A stretch of DNA of 64,000 nucleotides, from the NCBI GenBank assembly GCA_026023565.1, contig JAPETS010000045.1:62001-126000 (forward strand), given 5' to 3'. Shown piece after piece: positions 1-64,000 of the stretch. The stretch's first letter is position 1. Each line of letters begins with the position of its first letter. The notes under the pieces are model-generated. The model had not been told where the DNA came from and did not search any database. It saw nothing but the letters and a program-made list of their open reading frames with translations. Position numbers and translations under genes: made by a program. This DNA comes from Cirrosporium novae-zelandiae (taxonomy: Eukaryota).

Positions 1-1081
1 GTACAAGGATAAAACAACTGTTTTTTAATTGCTGGCTCAATACGATGCCCTCTCGATTATACATCTCCTTTTCACGTACAGACTTAAGATTTTCCCTTTT
101 TTGATACTCCCTACTATATATGATTTCAACGGTGGCATTTTTTTATAACTTTTAGTGAGTGTCCAGCTGTCTAAAGCTCCGACGAGCAATACCCCTTTTC
201 CTTTCCTTTTCTTACTCTATACAAACTCTAGCTAGTCTATTCTCTTTTTTTTCCAGTCATTTTCGTTTCGTTATATAAAGCTGTGCTGTGTGCTGTGCTG
301 CATTTTGTTTTCCTTATTTTCGTTGGCAGGTGAAAAAAAAATTACAACAAAATATGGATTGGGCGTTTTTTTTTTTTTTTGATAAGCTTTTATGAGTGAA
401 TAGTCTTAACATATTTTCCTTTTTAGGAAGTTTCATATCAATGCATTTTTTTTATTTGAGAGTGTTTTGATTTGTGGGTTGAAGTTGCGCTTGTAAGAGT
501 GGGGGGGAGGGAGGGCAAGTAGATGGATGGTACGTTGTTGTACGATTCTATTTAATAGATGTCAGCGTTAGTGGAGTTGTGTGGGTAAGTGGTGGGTAGT
601 AAAGGTGGAATGGATATGTATCCATACCCTGAATGAAGGAGGTGGAGATGTGGCAAGCAGATAGTGAAGGAGGTATAGGGGGTTGATGAGATGAGATGAA
701 GATATGATGATTATCTTTTGAATTTGGATTTTGTAATTAGGTATGTTAGCTTAGGTATAGCTGGCTAGGTTGGTAATATTTGATTCCCCATCTGTGAACT
801 GTGAATTGTGTACTGTGAGCAATGATCTTTGGTAGGAGATGTCGTGATAAGTAGATTAAGTCTTTGAATGAGACTTTTTTGGAGAGATAGAGTAATGGAA
901 AGGGTGTATTCTGTATGTATGTATATTAAATTTTGCCTCTTCAGAGTTGGGATGTGTGCAGTTAGTGGGTAATTATTCATGTAGCTATCCATTTTTTCAT
1001 TAAATTGATAGGAGGGAGTAGATATTAATTTTCATCTATCACAGTAATAGTATACTACATGACAATGCAGGGATCGTTTCT

Positions 1082-2861
<1,780 letters not shown>

Positions 2862-3286
2862 TCAATTTATACCAGATCTACCTCCTACATCTTCCTTGCG
2901 AGGAGAAAAGTCTTTTGGCTGGACACAAGAAGTTGAGTAAGCTGGAGAGCTTGTGACGGCGAAGATTAGTAAAAAGGAGGAATGTTCGCAATTCCCCGCT
3001 GGTTGGTCTTGTCACACCGTACGTACTGTACATATTATTATTTTCATCGCCTAATCTTTACTCCCGAATCGCGGGCTTCATCTCGTCGCTAGTTATTGCC
3101 TTCGGCGACTTAATTAAACGCGGGGACATGGGAGTGCTAGTTTCCCAGGAGACTATCAACCGGGCTTTCACATGCAGCATATTACTTATCACGGCGGATT
3201 ACATCGTTATATTTGCAGCTCAAAAAATATAGAGATATTTATATATAGACTAAATCTGTTTCCTGTTAGTAAAAAGGTAAAAATGT

Positions 3287-3393
3287 TGGACATTCTGGGA
3301 ATTGAACCCAGGACCTTTCCCAAATCAGATTTATAACGGACGAGAGCGCTCACAAAATGCGAAGGGAAAATCATACCCCTAGACCAAATGCCC
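3287..3393 (-). tRNA. tRNA-Ala(CGC) with an intron of about 35 nt
   Basis: Minus strand reads GGGCATTTGGTCTAGGGGTATGATTTTCCCTTCGCA-[intron]-TGGGAAAGGTCCTGGGTTCAATTCCCAGAATGTCCA. Acceptor stem has the G3:U70 alanine identity pair; anticodon stem TTCCC/GGGAA; TTCAA T-loop; T-runs downstream. Confidence 0.93.
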
Positions 3394-4187
3394 GTGTGAT
3401 TGGTAGACTAGGTTTTATCTGTCATTCATATTCTAGCGAGAATCTGGCATCCTCTGAAATTATAACACCAGGAGCATGAAATAGGGATGCCAACGTCGTG
3501 TCGCATTTTGAATATCAAGTAAGGTTTTAAAATGGATTTGTCGGAATGTTCCGCCAATAGATGAGTGTGGATGAATAACATCGCCGAGCATTACCATGAA
3601 ATGACTCGATAGGTATATCGTTTTGGCCGTTTTATATCAACACAAAAAAAGTGGGTAGTCACTTCTTTGCTTCTTTGAGTTGTAGCAGAAAGTAGTAGGT
3701 ATGTTGTAATTAATTACTGTACGCTATGAAACATGTTTGGTAACTCTCGTCATTATAACTTTGTATATGGTTATTTTGTTCGATCGGTTCCTTAAATCGA
3801 AACTGGTTCTAAGCCAATATGGGGGGTGCCGAAATTAAGGCTAGACCAGTGATGATGGATCATGACTTAACAATGTGACAACTCAGCGGATATTGACCTG
3901 AAGAAGATGTGTTGTCACTATGTCGAAGCCCATATGCAATCATCCTAGACCTTTCAACCTAGCATATTTATAACCCCAACGTCTGTCTATACAGCGATCC
4001 CCACATTACTTCTCCTTCTTATTTGTTGAGCTGGTATCTATCCAGGCTTGGGTTGTCCTGACAAGAAAAATGACGAAGCATTCGCCTTCTTGCGACTTCG
4101 TTGATCCTAATAGGCTGTGAAGAATTGTGGTCATAATGCCACTGCGGACTCATATTTCCATCGTGCTACCTTTGCTCAAGGCCGATA

Positions 4188-6386
4188 CTATGGCAACATT
4201 CTGCTTGGCCCGTGTGAGCCCATTGCGACTTGAATCCTTCTTGCAATTTCCAGCAAAAGTCCCTCCCTGAAAGCTGGTCCAACCACTGAAATTCCGAACG
4301 GAAGTCCTCCAGCCGTACCAGCGGGAATGGCAATAGCTGCAAGGTCTAACACATTCACAGCACTAGCAAATGCACCTAATTCCAAATTTGGTCCGATCGG
4401 ATCCTCTTCAACTTCCTTTATCGTTGGGTGCCTCGGCGCAGTTGGTACAATCAAAACATCGCATTTATCGAACTCCTTTTCCATTATCCGGGTAAGTCGC
4501 TGTGCCTCGTATAAATCATTGAAAGCAGTGCTAGCCGTGAAACTAGAAGCTGAGCTTAGAACTTTGCGAGTTACTGGAAGGAGTGCTGATTTGTTTTCTT
4601 CTTTCTCTATAAACGTACCAAGGGTGGCCATTCTTTCAGCCACAAACGCACCCTTGTACACCAAATCAGAGGCAGCAAGATAGGCGTCAAAATTGAAGTC
4701 AGTTTGATCAGCATGTGGGAGTTGACGAAGTGCAGCTTTGACCTTTTCGAATTGTAAATGGTATTCAGAGCAAAGCTTTTCCTTCAGTACGTTATCCGGA
4801 GGTACAGAGAAGGTGAATTTACTCTCCTCATGCAACAACGCCCTATTTGAAAGGGCGGTTAGCGGCCGAGAAGCTCGAGAATATGAATCTTCTGGATCAA
4901 ATGATTTTGCGATAAGCCACGCCGCTTTTGCGCTAACTAATGTTTTTGCGAATATAGACACACAGTCTAAAGTTTTGCATGCGGGAACCACTCCTAGAGC
5001 TGATATAGTACCTTTTGTTGGCTTCAAACCCACAATTCCATTGAATCCGGCTGGTATACGACCAGAGCCGGCTGTATCGGTACCTAATGCAAAAGAAACC
5101 TGACCGAGAGCAACAGCATTTGCAGACCCTGAGCTAGATCCGCCGGAAACACGGGTTCTATCATAAACCGAGTAGCATGCACCATATGGTGACCTTGTAC
5201 CGACTAAACCGGTTGCGAACTGGTCAAGGTTTGTTTTACCTATGATAATTGCACCAGCTCTCACAAGTTTGTCGACAACGAACGCACTTTTAGCAGATTT
5301 ATAAGAGAAGGCCGGGCAACCCGCTGTAGTATTCATTCCAACGACATCGATATTGTCTTTGATAGCAAAGGGAATACCATAGAGAGGAAGATTGAGGTTT
5401 CGGTGCTTTTCAAGGTCTTCAGCTCTAGAAAAAGCTTCCTCACCAGCCAGGCTAATCCAGATAGATGGATGGTCTGCAGTATTTGAGCTTATCTTTTCAA
5501 AGGCTTTTTGAATCACTGTCACAGGGGAGAGACCGGCTGCATACTCCTTCTTCAGAACGTCAATATCCATGGATCCATCCCATTCTGACACTTTGGTGCT
5601 CTTTCTTCTTGTCGAGAAGGATGCCAAGGCCGGTAAAAGTGCCTTAGATGTACTCACGAAACCGAAGAGACCTTCAGAGAAGCGAATCATGTCCAGGGAT
5701 GCTGTTTTGAATGTGGACACGAATCCATCTGTACAATCACTTAGAATACAGGCATCAAATCCCCTATCATTTGCTTCCCTGACAGTTGTTGTCACGCAAC
5801 ATTCAACTGTTACCCCTGCAACGATGATATGGGTAATTCCTCGGTCTACTAGTTGTTCATGTAGTCCTGTGGAGAAGAAACTTCCTTTTCCAGGCTTGTC
5901 AATCACAATCTCATCAACCAAAGGCTGCAATTCATCGATTATATCATGCCCATATTCATTTCTGGTAAGAAGTCGACCCATTGGGCCTTCATCACCGATG
6001 ACGGCACTGTGACGGGTCTTTGGGGCGCGAGCTTGCCGGATAAGTTTTGGTGTCGGACAATCGCGAAGATCCGGCCTATGTCCTTCGCGGGTGTGAATAA
6101 CTTGTAGGCCGCATTCTCGAAAGGCCTTCAAGATAGCCAAGGTGGGCTTAATAGTAGCTTGAACTGTTTCCACACCTGCATCTCCAGCTTGGATGTACCC
6201 AAATCCATCTTTTAGTAAAAAGTCTCGCTGCATGTCAATGATGACGAGCGCCACACGTTGTGGATGGAACTTGAATGTGTAAGGGTTTGCATCAAAGGAT
6301 ATATAGCTATCATCTTTCATAAAATAGCTATCTTGAGTCGAAAGTAACGGAGATGATGCGGGAGAAGCTATTGCAACGGGAGTCAT
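4188..6386 (-). CDS. Intronless fusion: isochorismatase-family cysteine hydrolase (biuret/triuret hydrolase-like) plus allophanate hydrolase (amidase signature), about 732 aa
   Basis: N-domain has IIDMQRDF, HTREGH, IDKPGKGSF, AGVTVECCV and REANDRG (Asp-Lys-Cys triad). C-domain has GIPFAIKDNID, GKTNLDQFATGLVGTRSPYG, GGSSSGS and GTDTAGSGRIPA (AtzF/Dur1,2-type). First in-frame ATG is at 6386; the ORF track starts at a non-ATG codon. Confidence 0.9.
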   Translation of the reverse strand: MTPVAIASPASSPLLSTQDSYFMKDDSYISFDANPYTFKFHPQRVALVIIDMQRDFLLKDGFGYIQAGDAGVETVQATIKPTLAILKAFRECGLQVIHTREGHRPDLRDCPTPKLIRQARAPKTRHSAVIGDEGPMGRLLTRNEYGHDIIDELQPLVDEIVIDKPGKGSFFSTGLHEQLVDRGITHIIVAGVTVECCVTTTVREANDRGFDACILSDCTDGFVSTFKTASLDMIRFSEGLFGFVSTSKALLPALASFSTRRKSTKVSEWDGSMDIDVLKKEYAAGLSPVTVIQKAFEKISSNTADHPSIWISLAGEEAFSRAEDLEKHRNLNLPLYGIPFAIKDNIDVVGMNTTAGCPAFSYKSAKSAFVVDKLVRAGAIIIGKTNLDQFATGLVGTRSPYGACYSVYDRTRVSGGSSSGSANAVALGQVSFALGTDTAGSGRIPAGFNGIVGLKPTKGTISALGVVPACKTLDCVSIFAKTLVSAKAAWLIAKSFDPEDSYSRASRPLTALSNRALLHEESKFTFSVPPDNVLKEKLCSEYHLQFEKVKAALRQLPHADQTDFNFDAYLAASDLVYKGAFVAERMATLGTFIEKEENKSALLPVTRKVLSSASSFTASTAFNDLYEAQRLTRIMEKEFDKCDVLIVPTAPRHPTIKEVEEDPIGPNLELGAFASAVNVLDLAAIAIPAGTAGGLPFGISVVGPAFREGLLLEIARRIQVAMGSHGPSRMLP

Positions 6387-6525
6387 GTTTTTAAATTTTG
6401 GAATGAAGCGCAAACAGTGCACAGAAAAGAGGACAAATAGCAGAGTATGAAAGCTGTATGGAATATTGCTGACTCTTAGCTTGTCTAAACTATTATTGAG
6501 GAATACTTATTCGTTTTGGAGGAGA

Positions 6526-6699
6526 TGATAGGAATTGTTTGGACAATTGCACAAGATTGCCCGCGGTCATCAAATAAGCTCATGCTGTTGATAAGATTAG
6601 ACCCTGTAAGCCCCACATTTCGGGTTATCGCCCCGTGCGCCCGTCGGATCGGGCTGCTGCAGGCCCCATCTAATCATGGCCGCGGCGATTTCGTTATCA
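6526..6699. promoter_or_regulatory. Cluster of HGATAR (AreA/Nit2-type) sites and CCGCGG motifs in the divergent promoter of the hydrolase fusion and the NCS1 permease
   Basis: TGATAG 6526, TGATAA 6589, TTATCG 6625, TTATCA 6694; CCGCGG at 6561 and 6680. Confidence 0.55.
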
Positions 6700-6934
6700 G
6701 CATAGCTAGCTAAAACCTATGAAAGTTTAAGCCATTGTTTTGATTGAAAATGTTTCCATTCCAAGTAGTATTTAGACTCCAGGGTTCAGAGGAACCAGTT
6801 CGTACGGTGACCAAAGAGGAATCCCAATTGTTTTATTTGTCTTTTCAATCGTGAGTTCTGAACATCTTAATTAAGGAGTGTTTGGAGCCCAGGAACTACA
6901 GTTAAAAGAAACGGTCCACTTACAAACTATCACT

Positions 6935-8703
6935 ATGACCCAAAAGCAGATCTCGGAGAGGGTTGAGAATATTAAACAGGATATATATGTGAAGGCAACG
7001 TCCCGAGATGCTTGGGTGTTACCAAAACAGCCAACAACTTTTGCACCGCCGGGGACTTGGACGAATATCGACAATGATGTGACACCGCTACATCGACGAA
7101 CCTGGGGTCGATGGACAATTATCGGCTACTGGCTGTCAGATATACTGAGTGCTCAGTCATGGGAGGGAGCATCGACCATAATCTCCGTTGGATTAACCTA
7201 TCGAGAAGCCATCCTATGTCTGATCATGGGTACGGTTATTGTTGCTATCCCTATGTGTCTGAACGGTGCGATCGGAGCTAGGCTGCGTGTCCCCTACCCC
7301 ATTGCTTCCAGGTCAAGCTTTGGTTATTATTTCTCCCGCGTGCCAGTCGTTATTCGAATGATTACTGCTCTCTTCTGGCATGCAATTCAAACATATGCTG
7401 GAGCGACTGCCATGACTCAGGTCATTCGTGCAATTTGGCCATCGTATCTGAATATCCCCAACCACCTTCCCGCGAGTGCTGGTATTACGACACAAGAGAT
7501 GGTCTCACATTTCCTGTTCTGGACCGTTCAATTCCCCGTTCTTCTTACACCACCACACAAGCTCAAATGGTTTTTTGTGTTCAAGGCATTTTTTGTTATT
7601 TCTGCCGCTGTGGCAACGGTTATCGGTATGTGCAGTCTTGCTGGAGGGAGCGGAGATATCTGGGATCAGACGACAAAATATCACGGCTCCGAAAAGTCTT
7701 GGCTCATCATGGCATATATGTCCAGCATGACAGGTTTGTTTTTCTGTGAACGATTACATTGAATCGAGTATCTGACCAATGTTTTAGGTGGATGGGCAAC
7801 AATGGCTACTAACATCCCAGATTATACCCGTTACCTTAAGCAGGAAAGATCAATCTGGTTACAAGCAGCGCTTGTACCCTTCATTTGCACGTTTATTGGA
7901 ATTCTCGGGATCATAGCAACTAGTGCAAGCAAAGTTGTCTATGGAGAGTATATCTGGGACCCTCTCACACTTGCAAGCCATTGGGATGGTCCGGGTGGTC
8001 GAGCTGCGGCATTCTTTGTTGGAGTAGCATGGTGTGTCGCGCAGATAGGGGTTAACGTTTCGGCGAATGTTATCTCTTGCGCAAACGATATGACAAGCTT
8101 ATGCCCCAAATATATCAATATCCGGCGAGGAGCTATTCTAACTACCATTATCGTGAGTTCTCATTTCTTTCTCCAGAATGCTCGTGGATTAACTAGTATT
8201 TATACGAATAGGGAGGTTGGGTGATGGTTCCTTGGAAAATCGTACATTCGGCAGAAAGTCTAATAAATTTCATGGGTGCCCTATCAATTTTCCTTGCACC
8301 TATTGCTGGCATCTTGGTGGCAGACTTCTGGATTGTCAAACATCAAGCAATCGATATTCCATCGTTATATCGCCCTCATGCAAGATATCACTACCAGAAG
8401 GGCTGCAACTGGCGCGCAGCAATTTCGCTAATCATCTCACTGGGACCGAATATGCCCGGATTGGTCAATGCTGTCAACGGGGATATCAACATTGGTGGAG
8501 CATCGAAAATATATAGCTTCAATTACTTGTGGGGTTTCACGAGCGCTTTTGTTATTTATATTGTCTCCAGTTATGTATCCCCAGCCAAAGAAACGTTGAT
8601 CAAGGAATCGATTCACGACAGCGAAGAACTTTCTGAGGAAGGGGAGGAAAGACCGGAGCAGTACGTTGTGAAGACAGATATTGAGAAGACGGGACAGGTG
8701 TAG
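6935..8703 (+). CDS. NCS1-family (Fur4/Dal4-like) nucleobase/allantoin permease, 3 exons (6935-7733, 7788-8152, 8212-8703)
   Basis: WTNIDNDVTP..RRTW, SRSSFG, WATMATNIPDYTRY, N..ANVIS..ND...L.PKYINIRRG, PWK and multiple hydrophobic segments. Introns GTTTGT..TAG and GTGAGT..TAG keep the frame. Confidence 0.92.
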
Positions 8704-9658
8704 ATAAAATATACCTAATTTGTTAATTGAACTAATGATGGAGCATCGGATTGAATATATTATCCAGCTAGGATATTCCTCCTCATTGTGTTGATAAAGC
8801 AAATGCCAGGATACAATAGACACCTGATAAACTCTTATCAGCTCTGCGGAATGCGTACATAAATTAAGCTCACCAATACTCAAATTCGGATTTTCATCTA
8901 TGAATCTAAATCCATCCTAGCAACTCTTGTTCAAGGCTCAGCTGCTATGAATGGCATTAGTAACCCTAATAAAAGAACAAGGACAAAAGTAATGCCCTCT
9001 CAAGTGGCTAGTAAGTAAGATATTGAGATTCCATGAAAATCACTATGAGTAACGCTGAAAATCGAAAATAGTTGAGAGATATATACCTAAATTCCTTGAC
9101 TTATTAAAATAGTGGTAAAAACTTAAGTGGGAGTAATAGTGTGGACTTGTTCTTCTAATCACCAATGGGCATCTTATGCATAGGAAGTGCGGATGGAAGA
9201 AGGCATTGTGGCTAAAGGGTTTAATTAAGCTTTGATTAAAATATAGTGGTGACGGTCGTGTTGCGAGATTGATTGGATAGCCAAGATAGGTTGATGCCCT
9301 AGGCCTTGAAATTTCTACCCCTTATCATATGGGAAAGCCACACCAACATGTTACGTAGTACTACTATAGAAAAAAGTAAACTTATGATATACCCTAGATA
9401 GTAGAGTAAGAATGGAATTCTCCATTTCATTCAAGTTGAGGACCTGAGGGAAGTTATAGGTGAAGTTCAAATTAAGAAATTGGTCTAATATCCAATATAT
9501 ATCTATAGGAGAGGATGAATAGAGGGGAACAATCCTAGAGCAACAACAGATAGAATGTAGCTTGTAAAATGCTCTAATCTCACACAGTCTCATTCTGTTC
9601 ACTCTCTAAATTAGGAATTTGATACAAGCATGTACCATAATCCTTATACCATCCCTCT

Positions 9659-10094
9659 TTAATCAACTGTCACATCCTTGCTGGTGTCTAGCTCTTCGGA
9701 TCTTCGAAGGTCCATTGGCTTGGCCAATAGAGGTATCACATACGGATCGAATGTTTTCCAATATGGGTTGTTTAGGTGGTATTGTTGACTCTGGGTGAAA
9801 ATGTTAGCAATTTCACTGAGCAACGCTTCCAACCCTAGTTCCTCGCCTCGCGCTTTTATGTATACATGCATGCTTTGACAGTGAATAAAGAGATGTGCGA
9901 CATACACTTTCTTGTTCATAGCGTTCAACAATTGTAAATTCTCTCGAGTCGAATACGTCCTGCATGACAAACCACGAGATAGTCTCTTTATCTTTGGAAT
10001 AGACACGAGATGCTTCAATGAGTTTATTCTTAAGCTTGCGAATGGATTCGGGGTCTGACTTTGCAGTCATATGGACGGTGATTGTATAGACCAT
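9659..10094 (-). CDS. Small ABM / dimeric alpha-beta-barrel protein, about 106 aa, 2 exons (10094-9906, 9790-9659)
   Basis: Spliced product MVYTITVH...DKETISWFVMQD...FTIVERYEQES|SQQYHLNNPYWKTFDPYV fits the ABM pattern (F.ivE.Y.......H...P). Intron GTATGT...GCTAAC...CAG. Confidence 0.8.
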
Positions 10095-10460
10095 CTTGAT
10101 GAAGCAATTGGATTCAATTGACCCGAGGGAATAGTGAAAGATTTGAATTAGATGTAAGAAACTGTGGATAGATGCTGTAGGGAAGAAGGCAATTCCACGG
10201 TATTTAATGGAATATGTTGAGGGGACCCGCAGTAGACGGTCGTCACCTCATGTTACTTCTACTCCCTACCGTTCTCCCATCTCTCGTTCTCCACTTTGAC
10301 CTCAAGTCATGCTAGACACGTGCCAGACACGTGCTAGAGTAATATTTAGAGTTTTGGGTTGCTCGTACGTGCCCATTGTACCTTTGCACTGTTTGCATCA
10401 CGATCCCAACCTCAAGTCATTTAGACCATGCTAATGAGCTCCTGGGCTTTTTCTTCACAG

Positions 10461-10493
10461 ATGTCCATTGAACGTTGGAGCTATGCGCAATGA
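10461..10493 (+). promoter_or_regulatory. Upstream ORF (MSIERWSYAQ*) whose stop overlaps the TF start codon
   Basis: ATG at 10461 directly follows a putative intron acceptor (CACAG, 10460). Stop TGA 10491-10493 overlaps the main ATG 10490-10492. Confidence 0.45.
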
Positions 10494-12579
10494 GAGCTTG
10501 TGATGTTTGTCGCAAAAGGAAGCAAAGATGCGTTACACAAGAAGGCGCATCATCTTGTACTACTTGCCAAATGATTGGCAACTCGGAATGCACTTTCCTA
10601 CACCCTCCTCCACCCAAACGCCGAGTGATTGCTGGAAGTAGTAATGGCCCATCCATCGGAACCAAACAACTGGCTACTGGGAAGAGTGGATCGAAAATCA
10701 ATGTTTCGGGTCCATCTCAAAGCTTCTCAAGGTCTTCTCGCCTCGAGCCCAGCCCGGAAGCTCCCCCGCCCGCCTTCGATTATCCCCAAGAATCGATTTT
10801 AACGAAAACCCTGGGCCTAGAGAAGAGTCGATTCTCAGAATATGTTGGTCAAGGGGGAGAACAAGATGTGAACATTCTTTACGGGCAAACTGAAAATGGC
10901 AACAGTTTGTCAACTACATCACGTCCGTTGCGGTGGGTACATGAGGCCGCCCTTTTCCAAATGACACCAGACAATGCCTATTCGGGGGTTCTCGATAAAT
11001 CTGAAAGACCCGAGGATGTTAAAGTCGAGGATATTGAACAACTTGCCCATCCGCATGGGCCAGCACTGATAAAATTATATTTCAGGATTTGTCATCCATC
11101 TTTCCCCATTTTACACAAAGAAGTGTTTGTTGAAAAATACAATCGTACTTATCGTGAAATAACTCCACACTTACTTGCAGCAGTATATGCCCTCGCGGCT
11201 AGATGGTGGTCTTACGATACCAACCTTCTTCTACAAAAACGGCTGGATGAAGCTGCACTTGTTCTCATTGCTCATCGAGCAGTACAAGAATCAATGCATC
11301 GGCCGAGATTAAATACGGTTCAAGCCGGACTTCTTTTGCTACAACGACATCGAAATCCTCTTTTCACCGACAATTCTTGGACATGGTCATTTACAGCCTC
11401 CTTAATTGGACTAGGGCAACATCTCGGCCTTCATCTCGATTGTTCTCACTGGAATATACCAGAATGGGAAAAAGGCTTGAGGAAACGCCTGGCATGGGCC
11501 CTATTCACCCAAGATGCCTTCTCAGCAATGATATTAGGGCGCCCATGTTTGATTTCACTAATTGACTGGGATGTGAAGATGCTGACGCCTAATGATTTCT
11601 CAGAGAGCTCAGTAGATGAGGATTCTAGTGAGAATGCTGGTAGTGCTAGTATAGAGGATGGAAAGACACTATTTATCGAAACGGTTAAGCTTGGAGAAAT
11701 TGCTTCCCGGGTCTTGCGTGAATTGTACTCTACCAAAGCAATGGTAGAAATCACTGAACCTCAGGAGGTTCTTGCATGCGCAAAACCCCTTGGAACTCAA
11801 TTGGCCGATCTACTCAGGAATTTGCCTTCAATACTACGGATGGATAATTTACAGCCAGGTCGATTATGTGCAAATGGGTATTACCATCTTGCCCATCAAG
11901 CCACAACTGTGGCGTTACACCGCCGACTCTTATGGTCAATATCGCGCTCAACTTCTGTGGACTCTCAGTTTGTCCAATTCTTACGTGGGACCCAATTGCA
12001 GCGGGCGAGGAGTATTGTGAAATTCATTTCCAGTCTCAAATCAGAACATATGGAGGCCTTTTGGTTTTTCGCTGCGGGAGGTTGTGCGACTATGCTGGGT
12101 AGCTTCTTGGGTCTATTGCGTGTGACTAGTGAAACGCCTGAAGAATCTGAAGAACTAAAGAAGCTAATGCGAGAGTTCGAGTGGCAGCTGAGAATGAAGG
12201 CAAAGATGGGTGAATGGGTTTCGTATACACTAACTCGCCTAAGAGTTCTGGGATGGGATCACTGGAAGGACGTGGAGCCAGATGTGGTAGAATCACAGAG
12301 TGATAATAAACCATCCCTTCGTGAGCCAATACAAAAGCAAATTCTAGTTGTCGCCAACCCGGATCTAAATAGGGAGGTCAATCACGAGATTACAAATTTT
12401 GCTTCGTCAAATACTATGGCCTGGACACCAGTTGATTTTGAGGGCTTCTTTGAAAATTTGTCAGGAATAGACGATGGCTTAGTGGATTTTACACTTTCGC
12501 CAATGATGCCAGGTATATCCAAGTGTGATTCCGCTGTTTGACTTACTAAGTGTGTTCTAACGCGTATTTAGGTGATTGA
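10490..12579 (+). CDS. Zn(II)2Cys6 transcription factor with fungal-specific TF domain, Dal81/TamA-like
   Basis: CDVCRKRKQRC-x8-CTTC-x7-C cluster; LYFRICHPSFPILHK and LGLHLDCSHWNIPEWEKGLRKRLAWALF. Probable last intron 12513-12571 gives the C-terminus ...MPGD*. Confidence 0.9.
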
Positions 12580-13119
12580 ATGGCAAACATTGACCAAGCA
12601 TGATGTATGACAGAGCAGTGTATTCTGTGTCGAAACTGACAGCAGTTTAGGACGAGTTCAAACCAAACAAACATTGCCTGAGGGCCTCCTGCGGTGCGGA
12701 TCTATACTGATAAGGCCTCGGCCGCAATCGTGGATAGGGACTCGAATCCTGCTGTTTTTTTTTCACGGAAGCGGCCTGCTCTAGCCTCATAAGACCATTT
12801 CATGCAGAGCGGAACATAGGGGGCCTCCGAACCATGGGGAAAGATGACAATATTCGCTCCAGCACTACCTAAGTTCCCTTGACTAGATTTACTCTACATG
12901 CCGACCAATAGGGAATTCCCATCTAAAACTTGTGATTAAGTTTCGATAAGATTGGCAGCCACGGATAATCCCGAATAGGCCCGCGGGATTCGTCCCACCT
13001 CGGACCGACGCGCTACTCTAACGCTATCATATACACTTCAAAGTCAACTTCTTTCTTTTTGCATTTGATTTATATTTATATTCTGGATAAACGCAATTTG
13101 GACATCAGGCACAAACATT

Positions 13120-14241
13120 ATGGCATTCATAAGTTTCTCGGGAAATCAATACAACGTTGTCTCGGAGAAAGCGAAAGCGGCTAGCTTCGACGAGATCCCC
13201 CTCATTGATCTTTCCTTACCCAAAGATGAAATTGTTAAACGTGTTCGTGATGCATGTACTCGAGTCGGATTCATGTATATCCAGAACCACAATGTCCCTC
13301 AAGAAGTGATTGATAGCGTGTTTAAGAGTGGGAAAGAATTCTTTAGTCTTGGCAGGAAAGCAAAGGAAGCTGTGCACTTTAAAAATGTTAAGTCCTTCAA
13401 AGGCTATGAAAGCATGGGAGGTGTATACACCGATGAAACCAAGAAACCGGACTTGAATGAAGCCTTCAGCTGGGGCTATGCTGAAGAGATGGATTTCCTT
13501 CACCCTTCTCCAGCTTCCTCCCCATCGACAACAAAACATTCTGACCTCGAGTTCATGCATGGTGCAAATCAGTGGCCATCCTCCTTACCAGGGCTTAAAC
13601 CCGATGTCAGTACCTACTTTTCACACATTCTTATTCTCGCTCGTCGTCTCATCCGCCTCTTCGCACTCGCACTTAACCTCCCCGAGACTTACTTCGACTC
13701 AATGATGGCACGACCTGGCACCATGGGGAAAATGTTACATTATCCCACCCAGTCGCCTACATCCCAGGTTGCAGAGGCTCTCGGGATTGGCGCCCACACC
13801 GATATTGAGTGCTTTACGATTTTATGTCAGGACAACAGTGTGCCTGGGTTGCAAGTGCTGAACCAAAAAGGCGAATGGATCCTTGCACCCCCAAAACCGG
13901 GAACCTTTGTCATCAATATCGGGGATATGCTTGCGCGGTGGTCAAACGACACGTTCCTCTCGACGGTGCACCGTGTTCTTAATATCACAGGTCAGGAACG
14001 ATATTCACTTCCTGTATTCATGGGACCAAGCTATGAAACCATTCTCAAGCCATTGGAGACGTGTGTGAGCGAGGAGAGACCAGCAAGGTATGAACCCATA
14101 AGTGCAGGGTTGTATGTCTGGAAGCGATTGGCTGTGTCGAGGCTAAATAAAGAGGAATTTGAGAAGCAGTTGGCACAGTTTGAAGAAGCCAAGGTTGATG
14201 TTCATGTGCATGGGGCAGACGTAGTGGAGGTTGTGGGATAA
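13120..14241 (+). CDS. 2-oxoglutarate/Fe(II) dioxygenase (IPNS/DIOX_N type), intronless
   Basis: IPLIDLS..AC..VGFMYI.NH N-domain; HTD...H iron triad (GAHTDIE, STVHRV); RxS 2OG-binding motif (ERYS); NIGDML.RWSND. Confidence 0.93.
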   Translation: MAFISFSGNQYNVVSEKAKAASFDEIPLIDLSLPKDEIVKRVRDACTRVGFMYIQNHNVPQEVIDSVFKSGKEFFSLGRKAKEAVHFKNVKSFKGYESMGGVYTDETKKPDLNEAFSWGYAEEMDFLHPSPASSPSTTKHSDLEFMHGANQWPSSLPGLKPDVSTYFSHILILARRLIRLFALALNLPETYFDSMMARPGTMGKMLHYPTQSPTSQVAEALGIGAHTDIECFTILCQDNSVPGLQVLNQKGEWILAPPKPGTFVINIGDMLARWSNDTFLSTVHRVLNITGQERYSLPVFMGPSYETILKPLETCVSEERPARYEPISAGLYVWKRLAVSRLNKEEFEKQLAQFEEAKVDVHVHGADVVEVVG

Positions 14242-14585
14242 GTGTATAGGATGTAGCAGTGATTTAGTGATATGATACCACTTATACTCGCTCTTAGATG
14301 ATATAAACGAAGATATAGTTAAAAAAGTCTCCACTCACATAAGATTCTTATCCTATCTAGTCACACCATTTCTTATATGAAAGATAGTACAAGAGTTATT
14401 GATCGTGGCTAATTGGTTGATATAAAGTAGGAGAATAGTGGTCAAATAAATCCATGCCTTAGGCAGCAATTAACTCACGGTCTTGTTCAACCTCCGCTCA
14501 AAACTCCGAGACGAGAAGCTCTATGCGACACACTTTGGTCAACGTCATCTCCTCTTGAGAGCGGAAGCTCCTCGGCAAATTCATT

Positions 14586-16435
14586 ATGATAAAAGCAATA
14601 TTCTTCAGTAAATTCGACACCAAAGAAGGTGTGCCCGTATATACATCTGTTCCCATTGGAAATATTTTACTGATCCTTTCACGCAGGCCCCAAAGTCATC
14701 CACCAGGTTCCACCCAACAGCATCGTCCCCGCGCCCACCACACCACAATCCTCTCCCCCACCCCGCCCATTGATATCGTTCCCTACCGTTCGCTCCTACA
14801 TTATCCCACCGCAAGAGTTCTGCGGCCGGCCCCTTTCAATTTGCAACTCTCGACATCGTATTCTTGGGCATCCAATCTGCCTCTCCAACCCTCGGTACTC
14901 GCGAAACGAATTCATATTTAATTTCTGTGTAGTAGTAAAAGAGGATGAGGTTCGAGAATGGGGATGCTACGCGCGGGTCGTGAGCATGTTGGCAGAGCTG
15001 ATGGGAGGGCTAGAAGAAGTGGGGGGTTATTTGAGCAGAGACGAAGCCGTGGGAGAAGGAAGGGAAAATAAAGGAAGGGTATTTGCCATGTGTGAGATGC
15101 TGATGGAAGACCTGAATAATTATTCCGAGTGTATGATTCCTATAGGTATATATGTCCTGTCGAATGATAGATACAATATTTCCACTAACTGCCATCGCGA
15201 CAGACGATTCAAATACCCTCAACACCAAACTATTTCCTCTTCTTCCTCCACCTCCACAAATACCCCCATACAGTGTACCGCTTCTCCTAATCCAGCCATC
15301 GCTTCTCTCATCTTCCACGCTCCAGCCCTCTCTATCCCCGCCCCTGACCCCCTCCGCACTTTCCCCGGACCTCCTTCTCCTCTTACTTCTCCCCCACATC
15401 AACGGCATAAACTCTGTCGCTCGAATATCCCGTCTCGCAAATGTAAGCCTAAAAATAACAACCGAGGTCCTCCGCTGCCTACTCTGGCAGCATGCAATCA
15501 TGCTCCTCGACATCTTCAGTTTTGGTGCCGTGTACGCCTGCACCGAAGCAATCGGGGAATTGATCTCCACGGCCATGGATCCAGCAACGTCTACCACCAC
15601 CAATCCCACAGTCAACGCCACCAATACAACCTCCTTCAACAGTCCCACAACAACAACAACAACAACAACGCCCCAACAACAGCCAACTACTCCCACTGAC
15701 GGGCCGTCCCCGTCCACAACCCTCAACAGCATGATCCACGAATGCGCCGCCTACGTTCACCTACCCAATTCTTCCCCGGACATAAATCCTATCCCCGCCC
15801 ACCGACTCTGCACGCTCTTCCTTTCCCTCTCTCAAGGGAAATCTGTCCGAAGCTGGTACATTGAGAACGAATCTCTCCTAACCGACATTGATGTACGGCG
15901 CTTCCTAACCTTCGGTGTCATCAAAGGCATCATCTACCGCGTGCGCAAATACGCTGTATTAGTAGGTCCCAGCGGCGAAATTCTCAAAACAAGAAGGAAA
16001 AAAGGCTCCTTCTTCGGCTCTGTCACCACGACTGCGGGCGGAGGTGGTGGAGGAGAAAGAAAAAAAGATAGAGATATCCCAGACGAAGCCCACCATCACC
16101 TACAACCGCAACAGCAACCATACCAACATCAACAGCATACTCCAAACTCCCAACACCAATACCAATACCACCATCACCACCACCACCAACAACAACAACA
16201 ACAACAACAACCACAATATCAACAACATCAGCACCAAGAAGACCCACAACCCCCATCCCACAACTCCCTAAGCAACTCCTTTTCTGTCGATGGCCCCGGT
16301 ATCGATCTGAGTAGGTACCTAGATGGTAAACATCCGTTTGACCAAATCAGCACTGAGACGGGGCTTACGGAGCGCGAGATACTTAGGGAATTGAGACGGT
16401 GGGGGGGCGGGGAAGTGCAGATTTTTTGTCGGTGA
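14586..16435 (+). CDS. NPR2: Nitrogen permease regulator 2 (SEACIT/GATOR1 subunit), 3 exons (14586-14628, 14687-15145, 15204-16435)
   Basis: MIKAIFFSKFDTKEG|PKVIHQVP, YSRNEFIFNFC, EDLNNYSECMIPI|DDSNTLNTKLFP, IDVRRFLTFGVIKGIIYRV, LDGKHPFDQI. Confidence 0.92.
15647..15669 (+). repeat. (ACA)n trinucleotide repeat encoding poly-Thr in NPR2
   Basis: acaacaacaacaacaacaacaac seen directly. Confidence 0.9.
16166..16230 (+). repeat. (CAC)/(CAA) repeats encoding poly-His/poly-Gln in NPR2
   Basis: HHHHHHQQQQQQQQ tract in the NPR2 frame. Confidence 0.9.
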
Positions 16436-16952
16436 GTTTTACTGTTGATGGATTAGTTGGGTTTGGTGTGGGAATAAAGTTGGGAGGGTTATATATAATA
16501 TAAATGGGGGGTGAATAGGGGAAGAACCATTCATCTAGTTGTTGATAGATAATAGATAATAGATGATGATGAATGATGGTAAGCATTACGGTCCCATGTA
16601 TATGTATATATATCAGTTTTTTTTTAAATGAATTCCTATTTAAAATTTCCGGTCAAAAACGATGATTGAATATAAAAAAGTGGAAAGAGATGGCTTGAAA
16701 TATATTGGGACATATACGTATGTACAATACATACATACCAATGCCAATGCTAATTCTAATTTTAAGCTATTGCAAAGAAAAAAAGAAAAAAGGCAACGAG
16801 GTTCGTAACACTTCCTTCTTACCCCCCGGTCCTAACCATACTCCCATTTTTATTAACTCAACCAACCAATAAATCACGACCAAACCACCCCCTCCACCCC
16901 CACTTCACTCACACTCTCACTTACACTCACACCCCCCCCCCCCAACTCAACT

Positions 16953-19438
16953 CTAACCCAAATCCATAGCATCATCAGGATCATAAGTAATATCCTCCTT
17001 CCTCCTTCTCTTCTTCCTCTCTGGTCCCCCATCCCCATCCCCGATCTCTCCCCCCCCTACCCCCCAACTCAATTCCTCCTCTCGGTAATCAATCGCTTTT
17101 CGTTTGCGCAGCCCGTAGTGGTGGGTTGGTGGTTGTTGTGGTGGTCGGATGGCTGTGATTGGACTTTGGCCATGGGGTTGGGCGAGGATTCTGGTTACGG
17201 GTTGTTGGGGTTCTTGGGCGGGTAGGTCGCCGAGGGCGGCGGCTTGCCAGAGGGGGTTTTGGTGTTGGGCGGGTTGTTGTTGTTGCTGCTGCTGTTGTGG
17301 CGGTGGTGGTGGGTAGGCAGGACCCGCCACTGCATTGTCCGCAGCTCCCGCAGGATCAGAATAGAGGTTTACGCCTCCATCAGCTCTCCACTCATCTAAA
17401 TCCTGTTGATACCCTGCCTCGGCCTCGTCCAGCCTCCTGCCATCCAACTGAAGATGTCTTGCCTCGTCTACGACGTCTTGAGGGATAGACTCGTTCCGCA
17501 TTTCGTGCGCCCCGGTTGCTTCTCTAACTCGAGCTACAGCGACGTGCCACCTTCCCCGAAAGGCTCTAATCTTATTCCCTACACGGATTAGTTTTTGTCG
17601 TTCCTTTTCTAATTCTCTTGTTTTCCATGGCACTTCCTCACGGGGTTCCTGTCTCTGCTCCTCCTCCTCTTCTTCTTCCTCCTCTAGCTGTCCGGACGGG
17701 TCCTCAGTCATTTCTGTGTTTTCATCTTCATCATTTCGTTGCTTCATGATGTAGGAATTGTATGTCGCGTATCCCATCAAAGGTAATGTCGGGTTGCTAC
17801 GCTCTGGTGGTGGGGGCGGTATAAGTGGGGGACCGAAAGATACCCCAGTCGGATCTCTTCCATATATTTCCCCATATTGTTGAAAATGAGGAGGGCGAAA
17901 CGAACCAATATCTGGGTCCCTGAACTGCCCCCCCCGGACAAGAGAGTTTCCAGGATCATGTGGCGGTGCAAATAGACCAGGGGGCATATCATTGATGTCG
18001 TTGTTACGAAAGAAGAGAACGTCTTCCTCGGCCACCTCACGATTGAATACTTTTTCATGGTAAAATTTAATATAATCAATGAGACTTTGTACTGTGGGCC
18101 GCCGGTCAGAATCCCAGCGCAAGCATTCACGAATAACAGTACGAAGCCTTTCACTATACTCGGGCTCGCGTCTCGTTCTAATTTCCTCGATGCAGAACTC
18201 GTTTATATTCGGATTTTCTTCATCGGGGGGGTCTGCGTACCAGTCGGGCAAAGCATAATGTGTCATCATCGTATACATCACTGCACCGATAGCCCAGACA
18301 TTGGTGTGTGAGTCGAGGCGCCTAGATCGGGGCCCCAAAAGGCCCGCCCACTCTTCATAGTTATTATCGTCGCCAAGTTGTTCCTTTTATCATGTCAGTT
18401 TGAGAAATGTGATTTCAGCACAGATATAGCATACAGGTGCCAACCATCCCAGAGTTCCATCTCCTCTTATACTGTCAGGATTAATCCGGACAGGTTGCTG
18501 AGAATTGACTTGAACAGCAAGCCCGTAGTCTCCCAGTTTTGCTTCTGGATACTGACCAGTCCGATACCGAGGGCCTTCCTCGACTTCAGGCACCTCACCA
18601 AGAAAGACTATTACCCGGTTAGTGGTGAATCCCATGTACAAATGACTACCGGAAAGTCTCACCGTTCCCAGGTTTGATGTCACGGTGGGCCCAGGACCAT
18701 TCCGGTACGCCCTTCTTGATGTGCCCGGGCTTAGTGGACCCTTTTCGCAGGCACTCTATAGCATCAATGAGGCCACCGAAAGCCTCCCAGAGAAATGGCT
18801 CTGGCAAATAGCTTCTATTCATCCACCATTTCAGTCATTTTTGTCCTGTGTCTGAGAAGCGTAGGGGCCTACCTCCACCGTTCATATTGGGCATCGAGAA
18901 CCAGCATGTCCTTGTAAGGACAGTACTCGTAATATATTCTGTGGACCTTATGCCGCGAATATCGACGATATGACAGCATTTTAACCAGGTTCTTACATTT
19001 GAACCCGGCCATATGGTGCATTGCTTTGACTTCTTTGGGGATATCGGGGTTCCACCTGCCCTGTTTCGCCGAAATTTGTTTGATCACCAGCCGCTAGATC
19101 ATTATAAGATATCTACCATCTATATCCTTTTATGGTATTGATAGACTCACATCAGTGACATGCCCGTTTTCATCTCGCTTAACCCACAATGCTACTAGAC
19201 CAAATCCTCCCCTGCCTAAAGGCTTATCACCCACCCATCCTCCACCCATGCCAGCTGGGGAAGCTATGAGCTCTGCTGCTTCTCCGCCCCAGGCAGTCTG
19301 CGCTGCTATATTAGGAACGCCCACAACCTCTTCATCGGAGTCGGCTTCGTAGTAGCTCGTTTCTGGACGGGGATCATCCGTGGCACAGTCATTAACATCA
19401 TCCCAGCTGAGTGTTGTCAATTCGTCTCGTAGATCCAT
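16953..19438 (-). CDS. Multi-exon Ser/Thr protein kinase with a long low-complexity C-terminal tail
   Basis: LGRGGFGLV glycine loop, IKQ, YYEYC, HRDIKPGN| (read on the minus strand near 18665-18690), KLGDYGLA, GTLGWLAP|E, TNVWAIGAVMY, RRPTV. Basic NLS-like clusters near the C-terminus. Exon boundaries were only partly resolved. Confidence 0.82.
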
Positions 19439-19910
19439 GGCTTAACTAAAATCTAGGTAATTGGATGCTGCAAGATACTATCTGTACAGTTGATTGAGAT
19501 GTAGGTATTTTGGGAATGATGAATTTGAAATTAATATTAAATTATTACATATAACTTGAGAGAATGAAATTCGAGAGTGTGTAGAAAAACATGGTTCTAG
19601 TATAACATGATAATTTATATAGGACCGCTTTGTTTGGGCCATTTTCGGCGAGGAATGGCAGTTAGACGTGACAGTATTATAAGGAGTTTTAGCTTGAATA
19701 AAACAAGGGGTCAAAGGACAGCTCGACGTTTTCAGGCTGAAAGCGCAATTTAGACGAATTCCATTGAAATGGACAATGTGAACAGAATTTCATGAAGATG
19801 GTGGGTTGTGGTAGCTACTACTGGTGAAAGAGGTAGATGAGCTTCTTTGACAAGATTAAGACCTTTGATCCGAATCGGGTAATATGTTGCCCTATTTCTG
19901 AGCCCTATTC

Positions 19911-22596
19911 TTAAATCTCCCTTAACAGTCTTCTCCGCTTTGATCTTCGGCCGTTCCTTTCATCTTCATTGCCCTCACTATCACTTTCGCTCGAACTGTC
20001 ACCACTATCCTCCTCACTATCAACCGTAATAACATTAGAGGTTCTCTGGCTCAATGATACTGGCATCTTCCCTTTCCTCTTTGGGTCTTCGGCTAGTGGG
20101 CCAAAGCCTTTTCCCTGGGCTAAATCACCGATAAACGCATCTGTAGCTGCTTCGTCATCATCATTGTCGGCGTTATCGTCTGAATTATCGTCCTCATCAT
20201 GCATCGGCGTTTCATACTGCAGAGCACTAGCCACCAGGCTCGTTCTTTGTAAATTTGGATTAGATACAATAGTCGATGGGCCGCTTGATACTGATTTCCC
20301 AAAATCGGATCGCTTCTTTGCGGCTGCTGCAGCGATATCAATGTTGGTTCTCCCATCTACTCCATCGATAGTTCTCAGAGTTTTTAGCCACATTTTGGGA
20401 TCTCGGCTTTCGTCCCATTTACCAACTTCATAGCCATTCAATGTTTCAAGATCAAGGCATCCGGCTCGCGAATCGCCCCAGTACCAAAGCGGTTCCTTAT
20501 CTTTGAGCCGTATGTCGAATTTACGAGAGAATCTGTGAGCATTTCGCATGCCTTCCAAACCAAGCGAGAGGTCTTTCTCGCCAAACCAAAGGATAAGAGC
20601 ATCGCTTTCAAAGCACCGTGATAGCACTCGGTCAAAAGAAATTTTGTATGACTTCATTTCGGAATGAAGGGGGTACCACTCCCACTCTCTCATCCCCCAT
20701 GGGAAATTCGCAATAAGCTTTTCTCGTTCAACTGGTACAGGACTATAGGCTCTCCTTTTATCAATCGTATAAGCCTTGCCTACAAGATGAATAGAGATGA
20801 AGGAACTCGCTTTTCCTGATTCTAGGTTCAAGCTTGAGATTTCCACATCTTTATCCACATTGGTCATCATGCGAACTGATTTAACCCAAAGCACATCCGT
20901 AACTTCCTGCACATTTTCGGGAGGTATGATACGGACCACGTCCCCAACAAATATGACCTCTGGTCCAATATATATGCCTTTCGAGGATATAATAGCATTA
21001 GGCCACGTGCCTTTGATGTAATATTTATCGACTAGTGACATTGAGCATGAGACCGTCAGTGCATGAGATATTGAGGGATGCCATGTTTCAATCGGAATGC
21101 CGTGCATTATCTCACGATAAAAGACGAAGGGTCGTATATGATGCAACGGGACATAGGCATATTGCTTTGAGTATGCCTTGTCATTGTCGTTCGGGTCAGG
21201 GAAGCACTCAACCCTAAAGCCAGATCTATTGATCGCATAGGACTTTTTGGTCTGCATGATCGTGTCCTCCAGGCAAACCCATTCCTGGGAAGCCTGCCCT
21301 ACCGTGCCTGCCATCCACTTCGGAAACCCTAAGTATTCATTTGTTTTGTTGTCGTACAATTTATATTGCTCGTTGTCAGAGTCATAATTAATGACTCCCA
21401 TTTCCCTGCACCAAAGGACCAACTCTCCGACACGTGGGACGAACGAGTATTGTTTGGTCGTGACCTTTTTGATCATGTCTGGTAGTTGGTTCCGCTCTGC
21501 TCTCCAGTCCATGCTCCATTGCTCTTTTATTGCTTGGTGTATCGTACCCTGATTTTTAAATTTTGCAAATAGCCCTTGGTAGACATCTGGAGTTCCTTCT
21601 GCATCAGTCGATCCACCATCTGGAAATTTTACTTTCCCCGTCTCGTGATCACTTCTAGGAAGAGATGGTCTCCCTCGTCTGCGGGGTATTGTTGCTGGAA
21701 CTGGAGGAGTTGGGGGGTGCGGGCTGGAATTAGCAGTAATAGCGGCTGGTTCATTTGCTTTGGATCTTGACGGCATCACAACCTCACTTTCCCTCGACGG
21801 TTTTCTTGAACTGTTTAAAGTATACCTATCTCCAGTGCATGCTATGCAGTTACATTTCTCTTTGCCTCGTGACATTAAATACTTGAAGTGTGGATAGAAT
21901 TGGGTTGTCGAATCAAAATATTGGTGTGCTGGATGTCCATAGAGGTATTTATCTCGCTATTCAAGTGAAAGGCATGAGTCAAGGCAAAAGTTGAACTAGG
22001 AACAACACTTACTTACAAGGTTTAAGTTTGGTCTTTGTTTCTCATACATAATGTAACCTGCAGGGAGGCGTTCGAACATGTATGTCTTTCCTAAGAAATG
22101 TGAATAACCATATTGACTGGAGAGCCGAAATTATTGATATCAAGCTCAATGGCAATAGTGATGTAAATAATTTGGAATCAAATAGCTTTACTTCAGCTAA
22201 TGTTGAGAAATAAACAAGGTAATTGTCAAAAGAAAGCAAGGCACAAATTTACCCAAGTCTTGAAGCTGGTCAATTCTACCTCCGTCTTTGCTTTATCTAC
22301 GTTTCATCATAATCAAACAATCCTCATAATTTCAATAACCAAGCACATAAACTCAACGATAACTCGTCTCAAAAAAACTAATGAAAAAACCTACCCTTTT
22401 CTTTCAGGCCTTTCTCCTCCATCCACTTATTCGCAAGTTTCTGCAAATAAATATCGGGCTTCCCCCTCTGATAGTTTGGTTTATCAGGCTTGTACGACGG
22501 ATCACTATCACTATAGTCACTTGGGAGGGGGATACTAGTCAGGGTTGAAGCAACCTTCTTGGAGGCGCCGCTGCTACTACCGAGTTCGGGGGGCAT
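19911..22596 (-). CDS. CLR2: Clr2-like transcriptional silencing protein (SHREC subunit), 3 exons
   Basis: YLQKLA..W; then YMFERLPAGY; then DKYLYGHP...F.S...FYPH..YL and C.C..C; WSMDWRAER, FVPRVGELVLW, SGFRVE, SKQYAYVPLHHIRPF, GIYIGPEVIFVGDVVRI. I recognise this pattern from fungal Clr2 proteins. Confidence 0.75.
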
Positions 22597-22992
22597 TTTA
22601 TCTGGTTATTAATGATTATAAGAAAATTCTTTTGATTGGGGTGTGATGGGGAGGTTTGATGGTCGGCACCGACGTAGATGCCCAGACATAACAGACTCGA
22701 CTAATAGCCGAGGCCTACCTCCTTCTGGCATAATAGACCAAGAATAAATATTTACCATGTACAGTACATGTACATGTAGTGAATCGTTAATAATTATTCA
22801 CTTTATACTATGGTACCCTGTAAGTAATAAAAAGTATATTATAAAGAAAGGAAAGCAAACAAGTTCCCAAATCAACGATATTCAATCAGTCAATTGACCA
22901 TTCAGGATGTGATTACATCCGCCATGGCGTCCTTAGAACATTATCTGGTTCAAAAATAACATAATACCAACCATCAACCATCCTTCTTCATT

Positions 22993-24456
22993 CTAATCTC
23001 CACCAGGATCATAGTTGCGCCACTCACAGGCACACTGCCTGCTACTCGGCTGTGGGGAGATTTCGCCTGTGATCCTTACACTCGTCTCCCCGTTATTCCA
23101 GAGATAACAGCTCGGCACATCAGTCCCTCCATTAGCGACTTGGAATACGTCTACTGCATAGGGCCAATCTTCAAATGATCCAGGAGAAGACGAGGAAGGG
23201 GAAGCTGAAGTTACAGTGGATGCTGCGGAACCCGCTGGACGCTTCTTGGTGTACAGATTTCCTTCGAGAATTGTATCGTAATATTTACAAATAGTGGTAG
23301 ACTGATTAGGCAAAAGCGTTGTTGTAGGTACAACATCTATCCCCATCGTTGTTTGAAAACGGTAGTGTTCGGTATGGAGACCAGCATCAACAAGACTCAT
23401 AGAAATATTGCTGAAATGTGGAGCGAAAGGATTGCCGCTCGACGAGATTTTGAAATTAGAACTTCTAGGCTCGGTAGGACTGATGATCCATTGGAAGGTA
23501 ACCATGGAGCCTGATGGGGAAGTTTGGTAAGTGGTATATGGAAAACATTGCCATGTCACGGCGTCAGAGGTACAATTTGTTGTTATAGTCTCTAGGAAAG
23601 CATTAAAAGAATATGATCCAGCAGGGAAAGAGGGGCTAGAAAGCGGTGGGGAAGGTGGATTAGACGATTGTGAAGCGGAGTTGAGACTTCTAGGGTATTA
23701 TATGAGCTTGCCATATCCAAATCGACCTTGGAAGTATGCTTACCCGTTATGATTGTGAATGTGTACCCCAACACCCAACCCAACCCCTAATGCTATAATG
23801 ACGGCTACTAGGAGGAAAATAATCAAAGTCAACCGTCTCCAACCTCCTCGCCTGGCAATATATTTGTTGTTTCGGAATCGCCTATTTCGAATTTCATTAA
23901 ATTTTACTCCGCCGGGGCTAATAATATTATTATAAGGACTATGAAAAGGTGACGTATAAGGAGAAGGATGCTTTTCGGAATAGGAACTTCGGGGGGTCGA
24001 CGGCAAGCTTAGCCCATAGAGCATTGGATAGCTATTTGTTGTTTTCAACGGTGGTAAATGCGGCCATGACAAACTCCTGTCTTCGTGTTGTTCCGTCTTT
24101 GATCTTCGAATTGGCGGGGGGACGGCAGCTTCGATGCTATCTTCTGAGCATTGTGGAGAGTGCTGAAGTTTCAAGGGACTTGGGATGGGGACCACAAATT
24201 CTGAGCTACTGTATCTATTACTATTCCTCTGTACTCGAGGGATTGGCGATGGTATAGCAAGCTCAATATCGTCATCGTCGTCATTATGCAAATGTTCATG
24301 CGAATAGAAGTGAGGGGATAGCTGTAAAGAGAAATCGGTCTCACTGTCCTCGTCGATAGCTGGCAAGTCATTCAGAGTATTTCGATTAGAACTAGAGGGG
24401 GATGATAGTACAGAGGATCGAGGTCCTGTAGGGTAAAATATAGGAGATGAAGCCAT
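22993..24456 (-). CDS. Conserved fungal single-pass membrane protein of unknown function, with a Cys-containing C-terminal domain
   Basis: Disordered Ser/Pro-rich N-terminus, RRGGWRR followed by a TM helix (LIIFLLVAVIIALGVGLGVG), one intron near 23743-23692, then FPAGSY...CTS..VTWQCFPY...C.C.W.N. Confidence 0.75.
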
Positions 24457-24958
24457 ATAGAAATAGTGATAGATGGATGTTAGCTGTAAGGCTGATGATA
24501 TTTTCCGACCATTCTCGATGAAATGATGCCAACCACTGAATAGAGAGAAAAGGCAAGAAATAAAAAAATAAAAATAGAACCCTGATGATGATATTGTCAA
24601 GGACAGGGATGCGAGAGTAGGAAATCGGAAGGAATACAGATAGAAGCACGAGAAGATATCTACCCAAGTTAAAAGTGGCGGGCTATAGCATCTTGGCTCA
24701 TTCTTTGGTATAGCCTAGACCATTGGAGATGGTTGATGATTGATGAATCATTGAATACCTTAAGGGAGAAGTAAATACCTAGGTAGACTACATATTAAGC
24801 CATTCGTGCCACTTCAAACCTAATCTGGAGCTATCGGATTCTTACGCAAACTGAATCTGAGTCGTTTTCTATACAAATCTCACATGCTACACAGTACAAC
24901 ATAATATCAACATAATATGTCCGTCATCATGGCGTTTTCCTTATGCCCATTCTCCCCT

Positions 24959-27418
24959 TTAGTTTTGAATCCCTTCCTCCCCGGTAGTAACGTCTTGCTT
25001 CAACCAGTCTTCCTGGACATATGGAGGAGGAGCAAGCTCTCCACCTTCGACCAACACTCTCCTCAACTCATCGTCAATCTCATCTCTTCTACGTTGCCAT
25101 TCCTCAACCCTAGCTAGCTGTTCCCTCAGCTCAGTAAGCTCCTTCTCAACCCCCATCTTCTCCTTCTCAGTCCCAATCCTATCAAATTCCCAGTCCGCTC
25201 CATCATCGCCTAGCCCAAGTATGAGATGATAGGAATGGTACTTCCGTAGAGAGGCACGGGTAGAGATGGTGACCAGTGTAATCCCTTTGTCCTTTGCGCC
25301 TTCATACAGGAGCCCTTCGACATCTGAAGACACAGCAGAGGTACCTTCATCAATAAAAGCATAACGGGGTTCGTGATAGAACAACCGAGCCATAGCCATC
25401 CTCTGCTTCTCCCCTCCACTGAGAACATCTTTCCACTCTTTGCGACAGTCCCAGCCGCCTTCTCGATCAGGAAGATATCCAAGTCGGACTTGTTCCAAGA
25501 TCTGGCGCAAATCACGATCCTGTCGGCCGCCTTCCCGTAGATCTATTTCACTATGTGGATAGATGACTTGGTCTCTTAAAGTACCAATACTCAGATAAGG
25601 GCGCTGAGGGAGAAACATAATTCCATCCATGCCCACTTTTCTTGGCCTGCTAATAAGGCCACGATATACAGGCCACAAGCCTGCCACAAGTCTGGCAATA
25701 GCAGACTTTCCAACACCGTTAGGCCCAGAAATCAGTAGATGTTCTCCACTTCGAACAGTTAAATTCAAAGAATCAAGAAGTATGTCACCACCCATTGGGT
25801 AGAGGGATGGTGCAACAACAGGAACCTGTTCAAGCCGAACTCCGTCATAGCCCTTATATGTACTACCTTGAACATCTACCAAAGAGTAAAGTTCATAGTC
25901 GCTATTTCTCCCTCGAGGATAGGCCTCGGCATGCACCCGGTGAAGTGTAGCAATAAGGGTGTAAACACGAGAAGTGTATCCGGCCAATTCAGACAGATCT
26001 TTAATGCTGTACATGATTCTCCCGCCCGCATCGGCAAGCGAGAGCATTAATCGTTTGTTCGTGATAAATTCTTTCATACGACCTCTTTCACGATTTGCTC
26101 TTATCTCCCCATCCGAGAGTTCAAGTACTCCTCCAAGACCTCCCCAGGCAGGTAAAAATACTGGGAGAGAGGTGACCAGATAACCAAACGCCGACCAGGA
26201 ATACTTGAGAACAAAATCTTCCAACATGTTGTACCGAATCTTGAGATTGTATATACCCTCCATCCAAGTCCTGAGATCTTTGAAACTCTTGTCGAGGAAT
26301 AACCTCTCCATTCCAGCACCCCCATAAAAAGCGACTTCTTCGGCATTTGCGATGAGGCGCGAATGAAGGCCCCTAAAGTCTCCTTCCCGGCGTCCTTCTA
26401 CCGCCTTCAGCTTACCGAATGGGGGCGATAAACGACGGAGGAGTGTAGCCGTAAGAAAGTAATTACTCAATAATCCAGTAAAGGCTAAAGACCCTAAAGA
26501 ACGGAACAATTGGTAATTAAAGACGCACAAATCCACAAAAGGTTTCCCAAGCGAGGAATATAGAGATGCTGCCGAATCGCAGAAAAGTGTCAAATCCTGC
26601 GTGATAAATTGATCTGCCTGCTGGCCAACTCCACCATCTAGGTTTGTGAGTTTATAGAAATTTAGGTGGTCGTTCAAATAAAGATCATGAATGTATCGTG
26701 TAAGCCGGGTTCGGAAAGCAATCGATACCTTGGACTGAAGAAATTTGATCATGGCGTTTGTGTATGAAGCAAAGCTTCCAATGCCGCACCATTTCATGAT
26801 ACCCCACATAAAAGCCTTTCCATTACCAGCAACAAGGTCTCGTACGATCTCACCATCCAGTCTTGCCACAACTAAAGAGAGATAGGTTCGTAGTAATAGG
26901 AATACGCCATGGCTGAATAGTAATCCAGCCTCTTTGCTTGTCCACCTTGGTATCATTATACTAAGTAGGCTCAAGAACTGATGTAAAAATGCCAAGTTCA
27001 GACCGGGCTTCGTCTGTGGGGGAGGAACTTGCATTGAATCGCCGAGTCCAGCAACACGCGGAGGGTTGAGAAAAAGCCGTCTATGAGCATCAAATGTAGT
27101 AGACTTTGTAGGATTAATGATGACTTTCGAAGTCGAAGACTTGTAAGGCACGAATATTGTCCTTGAGCCATCTTTGCCACGAAGAAACGAGTTTCGACGT
27201 AGAAGTCTCCTACCCTGTTCTTTCTCTTTTGATCTCTGTCGCCACCATCTTGTTGTTCCATACCCACTTGCTACAATTGATAAAAGTAAGGCAACGGTAG
27301 CTGAAAGCTTTGCGGTCTTTGGTGTGTCTTGAAAGCGAGCTTTGAAGAGATTGGCATAATGTTGAACAAGAAGCAATAATGGGTCATCGGGGCGTTGAAT
27401 CTTGGATTGAGAGGCCAT
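24959..27418 (-). CDS. PXA1: Peroxisomal ABCD half-transporter for long-chain fatty acyl-CoA
   Basis: NAEEVAFY EAA-like motif, LMLSLADAGGR, Walker A GPNGVGKS, FLPQRPY, LSGGEKQR, DEGTSAVS; single 819-aa ORF. Confidence 0.92.
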   Translation of the reverse strand: MASQSKIQRPDDPLLLLVQHYANLFKARFQDTPKTAKLSATVALLLSIVASGYGTTRWWRQRSKEKEQGRRLLRRNSFLRGKDGSRTIFVPYKSSTSKVIINPTKSTTFDAHRRLFLNPPRVAGLGDSMQVPPPQTKPGLNLAFLHQFLSLLSIMIPRWTSKEAGLLFSHGVFLLLRTYLSLVVARLDGEIVRDLVAGNGKAFMWGIMKWCGIGSFASYTNAMIKFLQSKVSIAFRTRLTRYIHDLYLNDHLNFYKLTNLDGGVGQQADQFITQDLTLFCDSAASLYSSLGKPFVDLCVFNYQLFRSLGSLAFTGLLSNYFLTATLLRRLSPPFGKLKAVEGRREGDFRGLHSRLIANAEEVAFYGGAGMERLFLDKSFKDLRTWMEGIYNLKIRYNMLEDFVLKYSWSAFGYLVTSLPVFLPAWGGLGGVLELSDGEIRANRERGRMKEFITNKRLMLSLADAGGRIMYSIKDLSELAGYTSRVYTLIATLHRVHAEAYPRGRNSDYELYSLVDVQGSTYKGYDGVRLEQVPVVAPSLYPMGGDILLDSLNLTVRSGEHLLISGPNGVGKSAIARLVAGLWPVYRGLISRPRKVGMDGIMFLPQRPYLSIGTLRDQVIYPHSEIDLREGGRQDRDLRQILEQVRLGYLPDREGGWDCRKEWKDVLSGGEKQRMAMARLFYHEPRYAFIDEGTSAVSSDVEGLLYEGAKDKGITLVTISTRASLRKYHSYHLILGLGDDGADWEFDRIGTEKEKMGVEKELTELREQLARVEEWQRRRDEIDDELRRVLVEGGELAPPPYVQEDWLKQDVTTGEEGIQN

Positions 27419-27424
27419 GATGAA

Positions 27425-27595
27425 GGGGGGGGGGGGGGTATCGTCAACCGTTGTTATTATTATTATTATTATTATTTCATACAGGGCGAGGAGGATTAAG
27501 AAGAGTGGGGAGTTGAATGATACCCATCCCGGGGGGGCTTTGTGTCTTATGGCTTGGTCTTGGTGATTGGAGAAAGAGAGAGAGAGAGAGAGAGA
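27425..27595. repeat. Simple repeats in the PXA1/SDR divergent promoter: G14 run, (TTA)n, (AG)n
   Basis: G run 27425-27438, TTA repeats 27454-27476, AG repeats 27575-27595. Confidence 0.9.
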
Positions 27596-27732
27596 TGATA
27601 TAAACGAGATAACTACTAGAGATGGTCAAGGGAGTGAATAGATGTTACTGACAGAAGAGGCATGAGAGAGTAAGAAGGAATAGACTAGATGATGATGGCA
27701 AGGAACTAAACTCGCTCGGTCATTCAGACGAG

Positions 27733-27738
27733 CCGAGG
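27733..27738. promoter_or_regulatory. Candidate FarA/FarB (CTF1) fatty-acid response element CCGAGG
   Basis: CCGAGG (the complement of CCTCGG) lies between two divergent fatty-acid metabolism genes. Confidence 0.45.
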
Positions 27739-27923
27739 CATGTGAAGAAATGAAGAAGGCGGGCGCTATGAAATGCCCATCCCACGCCATTATAAGCCCC
27801 CGTAGTCCCCCCCCCCTTCCCCCCTCCCCACATTTTTCCCCAGATTCATTATCATGAGTTCATCTTATCTCTCGAACCATTTAACATTTAAACATTTAAC
27901 AATAATTATATAAAATCACCATC

Positions 27924-28774
27924 ATGCAAATAAAAAATCGTACATTTATTGTTTCCGGTGGGCATGTTTCCTCCTTCCACTAAAATACAATCATGAGCCA
28001 TTGCTCATCTTTTTTCACAGGGCCTCTGGCCTCGGTCGTGCCACAGTCCAAATGCTTATATCGCATGGGAGCCATGTCTCAATCTTCGACATGAATGCTT
28101 CACAAGGGCAAGAATTCGTACAACAGCTGGGCCAATCCAAAGCACGTTTCTTTGAAGTTGATGTCACGGATACTAGTAGTATTGAGCACGCCGTGACCGA
28201 AACCATGGAATGGGCGAAAGAGACTGGGGCGGAATTAGGGGGGGTGATTCCTGCTGCTGGAGTTGGGCTCCCGGCTAAGATTTTAAACAGAAATAACAAA
28301 CCATTTGACATGGTATCTTTCGATTTCGTAATCAATGTGAATTTACGAGGAACAATCGATCTGGTACGGCAAGTCTTGCCACATCTATTACAAGTCAATC
28401 CAGCTCAACCAGACGGAGAGAGGGGGGCTGTGATTTTAGTTTCTTCCGCAGCTGCTTTTGAAGGACAACCGGGCCAGGTTGCATATTCAGCTTCTAAAGG
28501 GGCAATTGTGTCCTTGACGCTGCCGCTGGCAAGAGAATTGGCTGGGTCTGGAATTCGGGTGGCAACAATCGCCCCATCTCTGTTTGAGAGTCCAATGACA
28601 GCCAAACTAGGAGACAAAGCACACAAAAGCTTGGAAAGAGTAATGGAATTTCCGGTTCGAGCAGGGAAACCAGATGAGTTTGCAAGGTTAGTAAAAGAGT
28701 GTTTAGAGAACTCTATGCTAAACGGAACGGTTGTGAGATTGGATGGAGCAATGAGAATGCCGAGCAAGATGTAG
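27924..28774 (+). CDS. 3-hydroxyacyl-CoA dehydrogenase type 2 (HSD17B10-like SDR), 2 exons with a GC-AG intron
   Basis: MQIKNRTFIVSGG|ASGLG, GERGAVILVSSAAAFEGQPGQVAYSASKG (YxxxK), NGTVVRLDGAMRM. Confidence 0.9.
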
Positions 28775-29180
28775 GCATTGCCTGCTGAATTTGTAAGATA
28801 GAGAAAGGGTACTATATGATATCTTGCATTCTCCTAGCAAAGATGTCCACCATCAATCAGGTTTCCAATGCTTTCCTTCCCGCAAATTAGTCCCAATTGC
28901 TAGTAGTAATATACATTGGTTCACCTAACCCTAGATATTTCCTAAGGGCCTCTTGTTCTTCTGTGTCCCGCACATCGTTGAATATATCAAGCCATCTGCT
29001 CCACTCATAATCCAAAAGGCAAAAGGGGGCTGTCTACGAGTGCAGCTATTACTGCAGCTGTGGAAGGGGTTTGTGATGTGGTCATGGATTATACATAAAG
29101 ATGCTAGTTGATGTCCGTTCGTTCATGATTTAGGTTCAGGCTCGGCCTGAATAAGAAAACTGAAGGTATTTATATTTGGT

Positions 29181-29200
29181 GGTGTGGTGTGGTGTGGTGT
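29181..29200. repeat. (GGTGT)4 microsatellite
   Basis: ggtgtggtgtggtgtggtgt seen directly. Confidence 0.85.
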
Positions 29201-30138
29201 AAAGTAAGTTAAGGTAGTTTAAGGAGCCGTAGTCGCAAATATAGCTATAGTTGGGAGGGGTGTAATAGAGTCATATGTTAACTATACATAGTATTAAAAA
29301 AGTCAGCGAGTTAGTATCCATCCATATGTACCTAGGTAGGTATTCGCCCTCGCTAGATTCATCCTAGAACCTTGTTAACTATCTCGGCTTGATATGATAT
29401 GTGTTGTGAGTATGTATGTACGGGCAAGACAAAAGAGGAAAGACAGATATCAGCATTTCCCCTATCTCGACTCATCTAGGTAAGGCCGATGATAGTAAAA
29501 TGAAACAATATTTCCATTTGCTTCCCAAAAAAGCGCCTGTCTCCGTCACTTGATTCTTTCCCTTCCATCCATCCATCAACCCACGCTCTCCGCTCTTAAT
29601 ATGAAATAACAGAAATAGAAACAAAGGGGAAAAACGGAAAATTAATTAGCCTATCGGTGGCCCATCTTTGGCTCTTCAGGCAGACAGGCATACGCATAGA
29701 CAGGTAAAAGGGTAAGGAAATATGGATGAGAAAACCACAAGGCGTTCGTGAACGCGCGCAATCCAGCCCAGAGGGAAAAACAAAAAAGAAAAAATAGCGA
29801 GGTGTGGGAATCAATTCTGCCACAGAATAGTAGACATTAGATGCATCAATCAATAGAGCCCAGCAATTCCAACCCAGACGAGGTTAACAGCAATCAGTGA
29901 GAATCAGTTTGGCTTAGATAAGAAGCAAGAGCCACTCCGAGAAGAAAGTTTCACATCGATTCAATTGGATCCCAGCCGATCCCTTCCCATTTGTTCCCTA
30001 AACGCCATGCTGCTTCATTGGAAGATTGGAAAATCGGTCGAGGTTGTGTTTAGACGATGAATGATGATACCAGCAAAGAGTCGCCAGCCAGTCAGCGCGT
30101 TGCGTATGATTCGTTGATATGGGTTTCCTTCACGTTGT

Positions 30139-31077
30139 CTAGAAGATCACGCAACGACAACTTGGGGTTCTTTCGCCTTCATTTCGATCCACGTGCAAAA
30201 ACCCGCCCTTTGCTTTGGCGGTATCTTCTTCCTCCACTACCTCTTGAGGTTTCAGGATTAAGTGGACGACATTTGGGCCTTCGGGAGTCCAGTCGGTCTC
30301 TGCGCGAAATAGTAAGCACATAGACTAGAAAGATAAAACAGAGGAATTAAACAAGACGGAAAAACCAGTCAGGCTGGGACTGCAAATAATCATGATAGTA
30401 GAAAAACACAAGGCGACCAGTTCATTTTGTCTGAATGCCTCCTGAACATCACATGCGAAAAGATGCATGCCAATCAAATGGGTATATTATTCTGGAGCAA
30501 AGGTCTGTGTCAATGGCTCCCGAAGACCTCCCCAATTTAAATGTCATTCTACAAAATATAGAATCATACCTCTTAAGACTGTCTTATCTTCCAAGAATTT
30601 ACCAAATTGTATCAACCGTATTAAAGTAGGAGTAGCTGGTCGTGCCTCCCAATCTAGTGGTAGAATTGTCAGCTTCAGGAATAACGTCATCAACAATTTA
30701 TGCATACCATCCCGCCATTCTCGCCATATCGCTTCTTTCAGAGTCCAAATAGTCATGTTATATGGATCGTTTTCGGGTACGTTAATCTCTCTCCTCTTGA
30801 GATATCGTTCATTCAATGGGAAGGCGTGTCTGTTTCCATTTGGCCGAAGTAATGTGATCGTTAACGATGGACCAGGCTCATGAGCTGTAGTCTCTTCTGT
30901 AGGTTTCCCATCGTCTTGATGTGGCTGTATTGCAGATTGCGAGGGAGGTGAAGCATCATGAGGTTCGTGGGAGCTGTCTTGGACCGATTCAGGTTTTGAC
31001 GTTGTGGTTATGGGGTTGGTCTCTGTAGTGGCAGCAGCCTCGCCTTGAGAACCTTTTTGCTGAGATAGATCATCCAT
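30139..31077 (-). CDS. UBL3/MUB-like membrane-anchored ubiquitin-fold protein, 3 exons
   Basis: ITLL...G.RH.F, TLKEAIWREWRD|DW..RP..P..IRLIQFGKFLED...L, NVVHL..KP; C-terminal SCRCVIF (CaaX). Introns 30707-30654 and about 30569-30300. Confidence 0.8.
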
Positions 31078-31329
31078 CTCAAGAGGTAGAAATATGTGTT
31101 GTGAAAGTTCTTTAGAGAAAGATGTATATAGATAGAGTAGCGCAAGTGGCTTATATCGATGACCGTTCCGTACCTTCTTTGCCTTCTTTTCCCTACGCGA
31201 CATCTCTCGTCTGCCTTCAGCTAAGCTAGTTAAGCTCTAAGCTTCATTAACCACCTCTCTATCATTACCGCTTCCCAAAGTAATAACATCCTCTGCAGCA
31301 ACTCTTCAAACATCACGTAATCAGCCAAA

Positions 31330-31853
31330 ATGGTAATTTCTACATTTTTATACTTAAAATTTCTATCGTGGCAGTACTAATTTGGATATAGTCTCTCCGC
31401 ATAACACCTGCCGCTTCCCACCAAACTACCACTACAAACCTCAAAGCCTCAGCTCCCTCTGCTCCATCTGCACCAGGTTTACCAGATATATTGCGTGCCA
31501 ACCTTACCTCGCCCCCTCCAGCCCAAGATGGTTCAGTCGATCTCCAGTCTGCCCATCCTCTCGAAGTCCGCCTAAAGATGTGGACCCAAACACAAGAAAA
31601 CCTTAAGATGGCCGGCCTGCGGCGAACATTCGGAATGGCCGAGCCGATTCGTCGGGGCATGGAATTGAATATTACGAGAGCTGGAGAATGGAGACCTGCT
31701 GTCCTAGGCGGAGGTGCTGGGGTCGGGGAAGAGATATTGACTGGAAGAAGCGAGCAGGTAACTTGGGAAGATGTTTACACGGGAGATGAGACAAGGGAGC
31801 CTTGTAGTATGCATGCAGAGATGGAGAGGAGAGTCGGTATGGATAAGTGGTGA
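31330..31853 (+). CDS. UMP1: Proteasome maturation factor Ump1; first exon is the ATG only
   Basis: ATG|GTAATT...TAG|SLRITP; HPLE.RL..W, LRRTFGMAEPIRRGME, MH.EME.. Confidence 0.9.
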
Positions 31854-32120
31854 GGAGATAGCCCTAGTTTCTATGCGAGAAATGGCTTAGAAGGTAGAGA
31901 GTACTATCAAAGCTACGGCAGGTATACAACTGAAATGAAAACTAAATAAAGCTCGTCCATGGCCTTTATGTAGTATTGGAAGGCCCTCTGTAACTATAGT
32001 ATGGCGAAGAGATCTTTAAACGAAATGATACTTCGGAATGAAAAGTATACGAACAAGCTTTGTAGATGTCGACTTTTGCAAATAGTACATCAGTGGCCTT
32101 CAACCGGGTTTTACAGTTAT

Positions 32121-33381
32121 CTAGCTCGCCTTCTTGCTCCTCCTACTCCCCTCCTTCTTCTTCTGTTGTCCTTGCCCCTCGCTACTCTTGTTCTTGCGTT
32201 TTTCTGCCTCCTCCTTTTCCTTCTTCTCCAGAGCTCTCTTCACAGCATCTGCCTTTTCCAACTGCTCAACCTGCTGCTCACTAAACTTCCACAATTGCTT
32301 TTGCACTTTCTCGTCTTTGACTTCTCTCCTCAAATACTCGTAATCCCTGCATTCTTTTATCATTCGCCCTCCGGCGTTACGACCATATTCTGCCTCCATA
32401 GCTGACTTTAGGAAACTCTGAGCACCTTGCTCAGGGGACTTGAGGACGAGCCACCAAAATGGATATGTGATAATATAGATAAAAAGACCAAAGAGTGTTC
32501 CGCCGGTAAGCCAGCGCCGCATACCTGGCGTGCGTGTTAAGCCTGGATCGATGACGAAGACTCGACTATTATTAGGGAACCCATCGGGTCGTTTATATGC
32601 ATCCAGATGTTTCTGAAAGGCCTGCGCAAATATCATGAGAGCTAACTTGCTTCGACCAAACGCACGACTACCCTTGAGCATTTTCGTTGTTGACTGAAGA
32701 TTTAGTGTTGCGCCAATGTAGGAAGAGCATGTTGCGAAGATAACACGGACGTCCCGATCGCCGGGCTGGGCTCGAAGCGCAGGTGACAGGATCGAGAGAA
32801 GGTGATAATTTGCAAGATAATTGACCTGCCACTCTTCATTTAACCCATCCCCAGTTAAATGTCTCTTTCCATATGCAGGTGTCATGGTATTAGCGCACAG
32901 GATCAACATATCTAACCGACGAGGCGGCGCATTATCGACCCATTTTGTTGCGAATAAACGAATCTCATGCAATGAGGAGAGGTCTACTTTTTCAGCATAT
33001 ATCATCTCATTTCCTGTTGTGCTGCGTAGATCATCAATATAATCGACGAGGAAGGGATCGGAAGGAGAGTAATGGGTAAGTAAAACAATTTGGCCACCAC
33101 GAGCGGCGAGATTCTGAACTATTGCAGCACCGATGCCTGATGTCCCACCCTGAAAAGACATTAGCGGCTCGGTTTTCATGGATTGTGTGTCTTGAAATAT
33201 GTACCGTTATCATTATAACCTTGCCATGCATCAATCTCTCAGACCGATTTTTTGCTCCCCCAAAATAAATCTTCAGAAACCAGACACCAATAATCCATGG
33301 TATGGTTTTTAGAACGGTATAGAAGTAAGGAATGATACCGAAACCTTTAGATAAGATCTCAGTAAATATTGGAACAGGCAT
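32121..33381 (-). CDS. Retinol-dehydrogenase-like SDR oxidoreductase (PBR1/YNL181W-like), 2 exons
   Basis: ERLMHGKVIMIT|GGTSGIGA, FATKWVDNAPPRRLDM, VNYLANYHLL.ILSPALRAQP.DRDVRV, and hydrophobic segments. Confidence 0.8.
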
Positions 33382-33635
33382 TTTGCAAAACCAAGCACAC
33401 CAGATACGAGCGACAGGACTAACAAGGCGTACTAAAAGCAGTGAAGAGAGATGGGAAGATAAGATGATATTTTTGGCACCACGCTAACACGTTAAGTTTT
33501 CACTAGTTCCCCCATCAACGTCACACTTTAGCACTAAGTAGATCTCCCGTCTCTGTAGGGCTGACCTTCTTGAACTCCAACTCTTTCTCCGCGCCACAGT
33601 GTCACTCTCTCACTTTCGGCCTCAACTTATAGGCC

Positions 33636-34340
33636 ATGGCAGATCAGGACGACGAGTATTCTATACCTCTTCAAGACCAACGGGTTTTTGGGGCTGGAAT
33701 TAAGAGGAAACGTATTCAGTTTGTTCCATCCTCTTCCACCAGCTCGTCCACATTATCCAATCCAGACAATGGCACTTCCGTCGGAGATCATTACCTGTCG
33801 ATTGTACTTTCCAAGTCGTCGCGACCGGCTTCAGCTCCTCAAGAAGGTACAAGGTTGGCAGAGAAACGACAAAAGAACGAGGAGTTAGCAACACAATCTC
33901 GATCTCCAACTTCACTAGTCCTCTGTGAAATATGCCGTCTTCCCATATCCTCTTCCGACACCGAGGCATCTGTGACATCGAAACCCCACGAAGCCTCCCT
34001 TGCCCACCAAGTATGCCTATCCCATTCATACCCACCTTCTCATTATGACCGTGAGCGTCAAGGCCTCAGATACCTCTCATCGTACGGCTGGGATCCAGAT
34101 AGTCGGCTTGGGCTAGGCGCTTCTGGTGGAGGCATCATGGCGCCACTGAAGGCGAAGGTGAAGAACAATACTTTAGGCATAGGGGTAAAACTACCAAAGA
34201 AAACTCAAATGAAGATGGAGAAGGTTAGGAAGTTAAATGCGAAAGAAGTGAGGAGGAAAGACGCGGAGGGGAGGAAGAAGGCAGATAGACTGAGGGAGAT
34301 GTTTTATAGAAGTGAGGATCTAGATAGGTATTTGGGATAG
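33636..34340 (+). CDS. G-patch domain protein (GPANK1-like) with a Zn-finger-like motif
   Basis: CEIC...H.AS.AH; GLRYL..YGW....GLG..G.GI..P.....K....GIG G-patch. Confidence 0.85.
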   Translation: MADQDDEYSIPLQDQRVFGAGIKRKRIQFVPSSSTSSSTLSNPDNGTSVGDHYLSIVLSKSSRPASAPQEGTRLAEKRQKNEELATQSRSPTSLVLCEICRLPISSSDTEASVTSKPHEASLAHQVCLSHSYPPSHYDRERQGLRYLSSYGWDPDSRLGLGASGGGIMAPLKAKVKNNTLGIGVKLPKKTQMKMEKVRKLNAKEVRRKDAEGRKKADRLREMFYRSEDLDRYLG

Positions 34341-34934
34341 AGAGACTGAAGGTGGTAAAATTTGGAAGACGATGTGTAGGATAATAATTCACGAGGATAA
34401 CGACTAGCGTTTGATCAAATAGACCAACAGAAAACGCTAATACATGTTGAAGAAAGCCATATCCAAATAATTAGTTCCGACGACTTTACACATTCAGATT
34501 ATGAAAGTAGAGAAGTAATAATGCCATCATCGTGAACTTTTGCTACCTCCTTTCCATTCCCCGGGACCTCCACTATTGAATGTTTCGAGACCATGTATGC
34601 ATAAATTTGTTTATTCTGACTTATTTCTGCTTTACCTCCCCTCAGCTTGGGGGAAATATCTTTTATCTACAATTTGCAATGACAAGTTTATTTGCTTTTC
34701 TTGTATTTGTAGCCGACTCAATGTACACTCCTAATTATTGAAAGACGATGCCCTCCTATGCATTCCTATAATTCGCGCCGGCCAACCAAGAACGAAAAAA
34801 AGCCTAGACATACGCTCACTATATGCCGCTTAACCGCCGACATAGAGAAAAGGAAACACACTATATTCATCAATCATCTCTGGTCGAGTTGTGCGACCAG
34901 GAACCCTCGTTGTCACGAATATAGTGCTTCAAGG

Positions 34935-37192
34935 TCACCTCTTAGACTTAAAGAAATGATGCTTCTTTTTATCCGGATCTTTGCCCTTTTTCGAGAACTT
35001 GCCACTGGAAGTGGTAGCTGCAGCAGGGGCGGCTTGCTGTGAATTTGAGGGATGGCTGATCCCATTAGGAGCTGGGGAATTTGCGGAATTATTATTAGAT
35101 TGATTGATATTCATGGCTAACATGGCGGCCGTGGGTGGTGCAGCAGTATTTGGTTTCGACGGTTGAGCAACAGGAGCTGGCTGAGGCTCAGGCTCCCGCT
35201 CAAAGAGGTGGTCTGGTGCCCTTGGTGGTGGTCGTTCCGCGGGGATGTCTAGGCGCCTCTTGTCAACACTCAAATCCCCAACCTGGCGTAAGAAAAGGCT
35301 GGGAGTTATCATATGAGAAGTTGCAAGATACACATCCTTGGATGCAGATCTGGATATCTCATAGCAAGCCCTAGCTTCAGCATATGTTGCACCTCCTGCC
35401 ATAAAAACAATAATTCTTTGCCTTGGCTCATTAGAAGACACCCGCGCTCTAGCCCAAGTTGGCTTGGCGCTTCGCAGGGAAGACTGCGACGCGTTGTCAA
35501 AGCTGGCTCCATCAAGAGCGTCAATTTGAGGCTTGGTGAATGGATATATTGTCTGATCGAGTGATCCTCGCAATTGATTTTCGAGCATTGTTTTCAGTAC
35601 AGGTTCAAAGCGTGACAACGCTGATCCATCTTCTGGTATCGGTGGGGGTTGTTTCTTTGCAAAGAGAGGTTCTGGGGAGGGTCGTTTGTCGTTTAAGGGT
35701 TTTTCGACACGTACTCCTAGTAGATCAAAGTTATGTAATACCTCGCTGTCTTGGGGAGGTAGCTGTGCATGCGCCAAAAGCTTTTGGATATCCGCGGCAA
35801 GTAGACCATCACGGTATAATAAGTAGAGCATGATAAGTCTTAACCGGTCTGGAAACGTAATGTTCTCATCGTCCAGCAGACGTACCATCTGGTCTGCTAG
35901 GTTCTTAGGTTTTTTATAATCCTCATCAAAACCAGTTGCAATAGACTAGCAATAGCGGGTTAGTAGTTAGAATCCAACGAAGAGGCGAATTCGTACCTGT
36001 TCAAGAGATGCGAGATCTGCAAGTTTGTGTTGCTGGAACATATTCATGCATTCTTGAGCCATACCAAGGTGGAGAGAGTAGGCTTCCTTCCCTTCTTGAA
36101 ACTGTGGCAATCCGGCCAACATATCTTTAATGTTATTCAAACTGTTCGCATTATCGCCACTACATATTGATGTCAACACAAAACAAGGCACAAACTAAGG
36201 CCGGCGAGTACATACGTTTCTGCGAACTGAGGGTTCTCGGCTCGAAACTTATTGAAGTCAGCAACCAACTTCTCAAGGAGGTCCTTCATATGTAGATGCC
36301 GGTTTTCCATCCATATCTTATCCTTTTCCCCAATTTCCATTTCTTTTTCTTCTTGATTTGGACGGCCCTCATTTATAATGGTCTTATAGATAACCGAGTC
36401 TCCGTCTTTTAAGGGAAGAAGGTCATGGGCCATTGCCTGATATGTGAATTCATGGAGAAGGGGTGAGTATACATCCATTGACCTGTCGGTAATGAATAAT
36501 GCTCCACGGGGTCGAGGAGACTGGGGAGGAAAGTCTTGGTGGTACTTGGCATATTGGTCAAGCTCATCCTGCACAAATCTAGCGAGATGGGAACAAAGGA
36601 CACTAGCTTCATGAGTTGGGTTTCTCGGTCGGTAATACCGGATTACGGGATATTCTCCGAGCGTGACGCAAATAGAGACGACCTTCTGAGAAAGTTCTTC
36701 GATATGTCTTCGAACTAGATTATTGCAGGCGGGATGGAAAAGTATAGGGAAACTCCAAGGGTCTCGCAGGAGGATGAGATGGGATTCCCTAGGGAAGAAC
36801 TCGATATTCAAAATCCGAAAGTCTGCAATCTGTTCTCGTGCCATTGCGGATTTGTCTAGACGGCTTCGAAGGATTGGATCTAGCAATGAGGACCAGATTA
36901 AGAAGGTACGACGGTATCGTCGACGCTCAAAGTCAGCCATCAAACAATCAACTATGTGGGGTTGTGGAGATAACAGGTAGACGGCGTCCATATCCTTGTT
37001 CATTGGCCGTCTCTCTTCAATGAGCTCGATATTGGTGACATTTTCGTTGAGAATGTCATCTTCCTTCACCACATTGTCTACTATTTTCTTAGTTCGCTCG
37101 TCCAGCACAAGCACCTTCCATTCACCCCTGGCAGTTCCTCGGACTGCCTCCAGGATGATGTCTCTTTGGATCTGTATTGAAGATGAACCCAT
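34935..37192 (-). CDS. SEC1: Sec1/Munc18 family protein Sec1, 3 exons
   Basis: WKVLVLD, LGEYP.IRY, DRSMD...[46 protein letters not shown]; basic C-terminus. Confidence 0.93.
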
Positions 37193-37852
37193 ATTTGAAG
37201 CCTTTGCTCGATATAAACATCAGGGAGAAAACTCGTAGTAAACAGTCGTAGAAGGACAAGAGGGTTGTATTATGAATCCGTCTGGAACACGAGCATGTAG
37301 GTAGGTAGCAAGAAGGGTGGGAACAAATAGCGATCTCGAATTGTAATATTTGGTATGTAGATCAAGGGGCCTGCCCTAACATGGGACCAAATATTATCAA
37401 CCAGTTGTGAAGTTGGAATGTCGGTTTTGAAGTAATTAATTATTTTGGAAGGTCAATAAGCCAACGTTGGAAGTTTGTCCAAGTAAAAGCCCAAGGAAGC
37501 CCAAGGGTTGGTTCTAAAGATTTCCGTTTAATGGGGGATCGTCGCACGGTGTTTGCAGGGATATTAATGTTAGCTTGTCACACTTTGTTAATTAATTACT
37601 CGAAATAGCTGTAACAGTACGATACCGAGGTAGGGCTATCGATAACTGGTTGTTTGATATGTTTGACCTGTTTGACATGTTTGATCTCATTATCTTTTTG
37701 TACTTTGTACTTGGAGCTATGAAAAATGTATACCCAGCTTGCCACTATCATTGTCTTTCCTTTATCATGTACATTAATATTATCAATCCTCTTAGATTTT
37801 GACCCATTGGTTTCTTCTCTATCACTGAACTTCTTTTATCTCTTACTTCACT

Positions 37853-40326
37853 ATGCAGAAAGCCGTTCTCCCCGCTCCTCCATGCATTTTCTGTAGCTTC
37901 CGATCAATAACAGCTCGTCGCATTCCTGTACTTCAAGGTGCCAAACTCTCTCATATACGCCCCTTGTCGGCATCGACATCCTTATTGAGAGCACCCGCCA
38001 AGTCTAAACTAAAGTATGGCCATGGAAATGCTCGTATACTTCTCAATAAGGTATGCGCCTAGTCCCCTCACTCTTACAGGGCTGACTTTCTGGTTGCTAT
38101 ATAGGAAAGGCAATACCAGAAAAGACTCCACAATGGACTCACCAAGGAACTGGATGCTTCTGAAGATGATAAAATCTTCAAAGAAGCTGTACTTGATACT
38201 CTGAAAACACTCGGAGCGGCTCTCAGAAGGTCGGACATGTTACTACCTCAACTGAACAAGCCAGAGGACTTCGACAATGCTTACGAGAAATTTTCCTCTA
38301 CAATCATAGCCTTATTGTCGGGCCGGAAGCCACGCAATGTGAATTTAACAGAGAAAGAAGCAAAAGGCATCCTATTACCGATATATGAAAGCTTCCGCCA
38401 TGATGAAAAAAAAACTCTCCACAAAGCATTGGAGCGCCAATTCTTCAGAACTCTTCGCCGGTTCAATAGTAACAAGGATTTTGAGACGAACATGGCAGAT
38501 TTCAGATTCCCGGCTGAGTGGTTTCCAGGAACAAGGACTATGCAGCGTTCGGTTCATCTTCATGTCGGCCCCACAAATTCGGGAAAAACTTACCATGCGC
38601 TCAAACGCCTTCAAGAGGCAGAATCCGGAATCTATGCTGCGCCATTACGGCTACTTGCACACGAAATTTACGTTCGTCTCAACTCTAAAGGCGTGGCCTG
38701 TGACCTGATAACAGGAGATGAGCGGCGTATGTTAGGAGATAAGCCAGCTCCAATGCAAAGTTGCACTGTGGAAATGGTTCCTATAAACACAGAAGTTGAT
38801 GTTGCTGTTATCGATGAAATCCAGATGATTGGAGATAAAATACGAGGGTGGGCATGGACACAAGCATTACTTGGTGTGAGAGCAAAAGAAGTCCATCTAT
38901 GTGGCGAGGAAAGAGCTATCCCGCTGATCAAGGAGCTCGTAGCTGCAGCAGGTGACACCATCCATATTCATAATTACAAACGCCTCAATCCATTGAAAGT
39001 GATGAACGAGAATCTAAAGGGTTTGGGACAGCTACAGAAAGGAGATGCTATCGTATCTTTTTCAAAAGTCCATATACACAGTTTGAGAAAGACAATTGAG
39101 AAGAGGACTAGTAGGAGGGTTGCTATTATTTATGGAAGCCTCCCTCCGGAGATAAGGGCTCAGCAGGCTGAACTTTTCAACGACCCAAACAATGACTATG
39201 ATTTTCTTGTCGCTAGTAATGCGATTGGTATGGGACTAAACTTGTAAGTGAAATAGCCTCTGTTTATCCTATAGTTTAATAATTTCTAAATAGAAGCATC
39301 AAACGTCTCATCTTTGAATCAGTTGTACGGTTTGATGGGACCAAGCTTTCACTTTTGGAGACTTCGGAAATCAAGCAAATAGCAGGGCGTGCGGGCCGCT
39401 ACCGCACTGCTCACGAAGACAATGTTCAGACTTCCCCCGCAGATATAACAGATGGAGCGGAAGACGAAGGGTTGGGAAAGCTTAGTAAAGGGCAGCGAAA
39501 ACCCAAGCATGGAGAAGCTCCTCGCGGACTCGGCTTAGTCACAACCCTCGAGAAAGCAGACCTACCTATTGTTCGGGGGTCGATGGAAACTGAGGTAGAG
39601 CCGCTCCGGTGTGCAGGCCTCCAACCTCCCCCCTCAGCTGTCATCAGATTTGCGTCGACTTTTCCTCCAAATACTCCATTCAGCTACATATTAACTCGTC
39701 TAACAGATATATCTGTAATTAACCCCCGGTTCTTTCTTTGCGCCTTAAAAGAGGGCATAATCATCGCGGATACCATTCGGCATGTCAAGGGGCTCACTCC
39801 TATGGACCGATACATATTTTCTTGCGCGCCGGTCGGTCGAATCAACAATGAGGTAACCGTTAATGCACTAATTGCATTTGCGAAATGCGTAGGGGAGCAG
39901 AACAGCGGAGATATTCTCGATATTCCGGCGCTACCGCTTGAACTCCTAGATGTTGAACCCAACAATGCAGAGGGGTATATGGCCAAGCTAGAGGCTCTCC
40001 ATGCTTCATTAACCTTATATTTATGGCTCACTTGGAGGTTTAGAGGAGTATTCACAAATAGAGCATTGGCTTTACATATCAAGGAGTTAACAGAAGAGAA
40101 GATTGACATAACGCTGTCACAATTCTCGTCCAGCAAACGCATTCAGAAGCAACTCAACCGTCTCGTTGAGCGTGGGGCTGCTAGTAGAGCCGACAGTGGG
40201 CTTGCGGTTAAGGGCCGAGATGATAAAGAGATCATTAATTCCGATAGCCATAGCAAACCCATCGTTCCCGCCGCAGTCAATACCATTGTTTCAGAAGAGA
40301 TCCAAGATGCGATGGCCTCTGGCTAA
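37853..40326 (+). CDS. SUV3: Mitochondrial ATP-dependent RNA helicase Suv3, 3 exons
   Basis: Basic presequence; HVGPTNSGKTY, VIDEIQMI.D..RGWAWT, IYGSLPPE.R..QA..FN, AIGMGLNL|SIKR, KQIAGRAGR. Confidence 0.95.
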
Positions 40327-41239
40327 GAATGGCACATGTTTCAAGGGCAATGGGCCTCAAGCAACAGTTAATCCTATGAAATCTGCTTTGAAATAAATCA
40401 TGTCTCATAACCACGCTAAGCTTTCAACGTAGCAAGATGGGTTTTGGTTCAATACGGGTTAGGACATTGTTAGGTGATATCCTTTCGTGAAAAGTTCGGC
40501 TATGGATGGCTTGTCATAATACCCAGTCGAAAACAGCTGAACATCCATAATAATTAGCGGTTCCGGTGATATAAAATATGGAGCTGTTTGATGTTGAGAA
40601 TAACTTTAGCATAGTAGTTGTGATGTAAGATTTGTTGAAACAAATGACAGCATCTACGCTTGTATAAGGGACTCATATTTCTCGACTGAAGATTTTAACA
40701 CCTATCCCATTAATTGTGTCTATAGGCTACGCAAAACTGACCAACAACCTCTCTACTAATATGTTGCATTAATTTAATAGGACCACTGCCAGGAAAGTAA
40801 TAACGCCGTCTTTGGCCTATCCAAGCGAATAACCTTGATTCAAGGCTCTATGTAGTAGATCTTTGCGGTTATTCTTGGTGAATAGGCTAAGGCTTCATCA
40901 TCACTATATCTCTTCAGCGTAGAACTACCAAGTATCGTGTGAATGGGAACTTTGGACATCATCACTTGGTAATTGTGCAAGAACCAAAAATGGGTTTGAG
41001 GAAATTAAGTTATGTAAATTATACCTGTACTGTACAAGATATACATAGTACACAAGTACAGCTCCGTCAACCTAAAGTTTTCGTGCATAGACCACAATTG
41101 CTCCACACGCACGTGTCATACTCCGGGCTGTAGTGGATCGCCGGTGTGAAAACCTCCCGACCGCCGATTCGCGTTTCTAGTACCATCAAAATTTATTAGA
41201 GGTTTAAAGCTCTCGAGCAGTTCAGATAAATATACCACT

Positions 41240-44200
41240 ATGGGGAAGCGACTTTCTAGTGAGGCAAATTCCGAGAGGTGGCCGAAGAATCCAAAGAGAC
41301 AACGGGTTGGAGAGCCTCTACAGCCTCCTCAAGAGATCCGAGATGCCTACCATTTGCAGTCGTTGCTAGCGTTTCAGCAAGATATTGGACCTGCTGCTAA
41401 AGCTGGTATTTTTATTATTGAACTCTGATGCACTTGGATTTTTGCTAACATATATCTAGGAGTCCAATCCTTTAAGCTTCTACTCGAAGGCATCACTTAC
41501 GCTGAAGATAGCCCCGAGCGCACAAAGAAGCAAAATATCTTGGTTCAATACTGCAACATCTCAAAACCGAAGGACAACCAAGAACAACATCCTTTATACC
41601 TCCAGGATCTGGTTCAATGTTGGAGTCTTGCCGCGCAATCCAATAATGAATCCCTCCTCTCGTCAGTCCCATCCGTTCTTGCGCTGCTCCTCAAAACAAT
41701 TTCAAATATTCTCGAGCTCAGGGAATTCGGCATTGGGATCTGCAAAGGTCTACTGCTCCGAGACCAATTGAAGTTGCTGGAGAGGGGACTAGGCGCAGCA
41801 ACAACAAAAGAACATCTAATAGCACCATGTCTACGACTACTCACAGAAATCGTCTCCTTTGATGGCGGAGCTTTAGCGAAGAATGTGTATCTTCATCGAG
41901 ACACAACATATAAACGCCTGGAAGACCTTCTGAAAATGCGCAAGGAACTGACTGGTGATCCAGAAAAGGACCGTAGAAGACCGTCAATACGAACTAATGC
42001 TATTCGTTTCTTGCTTGCCAATTTCAAATTTCAGGATCAGATTGCTAAAGCCGATGTATTGGATCACTATGGAAAAATTATTAAGAGCTTTCTTCACAAT
42101 ATTAATAGTGATTCTGCTGAGGTTGCTGCAGAAATTATCAATGTACTGGAAAAGCATATTGTTCTTGACAAAGAGCTTTCAAAATTTTGCAAACGTCGGA
42201 TTTTCACTGACTGGAACCTATTAGAGTTTGCTACATTGTATACCCATGAGAACACCACTGAAGTATCACCGGGGAAGACAATACATGATATTGTGCACCA
42301 ATTTCTATCGTTGATATGTACAAAGCCAGAGGCTGGCATTCTATTACCCCAAACAGGCTGGTATCCTTCAGGTACTCATCCCGATAGGGACAGTGTCCCC
42401 GAAGAAGAAGAAGATGATGATGATGCAGAACCTGTCAATCTAGGATTGGATTCACCTTATGTTTATGAAAAATACAGAGACTCCGTACCTGTACGAAATA
42501 CAATTCTTGCTTCATTCATTTCCAGAATTCGTCCAAGTACCAATATCCTGCAAGCTGAGCTGATTCAAAAAATTTTCGAAGTTGCACCTGAACTCATTGC
42601 CAATTACTTCTTGCAAAAGAAAACTAGCCCTCTCTCAGATCCAAAAGTATCACCGTTTTGGCTCGGACATGCAGGGTTTCTTTTCTCAGCCGTCCAACTT
42701 CCAGTCCCTGCTTACTGCGGATGGACAAACACTTATCCACAAAGACCTCCGCCAGTTTCTATTGTCATCGAGAACATTCTACCGCAAGCATTGCCCCAAA
42801 AGATCCTAGCGAGATGCTTGAACCTTCATGCTGAAATAATAACTTTGTTCGGACTTCGATTGCTAGCAGCTGCTTTCGAAAAGTTGCACAGTGTTCTGAA
42901 AATATTCGCCGCTGCTGGAGAAAGAAGAATCGGATTGTGGAGTGAAGCTTCCAAGCGACTGGTTAGTGAGTTTTGTAGGAGATGTCCTAGGATGAAAGAT
43001 GTCATCTCAACATTACATAATGTACCTAAGGATGACCCCAAGCAAAGAGAAGCAGCCCTAAAACTATTAGCCTTGTACTACATGGTCGTCCCCGAAATGG
43101 CTTTGGCTGAGAAATTAGACGTCTCGATTTTGCTTTCAGAAACTCTGAGCAATGTTGGGAATACTACAGAAAAAGAAAGACGAAGCCGTTTGGTAGAGCT
43201 ACAACATTTGCTAGATATCGCTGAGAGATCGCCTGACATGCGCTGGTTTTCCAAAGGCTCGTTAACTCTCAGCCCTTTTACTACCATATTGAGGATCTAT
43301 GTCGAAGAGAAAGCTAGACAAGAAATACAAATTGATGATCTAAAGAAAGCTGAGGATACTTCGGTTGCCCTTCCTCAGATTGGATCCATTCTACAGGGGA
43401 TAGCCCAGGAACATTCAATTATTCAGAAGCAAATATCACAATCCTCCTTCTTTGCTCTTGTGGACTCACTGGCCGAAAGAAATGGTTGGAAGCCAATTGA
43501 CCACACATTTATATACCTGGACAACTGCATCCTACGATTTGTCAGAAATCCCCTTAAATATTATGACTTTCTCTCATCAATTATACCAGTACCAAAAGGC
43601 CAACCTATCAGTTTACTACTTATTGCCTTGATAGAGCAATTACCATTTGCTCTGAAGTCTGATAACGAAGTTGAAAAGGAGAATTGTGTTCGATGGTTTG
43701 GACGATTCCTGGCTTATGCAAGACAAGCTGGGGAGGACCGGGAAATTCTAAAGGCCCTTCAAAATAAGATATCTGATATGCCAGAGACAACACGTAACTG
43801 CCGCAGAGCTCTAAAAAAAGGAGTAAAGGAACAAAGACCAGGAGAAGCCACCAACGAAAACGAAACTGCAAAAGATGATGTAAATGAAAAGACCAATATA
43901 GTCAGGGCCAAGGTAGATGCCACTCAGCAAGAACTAGATGATCTCATGTTAGTTGGAACTGAAGATAAGAATCACTCTGGTTTGCGCAGATGGATGCAGG
44001 AAGAAATTCCAAACGCTGTTGAGGATGGTCATATCGGCCGGTTGATTTCATGTCTATCCTCAAAACACGAAGAAATTCGCAAACAGGCACTAATTGCTAT
44101 CCAGCAGCTCATGAGTAAACTTAAGGTTTGAAATGACCAATCCTCTTAGACGTGTATGATATGCTGACTGTAGAAGACTTCTAATTATCCTGAATGGCAG

Positions 44201-44880
44201 CAAGTCTATCTCCTCTTAGGGGAATTAACTGAAACCGCAAAAGTCGAGATATCAACTAGACCTCTCGCTCGATCCGTGTGCAGTTTTGCAAGCCATGCTG
44301 TAATGGTGGTGGCGGATCCACTACATTGTCTTTATGGGAAAATTAATGAGTTCTTGAACAGAGGCCCGTCCTGGAAGCTCAACAGGTTGGCACGATATTG
44401 GACTCGACAGATTGTGCTCCAAGAGCCAGGGCAGCCCAATTCACACAACCAAGAGATAGGATGGTTGTTGGATGTCTTCATTGAAGGACTCAGATCTGAA
44501 GAGGTATGAAGGGGGATATTTCCTCTCTCCTAGATGTAGAGGTTGCATAGGCTAATTACATTGTCCAGGACCTAGAGTTATATCGTCATTCTAGGATTTT
44601 CGAGAGAATTCTTTCTCTCTATTCCTCATCGCACATATCTGCTTTATGCAAACATAAAATAGTTCAACTACTTTATTTTGCAGTTAAAGCAGGAGGTAGT
44701 GATATGCTCATATCCCAATTTGGGGTTGCCAATTGGATTAAGATACAGCTGTCAATGAAGGATAAGCATGATGTCATTTTACACCTGACTTTTAAGGCAC
44801 TAAAGGAACAGGTGAACAAGCGAACCAGCAGCAACAGCACCTTGGGAAATGGAGCAATCGGAGATTCCCAGAAGCATTAA
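41240..44880 (+). CDS. URB1: Nucleolar pre-ribosomal-associated protein Urb1/Npa1, 4 exons
   Basis: LRLLTEIVSFDGG, RPSIRTNAIRF.L, ELIANYF...DPK.S..W, IENILP, HCLYGKIN.FL..GP.W. Last exon 44569-44880 was read by hand to its TAA. Confidence 0.85.
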
Positions 44881-45619
44881 GTGATGGGTATGGGGGGGAG
44901 GGGGGTGGGGATAGATATGGAGATGTTGATAGTAAAAAATAAAAATTAATTAAGGGACCTTAATTGCATACGTTCAAAAAGAGTTTTCCTCATTTTGTGC
45001 CTTACTACCTTTACGTAGTTGGAACTTTAGACGGGAACTCGGACTAGACTGGCCGAAGGTAGTTCTACCACTCCTCGACCTTGGCGGTCGCTTGCTTGGA
45101 GCCCCAATGCCAGCAACACACAACCTCAACACCTGTTAACTTTGTTATATCTCCAAGTAAATACCTTCCTAATAACCTTCTACCCTTGAGTAATCATATC
45201 GACTACACCTCTACCATACTACGATTACATCGCCGTATCTAAGCAGTGGAGAACCAATTCAGAGCCTCTTGTCGCCTCCAGCTATCACGCGGCTACTTGC
45301 GAGGATCAACCATCACTTCGCAGGGCCAAAGGCCTTCTTCAAGCTCACTTTATGAGCGAAGTGCCTATCTTCAACCAAACCTCAATTTACACTACGTGTT
45401 TAACATTAGTTTCTGTCGCCCCCCATCAAACCCCATTCACTAGCAGTCCAGACCTTAATCGAATCCCCTCCAGTCAACCGGGAAGCTTTCAATTAAGAGA
45501 AGGAGTACCTGAGATGAGAGAACTTTGATGAACAACTCTACAATCTAATCAATATAATTATTTACCAGGGAACAACTACAAACTCAATTTTTCTATACCC
45601 CAACTACACTTCCTTCATC

Positions 45620-48046
45620 ATGGGTCCTCAATACAAGCCAGAAGAACTTCTTCATCTTCGAGAATCACCCTTAGTTGCAAAACCAGCAAACCTTCCACCT
45701 GCGGAAGAATGGATGGGGTGAGTTGAGCTCCGGATATTCATGGTCCCCCTAAAGCTAACAGCCAATGAGCCCCCTCTTAGAACAGGCCCAGAAGAAACCC
45801 CGCGAGAGCGTTCGATCTAATGATGTTTCTACCAGAAGACCTGCTTTAACTGATGCACGCCATGTACCTCGTGGATCTAATACTAGTAGGATAATATTGA
45901 AATTAAATTTCATGGCTAAAGTTAACGGTCTACAGTTCCTGATGACATTGTACTTGGACCACCAAAAACATCCTTTGCATCTGCTTCTTCCATCCGAACT
46001 CTTCCTAAAAACCGTCCTTCATTGGACAAAGCCTTTGAACCAGAAGGCGATGAATCTGGCTCGAACGATCGCTACCATAATCGGGAGCTTTCTTGGCAAG
46101 ATAAAGACAGAAATAACAAATTTGGGGATTTATCAAGGGAATCTAGGTTTGGGTATAATGATCGGGACAGGAATAAAGAGGGCAGAGAAACTTGGTCAAG
46201 TGGAAGGTTCCGTAAGAGTTATGGTCAAAATGAATTTTCAAGATTGGTCCGAGGTACAGATACGCCGGAAGGCCAAGACCAAAATTTGAGCTACAAAGAT
46301 TCCCGGAAAGACTCTGGCTGGAGTGGTGATAGAGAACGACGAAATGGCCGTAAAGATCCACCCTGGTTTAAGGAGACAGAACCTTCAGACCATACCGAGC
46401 CTCCATTGAAGGAGAGTTCCAAACACACAGATTGGCGTGACAGACATCGTGCACCTCGAGGAGATGGGGATCGTTGGAGTAACAAGAACGAACGAGACCC
46501 TGAGTGGATGGAGAATTCTGATCGCGAGGAATCTAAAAAGGCGCATACTGCTGAAGAGTTCGAAAAATGGAAAGAGCAGTACAAGGCGTCGAACTCTAAA
46601 TCCTCGGCCGAGAAAGAGCCTCCTGTTCTGAGCTCCCCCATCCATGAAGAGCAGAGCGCCGCAAAGACCGAAACCCAGCTTGCTTTGGACCCTAATCTGG
46701 ATAAATTCTTTGGCAGTTGGACCTCCGGCCTTGGCGGAAAAGAGCCAAAAGTAGAAGAGGCGAAAGAGAAAGTCAGCAAGGAACCATTACGTGCGACCTT
46801 ACCAAAGACTTCAAGATTCACATCTCTCTTTAGTCCACCCCCTCCACCAGTAGTTCGCGACGAGCCATCTCCTATACCTCAAACTGAGAAGCGGCAGAAT
46901 GTTGAACCAGGCCCCAGTGCAGATCAAGAAGGGTTCCAGCGCATTCTACAAATGCTTGGAGGTGGAAATGCAGGTTCACAAAAATCCACACCAGTAACTG
47001 AGCAGTCTCCTTACCCCAAACCACCGGGAAACGGAGAGCCCGAGCAGGGATCGGCCAGAGCTATGCCCATGCCCATGCCCATGCCCATGCCTTCAACTTC
47101 TCAAGAACGAATCCAGGAAGAAGCTCCTTATCGAAGGCCTTCTCAAGCTCATGGAGTATCCCAGTCCCCCATGTCACCCATGCTGGAACATCTTATTAGA
47201 TCACAGTCTCCCAAGGAGACAAGCACACATAATCGCGACACGGAATTACTCCTCAAGCTAATGCAACAAGCACGCGTATCCTCCGCGCCGCTCACCCCGC
47301 AGTCTAATATTCCAGAACAGCCTCCAAGCACCAAACCTGGCATTCTTCCGATGCCTGAATACATGAACAAACCTCAAATGCAGCCAAAGGAAAGACCACA
47401 ACAGAACTTTCAGCCAGGCTTCTTTGATGACCCTGCTATTGCCGCTTCATCCCGAGGTGAGATTCCAGATCAGATCCGGAGAAGGCCGACAAACGGCAAT
47501 ATTGGAATACCCGCCGACGCGATGGCAGATTTCCAGCGCCTTCAAGTAGCAAACCCAGGCCAAAGGTCGCAAGGTCTTCCTCCAGGTTTGCAGCGCCCTC
47601 CTGGTCTAGAGCATATTCAAACCAACTGGCCAAATCATCAATTCCCTCCAATACAACAGCCTCAGATAAATCCTCCACCAGGATTTCAAAATGCGCCTCC
47701 ACGAGCCAATGCAAACAACAATGGCTTGTTTAGTCTACCACCATATGCTAATGCTAGTCCTAATGACCCAAATCCACTCCCGCCTCGCCGGGGCCCCGTC
47801 GGATTTCCTCCTCCAGGTTTTGGGCAGCCACAACCCCGTTTTAGCGCCCATGGTCTACCACCTAACTTCCAATCCATGCAGAGTCCGACTGACCCAATGC
47901 TGGGGGGTATGCCCGGCCAAGGACAGTTCGGTAGCGGAGGCGGGAATGCCCTGCCCCCCAATTTACCGCAACAGTACTATTTGGAAATGATGTTGAATGA
48001 ATCTGCACGTGGAGGTGGGCCTTTGGGACAAGGTCAGTTTAGGTAA
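45620..48046 (+). CDS. Eap1-like eIF4E-binding protein, 3 exons, largely disordered
   Basis: First exon MGPQYKPEELLHLRESPLV.KP..LPP.EEWMG contains the YxxxxL-phi eIF4E-binding motif; GPPK.SFAS, DPEWM, HT.EEF.KWKE, SRF.SLF, Pro/Gln-rich tail. Confidence 0.75.
47063..47091 (+). repeat. (ATGCCC)n hexanucleotide repeat encoding MPMPMPMPMP
   Basis: Seen directly within the Eap1-like ORF. Confidence 0.9.
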
Positions 48047-48798
48047 GGAACGGATGTTCACTCAAAGGATGGACCACCAAAGGCTTTGGAGGATAGGAAT
48101 ACTCTAGGGAGGGGCTGTAATTCTGCTACTGGGGGGAGCCATAGGACCTGCTAGACGGGTAGTGCTCAATGGGTTCACTTGAGTAGCTAGAATTTGCTAC
48201 TGAACCTTTGTGAGAATGGAAAGGGTCTGGGAGAAAGGAAAACGTTTCCGGTAGGGAGCTAGGAAAATGCAAGGAGATAAGTAGCAAGCTGGGATCCCGC
48301 TTTTGCTATTACAAAGCACCTCTATCAATGAAGTTATTCATATTCCTCCCAGTACTAGAAATTTGTATTGTTCTCTGTAATCTCTATGGACTGTATCCAC
48401 TCGACTTTGGTTGTACAGTCAGTCTGCCCTGGGTCATTTGGTGTGGTGTAGTTCATATAAAGTAGTCGGTAATTTTACGGGGATTTAAATTCTTGTAAGT
48501 TTTGTTCAGATAATGTAAAATAAATTACTAGTGAATATTTAACCGTAACTTTCTATAGAGTGAAGCTTCAACGCAAGCTTGAAGTGAACAATAATAAATA
48601 ATTGCCTCCTCGTGACCTCATAAATACCGACATTTCTCGACCAATTATTTCTTACCTCAGTTACTCTCAAGAGGCTTTTACACTAAGTCCGCTTCTCTTC
48701 TCACTGTGAATGATCATCGGATCACGAGCACCAGCTATAACTTGGGACGAACTTTTCGACAAGACGCAAACACCACACATTCATCGCCAGCTTTCAAA

Positions 48799-49876
48799 AT
48801 GAGACTTACAGCGGACTTAATCCAATCTTCCCTCTCCTACATCAATCCCCTCAAAGAGCGCGAGCTCGATCTAAGAGGTGCGTACAGCTGAAAAGAGCAG
48901 ATACTACATTTTGAGTTATGGAGCTTCATTGATATCATTATTTGGGAGAATGCAGGACACAGAATACCAGCGATTGAGAATTTGGGTGTTGCGAGAGTAA
49001 GTGATATCATAAAATTATTCTCACAATTTTTGTCTCCTTGGAGGGCTAATTAGATGATTTTGTTTGTATGTAGGACCAAGATGCCATTGACCTTACGGAT
49101 AACGATATAGCATCACTGTCGAACTTTCCTCTATCTCCTCGCCTTCATACACTCCTGCTAGCTCGGAATCGCATCATGGTCATCCAGCCGAATCTCATGC
49201 AGACGATACCTAACCTTACCACCCTCGTACTAACAGCGAACCACATGGCCGAGCTTGCAGACCTTGATCCACTAATGCGCTTTCATAAACTCACACATTT
49301 AGTGCTGATGGAAAATCCAGTCACAAGAAAAGAGGTATGTTATTTTCTGCCGTGCGGGGTACACCTTGAAGTTAGAAAATGGAGGCTCGTTATTCCACTA
49401 TGACGAGATAGGACGATATACTGATGGATATTTACCTTGCAATAGAACTATCGTTACTGGGTAATATGGCGGTGTCCTAGTGTTCGCTTCTTGGACTACC
49501 AGAGAATACGAGACGCTGAACGACACAAAGCTTCCGAACTCTTCGGCACATATGAAGAACCGTCAGAGCTAGCCTCAAAGGTAGAGGTTCCCTTCGTTTC
49601 TAACCTCCCCATAGATTGCAACTAATTTCATCTGTGCCCCAGATTATGCATATAAAATCACACACCTCCGGCGCGGTTTCTTCTACCACGGACGGTGCCC
49701 CAGTATTCACTTCGAAATCTACGCGTGTCCAGCTCACAGATGAGCAGCGAAAGCATGTGGAGAAGCTCATCCGAGAAGCAAAGAGTCTAGCAGAGATCAC
49801 CAGGCTTGAGAAAGAGTTGAACGAAGGAAGAGTGCCTGGTGGTGGATCTAGTGGAGACGTGGAGATGTCAGGTTAA
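48799..49876 (+). CDS. LEA1: U2 snRNP protein A' (LRR), 5 exons
   Basis: MRLTADLIQ.S.SYINPLKERELDLR|GHRIPAIENLGVA, DAIDLTDNDI, NPV.RKE|NYRYWVIWRCP.VRFLDY, LAEITRLEKEL. Confidence 0.95.
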
Positions 49877-50172
49877 GATAGTGGTTTATTAGGCTGCTTG
49901 GAGAAGGGAAATAGGAATTGAGCTAGTAGTGTATTTTCTTGGACAAGAGATAAAAAAGACTTTGAGGGTCACTCAATTGAAGCAAAAAATAATGGTCAAG
50001 GAAGAAATCCACTATGACCTACATATCCTAGAAAAGTTATAGATACTATCTCCTCCTCTTTAGTTGAGTCAATTGATATGGGCATTGATTACGTAACTTG
50101 AGCGCGCAGTCACCTGACATGCTAACCGGATACAGAGGTCCAAGTTAAATTCTGAGGCTAGAAATCTGTTCA

Positions 50173-50255
50173 TTGACCGTTGACCACTGACCACTAAGCC
50201 ACCACTGACCACTAAGCCACCACTGACCACAGACCACTGACCACTGACCACTGAC
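50173..50255. repeat. Tandem array of a 7-bp unit (CTGACCA) with two 18-bp variants containing CTAAGCCAC
   Basis: ttgaccgttgaccactgaccactaagccaccactgaccactaagccaccactgaccacagaccactgaccactgaccactgac. Confidence 0.85.
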
Positions 50256-50329
50256 TATCATCTACATTTATACTCTTGTGAGCTGTGACTTATATTTACA
50301 TGTTAACTACCTAGTCGATCCAAGACCCA

Positions 50330-50371
50330 AAGCCAAGCCACCTAAGTAGACAGATTAGCTTGGCTTGGCTT
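50330..50371. repeat. Perfect 11-bp inverted repeat (hairpin)
   Basis: AAGCCAAGCCA (50330-50340) and TGGCTTGGCTT (50361-50371), with an inner CTAA/TTAG pair. Confidence 0.8.
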
Positions 50372-50954
50372 GTTTGGAAACCTGCCTAGTGAGACTTGTT
50401 CGTTCTCACTTGCAATTTCTATTATGCAGTGATTTTCAAAGAAACGAATGAAGGCATGTTATACGAGGCGGTTTATATCAGTCCTGACTTCTGAGCAATA
50501 TTTCAACATTTCCAGGGATCAGAAGCTGTGGGCAATATATGGTACCCACATTAGTACAAGCCCTATCCCGGGACATTCGATTACCGTTATACTCAAGTAT
50601 ATGTCAGAGTTAACTAGTCAGAAGCAGCTCGAGTTAAAAAGACTTAAAGTTACCTTGCTTGTCACGTTTCAAGTATATCGCCTTGTTTGGAAATCGCTCC
50701 CCCTGCCCACCTTGTTCAATTCCTCCAGATGAAACAAGCCAACTCTATATTAGTCTTACAAATCTGACAGATTTAGTCTAAGTAGATTTTCCAATACGAT
50801 ATTCTCAACTATCTAATTTACATAGGGAAAATAAGGATAATGAGGCCATTCCTCATCTCAGTTGCCATGATGCTCGTTGGGGCTTATATAAAGAAAATGA
50901 AGAGAACGTTTCGATATCTCCTTGTCCAATACACACCCTCAGCTTATCTTCGTC

Positions 50955-52220
50955 ATGTATATTCACTTTACTGTTGTTGCTAGTCTCATTGCCCTGGTGG
51001 CATCTACGACATGTCCACTATCTATTTCAATCTCTAACGCAACCAACCATATGCTTGACGTTACAGTGTCCAACACAGGAAACGAGACAATCACGGTTTT
51101 CAAGGGTCACACTGTTCTCAGCGGCGCTGCGACCGGAAACCTTGACATTGTCACTGAAAGTAAGTCGTGTTGCATCCCATGCATAAATTCCGTCTACCTT
51201 TGAATACATTTTTCTAAACTCTAGACTAGACGGCACCGACATCCCATACTCTGGATTGTTTATAAGATATCAAAAGAACAATGTCTCCAAGGACATGTTC
51301 GAAACCTTTGAGCCCGGCGAGAGCATCGCAACCACTATCAATGTTGCCCAAACACGCAAACTAGACAATGTTACCAGGGCAAGCTTGTCGGTCAAACAGA
51401 AGTTCCGATACGTTCTTGGTGATGAAGCACCCAGCTCGATTGACACCATGACGAAGTGTCCGACAGTAACCTCCCAAAATATAACCATCACGCCGGAACA
51501 AGCCACGGTCAAGAGGTAGATACGCATGGGCCCTTAGCCTTCCACTAACATTGCTGATATTCCACCTCTCAGAGACCACATCTCTTCCCGAGTCCCAGCC
51601 ACAAACCATCTATCAAAACGTGACGGCCTCACCATCGATAGCTGTACCGACGCGCAAGTCACTTCCCTAAAAACCACTGTCGGAAAAGTCAAGACTCAGG
51701 CCCAATCCGCCTACACCGCATCCCTCTCTACTAAATACTACTGGACTACGTGGTTCAAATCCACCAGCGTCCAGAGCAAAGTCGAAAGTATCTACAAAAA
51801 AGTCGTCAACGTCGAATCAATCGACCCGATTATTTCCTGCACTGATAAATACGATGCCTGCTCCGGCGCCATGCTGTATGCCACCCAAGACTCGAATTTC
51901 ATTTGTGTCTGCTCCGGACATGGGTACTGGGATCTTGATGAATATGCGGCCGATTGCGATTCGAGCGATTATGACCGCGTAGGAAGTGTTTTGCATGAGA
52001 TGAGTACGCTTTTCTTTTTCTTTTTCACTTCACTCCCTTTTTTGCCATATGATGCGAGATTTTCGTTGCTAACCTAACCTTTTTAGCTCATTTGTTCGGA
52101 ACTTCGGATCACGCATACGGCCGCGACGATTGCTTAGACCTAAGTGCCACAGAAGCTGCGGACAATGCCGATACGTATGAACTATACATGGAAAGCAACA
52201 GACTCGGGGGTTGTAAATAG
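50955..52220 (+). CDS. Secreted deuterolysin / neutral protease 2 (M35 aspzincin), 4 exons
   Basis: Signal peptide, prodomain, Kex2 site LSKR; HEM|TH (HExxH across an intron) followed by GTSDHAYG (GTxDxxYG) and NADTY. Confidence 0.9.
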
Positions 52221-53055
52221 AGTATACCCTGTATCCCTCCTGGCTTGAGGGGTATAGATAGACGGGGTGGAGTAATTGGATCCTGCCTTGAAGGCTCTAG
52301 AGACTTCTTTGTACATATTTACACAACTATCGATGGGACCTGTTAGATACAACACCCTACTTAGACATATAAAACACATATACATGACCAACTAAAAGGC
52401 ATTAAAAAAGTTCAGTAATGAATTAATTAAATTCTCCATCAACTTTATTTACTAAAGTAAGTTCAGCCTTAAGTTTTATTATAACCTAGAGATACATTCC
52501 CCCGGCAGTTACCTATCGATTCGCCAAGTAAATGGGTATACATACTGTAATTGTTATTGCTATTATTACATGGGAGGCGCAGGTAATTACCTATTTGGTA
52601 TGTATTCTAATACCATCTGGTTTAATTATCATAAGAATTTTATACCCTTGGGGGTTGGTTAGCATATAAAATAATCGATCCTTGCTAATTACTTTGGCTC
52701 TCGGTCGTTTTTATCTGGTATCTATCTATTACTTTGCTATTCATTATATTGTTATTTTTGTATAGCTATATATATTTTTAGTGGAACGTTCTCGATCTAT
52801 TCGTTCCCCCCTAAAAAATTAGCGAAAGTTCAGATTGTTTTCTCATGATTCTATTATTTTGTTTGGTTTTTTGGTTTTGATTTCTATTATTGTATGGTAT
52901 TTTAGTTAAGAGGATAACGAGGCTACAAAATATACCACTTTATCAACCGTCATTATCAATATTACTCTTATTTTGAGACACATTCCCCTAGTTCCCCCCT
53001 AAAACGATTTTGGAGACCGACGGGGGAAAAAAAAAGGGCATCAGCTTTCTTGTAG

Positions 53056-54172
53056 TCATAATTTTCCCTCTTTCGCAGGTAGAAATACTTCGGTCCAGAG
53101 ATCACTTGCATCTCCCAAGAAATAGCTCAAACTGACACCAGCCATTCCATCCTCGATTTTCTCGTCCATGGTTTCCAGCTGAGAAATGATGTTTTCCAGC
53201 CCAAAGGCTTTACCCGTGGCCTGGGTGCTGCCAGCTTCCAGCATCACGTTGACAACATGGATATGGAAATGGTAGTAGGTTGGCTGATCTGTTAAGGCTT
53301 ATTATATTAGAGAAAAGGTTCCAACAACAAAAAGTTCTTTGCGGGTGGTTTAGTTAAGTTTCTCACAGTGCAGATAGAGCTTCAGCTGATCCTTTTCTAG
53401 TTCCGGATACAACTTAATTGTGGCCTCGAGCAGTTTCTCGCGCATGTGGCACAACCATGGTATATGGCCCTTCCTCAAATCCCTCAAGCTCCAGATATCT
53501 CGTCTTAACACTAGTGCCAGTAAATGCAGTGAGGCCAGCGTCTTTCGATCCCAGTTGAGATCCGGAAGCATCAAAAATCCTTCCTCGCTGTCATTTCCAT
53601 TACCGCCAGAGTCTCGAAGTATTACATCCTCTTGTTCCGTCCTCCCCTCGAGAATGTTGAAAATCCAATTTAGCCTACCTTCATCCCGCTTTTGCTGCAT
53701 AAACGGTTTCACGTAGCCCCTGTATATTTCAGGTGTCTCGGTGACCATACGTAAAGTCTGCGCTGAATACTTCTTGATGTGCTGATCGGTGCATGGGTAT
53801 ATGAGATTTAGCTTTAGGTCGGCTGGTGTAGCTGTAGACGGGCCCGACGAAGCAAGATACCAATGGTAAATATCATTGGCGCCAAGGTTTTTAACTTTGC
53901 TTATGGAAGCATGGAATGCTTGTAGCAATTCCGGAGTAGATGGGAAGGCTGCGCGCTCGACAGTCAAGAGGGCTGGGGAATCGTCAATGGTTCCAACGAG
54001 CGTGATGCGTCTTCCCCCCTGATCTTTGGATAAGTATAAGTCACCATTACTGTATGTATAGAGAGGCTGGTAAAGAATCCAGATGGAAATTTCGGGGATG
54101 CTAACCCTGATTTAGTAACCGGTCAAGCCGGAATTTGCTGATCAGAACTTCAAAATTGGATTTATCGTCCAT
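53056..54172 (-). CDS. DCS1: Scavenger mRNA decapping enzyme (m7GpppX diphosphatase), 3 exons
   Basis: NDIYHWY, KLNLIYPCT..HIKKYS.Q, LNWIFNILEG, LPDLNWD, SLRDL, YLH|YQPTYYHFHIHVV (HIT-like). Confidence 0.93.
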
Positions 54173-54455
54173 TGTCAAAATCTAGATGTCTATATTAAAG
54201 ACATTGAAGACATCAAAAGTAGTGAGGATGTGAGTGGGATACAAAAATTATGGGTTCAACCGAAGGCTCATATCTAATCGTAGCGTTGACACCGTAATCT
54301 TACGTTCAAAACACTGTAATTACTTGGTAAAAAAATGGATGACAAGCTAGAAAGTAATACGAAAGAAAAATACAACGTAAAACCTACATCCACCTCTTAT
54401 TTCAAATTGAATATCTAAATAGATATAGACCCATAATTGAATTTTGGTCCATTAT

Positions 54456-55670
54456 CTATCCTCCATTCTTGATAATATCCCTCACCTTCTCTGCCAGCGC
54501 ATCCTCATTTATTGCCATAGTATTAATTCTTACACCTCCATTCACCTTCCTCACATAATGCTCACGTGTTAGCCACTGACCTATTTCTCTGTTACTACTC
54601 TGCCCCTTTAATGCCTTGTTGATAAGTTTCTTGGCCCTTACATAGAAATTCTCTCTCCTCTCATCAAGAAAGCTTCCACCATGAAGCTCAGCACCTAGCA
54701 TCATCGCCTAGGCATTTAAAATCACGTAAATCCCGCAAGTTGGATCTGAACCCTGCGGTGGACATTTGGCTGACTCCTCCTTAAAACGTACATTCGAAGG
54801 GGAAATAGAGCTGGGCAACCATTTACTGTTTATAATAACCCGCTGCGCTGCAGCTTTCCGTTCCCCAGAGCTCACCGTATATGGGGCGCTGTCCAAGAAT
54901 GTGAGCCTTATAGTATGGTGACCCGGGACAGTGGACGCAATGCACAGTGAATGATGGTTTTCACCGGCGTTAGATGCTACTGGTAGAGTAAGAGGGATTA
55001 TGAATGGAAGATCAAGGCCTCGACCGACGCATGGAAATGCGTTGAGAAAGTGAACGTCGATGTCCGTGCTAGCTGCGGTAATAGTGTGATACATTGTTGT
55101 AGTCCCAAACGCAAAATTAGGAGAATGCATATACAAAGGTATCCATAGGGAAGCAATGGCACAGATAATATCTTCGTCGGTGAGAAGCCCGGAACGAGAT
55201 ATCTGGTGAGGTTCTAGGCCATGCGGGGGAGAACTGCGGCATGTTGACGAAGAGGATGAGCACGAGCATGTTGCTCTATTTAAGGGAGCTGGGGACCGAG
55301 AGCTGCTCGTACTTCGATTTCGGGTTGGCCAGGTCCGGGTATAAAAATCTGATTCTTGGGATCGGATCAGACTTCGGCTTCTTGATGGTCGAGGACTATT
55401 CCGCCAGTTATCTTGCAAATCTAGATACAGAGGCCAATTATCACAATAATAGAATCGGTCTCGAACTTCACTATGCGGAGGAACTCTGTATGGCTGAAGT
55501 TGCGGTCTATGTTGTGCAATCATTCGTGGATATCGTGGTGGATATCGTGTTGGCCATGGACCTTGTAAACAATTCCCATAGCTACCCATAAAAATCCCAG
55601 GTCGAAATATTGGTGGTACGAAAGGGTACCTGTACTGTCCGTTTCCTTGGGAGTGGCTGTAAATTGACAT
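54456..55670 (-). pseudogene. Ulp1/C48-like cysteine protease interrupted by one in-frame TAG (54708-54710)
   Basis: FIIPL...NHHSL, TFLDS, CPPQGSDPTCGIYVILNA*AMMLG. The 320-aa and 82-aa ORFs are in the same frame, separated only by TAG GCG. Confidence 0.65.
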
Positions 55671-56428
55671 TGTGAAGACAAGGACTTAATAATGAAAAGG
55701 GTAAGTTGATGATAGTACAATTGAAAACATGTCTAAAAGAGTTAATTTTATAGATTCTTATTACATGAGTTTGGTCCCTTCTGTTTGCAGCATATCAGTG
55801 GAGATCGTCATAGCCCTGTTGGATTGGTGGTTTGTTTGCTGCTCCTTAGTCCAGGTCTAGAATATTTCTTTTTTGAGCACCGACGAACAATGGTTTAATG
55901 GTTACTCGATTCCTGCCCGACCCCATTAATGCCAGTAATAAAATTCCCCGGACCCCACAGCACGGGATTTTGCAGCTGATATCGTCAACGCCTGAAATGG
56001 TCTGCTGAAGATCTATTCCCAATATGCCAACGCATTTTGAAAACCATGTCGTTTATGTCAGTCAACCATCCATATATCCACGTCACCACTTTCAACCGAG
56101 TATCAGATCTAGCTAATTCGGGAGAACTGCTTTCCTTATAGCCTGATAAACCAGACTGCTTTTTAAGTTAATCGCTTCCGTATTTCGCATCCGGGAGACC
56201 ATGAAGAAACATAAAATCTGGAAGCAGGTTGGGGTTCCATTAGAACTGACACGTAGTATATAGCTTTTTGCATAAGCCTCCTCGCATATTGATGAAGTGA
56301 TTAATTTGCTGGAGTGGTTTAGCCCGTATGACCGTGGCGAAAATAGGCCGGCTCGATATCCGTTAATGGAAGCCAAACAGAAAGGGAGAATAGCCGTACC
56401 CAGCTGCCCTTTTTCCGAATCTTAGTGC

Positions 56429-57874
56429 CTAAACCATTACTCTTCTTAGCCCCTCTTTACCACCCAATACCCTTCGTCCTGTAACAGCACATCTTCCCTT
56501 GCCGCTTTCCCACTTTCCCTCTCGACCCCGCCTTTGCTTGTTCTCATCCTCATCTTCTACCCCTGTATCTGGCATTGTATTATCATTATCGCTGTCGTCA
56601 TCACCCCATCCTTCGCCACCTCCTCCGGCCATAAACTCTTCTTGCCGTTCATGCACACCATCAACCCAGCGGAAAATGCAGCCGTAACAATACACATAAC
56701 CTGTCTGGCAAGCTGTCGGGGTGACAACTGGGCGTAAACAGATTGGACAGAGATGGGACGTTGCAGGTGTAGGTGCTGGTACAGTCAGGATGGGAAGAGA
56801 CGTCAGTTTCGATATGGGAGCTGTGGGTTTGTGGAGAGATCCTGACGAAGGCTTTTCGATAGTAGACGAGCTTAGAGGATTGGTTTTCTCATTCTTTAGT
56901 GGTAAACCTGAAATGATAGGTGGAGGTAGGTCAAGAGTTTCTGTCGCCTTTCGAGATAGCTGTCGTGCAAAATCCGACGCGTGCCACCATTCGAGGAATT
57001 TGAGAGCGAAGATAGAGGTGGGAAGGAGAATTTTCAGGGATGAGAAGAGGTGGGAATAAACATTTGTAGGATGAAATACAGATGTATTGGTGTTAGGAGA
57101 GAGTACCTTAGCGCTAGCCGCTGCCTCAATGGCTTGATAATCGGTAGCGCTGAGGCGTCGTATGCGGGTTCCAATCAGCCACAGAAGAGGAGAAGAACAT
57201 TTGGTATTATCGAATAGGTATGCAAGATTGAAGAGGAGGATAGAGGCATAATATGCGCAGTTGATGGATGGATAGACCCTCCGGAGAAACCATTTATAGA
57301 AATGAAGCACACGCTGCTTCAAGGTCGGATTTGGAGGAAGCTGATCACGGTTGTAATTGGCCCCTAACAGTGTTGCTTGCGGGGCATGGATATCATAGCT
57401 CTCGTCAAGTTTCCGCTTCAGGTAAGGTATACCAACCAAAATAGCAAGATTCTTATAAACATCCGAAGGGCGGAGCTTTAATGTTTCACGAACAATAGAA
57501 GGGGTAGCAAGAGAAGCACGTGGGAGCTCTCCAGAGGGTATTCGAAGTATACGTTCGCGTTTGAGTCCGTAGAAGTTCTCGGTGAAGGAGCCAGAATAGG
57601 TACGAAGGAAATGGTGTTCGACAAGAAAGGAAAGAACAGCATATAGCTCATCGAAGGAGTTAAGGGCACGAAGGAGATAGCGTGGATGGCGGTGAGTAGC
57701 TACGGCGAGCAGATAACGGAGAGTTGGAGGTATTAAAGATGATAATTGTTGTTCAGAGCAGAGTTCTACGTAGCCATTAGAAATAGGAGATGAAGTTGAA
57801 AATGTGTTCAACATACCGAATAAGGAGGGTTTCTGAGGATCAAAGCTATCCTGTAGGTTAGACATAAACTCCAT
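56429..57874 (-). CDS. PEX12: Peroxin Pex12 (RING E3 ligase subunit), with a 51-nt in-frame intron at 57816-57766
   Basis: [46 protein letters not shown], degenerate RING CPIC...GYVYCY.CI...C.VTG. Confidence 0.93.
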
Positions 57875-58214
57875 TGTGAAAGATTAAATAATACAAGCAT
57901 CCCCTCCAACCTCTTTCGTGTCCTGGGATTCTTTTGATATTTGAATGAGGGTAATAAATGATTAGGCCTAAAGGAGCTTGTCAATATAATTTAACGCGAA
58001 CCTCGGCACATGTAAAAATGCCAAGAACCTTTCTTCCCCAGACTGACTCGCCAGACAGTTTTTGCGTCATTCAACCTTCAGCTAATTAATTCCATGTAAT
58101 TAATTTTAGTCTCATGCTGCCTGGCCCCTCAAGCTCACCTTAAGGTATTAAGGACTATATTCTTCAACCACCTCTGCGTTACATAGTAAAATAAACAATC
58201 TTCCGCATCTCATC

Positions 58215-59032
58215 ATGGCTGAATCCATTCAGGATGGATCGTTGCGCAAAAAGGCCTTTATGCCACTTGGTAAATTCAGTTGACTTCTAATCTACCCCAC
58301 TGTCTTTCTTTACTGATAGTTCCTTGTTTAGAAAACAACCCAGAAGTCATGTCTTCTCTTTTACACCAGCTAGGAGTTACACCCGACATAGCATTTACCG
58401 ATGTTTATAGTATTGAAGATAAGGACCTTCTTGCCTTCGTCCCTCGTCCAACTCATGCCCTCCTGCTGGTATTCCCAGTCAACCAAACCTACGAAAGGTT
58501 CAGGGCTATAGAAGATGCAGATAAACCCGAATATGATGGTTCGGGCGAGGGGGAAGAGGTCATTTGGTATAAACAAACCATTAGGAACGCTTGTGGATTG
58601 ATTGGACTACTTCACGCCATTAGCAACGGAATGGCGCGACGACATATTAAGCCAGACTCCGATCTTGCACAACTTTTGAAATCCGCTATCCCTTTAAAAC
58701 CGAAAGAGAGAGCCGAGCTTCTTTATGAATCCAAAGTTCTTGAATCAGCACACGAGACGGCAGCCACAAAGGGCGATACAGCAGCCCTAGCAGCTGAGGC
58801 CAGTGTGGATCTGCACTTCGTGTGTTTTGCCAAAAGTGAACAAAACCATCTGTGGGAACTTGATGGAAGACGAAAAGGTCCGTTAAATCGGGGCACATTG
58901 GATGTCGATGAAGACGTGCTCAGTGAAAAGGCCCTCGACCTTGGTGTTCGAAGTTTTCTTAAGAGGGAATCAGAAGCCGGAGGAGGAGAATTAAGATTCA
59001 GTCTTGTGGCTTTGGGACCTAGCTTTGATTAA
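58215..59032 (+). CDS. YUH1: Ubiquitin C-terminal hydrolase (UCH-L3/Yuh1, C12), 2 exons
   Basis: FMPL|ENNPEVM, KQTIRNACGLIGLLHA, DLHFVCF, WELDGRRKGP. Confidence 0.92.
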
Positions 59033-59803
59033 TCAAGTAGGCTGATTATCATAATGAGAGATGAATTCTCATGTTTAATATTTGAATGAAATAATAGATA
59101 GTTAAGAGTTACTTTGCAGTTAGGTCATGTAACTACTAGTAGTAGTCCCCACGTCTCAACTCTGCATCTGCCTTTCGAGGCGGTAATTAGCTAATATCCT
59201 AGAGCGGCTTAGTGGAATGAATATATGGGCGCTATGGGCAGCACGTGGGACTCTCGTCCTGATCTTTTGGTGATCAAAGCTCAACCATATTCAACTGAAG
59301 TAGAACAACGATAATAATGTCAAAAGAAGATTCAAGTGAGCACAACAAAATTAAAGAGCTCAGAGAAAGATGCTAATTAGTTAAATTAATATTGGTTTTC
59401 ATCTGTTGAACGCTGCGGGGTGGAAATCACTAAAAAGTCTATATCTATATTTCCTTTGATTTTTCTCTATCCTTCTTCTTTCGTCTTATTCGCTCCTTCT
59501 TTTCTTCACGGAATTTTTATTGGTATTTTGTGTTCTGCAGCTTCTCTTTAGAATCATGTGTTCCCTTCTTATTACTCCTATCTCCTTGGCAGCCATAAGT
59601 CTTTGGCTTGAGTCTCCTTCACAAGCTAGGAGTGAAGACGGTCAACCTAAAGGCTTACCTTAACCCTTCAAGCCTCCGCCATTTCTCTCCATGGCTTGCT
59701 TGCCATGCTATTCCTCGACATCTACTTTCACTTCTGAAATAAAAAGTCATCTCAATCCTTACTCGCTCAATCTGTTATCTCTATCCTTTAGTCGGCATGG
59801 AAA

Positions 59804-62122
59804 ATGCCACCAGTAGCGGCCTCCAGCAATGTCTCGCTCATTTCTTCCCTAAGTAATATTACCTCTACCTGGGACATATTCCTCGGCCCAGTTCTCCATT
59901 CGACAGCTAACCAAACAGTGGTCGATATAACAAACATTCCTACAACACCTCAAACTATTCAAATTATTGTTATTACACTAGCGAGCATCAGCCTGTTCAT
60001 TGCCATAGTGACCTTCCATTGGTTTGTCCGAATGAGAAAGCGGCTACGACATCGGTTCGAATTCACTGATTTTGTACAAGTTATATCGATGAATACTAAC
60101 ATATAGTAGTCTTGTCATGCTTCTCATAGCCAGCGGTGCCTTCAAAGCACTAGGATACCTTATCTTCCCTGCTTTTACTTTCACTCATGGCCACGTCTCA
60201 AGCAATTCCGGGTTCTGTCAAACGAATGGATTTTTCATTCTGTTTGCTAACGATGGTTCCGGTAAATATCCCTTCCTCTCTTATTTCAGTTATCTAACAC
60301 TAACATAGGCTTAGATTTTGCCGTGTTTGTTATAGCACTCCATTCTGTCCTTTATCTCTTCAAACCATCTGTGACCAGGACTGACGGAAGGCTCTATCGA
60401 TATCGCTATTTTGTCTACTTGCTTTGGATCATATATCCTGCATTGATGGGAACGCTTGCTTTCGTCAGTGACAGCAAGCCTTATGTGAATGTTGGTACAT
60501 TCTGTGACCTCCCTGTGAACCCCACGTGGTACCGCTTAGCGCTCAGCTGGGTTCCACGTTACATCGTATTCACCTTTAACTTTATGTCGGCTCTCTTCCT
60601 CTTCCTATATGTCAAGATAAAGATTTGCCGTTTCGACTCCGGGGGCTGTCGGCCAAACTCACAATCTACCATACCAGTACACCAGGTATCCAAAATGACC
60701 CCCCGACTCCGGAGTTATGGCTTTCTGACCCCAAACTTTGAGTATCATGGGCCGGCGTCCAATTCAATCTCAACCCAGATAGAATACTTCGCTTCTCGAA
60801 AGGAATCTCAAGTTTCCAAGGCCTCTAAAAAATCAAAACAGTTTGAGGATATTGATAACCCTCCACTAGGGGGCATAAAAGCGACACGATCTCAAAGTAC
60901 TAGTGTCCTGCCTGAGCCATCGTTTATACCCCGACGACCAAAGCTTGCCAAGTTTCGGAGGCTTGTTCAAAGTGATAGCTTTCTGTTCAATGTTCACAAA
61001 GACCCATACCAACCACGCCATATTGATGGACCTAAGTCGAAGTGGACGAACAATCAAATGATTGACCTCGACTCTCATGGCGATATTCGGAGAGATGTTC
61101 GGTGTGTCAGTATAGTTCTTCCAGTAGGATCAAAAAATCCAGAGTCAATCTCCAATGAAGACGGACAGCGCTTAGCTAATGGCCCAATAAGGGCTTTGAC
61201 TAGCTCTAGTACTAGTGAAATATCTGTTTCTATTATGCAACGAAACCCTTCTAGCCAGCACCCACGCAGAAGCGTTGTTACCCCTCCTCCATCAGAGCAA
61301 GGTGTTGCAGTCAGCATGGTCATTGCACCACGGTCCCACCTGCCAATCCATAGACAACCCCGCCACCAATCTGCAACGGAAAACAAGTCTTGGGGTTCAA
61401 ACCTTACTAATAATGTAGATTCCCTACGTCGATCCCGTGATACAATAAATAGCAGACTTGGCTTCCTCTTCATTTACCCTCTTGTCTACACACTTATGTG
61501 GATAGTGCCCTTCATCCAGCAATGTTTTTACTATAATTCCCATTATATCAAGTATCCCGTACTCCACAATTCAATTCTCATCATCCGGGCTTTACACACC
61601 ATGGTTGATTGTTTGGTTTTCTCAATCAGGGAGAAACCGTGGCAACGCATCAATAACTGCAATGAAACCTTCTGGGGAAGCTTGTACATCTGGAGAAAGG
61701 AAGATAATAGTAGTCGTGGCTCCTTTTATTCAGCTTTACCGGTGAACCATTTCAAGGAACTGCGGAAGACATTATGCGCCATTCTACATTTCCCGGTAGG
61801 CTGGATGCGCCAGAACAAGACAGCAGGTCGATCGAGTGCAGAAATGGATGATGACAGAGCAGTAGCGCTTAAAAGACTGGAATTGGAGACACTCAAGAGA
61901 GGACAGGGTCAAATAAGCAGAACTCATCATGCTAGGTATTGGTGGGATATATCTGATGAAGAAGAAGAGCCTTGGGAACGGAGGCATGGTCAATCTCAGG
62001 AGCATAGGGACAAGAAAAAGGAAAGCGATCCGTTTGGGGAGGGATATTGCAAGGATGGTAGAATGATCTCAATGGGCAAGAAGGACGAGTTGGTTCAGTG
62101 GGCACCCGTGTCATGGAACTGA
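59804..62122 (+). CDS. Git3/Gpr1-like G-protein-coupled (carbon-sensing) receptor, 3 exons
   Basis: FHWFVRM.KR.RH, FCQ.NGFF, C.LP..P.WYRLALSWVPRY, long third cytoplasmic loop, LFIYPLVY.LMW..PF, VDCLVFS.REKPW. Confidence 0.85.
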
Positions 62123-62484
62123 AAAGGCGTTTTTTAGGTAGCGGATACGTATTGGTTGTTGCATTTGGGAGTGTCACACAGCATTATACCCTATGGACGT
62201 TGCCGCATTGAGGATCCTAGCTTCAGGTATTTGAACTTGGTAGATATTATTCAAATTTTTATTTAGTATTGTCGTTAAAATGCCGCGCTAGGTTTAGGAA
62301 ATGGAGATAATTTGGAATATTACTTATATAAATATATGTCTAAATTGTTCAACTTTTATATATATATAATTTAACCTTTTTCATCAAACTATCTCTATAA
62401 GATAATGGAAAGGTTATAGATATTCATTCCTAACATTATCTAAACAAGAGGAGCTTATGAATACTCCAGATATCCCTATATCAA

Positions 62485-63809
62485 TTACGCTAAATATTCA
62501 GCCCCACAGTCACCCATCTGCTGGAACATCTCGTCTCTTCGACTCTTCCGTAGCACCTGTTCCACTAATTCCTGGTCGTCTCGATCAAGCTTCCACCCGT
62601 AGACTGGAAGGTTATCTTGTGTACGATCGCTGACTCCCATCCTTGTTCCCACGATCACAGCCCCGACAAAATCATGGTCAAGAACCCATCTAGTACCGAC
62701 GTTCGACATTGAAACCGAGTGCTTCTGCGCTATCTGTGAAAGGACCGAAAGAAGTTCTTGGAAAAGTTGCCAGCCGCCCCAGGCACGAATTTCTTCAAAG
62801 TACTAAACATTATATCTTAATCTAGGCCATCCATGGAATAGATTGTGCAAATTTTGAGACGCATACCTTCCGATGACTGGGTGTCATACCTTCACCATAT
62901 AAATCTGGTTGGGGTTTTCCAAGCCATTTGTCCGCGATAAAGCCACCACATAGAGTTCCATAAGTCAAAAGCTTCACGTCATGCTTTCTGCATGCTGTAC
63001 CCATTTTCATGGTTGGCCGAGAGTCGATCAATGAAAACTAATTTTTAGTGTTAGATGCTCTTATCCAAAACTGCGTACTCAAACGGAAAGTCTTACTTGG
63101 ACTTGATTCGAGACCACATTGATACCAGCATCTAGGACCTGTTCCATTTTTTCGGTCTCCATATTTACAACACCGAGAGCAGATATTCTTTCATCGCCCT
63201 GGAGAAATTTGAGGGCATCAAGGTGCTCCCCGTTGTTGCACTTCCAAAGGAGCGTAGTCAGCAGCGTCGTTTTACCTTTTTATGCTCTAAGGAATACTTA
63301 CATATTGGATATAGAATTGGCAGAGGTCGATCTTGTCGGATTTTATATTCTTTAGCCTCTGTGTGACATTTGCTCGTAACATCTCCGAGGTAGGGGTTAT
63401 GGGATTAAAGAAGCATATCTTGGTTGCACAATATATGGATTCCGGTCCCTTGTACTGGGATCGAAAGCGTCCAAATATTAGTTCCGCGTCGCCATAATGG
63501 TCAGCCATGTCTACAGTGAAGATAATTTAGTATCGATTATTCTAATCCTGAATTTCTTTTACCTGGTGGAGTATTGCACAAGCTGAATGATATTATATCG
63601 AACATACCAAACGCCGTAAATCCTGCCTCTACGAGCTTCTGGAAATGTTTTTTGATCTTGAATCCCGGAGACGATCCCCATGCCGGGCTGGAAGTTTGCC
63701 AAAGGCCAATGAATATTCTTGGCACTAAACTTTCACTCAACTGGAAGGTCTCGTGGATCCCTTTTGTAGGCTGGATGGTTGACGCTGAAATGGTTTTTTC
63801 TTCGGTCAT
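62485..63809 (-). CDS. Aldo/keto reductase, multi-exon
   Basis: GLWQ.SS.AWG, F|DMADHYGDAE, ATK, IDL.QF, LLTYGTLCGGF, V..RWVL...VGAVIVG.RMG. Confidence 0.9.
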
Positions 63810-64000
63810 TGTCCGAAAGAGCTGATGTTATATTTTGTAAGTTGAAAGGTGAGAAGTCTTTTGGAACCTATAGATGACTCTGGGAGACTTGATGAATTTA
63901 CCCAATTGAAGGCTGTGATGAATCAATTACATTAAGAGCATACCTAGGAAAGCTCGATACATATGTATGAAGATGGATGGTGTCTAGAGTCAGTACTCTA

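Follow-up and report, generated by a model that had tools for sequence, protein, structure and literature searches.

A 64,000-nucleotide stretch of Cirrosporium novae-zelandiae DNA (the window) carries five adjacent genes, and an earlier note on the sequence read them as a nitrogen-scavenging cluster that imports a nitrogen-rich heterocycle or ureide, opens it oxidatively and strips its nitrogen by way of allophanate. The locus raises the question of whether these genes serve one pathway and, if so, on what kind of compound it would act.

Gene content of the locus

All five genes were located by open reading frames and Pfam at the coordinates claimed. A single-exon gene on the minus strand (4188..6386; 732 aa) encodes a hydrolase fusion with Isochorismatase and Amidase domains, and the plus-strand gene beside it (join(6935..7733, 7788..8152, 8212..8703), spanning 6935..8703; 551 aa; Transp_cyt_pur) encodes a Fur-type NCS1 permease. 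They are followed by a small two-exon gene, probably of ABM fold (9659..10094, minus strand; exons 9907..10094 and 9659..9790; 106 aa), a Zn2Cys6 transcription factor gene (10490..12541, plus strand; 683 aa; Zn_clus and Fungal_trans) and a gene for an Fe(II)/2OG dioxygenase of the IPNS/EFE-like family (13120..14241, plus strand; 373 aa; DIOX_N and 2OG-FeII_Oxy). The two divergent pairs that had been described are the fusion and the NCS1 gene, with a spacer of 548 bp, and the ABM and regulator genes, with a spacer of 395 bp. The flanks were also as claimed, with an intron-bearing tRNA on one side (3287..3393, minus strand; 46.6 bits, where the gathering score is 29), whose anticodon loop has a 38-nt insertion, and NPR2 (Pfam, 5.7e-51) downstream of the cluster. 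This tRNA was called neither by ARAGORN nor by a fast Rfam run. The divergent promoter region of the fusion and the permease (6387..6934, 548 bp) contains two CCGCGG sequences and five HGATAR sites, a density of 9.1 per kb where the window as a whole has 4.1, an excess that is not statistically compelling.

The uricase-allantoin, URC, reductive PYD, Dur1,2 and hxn nicotinate pathways each have signature enzymes. The Pfam matches of the five genes include no uricase/allantoinase, URC1, DPYD/hydantoinase, urea carboxylase or HxnS, which bears out the claimed mismatch with known fungal pathways. The suggestion of a possibly undescribed route also stood, as the cluster did not turn up in the open papers that were searched, and the five-gene neighbourhood does look like an undescribed nitrogen-scavenging route.

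Two hydrolase domains in one polypeptide

Pfam assigns the fusion an Isochorismatase domain (aa 46-246, 5e-36) and an Amidase domain (aa 310-712, 5e-81), both of which are present in all of at least 120 fusion homologues among the matches listed. In PDB searches, the N-terminal domain (aa 28-257; 5616..6305, minus strand) proved to be an isochorismatase-like hydrolase of the biuret/triuret hydrolase kind, matching TrtA (6XIX, 8e-60), BiuH (6AZO, 9e-55) and, far more weakly, RutB (1e-18). The C-terminal domain (aa 273-722; 4221..5570, minus strand) is an allophanate hydrolase amidase-signature domain that matches AtzF (4CP8, 3e-102), GbAH (4GYR, 3e-100) and KlAH (8e-89), so that the proposed fusion of two amide-hydrolysis domains was recovered.

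The catalytic Asp-Lys-Cys triad of the N-terminal domain aligns with D24/K129/C162 of TrtA and D36/K142/C175 of BiuH, and the active-site loop ahead of the cysteine reads GVTVECC. Equivalents of E72, K132 and F29 are aligned and retained, as are the TrtA-specific consensus residues F35 and E160 when the alignment is read against PMC7948467. At the other positions of this set, which gives a mixed picture, the domain has Ser for A134, as in BiuH, Phe for Y187, Leu for I205 and, within a gapped loop, Gly for N41. A further departure concerns the substrate-binding glutamine (BiuH Q215, TrtA Q202; PMC7948467), which is Glu in the window fusion (FSEGLFG, against AQGGIVG in TrtA), whereas bacterial cluster members retain it (MQGGVFG, AQGGIFG). 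Against the NCBIfam BiuH equivalog NF050097 the domain scores 227 bits, under the 370-bit cut-off; bacterial BiuH in the genomes searched score 405-432 bits. These two observations leave plain biuret or triuret not established as the intermediate. The Gln to Glu change suggests that the true intermediate is neither.

This residue bears on two alternative explanations. In one, the permease would import biuret or triuret (oxidised urate and fertiliser being examples of a source), the fusion would turn it into ammonia by itself, and the dioxygenase and the ABM-like protein would be bystanders or serve another substrate. TrtA and BiuH are indeed the best solved relatives of the domain, and an acidic residue does not conflict with biuret, since TrtA Q202E gained tenfold in biuret activity, although its activity on triuret fell by >95% (PMC7948467); the sub-cut-off BiuH score also argues against this explanation. 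In the other, the acidic residue, found as Asp or Glu in 68 of the 120 fungal fusions among the matches listed, would bind an amidinium group and the domain would act like a guanylurea hydrolase. According to the available part of PMC9800807, guanylurea hydrolases have very little activity on biuret and are related, as isochorismatase-like enzymes, to BiuH and TrtA.

The amidase-signature Lys-cisSer-Ser triad of the C-terminal domain is retained, with KDNID, GGSSSGS and GTDTAGSGR conserved relative to 4CP8 and 4GYR. The counterpart of its Y-x7-R motif (YKGAFVAER) in the alignments is YGGPWVAER in 4GYR and YAGPWVAER in 4CP8; in GbAH, Tyr299 and Arg307 bind the allophanate carboxylate. This retention would suit plain biuret or triuret use, and the resemblance to a genuine allophanate hydrolase speaks against guanylurea. 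The domain scores 533 bits against PRK08186 (NCBIfam; cut-off 487), over profile positions 6-448 of 600 only, and 491.6 bits against the full-length equivalog TIGR02713, under its cut-off of 511. The C-terminal domain typical of allophanate hydrolases, AH_C (PF21986), gave no Pfam match in the fusion, which therefore carries the amidase domain of an allophanate hydrolase without AH_C. A 50 kDa amidase fragment of AtzF is still active, as stated in the available part of PMC3944691. Because the BiuH score is under the cut-off and the key glutamine is replaced, we infer allophanate as an intermediate from the fusion partner only.

Dioxygenase, permease, ABM-like protein and regulator

The 2OG dioxygenase claim was borne out by two Pfam domains over their cut-offs (DIOX_N, 3e-25; 2OG-FeII_Oxy, 6e-25) and by the HxD...H iron triad and RxS 2OG motif, whose residues H226, D228, H284, R294 and S296 do not vary among 14 aligned sequences. 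Its top PDB match, 9OVH, is a reconstructed ancestral EFE rather than a natural enzyme and so gives no functional lead. The closest natural solved relatives are PaIPNS (6JYV, 1e-36), whose function is unknown according to the available part of PMC12329707, and thymine dioxygenase (5C3P, 5e-34). Membership of the IPNS/EFE-like group (same source, same part) would fit the guanylurea explanation, in which the dioxygenase would free guanylurea or a similar compound from a larger molecule, much as EFE and homoarginine-6-hydroxylase free guanidine. The cluster has no Pfam match to a carboxyguanidine deiminase or guanidine carboxylase, which tells against it.

Transp_cyt_pur covers the permease at profile positions 3-438 of 440 across all three exons, and the sequence is identical to a database protein (P0241). 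Its closest relatives carry the names allantoin, uracil or uridine permease, and these names point to the uracil/allantoin (Fur-like) kind of NCS1 permease.

The presence of the small gene was confirmed, with intron signals GTATGT...CTAAC...CAG read from the sequence. Its assignment to ABM is less firm. Pfam ABM (PF03992) reaches only 13 bits on exon 1 alone (E=0.12; cut-off 23.1), PDB and NCBIfam gave no match for the protein, and its language-model neighbours all belong to ABM families (0.90); the 106-aa product is probably of ABM fold, weakly supported as this is. The regulator has the domains expected (Zn_clus, 22.6 bits, cut-off 21, 1.2e-4; Fungal_trans, 114 bits, cut-off 23, 7e-33), while its dedication to the cluster is backed by one relative only: the contig of its closest relative (P0361, 66%) is equal in size (25,317 bases) to contigs that carry relatives of the other three, the fusion, the dioxygenase and the permease. 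We therefore treat it as a candidate pathway regulator.

Bacterial relatives of the dioxygenase

A Bmp/PnrA-type nucleoside-family ABC transporter set adjoins the dioxygenase in 25 of the 28 closest bacterial loci examined. Together with the fungal NCS1 gene, this means that a nucleobase-type importer accompanies the dioxygenase in both kingdoms. Both importers indicate a nucleobase- or ureide-like cargo, not amino-acid-like guanidines, and we regard the guanylurea explanation as decidedly improbable.

BiuH over the NCBI cut-off was found in 15 of the 27 bacterial genomes that have a top-tier dioxygenase and, in a class sample, in 5 of the 198 other genomes. Inside one bacterial order the co-occurrence (3/7 versus 24/144) was not significant (by estimate, roughly p=0.1), so that much of the class-level enrichment is phylogenetic. 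Hydrolase- or NCS1-like matches lay within 10 kb of the bacterial dioxygenase in only 4 of 80 loci, even when weak ones were counted. Two metagenome loci (L017 and L009) have an isochorismatase-like hydrolase and an allophanate hydrolase with an adjoining nucleobase/nucleoside-type importer; these bacterial allophanate hydrolases possess AH_C.

Linkage of the genes in other fungi

In Paecilomyces lecythidis, Capronia coronata, Talaromyces atroroseus and Oleoguttula mirabilis, a run of four consecutive locus tags takes in the NCS1, dioxygenase and fusion genes, with the dioxygenase between or beside the permease and the fusion. Recurvomyces, Zasmidium and Cercospora kikuchii have pairs of these genes that neighbour each other or stand one tag apart. 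Thus, a three-gene core of fusion, dioxygenase and permease is kept together across fungi as judged from locus tags, and since the same set recurs jointly the arrangement goes beyond chance. The earlier note had staked its reading on orthologues being linked elsewhere, and they are for these three genes, with one relative alone speaking for the regulator.

As a proxy for linkage, and only a proxy, we took equal contig size to stand for the same contig, using the 118 fusion homologues of known contig size (of the 120 listed, the window protein itself and one lacking a size were set aside). In 15 of the 118, contig size equals that of a top-120 dioxygenase or NCS1 match, and all 15 are among the 66 Asp/Glu-type fusions, against 0 of 52 of the Gln type (Fisher p=1e-4). 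By this proxy, only Asp/Glu fusions appear to be linked to the permease and the dioxygenase. In the fusion tree, which has clades A (28 sequences, including the window fusion), B (33 sequences, Asp throughout) and C (58 sequences, Gln in most), linkage was found in only two of the three. Hebeloma, Drechslerella and Phlyctema have relatives of the fusion and of the dioxygenase on contigs of unequal size. One Gln-type fungal fusion (L003) stands divergently beside an NCS1 gene with no dioxygenase on the stretch examined, an arrangement that would suit plain biuret or triuret use. Against that explanation, the dioxygenase goes with Asp/Glu-type and not Gln-type fusions by the same proxy, and it sits in the midst or at the side of the other two genes in four fungi; we consider plain biuret or triuret use unlikely.

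Alternatively, the genes might serve unrelated processes and owe their proximity to descent or chance. No promoter motif common to the cluster genes was found when we searched for one, and the gene order in the window differs from that in Talaromyces, Paecilomyces and Capronia. Yet the linkage of the three families survives rearrangement across fungi from very different groups and, of the three fusion clades, involves only two, which makes the absence of any common pathway very improbable.

A candidate pathway

The reading we favour, and hold to be somewhat probable, is that of a nitrogen-catabolic cluster with a fungus-conserved three-gene core that breaks down a nucleobase- or ureide-like heterocycle after its import. 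Of the import, oxidation and nitrogen-stripping scheme proposed originally, the NCS1 permease, the hydrolase fusion and, for three genes, the linkage stood; joint conservation was shown for these three only, and the fusion lacks AH_C and the key glutamine. Starting from the domain identities, catalytic residues and permease/dioxygenase/fusion linkage described above, we infer an order of steps, a chemistry for the dioxygenase, roles for the ABM-like protein and the regulator, and the type of substrate. The compound would enter through the Fur-type NCS1 permease and be oxidised by the Fe(II)/2OG dioxygenase, most plausibly by hydroxylation of a C-H beside nitrogen that opens the ring or a side chain; the ABM-like protein may help in a follow-up step. 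The BiuH/TrtA-like domain would then attack a carbamoyl-amide (a biuret-like acyl-urea), giving NH3 and an N-carboxylate, presumably allophanate or a close analogue, which the fused allophanate hydrolase domain would split into NH3 and CO2. The Zn2Cys6 protein would act as the pathway-specific regulator.

Comparison with known systems

The bacterial triuret/biuret pathway (TrtA, TrtB, BiuH, AtzF and a Bmp-type ABC transporter) occurs in Herbaspirillum, Rhizobium and nitrifiers (PMC7948467, PMC12625717). As proposed here, its last steps are carried out by an isochorismatase-like cysteine hydrolase and then an amidase-signature allophanate hydrolase, with a nucleobase/nucleoside-type importer adjoining the enzymes. 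In the window, however, both enzymes form one polypeptide lacking PF21986, a single hydrolase domain takes the place of two paralogues, the cupin (TrtB) is missing, the key Gln is Glu, and a 2OG dioxygenase, an ABM-like protein and a Zn2Cys6 regulator are additional. The fungal urea amidolyase Dur1,2 and the stand-alone form of allophanate hydrolase (K. lactis 4ISS, 5I8I) share the homologous amidase domain (8e-89, 4e-88) and presumably the end products NH3 and CO2. The window fusion has no urea carboxylase, biotin domains or allophanate hydrolase C domain, and its cysteine hydrolase partner implies that allophanate would arise by hydrolysis rather than by ATP-dependent carboxylation of urea.

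The E. coli Rut pathway (RutA-G) likewise combines a dedicated transporter and oxidative opening of a nucleobase ring with an isochorismatase-family enzyme, RutB, that acts on the ureido product. RutB is nevertheless distant from the N-terminal domain (1e-18 against 8e-60 for TrtA), the Rut oxygenase is flavin-dependent instead of Fe/2OG-dependent, and RutC, RutD, RutE and RutF have no equivalents in the cluster. Thymine-7-hydroxylase and XanA are Fe/2OG enzymes of fungal nucleobase metabolism. The former shares the DIOX_N/2OG-FeII_Oxy architecture with the cluster dioxygenase, with which its match is moderate (5C3P), and XanA belongs to a different 2OG family. Neither enzyme is known from a cluster with a BiuH/allophanate hydrolase fusion.

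Implications

A more specific proposal, which we rate as rather unlikely, is that biuret-type compounds have their missing biological source in this dioxygenase. The enzyme would attack the one C-H of a ureide that derives from purines and is imported (allantoin, allantoate or a related hydantoin), oxidising it. Rearrangement or decay of the product, in which the ABM-like protein may assist, would then give a biuret-like acyl-urea that the fused hydrolase would take all the way to ammonia. The route might pass through a triazine such as oxonate or 5-azauracil. If true, the proposal would describe an oxidative ureide pathway needing neither urease nor allantoicase, and it would account for the widespread biuret and triuret hydrolases, whose natural substrate source is unknown. 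The cluster is a testable lead on where biuret-like compounds arise naturally.

Gene content and flanks of the cluster

The five genes that the earlier note had placed between 4188 and 14241 are all present, as judged from open reading frames, Pfam domains and splice signals, and they include the two divergent pairs that it described, fusion/permease and small gene/regulator. The fusion (4188..6386, minus strand) is a single-exon gene for a protein of 732 amino acids, with Pfam Isochorismatase at residues 46-246 and Amidase at residues 310-712. The NCS1 permease has three exons (join(6935..7733, 7788..8152, 8212..8703), plus strand), and its product of 551 amino acids is identical to the database protein P0241, which is listed under a metagenome-assembled genome of the fungus Cirrosporium novae-zelandiae. 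The small ABM-like gene (9907..10094 plus 9659..9790, minus strand; 106 amino acids) has two exons joined by textbook fungal splice signals. By Pfam, the remaining two genes encode a Zn2Cys6/Fungal_trans regulator (10490..12541) and a DIOX_N/2OG-FeII_Oxy dioxygenase (13120..14241). The ABM assignment of the small gene comes from a Pfam match of exon 1 alone (E=0.12) and from language-model neighbours at 0.90. This exon gave a single PDB match, to a de novo designed protein (E=1.5), and no match in NCBIfam, and both results were uninformative. Searches of the promoters for CGG pairs, HGATAR sites and shared k-mers revealed nothing convincing.

The flanks were also as had been proposed, with a tRNA upstream and a housekeeping gene, NPR2, downstream. 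The tRNA (3287..3393, minus strand), with a 38-nt intron inserted in the anticodon loop, came up at 46.6 bits only when Rfam was run in its sensitive mode. Both ARAGORN in bacterial mode and a fast Rfam run at the gathering threshold missed it, so that a negative tRNA call on a fungal window has to be backed by a sensitive search. NPR2 (nitrogen permease regulator 2; 14586..16435, plus strand) lies directly downstream of the cluster and is apparently intron-bearing. That it adjoins a nitrogen-catabolic cluster may be a coincidence. The C-terminal half of NPR2 contains long low-complexity runs rich in Gln, His, Asn and Thr.

Domains of the fusion protein

Compared with solved structures, the N-terminal domain of the fusion best matched TrtA (6XIX, 8e-60) and BiuH (6AZO, 9e-55), with RutB (1e-18) and other isochorismatase-family enzymes being far more distant. 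In alignments, it keeps the Asp-Lys-Cys triad and the equivalents of TrtA F29, E72 and K132 (residues according to PMC7948467). The C-terminal domain matched the allophanate hydrolases (AHs) AtzF (3e-102), Granulibacter AH (3e-100) and K. lactis AH (8e-89), and it scored above the cut-off of the NCBI AH subfamily model (533 bits, cut-off 487). The alignments also show conserved amidase-signature motifs and a conserved Y-x7-R motif, the counterpart of the allophanate-binding Tyr299/Arg307 of GbAH. Since the domain spans only positions 6-448 of the 600 in the AH profile, it falls below the full-length AH equivalog cut-off. No AH_C domain was found in the fusion by Pfam, whereas the bacterial AHs of two metagenome loci, L017 and L009, do have one. 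The missing C domain need not abolish activity, because an amidase fragment of AtzF of 50 kDa stays active, according to an excerpt of PMC3944691. In databases, homologues of the fusion are named allophanate hydrolase, amidase or GatA.

An acidic residue in the substrate pocket

TrtA Q202, equivalent to BiuH Q215, coordinates biuret and triuret and has been proposed as a specificity determinant; the TrtA Q202E variant loses >95% of its triuret activity and gains tenfold in biuret activity (PMC7948467). The fusion has Glu at this position (FSEGLFG), a mapping supported by members of the bacterial clusters, which read MQGGVFG and AQGGIFG and also carry the BiuH- and TrtA-specific Asp/Ser and Glu/Ala markers. 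On the NCBI BiuH equivalog model, the N-terminal domain reached 227 bits, against a cut-off of 370. Given this score and the altered pocket, we dropped the label of biuret hydrolase and filed the domain as BiuH/TrtA-like. Judging from the sequence, the acidic residue points to a putative intermediate that is neither plain biuret nor plain triuret; it could be a guanylurea-like compound, or an acyl-urea formed when a hydantoin or pyrimidine ring is opened. An excerpt of PMC9800807 describes guanylurea hydrolases as relatives with very low biuret activity.

Both domains are present in all 120 best fungal homologues of the fusion, in which the pocket position is Gln (52 proteins), Asp (42) or Glu (26). 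A midpoint-rooted FastTree phylogeny of 119 of them, with the over-long P0016 omitted, resolved three groups. Clade A (28 sequences, support 0.95) contains the protein of the window and has 19 Glu and 9 Asp, clade B (33 sequences, support 1.0) is all Asp, and clade C (58 sequences) has 52 Gln and 6 Glu. As Glu also arose inside the Gln clade, in these 6 cases, the Gln/acidic switch is recurrent. The gene model of P0016 (Talaromyces marneffei) has 1277 amino acids, about 570 beyond the 700 of the fusion. This additional segment matches neither a Pfam family nor anything in the window, and is probably a merged neighbouring gene.

Linkage of the genes in other fungi

The earlier note had named synteny as its own test of the cluster. 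This held for the fusion, the dioxygenase and the NCS1 permease, which have nearby locus tags in named fungi; for the regulator, we found one relative with a matching contig size. The NCS1, dioxygenase and fusion genes carry the tags A1O1_09259, 09260 and 09262 in Capronia coronata, UA08_01344, 01345 and 01347 in Talaromyces atroroseus, 004242, 004241 and 004239 in Paecilomyces lecythidis, and LTR36_007315, 007316 and 007317 in Oleoguttula mirabilis. Thus, by their tags, a single gene separates dioxygenase from fusion in Capronia, Talaromyces and Paecilomyces. In Recurvomyces, NCS1 (006389) and fusion (006391) are one tag apart, and the dioxygenase and NCS1 genes have adjacent tags in Zasmidium cellare (002933 and 002934) and Cercospora kikuchii (000036100 and 000036200).

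For a broader view, we used contigs of identical size in bases as a proxy, and only a proxy, for a shared contig. Among 118 fusion homologues (the 120 listed, except the protein of the window itself and one lacking a contig size), 15 matched the contig size of a top-120 dioxygenase or NCS1 relative. All 15 were of the Asp/Glu type at the pocket position (15/66 vs 0/52 of the Gln type; Fisher p=1e-4). Five more contig sizes were common to dioxygenase and NCS1 relatives, without a fusion. There were also counter-examples: relatives in Hebeloma, Drechslerella and Phlyctema lie on contigs of differing size, and the tags in Curvularia kusanoi are 18 apart. Close relatives of the regulator are few: identity is 66, 65, 49 and 47% for the first four and no more than 40% after that. 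The closest, P0361, is on a contig of 25,317 bases, the same size as those of the fusion P0006, the dioxygenase P0131 and the permease P0242.

A metagenome scan with the fusion returned 587 relatives, and the 80 retained from these were mostly bacterial AHs, with L003 as the only fungal-looking locus. It holds (704..6336) a Gln-type fusion and a divergent, distant NCS1 gene (29-42% identity to that of the window), and no dioxygenase or regulator gene was found on the available stretch. Gln-type fusions may thus be paired with a permease of their own. The next genes in L003 after this pair are NLR-like NACHT/ankyrin genes.

Bacterial counterparts of the hydrolase and the dioxygenase

Two of the metagenome loci, L017 (3287..11845) and L009 (10019..20556), are bacterial triuret/biuret-type clusters with a small cupin gene, a TrtA-like isochorismatase gene, a Bmp ABC transporter and the AH with AH_C, to which L009 adds a PucR-type purine-catabolism regulator. 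The cupin gene immediately precedes the TrtA-like gene and, in L017, lies between two isochorismatase-like genes. We rejected TrtB as an ABM protein, since the small gene beside the TrtA-like gene in these loci is this cupin. An excerpt of PMC12625717 reports Bmp-type transporters with trtA-biuH-atzF clusters in nitrifiers as well.

The alignment of the dioxygenase shows no variation in the iron triad or in the Arg/Ser pair that binds 2OG, and thymine dioxygenase matches it moderately well (5e-34). The top PDB match, 9OVH, is an ethylene-forming enzyme of an inferred ancestor, reconstructed in the laboratory; being no natural protein, it was rejected as a functional lead, and its title could mislead automatic annotation. 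The second match is 6JYV, PaIPNS, whose function is given as unknown in an excerpt of PMC12329707.

In bacteria, the nearest relatives of the dioxygenase (80 loci) have 35-45% identity. When biuH, trtA and atzF operons were sought near them, we found only weak matches to hydrolase or NCS1 genes, in 4 of the 80 loci. A Bmp homologue was present in 26 of the 80. Of the 28 top loci that were examined (L081-L108), 25 have a Bmp/PnrA-type ABC transporter set adjoining the dioxygenase. There the two form a compact module of dioxygenase, Bmp binding protein, two permeases and a double ATPase, with no other conserved enzyme; a LysR regulator occurs at about 11 of these 28 loci. From the NCS1 linkage in fungi and the Bmp sets in bacteria, a nucleobase- or nucleoside-type importer travels with the dioxygenase in both kingdoms.

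Of the 20 genomes that carry the best dioxygenase loci, 12 have a BiuH above the NCBI cut-off, and the count is 15/27 when the top-tier dioxygenase genomes of the two samples below are added. The class-level sample (201 genomes) had BiuH in 8, including all three genomes with a dioxygenase score of at least 500 bits. The co-occurrence thus looked strong at class level. In the order-level sample (151 genomes), BiuH was commoner (27 genomes), and the contrast shrank to 3/7 vs 24/144, which was not significant (roughly p=0.1, by estimate). This co-occurrence is suggestive only, and much of the signal reflects common ancestry and lifestyle.

A proposed scavenging route

The most likely scheme runs from permease to dioxygenase, cysteine hydrolase and AH. 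The NCS1 permease would bring in a nucleobase- or ureide-like heterocycle, and the dioxygenase, possibly assisted by the ABM-like protein, would oxidise it, plausibly at a C-H beside nitrogen, to a hydrolytically labile product. The cysteine-hydrolase domain would then take off the terminal carbamoyl-amide nitrogen and the AH domain would complete the breakdown. What the analysis shows directly is limited to domain identities, residues and linkage; the order of the steps, their chemistry and the substrate are inferred.

The presence of trtA-like genes in some fungi has been reported (PMC7948467), and full-text searches of Creative Commons PMC papers and bioRxiv turned up no account of either the fusion or the cluster. 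The end-game steps are familiar; the fused architecture, the altered pocket and the front end of oxygenase plus permease are undescribed in that literature. Together, the data point to a fungal nitrogen-scavenging route outside all textbook purine and pyrimidine pathways. Across many fungi, a biuret-type/allophanate hydrolase, an oxygenase and an importer of the nucleobase type are recurrently tied together physically, and the upstream step thereby gains a specific candidate that can be tested. The split between Gln-type and Asp/Glu-type clades, of which the latter alone are linked by the contig-size proxy, offers enzymologists a natural specificity switch.

Follow-up and report, generated by a model that had tools for sequence, protein, structure and literature searches.

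Known Ureide Hydrolases and Related Systems

To our knowledge, biuret and triuret hydrolases have been characterized only as stand-alone bacterial enzymes, and the allophanate hydrolase of fungi is familiar from the ATP- and biotin-dependent urea amidolyase. In Dur1,2 (Kluyveromyces lactis, 5I8I), one part of a multidomain protein uses ATP, biotin, and bicarbonate to turn urea into allophanate, and the allophanate hydrolase part cleaves the latter. Bacteria divide such work among separate proteins. BiuH (Rhizobium leguminosarum bv. viciae 3841; 6AZO; NF050097) yields allophanate, and TrtA (Herbaspirillum sp. BH-1; 6XIX, 6XJ4, and 6XJE) yields carboxybiuret, which decarboxylates to biuret, so that a separate BiuH is required, as described in PMC7948467. 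Solved allophanate hydrolases include AtzF (Pseudomonas sp. ADP, 4CP8) and the Granulibacter bethesdensis enzyme (4GYR).

The preliminary description of the locus analyzed here took fungal allophanate hydrolase to be normally fused to urea carboxylase. This does not always hold, since stand-alone fungal amidases of the allophanate hydrolase type are described in PMC3073912. Title and abstract searches of the literature returned no description of a fungal isochorismatase-amidase fusion or of a cluster such as the one reported below. The word "isochorismatase" does not occur in PMC3073912, and PMC10805520 and PMC13768756 mention biuret and name no fungal enzyme.

A Fused Two-Domain Gene

The window, that is, the whole stretch of DNA that was analyzed, comprises 64,000 nt of Cirrosporium novae-zelandiae (GCA_026023565.1, JAPETS010000045.1:62,001-126,000, forward strand). 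The fusion protein is encoded at positions 4188..6386 on the minus strand, as are all of its features given below, in a single exon of 732 amino acids plus stop according to the ORF list and translation. The frame is open over 4188..6422 when counted from an in-frame GTG; translation from the ATG at 6384-6386 to the stop codon at 4188-4190 yields 732 residues. The frame is uninterrupted, full-length homologs align with the protein end to end, and an identical 732-aa protein is already recorded in the protein collection. Pfam recognizes an Isochorismatase domain (residues 46 to 246, E = 5e-36) and an Amidase domain (residues 310 to 712, E = 5e-81), with no third domain at E ≤ 0.01. The linker of about 13 residues (approximately residues 258 to 270; 5577..5615) lies between residue 257, where the isochorismatase-like hydrolase match ends, and about residues 272 to 273, where that of allophanate hydrolase begins, and its length and sequence vary between homologs.

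The one intronless two-domain ORF of the preliminary description, with 732 codons, is thus confirmed, as are the motifs that it quoted: IIDMQRDF (D51), IDKPGKG (K164 and K167), TVECCV (C197), REANDRG, DQFATGLVGTRSPYG (residues 388 to 402), and MIRFSEGLFG (residues 233 to 242). Its statement that no urea carboxylase is present also agrees with our results. Pfam found no biotin carboxylase, carboxyltransferase, or biotin carrier part in the fusion ORF, and no urea carboxylase was found among the 20 ORFs of at least 300 aa in the 64-kb window. A search of window positions 1-12000 found no tRNA gene.

Identity and Phylogeny of the N-Terminal Domain

The N-terminal domain (residues 28 to 257; 5616..6305) is an isochorismatase-like cysteine hydrolase of the BiuH/TrtA lineage. 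PF00857 scores 124.7 bits over residues 46 to 246, above the gathering score of 27. The best match of known structure is TrtA (6xix; 205.6 bits, E = 8e-60), and lower scores were obtained with BiuH (6azo; 189 bits, E = 9e-55; 46% identity), 6xjm (177 bits), and RutB (73 bits, E = 3e-19; 28% identity). The NCBIfam equivalog model for BiuH, NF050097, scores 223.7 bits when run on the whole protein and 227.1 bits on the N-terminal domain, short of its cut-off of 370, compared with 21 to 27 bits for the nicotinamidase and YcaC models.

In a tree with RutB as the outgroup, the fungal N-terminal domains form one clade of 24 rows (support 100/99), sister to a 16-row clade (100/99) that includes a Rhizobium TrtA ortholog scoring 279 bits against 6xix. 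The union of the two clades has support of 98/75, and the fungal rows lie beside the TrtA-type rows rather than inside them. The BiuH-type clade (98/83) leaves out all 24 fungal rows. This grouping, together with the top match to 6xix, bears out the earlier impression that the domain is nearest to TrtA, and it places the domain in the BiuH/TrtA lineage instead of among generic isochorismatases or nicotinamidases, the outcome against which the placement had been meant to be checked.

Residue equivalences follow the numbering in PMC7948467. Alignment to 6xix and 6azo identifies the catalytic Asp as D51 (6234..6236, codon checked; TrtA D24, BiuH D36), the catalytic Lys as K164 (5895..5897; TrtA K129, BiuH K142), and the nucleophile as C197 (TrtA C162, BiuH C175), the second residue of the C196-C197 pair (5796..5801). 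K167 (5886-5888) corresponds to TrtA K132 and BiuH K145. By residue identity, V192-T193 aligns with V157-T158, which form a cis-peptide pair in TrtA. D51, K164, V192, T193, and C197 do not vary among 28 aligned fusions, and F56 and E101 are further residues of isochorismatase-like hydrolases kept in the alignments to TrtA and BiuH and in the 28 fusions. The domain resembles TrtA in fold family, Asp-Lys-Cys triad, Val-Thr pair, E72, and K132; its triad is also that of BiuH, and counterparts of BiuH F41 and K145 are in place.

Loss of the Substrate-Binding Glutamine and Changes in the Pocket

In BiuH and TrtA, a Gln contributed by the neighboring subunit binds the substrate (PMC5806882 and PMC7948467), and Gln215 of BiuH, from that neighboring subunit, contacts the distal amide of biuret (PMC5806882). 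Replacement of this residue raises Km more than 25-fold in BiuH Q215A/E and removes more than 95% of the activity in TrtA Q202E (PMC5806882 and PMC7948467). In the fusion protein, the corresponding Gln-Gly is S237-E238 (5673..5678), as seen in the HMMER alignment of LTAQGGIVG (TrtA, 6xix) and VKMQGGVFG (BiuH, 6azo) with IRFSEGLFG. The replacement of the QGG motif that had been noticed earlier is thus real.

The loss extends across the family. The canonical Gln is missing in 124 of 134 sequences, with Gln, Asp, or Glu one residue later, and position 237 in these 134 fusion-class sequences is S in 90, Y in 30, Q in 10, A in 3, and F in 1. Members of the clade to which the Cirrosporium protein belongs carry an acidic residue immediately after the Gln site (FSEG in 20 and FSDG in 9), and in the WSQG and GQDG subclades a Gln remains at the canonical place or beside it. 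A second difference concerns position 196, which is Cys in 132 of the 134 fusion-class sequences and Val in 108 of 116 stand-alone sequences; judged from these alignments, C196 is a hallmark of the family where bacteria have Val.

The TrtA-type second-shell residues F35 (F62), E160 (E195), and the aromatic at Y187 (F222) are represented in the fusion protein. In contrast to TrtA, Q202 has become Ser with an adjacent Glu, N41 has become Gly (Gly68) beside a two-residue insertion, and A134, V161, and I205 have become Ser, Cys, and Leu, respectively. Set against the TrtA consensus (F35, N41, A134, E160, Y187, and I205), F62 and E195 are identical, F222 and L240 represent conservative changes, and G68 and S169 differ. 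Among the BiuH consensus sites (Y47, Y53, Ser, D173, Thr, and V218), which correspond to F62, G68, S169, E195, F222, and L240, the Ser alone agrees, at the A134/S position. Unlike BiuH, the fusion protein thus has none of Y47, Y53, D173, the Thr, V218, or Gln215, and it falls outside the BiuH clade. Because the pocket of the N-terminal domain differs, the product of the fusion enzyme's first step may not be allophanate. The family also supplies naturally occurring cases in which the "critical glutamine" has been shifted or exchanged, a matter that the work on TrtA and BiuH left unresolved.

An Allophanate Hydrolase Domain without the C-Terminal Domain

The second domain (residues 271 to 722; 4221..5576) is the amidase-signature domain of allophanate hydrolase. 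NF006043 (PRK08186) scores 532.9 bits, above its cut-off of 487, over model positions 6 to 448 of 600, compared with 219 bits for the GatA model. The TIGR02713 equivalog scores 491.6 bits, below its cut-off of 511.05, with only model positions 2 to 412 of 563 present. This part of the protein matches AtzF (345 bits, E = 5e-102) and the Granulibacter enzyme (4gyr; 339 bits, E = 3e-100), and the allophanate hydrolase part of Dur1,2 scores 299.5 bits, below the bacterial enzymes. The residues K343 (5358..5360), S417 (5136-5138), and S441 (5064-5066), all with checked codons, are invariant in 28 fusions; we take them to be the Ser-cisSer-Lys triad from their 74/24-residue spacing, which is typical of amidase-signature enzymes. 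The segment Y577 to R585 (4632..4658) aligns with a Tyr/Arg pair that lies eight residues apart in 4gyr, presumably the Tyr299/Arg307 pair that holds the allophanate carboxylate in the Granulibacter enzyme. R585 is invariant in the alignment of fusions, and Y577 is kept in at least 90% of it. Sequence comparison indicates that both domains look catalytically intact.

The fusion protein thus resembles AtzF and the Granulibacter enzyme in having the whole amidase domain, the triad, and the residues aligned to the Tyr/Arg pair, and it differs from them in its added N-terminal cysteine hydrolase and its lack of the allophanate hydrolase C-terminal domain (PF21986, AH_C). This absence is not mentioned in the preliminary description. 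The PF21986 model found no match in the fusion protein and did find the domain in protein P0244. The alignment shows that the fusion protein stops at the end of the amidase domain, and between positions 2800 and 4190 neither strand holds an ORF longer than 106 aa, or any similar to the C-terminal domain, that could serve as a downstream exon. The C-terminal end coincides with that of AtzF467, a truncated AtzF that is active.

Distribution of the Fusion and Its Gene Neighborhood

Fungal proteins with the fusion architecture number more than 120 and come from both Ascomycota and Basidiomycota; both Pfam domains are present in all 120 homologs listed. The fusion of the preliminary description is real, and it is not singular: it belongs to a widespread fungal family, and the loss of the Gln is likewise family-wide. 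What is new is a predicted ATP-independent fused enzyme shared by many fungi from soil, rock, lichens, and plants, plant-associated species being numerous among the holders. The gene model of Talaromyces marneffei (P0016) has an extra 570 aa in which no Pfam domain was found.

Three genes on the plus strand accompany the fusion gene in Cirrosporium. Divergent from it lies a Fur-type NCS1 permease gene (6935..8703) with three exons of approximate bounds 6935-7740, 7790-8190, and 8221-8703; three successive ORFs match PF02133 over profile positions 3 to 438 of 440, with TIGR00800 scores of 167.7, 125.4, and 66.6 bits. Beyond it are a gene for a Zn2Cys6 fungal transcription factor (10472..12541; PF00172 and PF04082), a candidate regulator of the pathway, and a gene for a 373-aa 2-oxoglutarate (2OG)/Fe(II) oxygenase (13120..14241; PF14226 and PF03171). 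On a distant fungal contig (L006/L007), regulator, permease (69 to 73% identity), oxygenase (52% identity), and fusion all occur together. Elsewhere, the fusion gene has beside it a 2OG oxygenase (L008), an NCS1 permease (L010), or a fungal transcription factor (L036).

In four named fungi, the oxygenase carries a locus tag one or two numbers from that of the fusion, namely, Capronia coronata (09260 and 09262), Talaromyces atroroseus (01345 and 01347), Paecilomyces lecythidis (004241 and 004239), and Oleoguttula mirabilis (007316 and 007317), and the clustering of the two genes spans three fungal classes. Oxygenase orthologs also occur in yeasts and Sordariomycetes outside the 120 listed holders of the fusion. 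In bacteria, none of 80 loci had an isochorismatase-like hydrolase gene within 8 kb of an oxygenase homolog, and one had a weak amidase match. At 13 bacterial oxygenase loci, the neighbors were mostly parts of Bmp/PnrA-type or other ABC transporters, and one locus had an NCS1 permease with XdhC. These neighbors suggest a nucleobase-type substrate, although they are not decisive. An atlas look-up of the oxygenase returned generic names only, and an "HxnY-like" label on two homologs was set aside, as it reflects shared Pfam architecture only. As a counterpoint to our reading of the fusion enzyme, simple biuret hydrolysis needs no oxygenase.

Proposed Function and Alternative Substrates

On balance, we lean towards the view that the fusion protein is an ATP-independent bifunctional amidohydrolase that converts a biuret-type ureide to allophanate and then to NH3 and CO2 within a nitrogen-scavenging cluster. 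From the observed domain identities, residues, phylogeny, pocket changes, and clustering, we infer the following chemistry, intermediate, step order, and substrate. The Cys-Asp-Lys hydrolase of domain 1 would most likely form a thioester with the end carbonyl of R-NH-CO-NH-CO-X, with ammonia or an amine leaving, and hydrolysis of the thioester would give allophanate or a very close N-carboxy-ureide. Allophanate is the product of BiuH and the substrate type of the fused second domain, whose Ser-cisSer-Lys amidase would deamidate the allophanate-type product of domain 1; what is left, N-carboxycarbamate, would break down to CO2 and ammonia with no need for the absent C-terminal domain. The Fur-type NCS1 permease would serve uptake, the 2OG/Fe(II) oxygenase probably makes or unmasks the ureide, and the Zn2Cys6 factor may regulate the cluster.

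Like Dur1,2, such an enzyme would be a fungal multidomain protein in which one part makes allophanate and another cleaves it, but it has no carboxylase, and its upstream step is predicted to be hydrolytic. The earlier idea that the unstable product is handed over to the second domain is conjectural; in yeast urea amidolyase, allophanate travels by diffusion rather than channeling (PMC5770610). By analogy, the cluster may share its logic with the Rut pathway of Escherichia coli (RutA, RutB, and RutG), in which a nucleobase permease, a ring-opening or activating oxygenase, and an isochorismatase-like hydrolase cleaving a ureide work together; the Rut pathway differs in its flavin rather than 2OG/Fe oxygenase and in lacking an allophanate hydrolase step.

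That the substrate is not just biuret from the environment is suggested chiefly by the conserved cluster, a feature absent from the preliminary description, and the clustering also suggests that fungi possess a dedicated pathway for a nitrogen-rich ureide that has so far gone unnamed. We tentatively entertain a broader version, in which the four genes would constitute an undescribed eukaryotic N-heterocycle or ureide pathway: uptake by the permease, oxidation or opening by the 2OG/Fe(II) enzyme, and removal of all nitrogen via allophanate by the fused enzyme, without urea, urease, ATP, or biotin. In that case, the remodeling of the pocket (lost Gln, Gly68, and Cys196) would reflect a new substrate, which may be nucleobase-like, e.g., a pyrimidine with N1-C2-N3-C4(-N4) as the biuret/allophanate skeleton. 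If the oxygenase makes the substrate, the cluster would add a nucleobase-type catabolic pathway to those known from eukaryotes.

Plain scavenging is a possible, if doubtful, alternative. Here the N-terminal domain would be a generalist biuret/triuret hydrolase and the fusion would mineralize biuret or triuret from urea fertilizer, s-triazine breakdown, and urate oxidation around plants, with the oxygenase irrelevant or acting at some other step. The nearest solved relatives are indeed TrtA and BiuH, the tree places the N-terminal domain next to the TrtA clade as its sister, plant-associated fungi are frequent among the holders, and the Gln at or next to its usual place in the WSQG and GQDG subclades fits as well. 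Moreover, a generalist BiuH from Rhodococcus accepts both biuret and triuret (PMC7948467), and AtzF itself converts biuret at 50 mM. However, scavenging alone sits poorly with the loss of the canonical Gln from most of the family, the altered entrance loop, and the missed cut-off of the BiuH model, and it leaves the clustering with the oxygenase across three fungal classes unexplained. Should the substrate be biuret or triuret, the enzyme would bear on the fate in soil of fertilizer impurities and urate oxidation products, and its single gene could be used to give plants tolerance to biuret or to select them, as bacterial BiuH already is (PMC7700744 and PMC13155557).

It is improbable that the subclade of the Cirrosporium protein uses a cationic or amidine-bearing ureide, either guanylurea-like or a ring-opened product of cytosine or guanine type, bound by E238 (D in relatives). 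Glu occupies the Gln site in 4 of 4 rows of the clade of the plasmid pKHPS1 enzyme and in 4 of 4 of a neighboring clade; Table 1 of PMC9800807 gives pKHPS1 as a carrier of guanylurea hydrolase, and NCS1 "cytosine permease" genes go along with such pathways in bacteria. The acidic residue of FSEG and FSDG is nevertheless off by one position, and sister subclades with the same four-gene cluster have Gln (L007 being GQDG). The fungal clade stands apart from the guanylurea hydrolase clade in the tree, and guanylurea hydrolysis leads to guanidine, which provides no substrate for an allophanate hydrolase (PMC9800807).

It is very improbable that a nicotinamidase- or isochorismatase-type hydrolase and a generic amidase with unrelated jobs have been joined, or that a gene model has merged two genes, as the inconsistent names of homologs ("glutamyl-tRNA amidotransferase subunit A," "nicotinamidase-related amidase," and "urea carboxylase") might imply, because the BiuH and allophanate hydrolase models far outscore those for nicotinamidase, YcaC, and GatA, the single frame has no stop and needs no in-frame start signal, the fusion is kept in two fungal phyla, and both gene types adjoin in bacteria. 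Among 80 metagenome loci, 10 have a bacterial TrtA-type gene no more than about 1.7 kb from a gene for allophanate hydrolase, and many of the remaining loci do not extend far enough to tell.

Fusion Gene and Fungal Family

Sequence comparison indicates a single polypeptide with two hydrolase domains, each intact and of a defined lineage: an isochorismatase-like (IHL) cysteine hydrolase followed by the amidase domain of allophanate hydrolase, with a remodeled distal pocket and a conserved gene cluster around it. The fusion gene occupies the minus strand as a single open frame of 732 residues, from an ATG at 6386 to a stop codon at 4188 to 4190; the frame can also begin upstream at a GTG at 6422. 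An identical 732-aa protein is already recorded in the protein collection. Pfam recognized only Isochorismatase (residues 46 to 246) and Amidase (310 to 712), the reading frame between them contains neither a stop nor a frameshift, and 27 full-length homologues aligned with the protein end to end. These results confirm the one-ORF, two-domain fusion proposed in the preliminary description, and the motifs quoted there were all found in place by translation and alignment.

Both Pfam domains were present in all of the at least 120 relatives of the whole protein among the matches listed. Holders, as named in the source records, include Eurotiomycetes (Paecilomyces, Talaromyces, Capronia, and Exophiala), Dothideomycetes (Zymoseptoria, Cercospora, Pyrenophora, Macrophomina, Elsinoe, and Hortaea), Leotiomycetes, lichen fungi, Orbiliomycetes, and Basidiomycota (Hebeloma and Hygrophoropsis). 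The window protein is 57 to 71% identical to 24 of the 120 listed relatives and 44 to 48% identical to the remainder, and such comparisons place it in a fungal family rather than as a singleton. The window gene is intronless, whereas in a Leotiomycete-type orthologue (L007:10500-10700) an intron falls inside the catalytic motif and separates GVTTE from CCV. The Talaromyces marneffei UniRef entry (P0016), a 1,277-aa gene model in which about 570 residues without a Pfam domain adjoin the fusion, is probably a merged model.

Lineage and Active Site of the N-Terminal Domain

The best solved-structure match of the N-domain was the triuret hydrolase TrtA (6xix; 205.6 bits, E = 8e-60), ahead of the biuret hydrolases of Rhizobium (BiuH, 6azo; 189 bits) and Rhodococcus (6xjm; 177.1 bits) and the ureidoacrylate amidohydrolase RutB (8bkd; 72.9 bits). 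The NCBI BiuH equivalog model scored 227 bits, below its cut-off of 370, and nicotinamidase and YcaC models scored just 21 to 27 bits. Pairwise identity (E. coli plasmid enzyme, 50%; Rhizobium BiuH, 46%; pKHPS1 enzyme, 46%; Rhizobium TrtA-like protein, 41%; RutB, 28%) does not tell the candidates apart by itself.

For a tree, we took as references, all from named records, the Rhizobium BiuH (537 bits to 6azo), the TrtA orthologue encoded beside it (279 bits to 6xix), E. coli RutB, the E. coli plasmid cysteine hydrolase, and the enzyme of pKHPS1, a plasmid given as a guanylurea hydrolase carrier in Table 1 of PMC9800807. We left out 39 domains from proteins of 301 to 599 aa and rows with >40 gaps, and near-duplicates (>70 to 72% identical, or >95% for tandem-domain proteins) were removed while the references and collected protein P0001 were retained. 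In the resulting 72-row IQ-TREE phylogeny, rooted with RutB, all 24 fungal rows formed a single clade (ultrafast bootstrap/SH-aLRT support, 100/99). Sister to it were 16 rows, the TrtA orthologue among them, that also grouped as a clade (100/99; union of the two, 98/75). Neither the BiuH-type clade (98/83) nor that of guanylurea hydrolase fell within this union. The N-domain does not group with generic isochorismatases or nicotinamidases, an outcome that would have refuted the preliminary description. In the pKHPS1 clade and a neighboring clade (tree rows and L003:4998-5633), 8 of 8 rows have Glu at the substrate-binding Gln position, and this Glu may mark sequences with guanylurea-type specificity.

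Active-site residues were mapped with the TrtA numbering of PMC7948467 and the HMMER alignment to the solved structures (chain number = paper number + 3). TrtA D24, F29, E72, K129, K132, V157-T158 (a cis-peptide in TrtA), and C162 are conserved as window D51, F56, E101, K164, K167, V192-T193, and C197. Two discriminating positions are TrtA-like (F35 as F62 and E160 as E195), two are nearly so (Y187 as F222 and I205 as L240), and one is BiuH-like (A134 as S169). N41 corresponds to G68, which adjoins a two-residue insertion, V161 is changed to C196, and Q202 is replaced by S237, with E238 next. This Gln of the QGG motif (Q215 in BiuH) is described as donated by the neighboring subunit and binding the distal amide, and Q215A/E raised the Km of BiuH >25-fold (PMC7948467, PMC5806882); TrtA Q202E is reported to have shown a drop of >95% in activity on triuret while its biuret activity rose ten-fold (PMC7948467).

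To examine these positions more widely, IHL domains were excised by profile from 392 proteins, giving 306 domains that spanned 200 or more profile positions. Proteins of at least 600 aa with an N-terminal IHL domain were counted as the fusion class (n = 134, including P0321, later found to be without an amidase domain); the stand-alone class (n = 116) was mostly bacterial and was compared at positions 68, 196, 237, and 238. The fusion class has F at 62 (125/134), E at 195 (133/134), and L at 240 (133/134). Position 68 is G in 118/134 fusions versus N in 89/116 stand-alone domains, and position 196 is C in 132/134 versus V in 108/116. At position 237, fusions have S (90), Y (30), Q (10), A (3), or F (1) versus Q in 101/116, and at 238 they have Q (53), D (51), E (26), N (3), or G (1) versus G in 104/116. 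Therefore, the missing QGG, noted earlier for the window protein and borne out here by the alignment at S237-E238, characterizes the fungal family as a whole; the residue right after the lost Gln is typically polar in this family (Gln, Asp, or Glu). Subclade motifs at this site are WSQG, SYDG/AYDG, GQDG, and FSEG/FSDG, with FSEG in the window.

Allophanate Hydrolase Domain

The C-domain matched AtzF (345 bits), the allophanate hydrolases of Granulibacter (339 bits) and Kluyveromyces (302 bits), and Kluyveromyces urea amidolyase (299.5 bits); the GatA model scored 219 bits. It reached the cut-off of the allophanate hydrolase model NF006043 (532.9 versus 487 bits) and missed that of equivalog TIGR02713 (491.6 versus 511 bits), covering only the first ~412 to 448 positions of such models. 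K343, S417, and S441 are unchanged in 28 of 28 aligned fusions; from their spacing, we take them to be the Lys, the cis-Ser, and the nucleophilic Ser found in amidase-signature enzymes. In 4gyr, the positions of Y577 and R585 are held by a Tyr and an Arg (eight residues apart), presumably the carboxylate binders Tyr299 and Arg307.

The protein ends with the amidase domain. Pfam found no AH_C domain (PF21986) in it, although the same model detects one in another protein (P0244), and no source of AH_C was found downstream of the gene. This lack need not disable the fusion, because AtzF cut at residue 467 is described as matching full-length AtzF in activity (PMC3944691). In the ~1.3 kb 3′ of the gene (2862 to 4187), neither strand has an ORF of >91 aa, and the stretch contains no tRNA or recognized feature.

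Gene Neighborhood

Beside the fusion (4188 to 6386, minus strand), the plus strand carries genes for a Fur-type NCS1 permease (TIGR00800; three exons, about 6935 to 8703), a Zn2Cys6 factor (10472 to 12541), and a 2OG/Fe(II) oxygenase (13120 to 14241). This four-gene cluster is flanked by an intron-split glutathione-reductase-like gene (1155 to 2861, minus strand) and by nitrogen permease regulator 2 (NPR2; 14674 to 16435, plus strand, split over two frames); the position of NPR2 next to a nitrogen-catabolic cluster may be a coincidence. The remaining genes are housekeeping ones. Of the 20 window ORFs of at least 300 aa, none encodes a urea carboxylase, so the absence of that enzyme, also claimed earlier, holds within the window.

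A scan of metagenome contigs yielded 80 loci, which were compared with the window proteins by tblastn. Two fungal contigs of nearly identical sequence (L006, 655 kb; L007, 492 kb) have the same four genes adjacent to one another, with a GQDG-subclade fusion just 45% identical to that of the window; identities were 33 to 41% for the regulator, 56 to 73% for the permease, and 52% over 388 residues for the oxygenase. At other loci, an oxygenase fragment lies immediately upstream of the fusion (L008), an NCS1 permease upstream (L010), or a fungal transcription factor downstream (L036), and one (L005) has no recognizable neighbor gene.

Among the closest relatives of the oxygenase, the locus tag is one or two away from that of the fusion in Capronia coronata (A1O1_09260 and 09262), Talaromyces atroroseus (UA08_01345 and 01347), Paecilomyces lecythidis (004241 and 004239), and Oleoguttula mirabilis (LTR36_007316 and 007317), and 5 further pairs sit on equal-sized contigs. 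The association therefore reaches across three classes of fungi and at least three subclades of the enzyme. Oxygenase orthologues (50 to 55% identity) in yeasts and Sordariomycetes absent from the 120 listed fusion holders argue against its being obligate.

No description of an isochorismatase-amidase fusion or of the four-gene cluster was found in the literature searched, and earlier bioinformatic papers may mention the fusion. Because many family members are already in public databases, under inconsistent automatic names, we count only the architecture, active-site signature, and genomic context as new; the chemistry and folds are known.

Proposed Reaction and Substrate

In the reaction we propose, Cys197 would attack the terminal carbonyl of a ureide of the biuret type with departure of ammonia or an amine, and water would free allophanate or a close N-carboxy-ureide from the first domain. 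Ser441 of the second domain would then deamidate this intermediate, and the remainder would decarboxylate spontaneously. The conserved Tyr/Arg pair argues for an intermediate bearing the allophanate carboxylate. In yeast urea amidolyase, the intermediate is described as passing by diffusion in solvent (PMC5770610).

One candidate substrate, which would account for the cluster, is a ureide that the oxygenase would form from a heterocycle after its import. Glu or Asp at position 238 suggests a cationic amidino-ureide, and the guanylurea hydrolase clade has Glu in the Gln position, but sister subclades of the same cluster have Gln. Biuret and triuret, the simplest candidates, are consistent with the enzyme lineage but account for neither the oxygenase nor the lost Gln.

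Bacterial Counterparts

Ten of the 80 metagenome loci, many others being too short for a judgment, have an allophanate hydrolase gene at most ~1.7 kb from a bacterial TrtA-type gene (AQGGIFGW motif), and this proximity supports a functional link between the two enzymes. Allophanate hydrolase usually comes first in these pairs, whereas the fungal fusion has the reverse order and has lost the allophanate hydrolase C-domain.

In a separate set of 80 loci with bacterial homologues of the oxygenase (36 to 45% identity), no IHL gene was found beside the homologue. Among 13 scanned bacterial oxygenase loci, 4 have a Bmp/PnrA-type binding protein and 3 have other ABC transporter parts. In a further one, from Acetobacter sicerae (L159:6099-11727), the homologue is flanked by XdhC/MobA-like genes and by an NCS1 permease and amidohydrolase; in Shinella sumterensis (L102:5649-11581), it has Bmp/PnrA-type binding proteins on one side and an amidase-signature gene on the other. 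These neighbors hint at a nucleobase-type substrate. The window oxygenase has generic relatives among solved structures, with 9ovh at 157 bits and thymine dioxygenase at 121 bits.

The E. coli plasmid hydrolase, a TrtA-type enzyme 50% identical to the window N-domain, is encoded on an IncF plasmid (NZ_CP141198.1; L004:5986-12645) and is present in 78 E. coli plasmid records. Its gene is first in a cluster that also encodes DUF2877, FdrA, DUF1116, carbamate kinase, and a cytosine permease and that looks like a ureide-fed carbamoyl pathway of the oxalurate/oxamate type. An operon-like stretch of a Rhizobium leguminosarum plasmid (NZ_CP030763.1; L001:4726-13290), with no allophanate hydrolase annotated within 9 kb, encodes a BMP-type ABC transporter, formamidase, BiuH, cyanuric acid amidohydrolase, the TrtA orthologue, and a cupin. 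Among the collected proteins, BiuH/TrtA-like IHL domains also occur as tandem pairs (P0241 to P0243), as BiuH-type and TrtA-type domains joined to AH_C in one protein (P0244), as two domains with an AlkB-like 2OG oxygenase (P0334), and in fusions with an amino-acid/carbamate kinase (P0285) or ureidoglycolate lyase (P0349).
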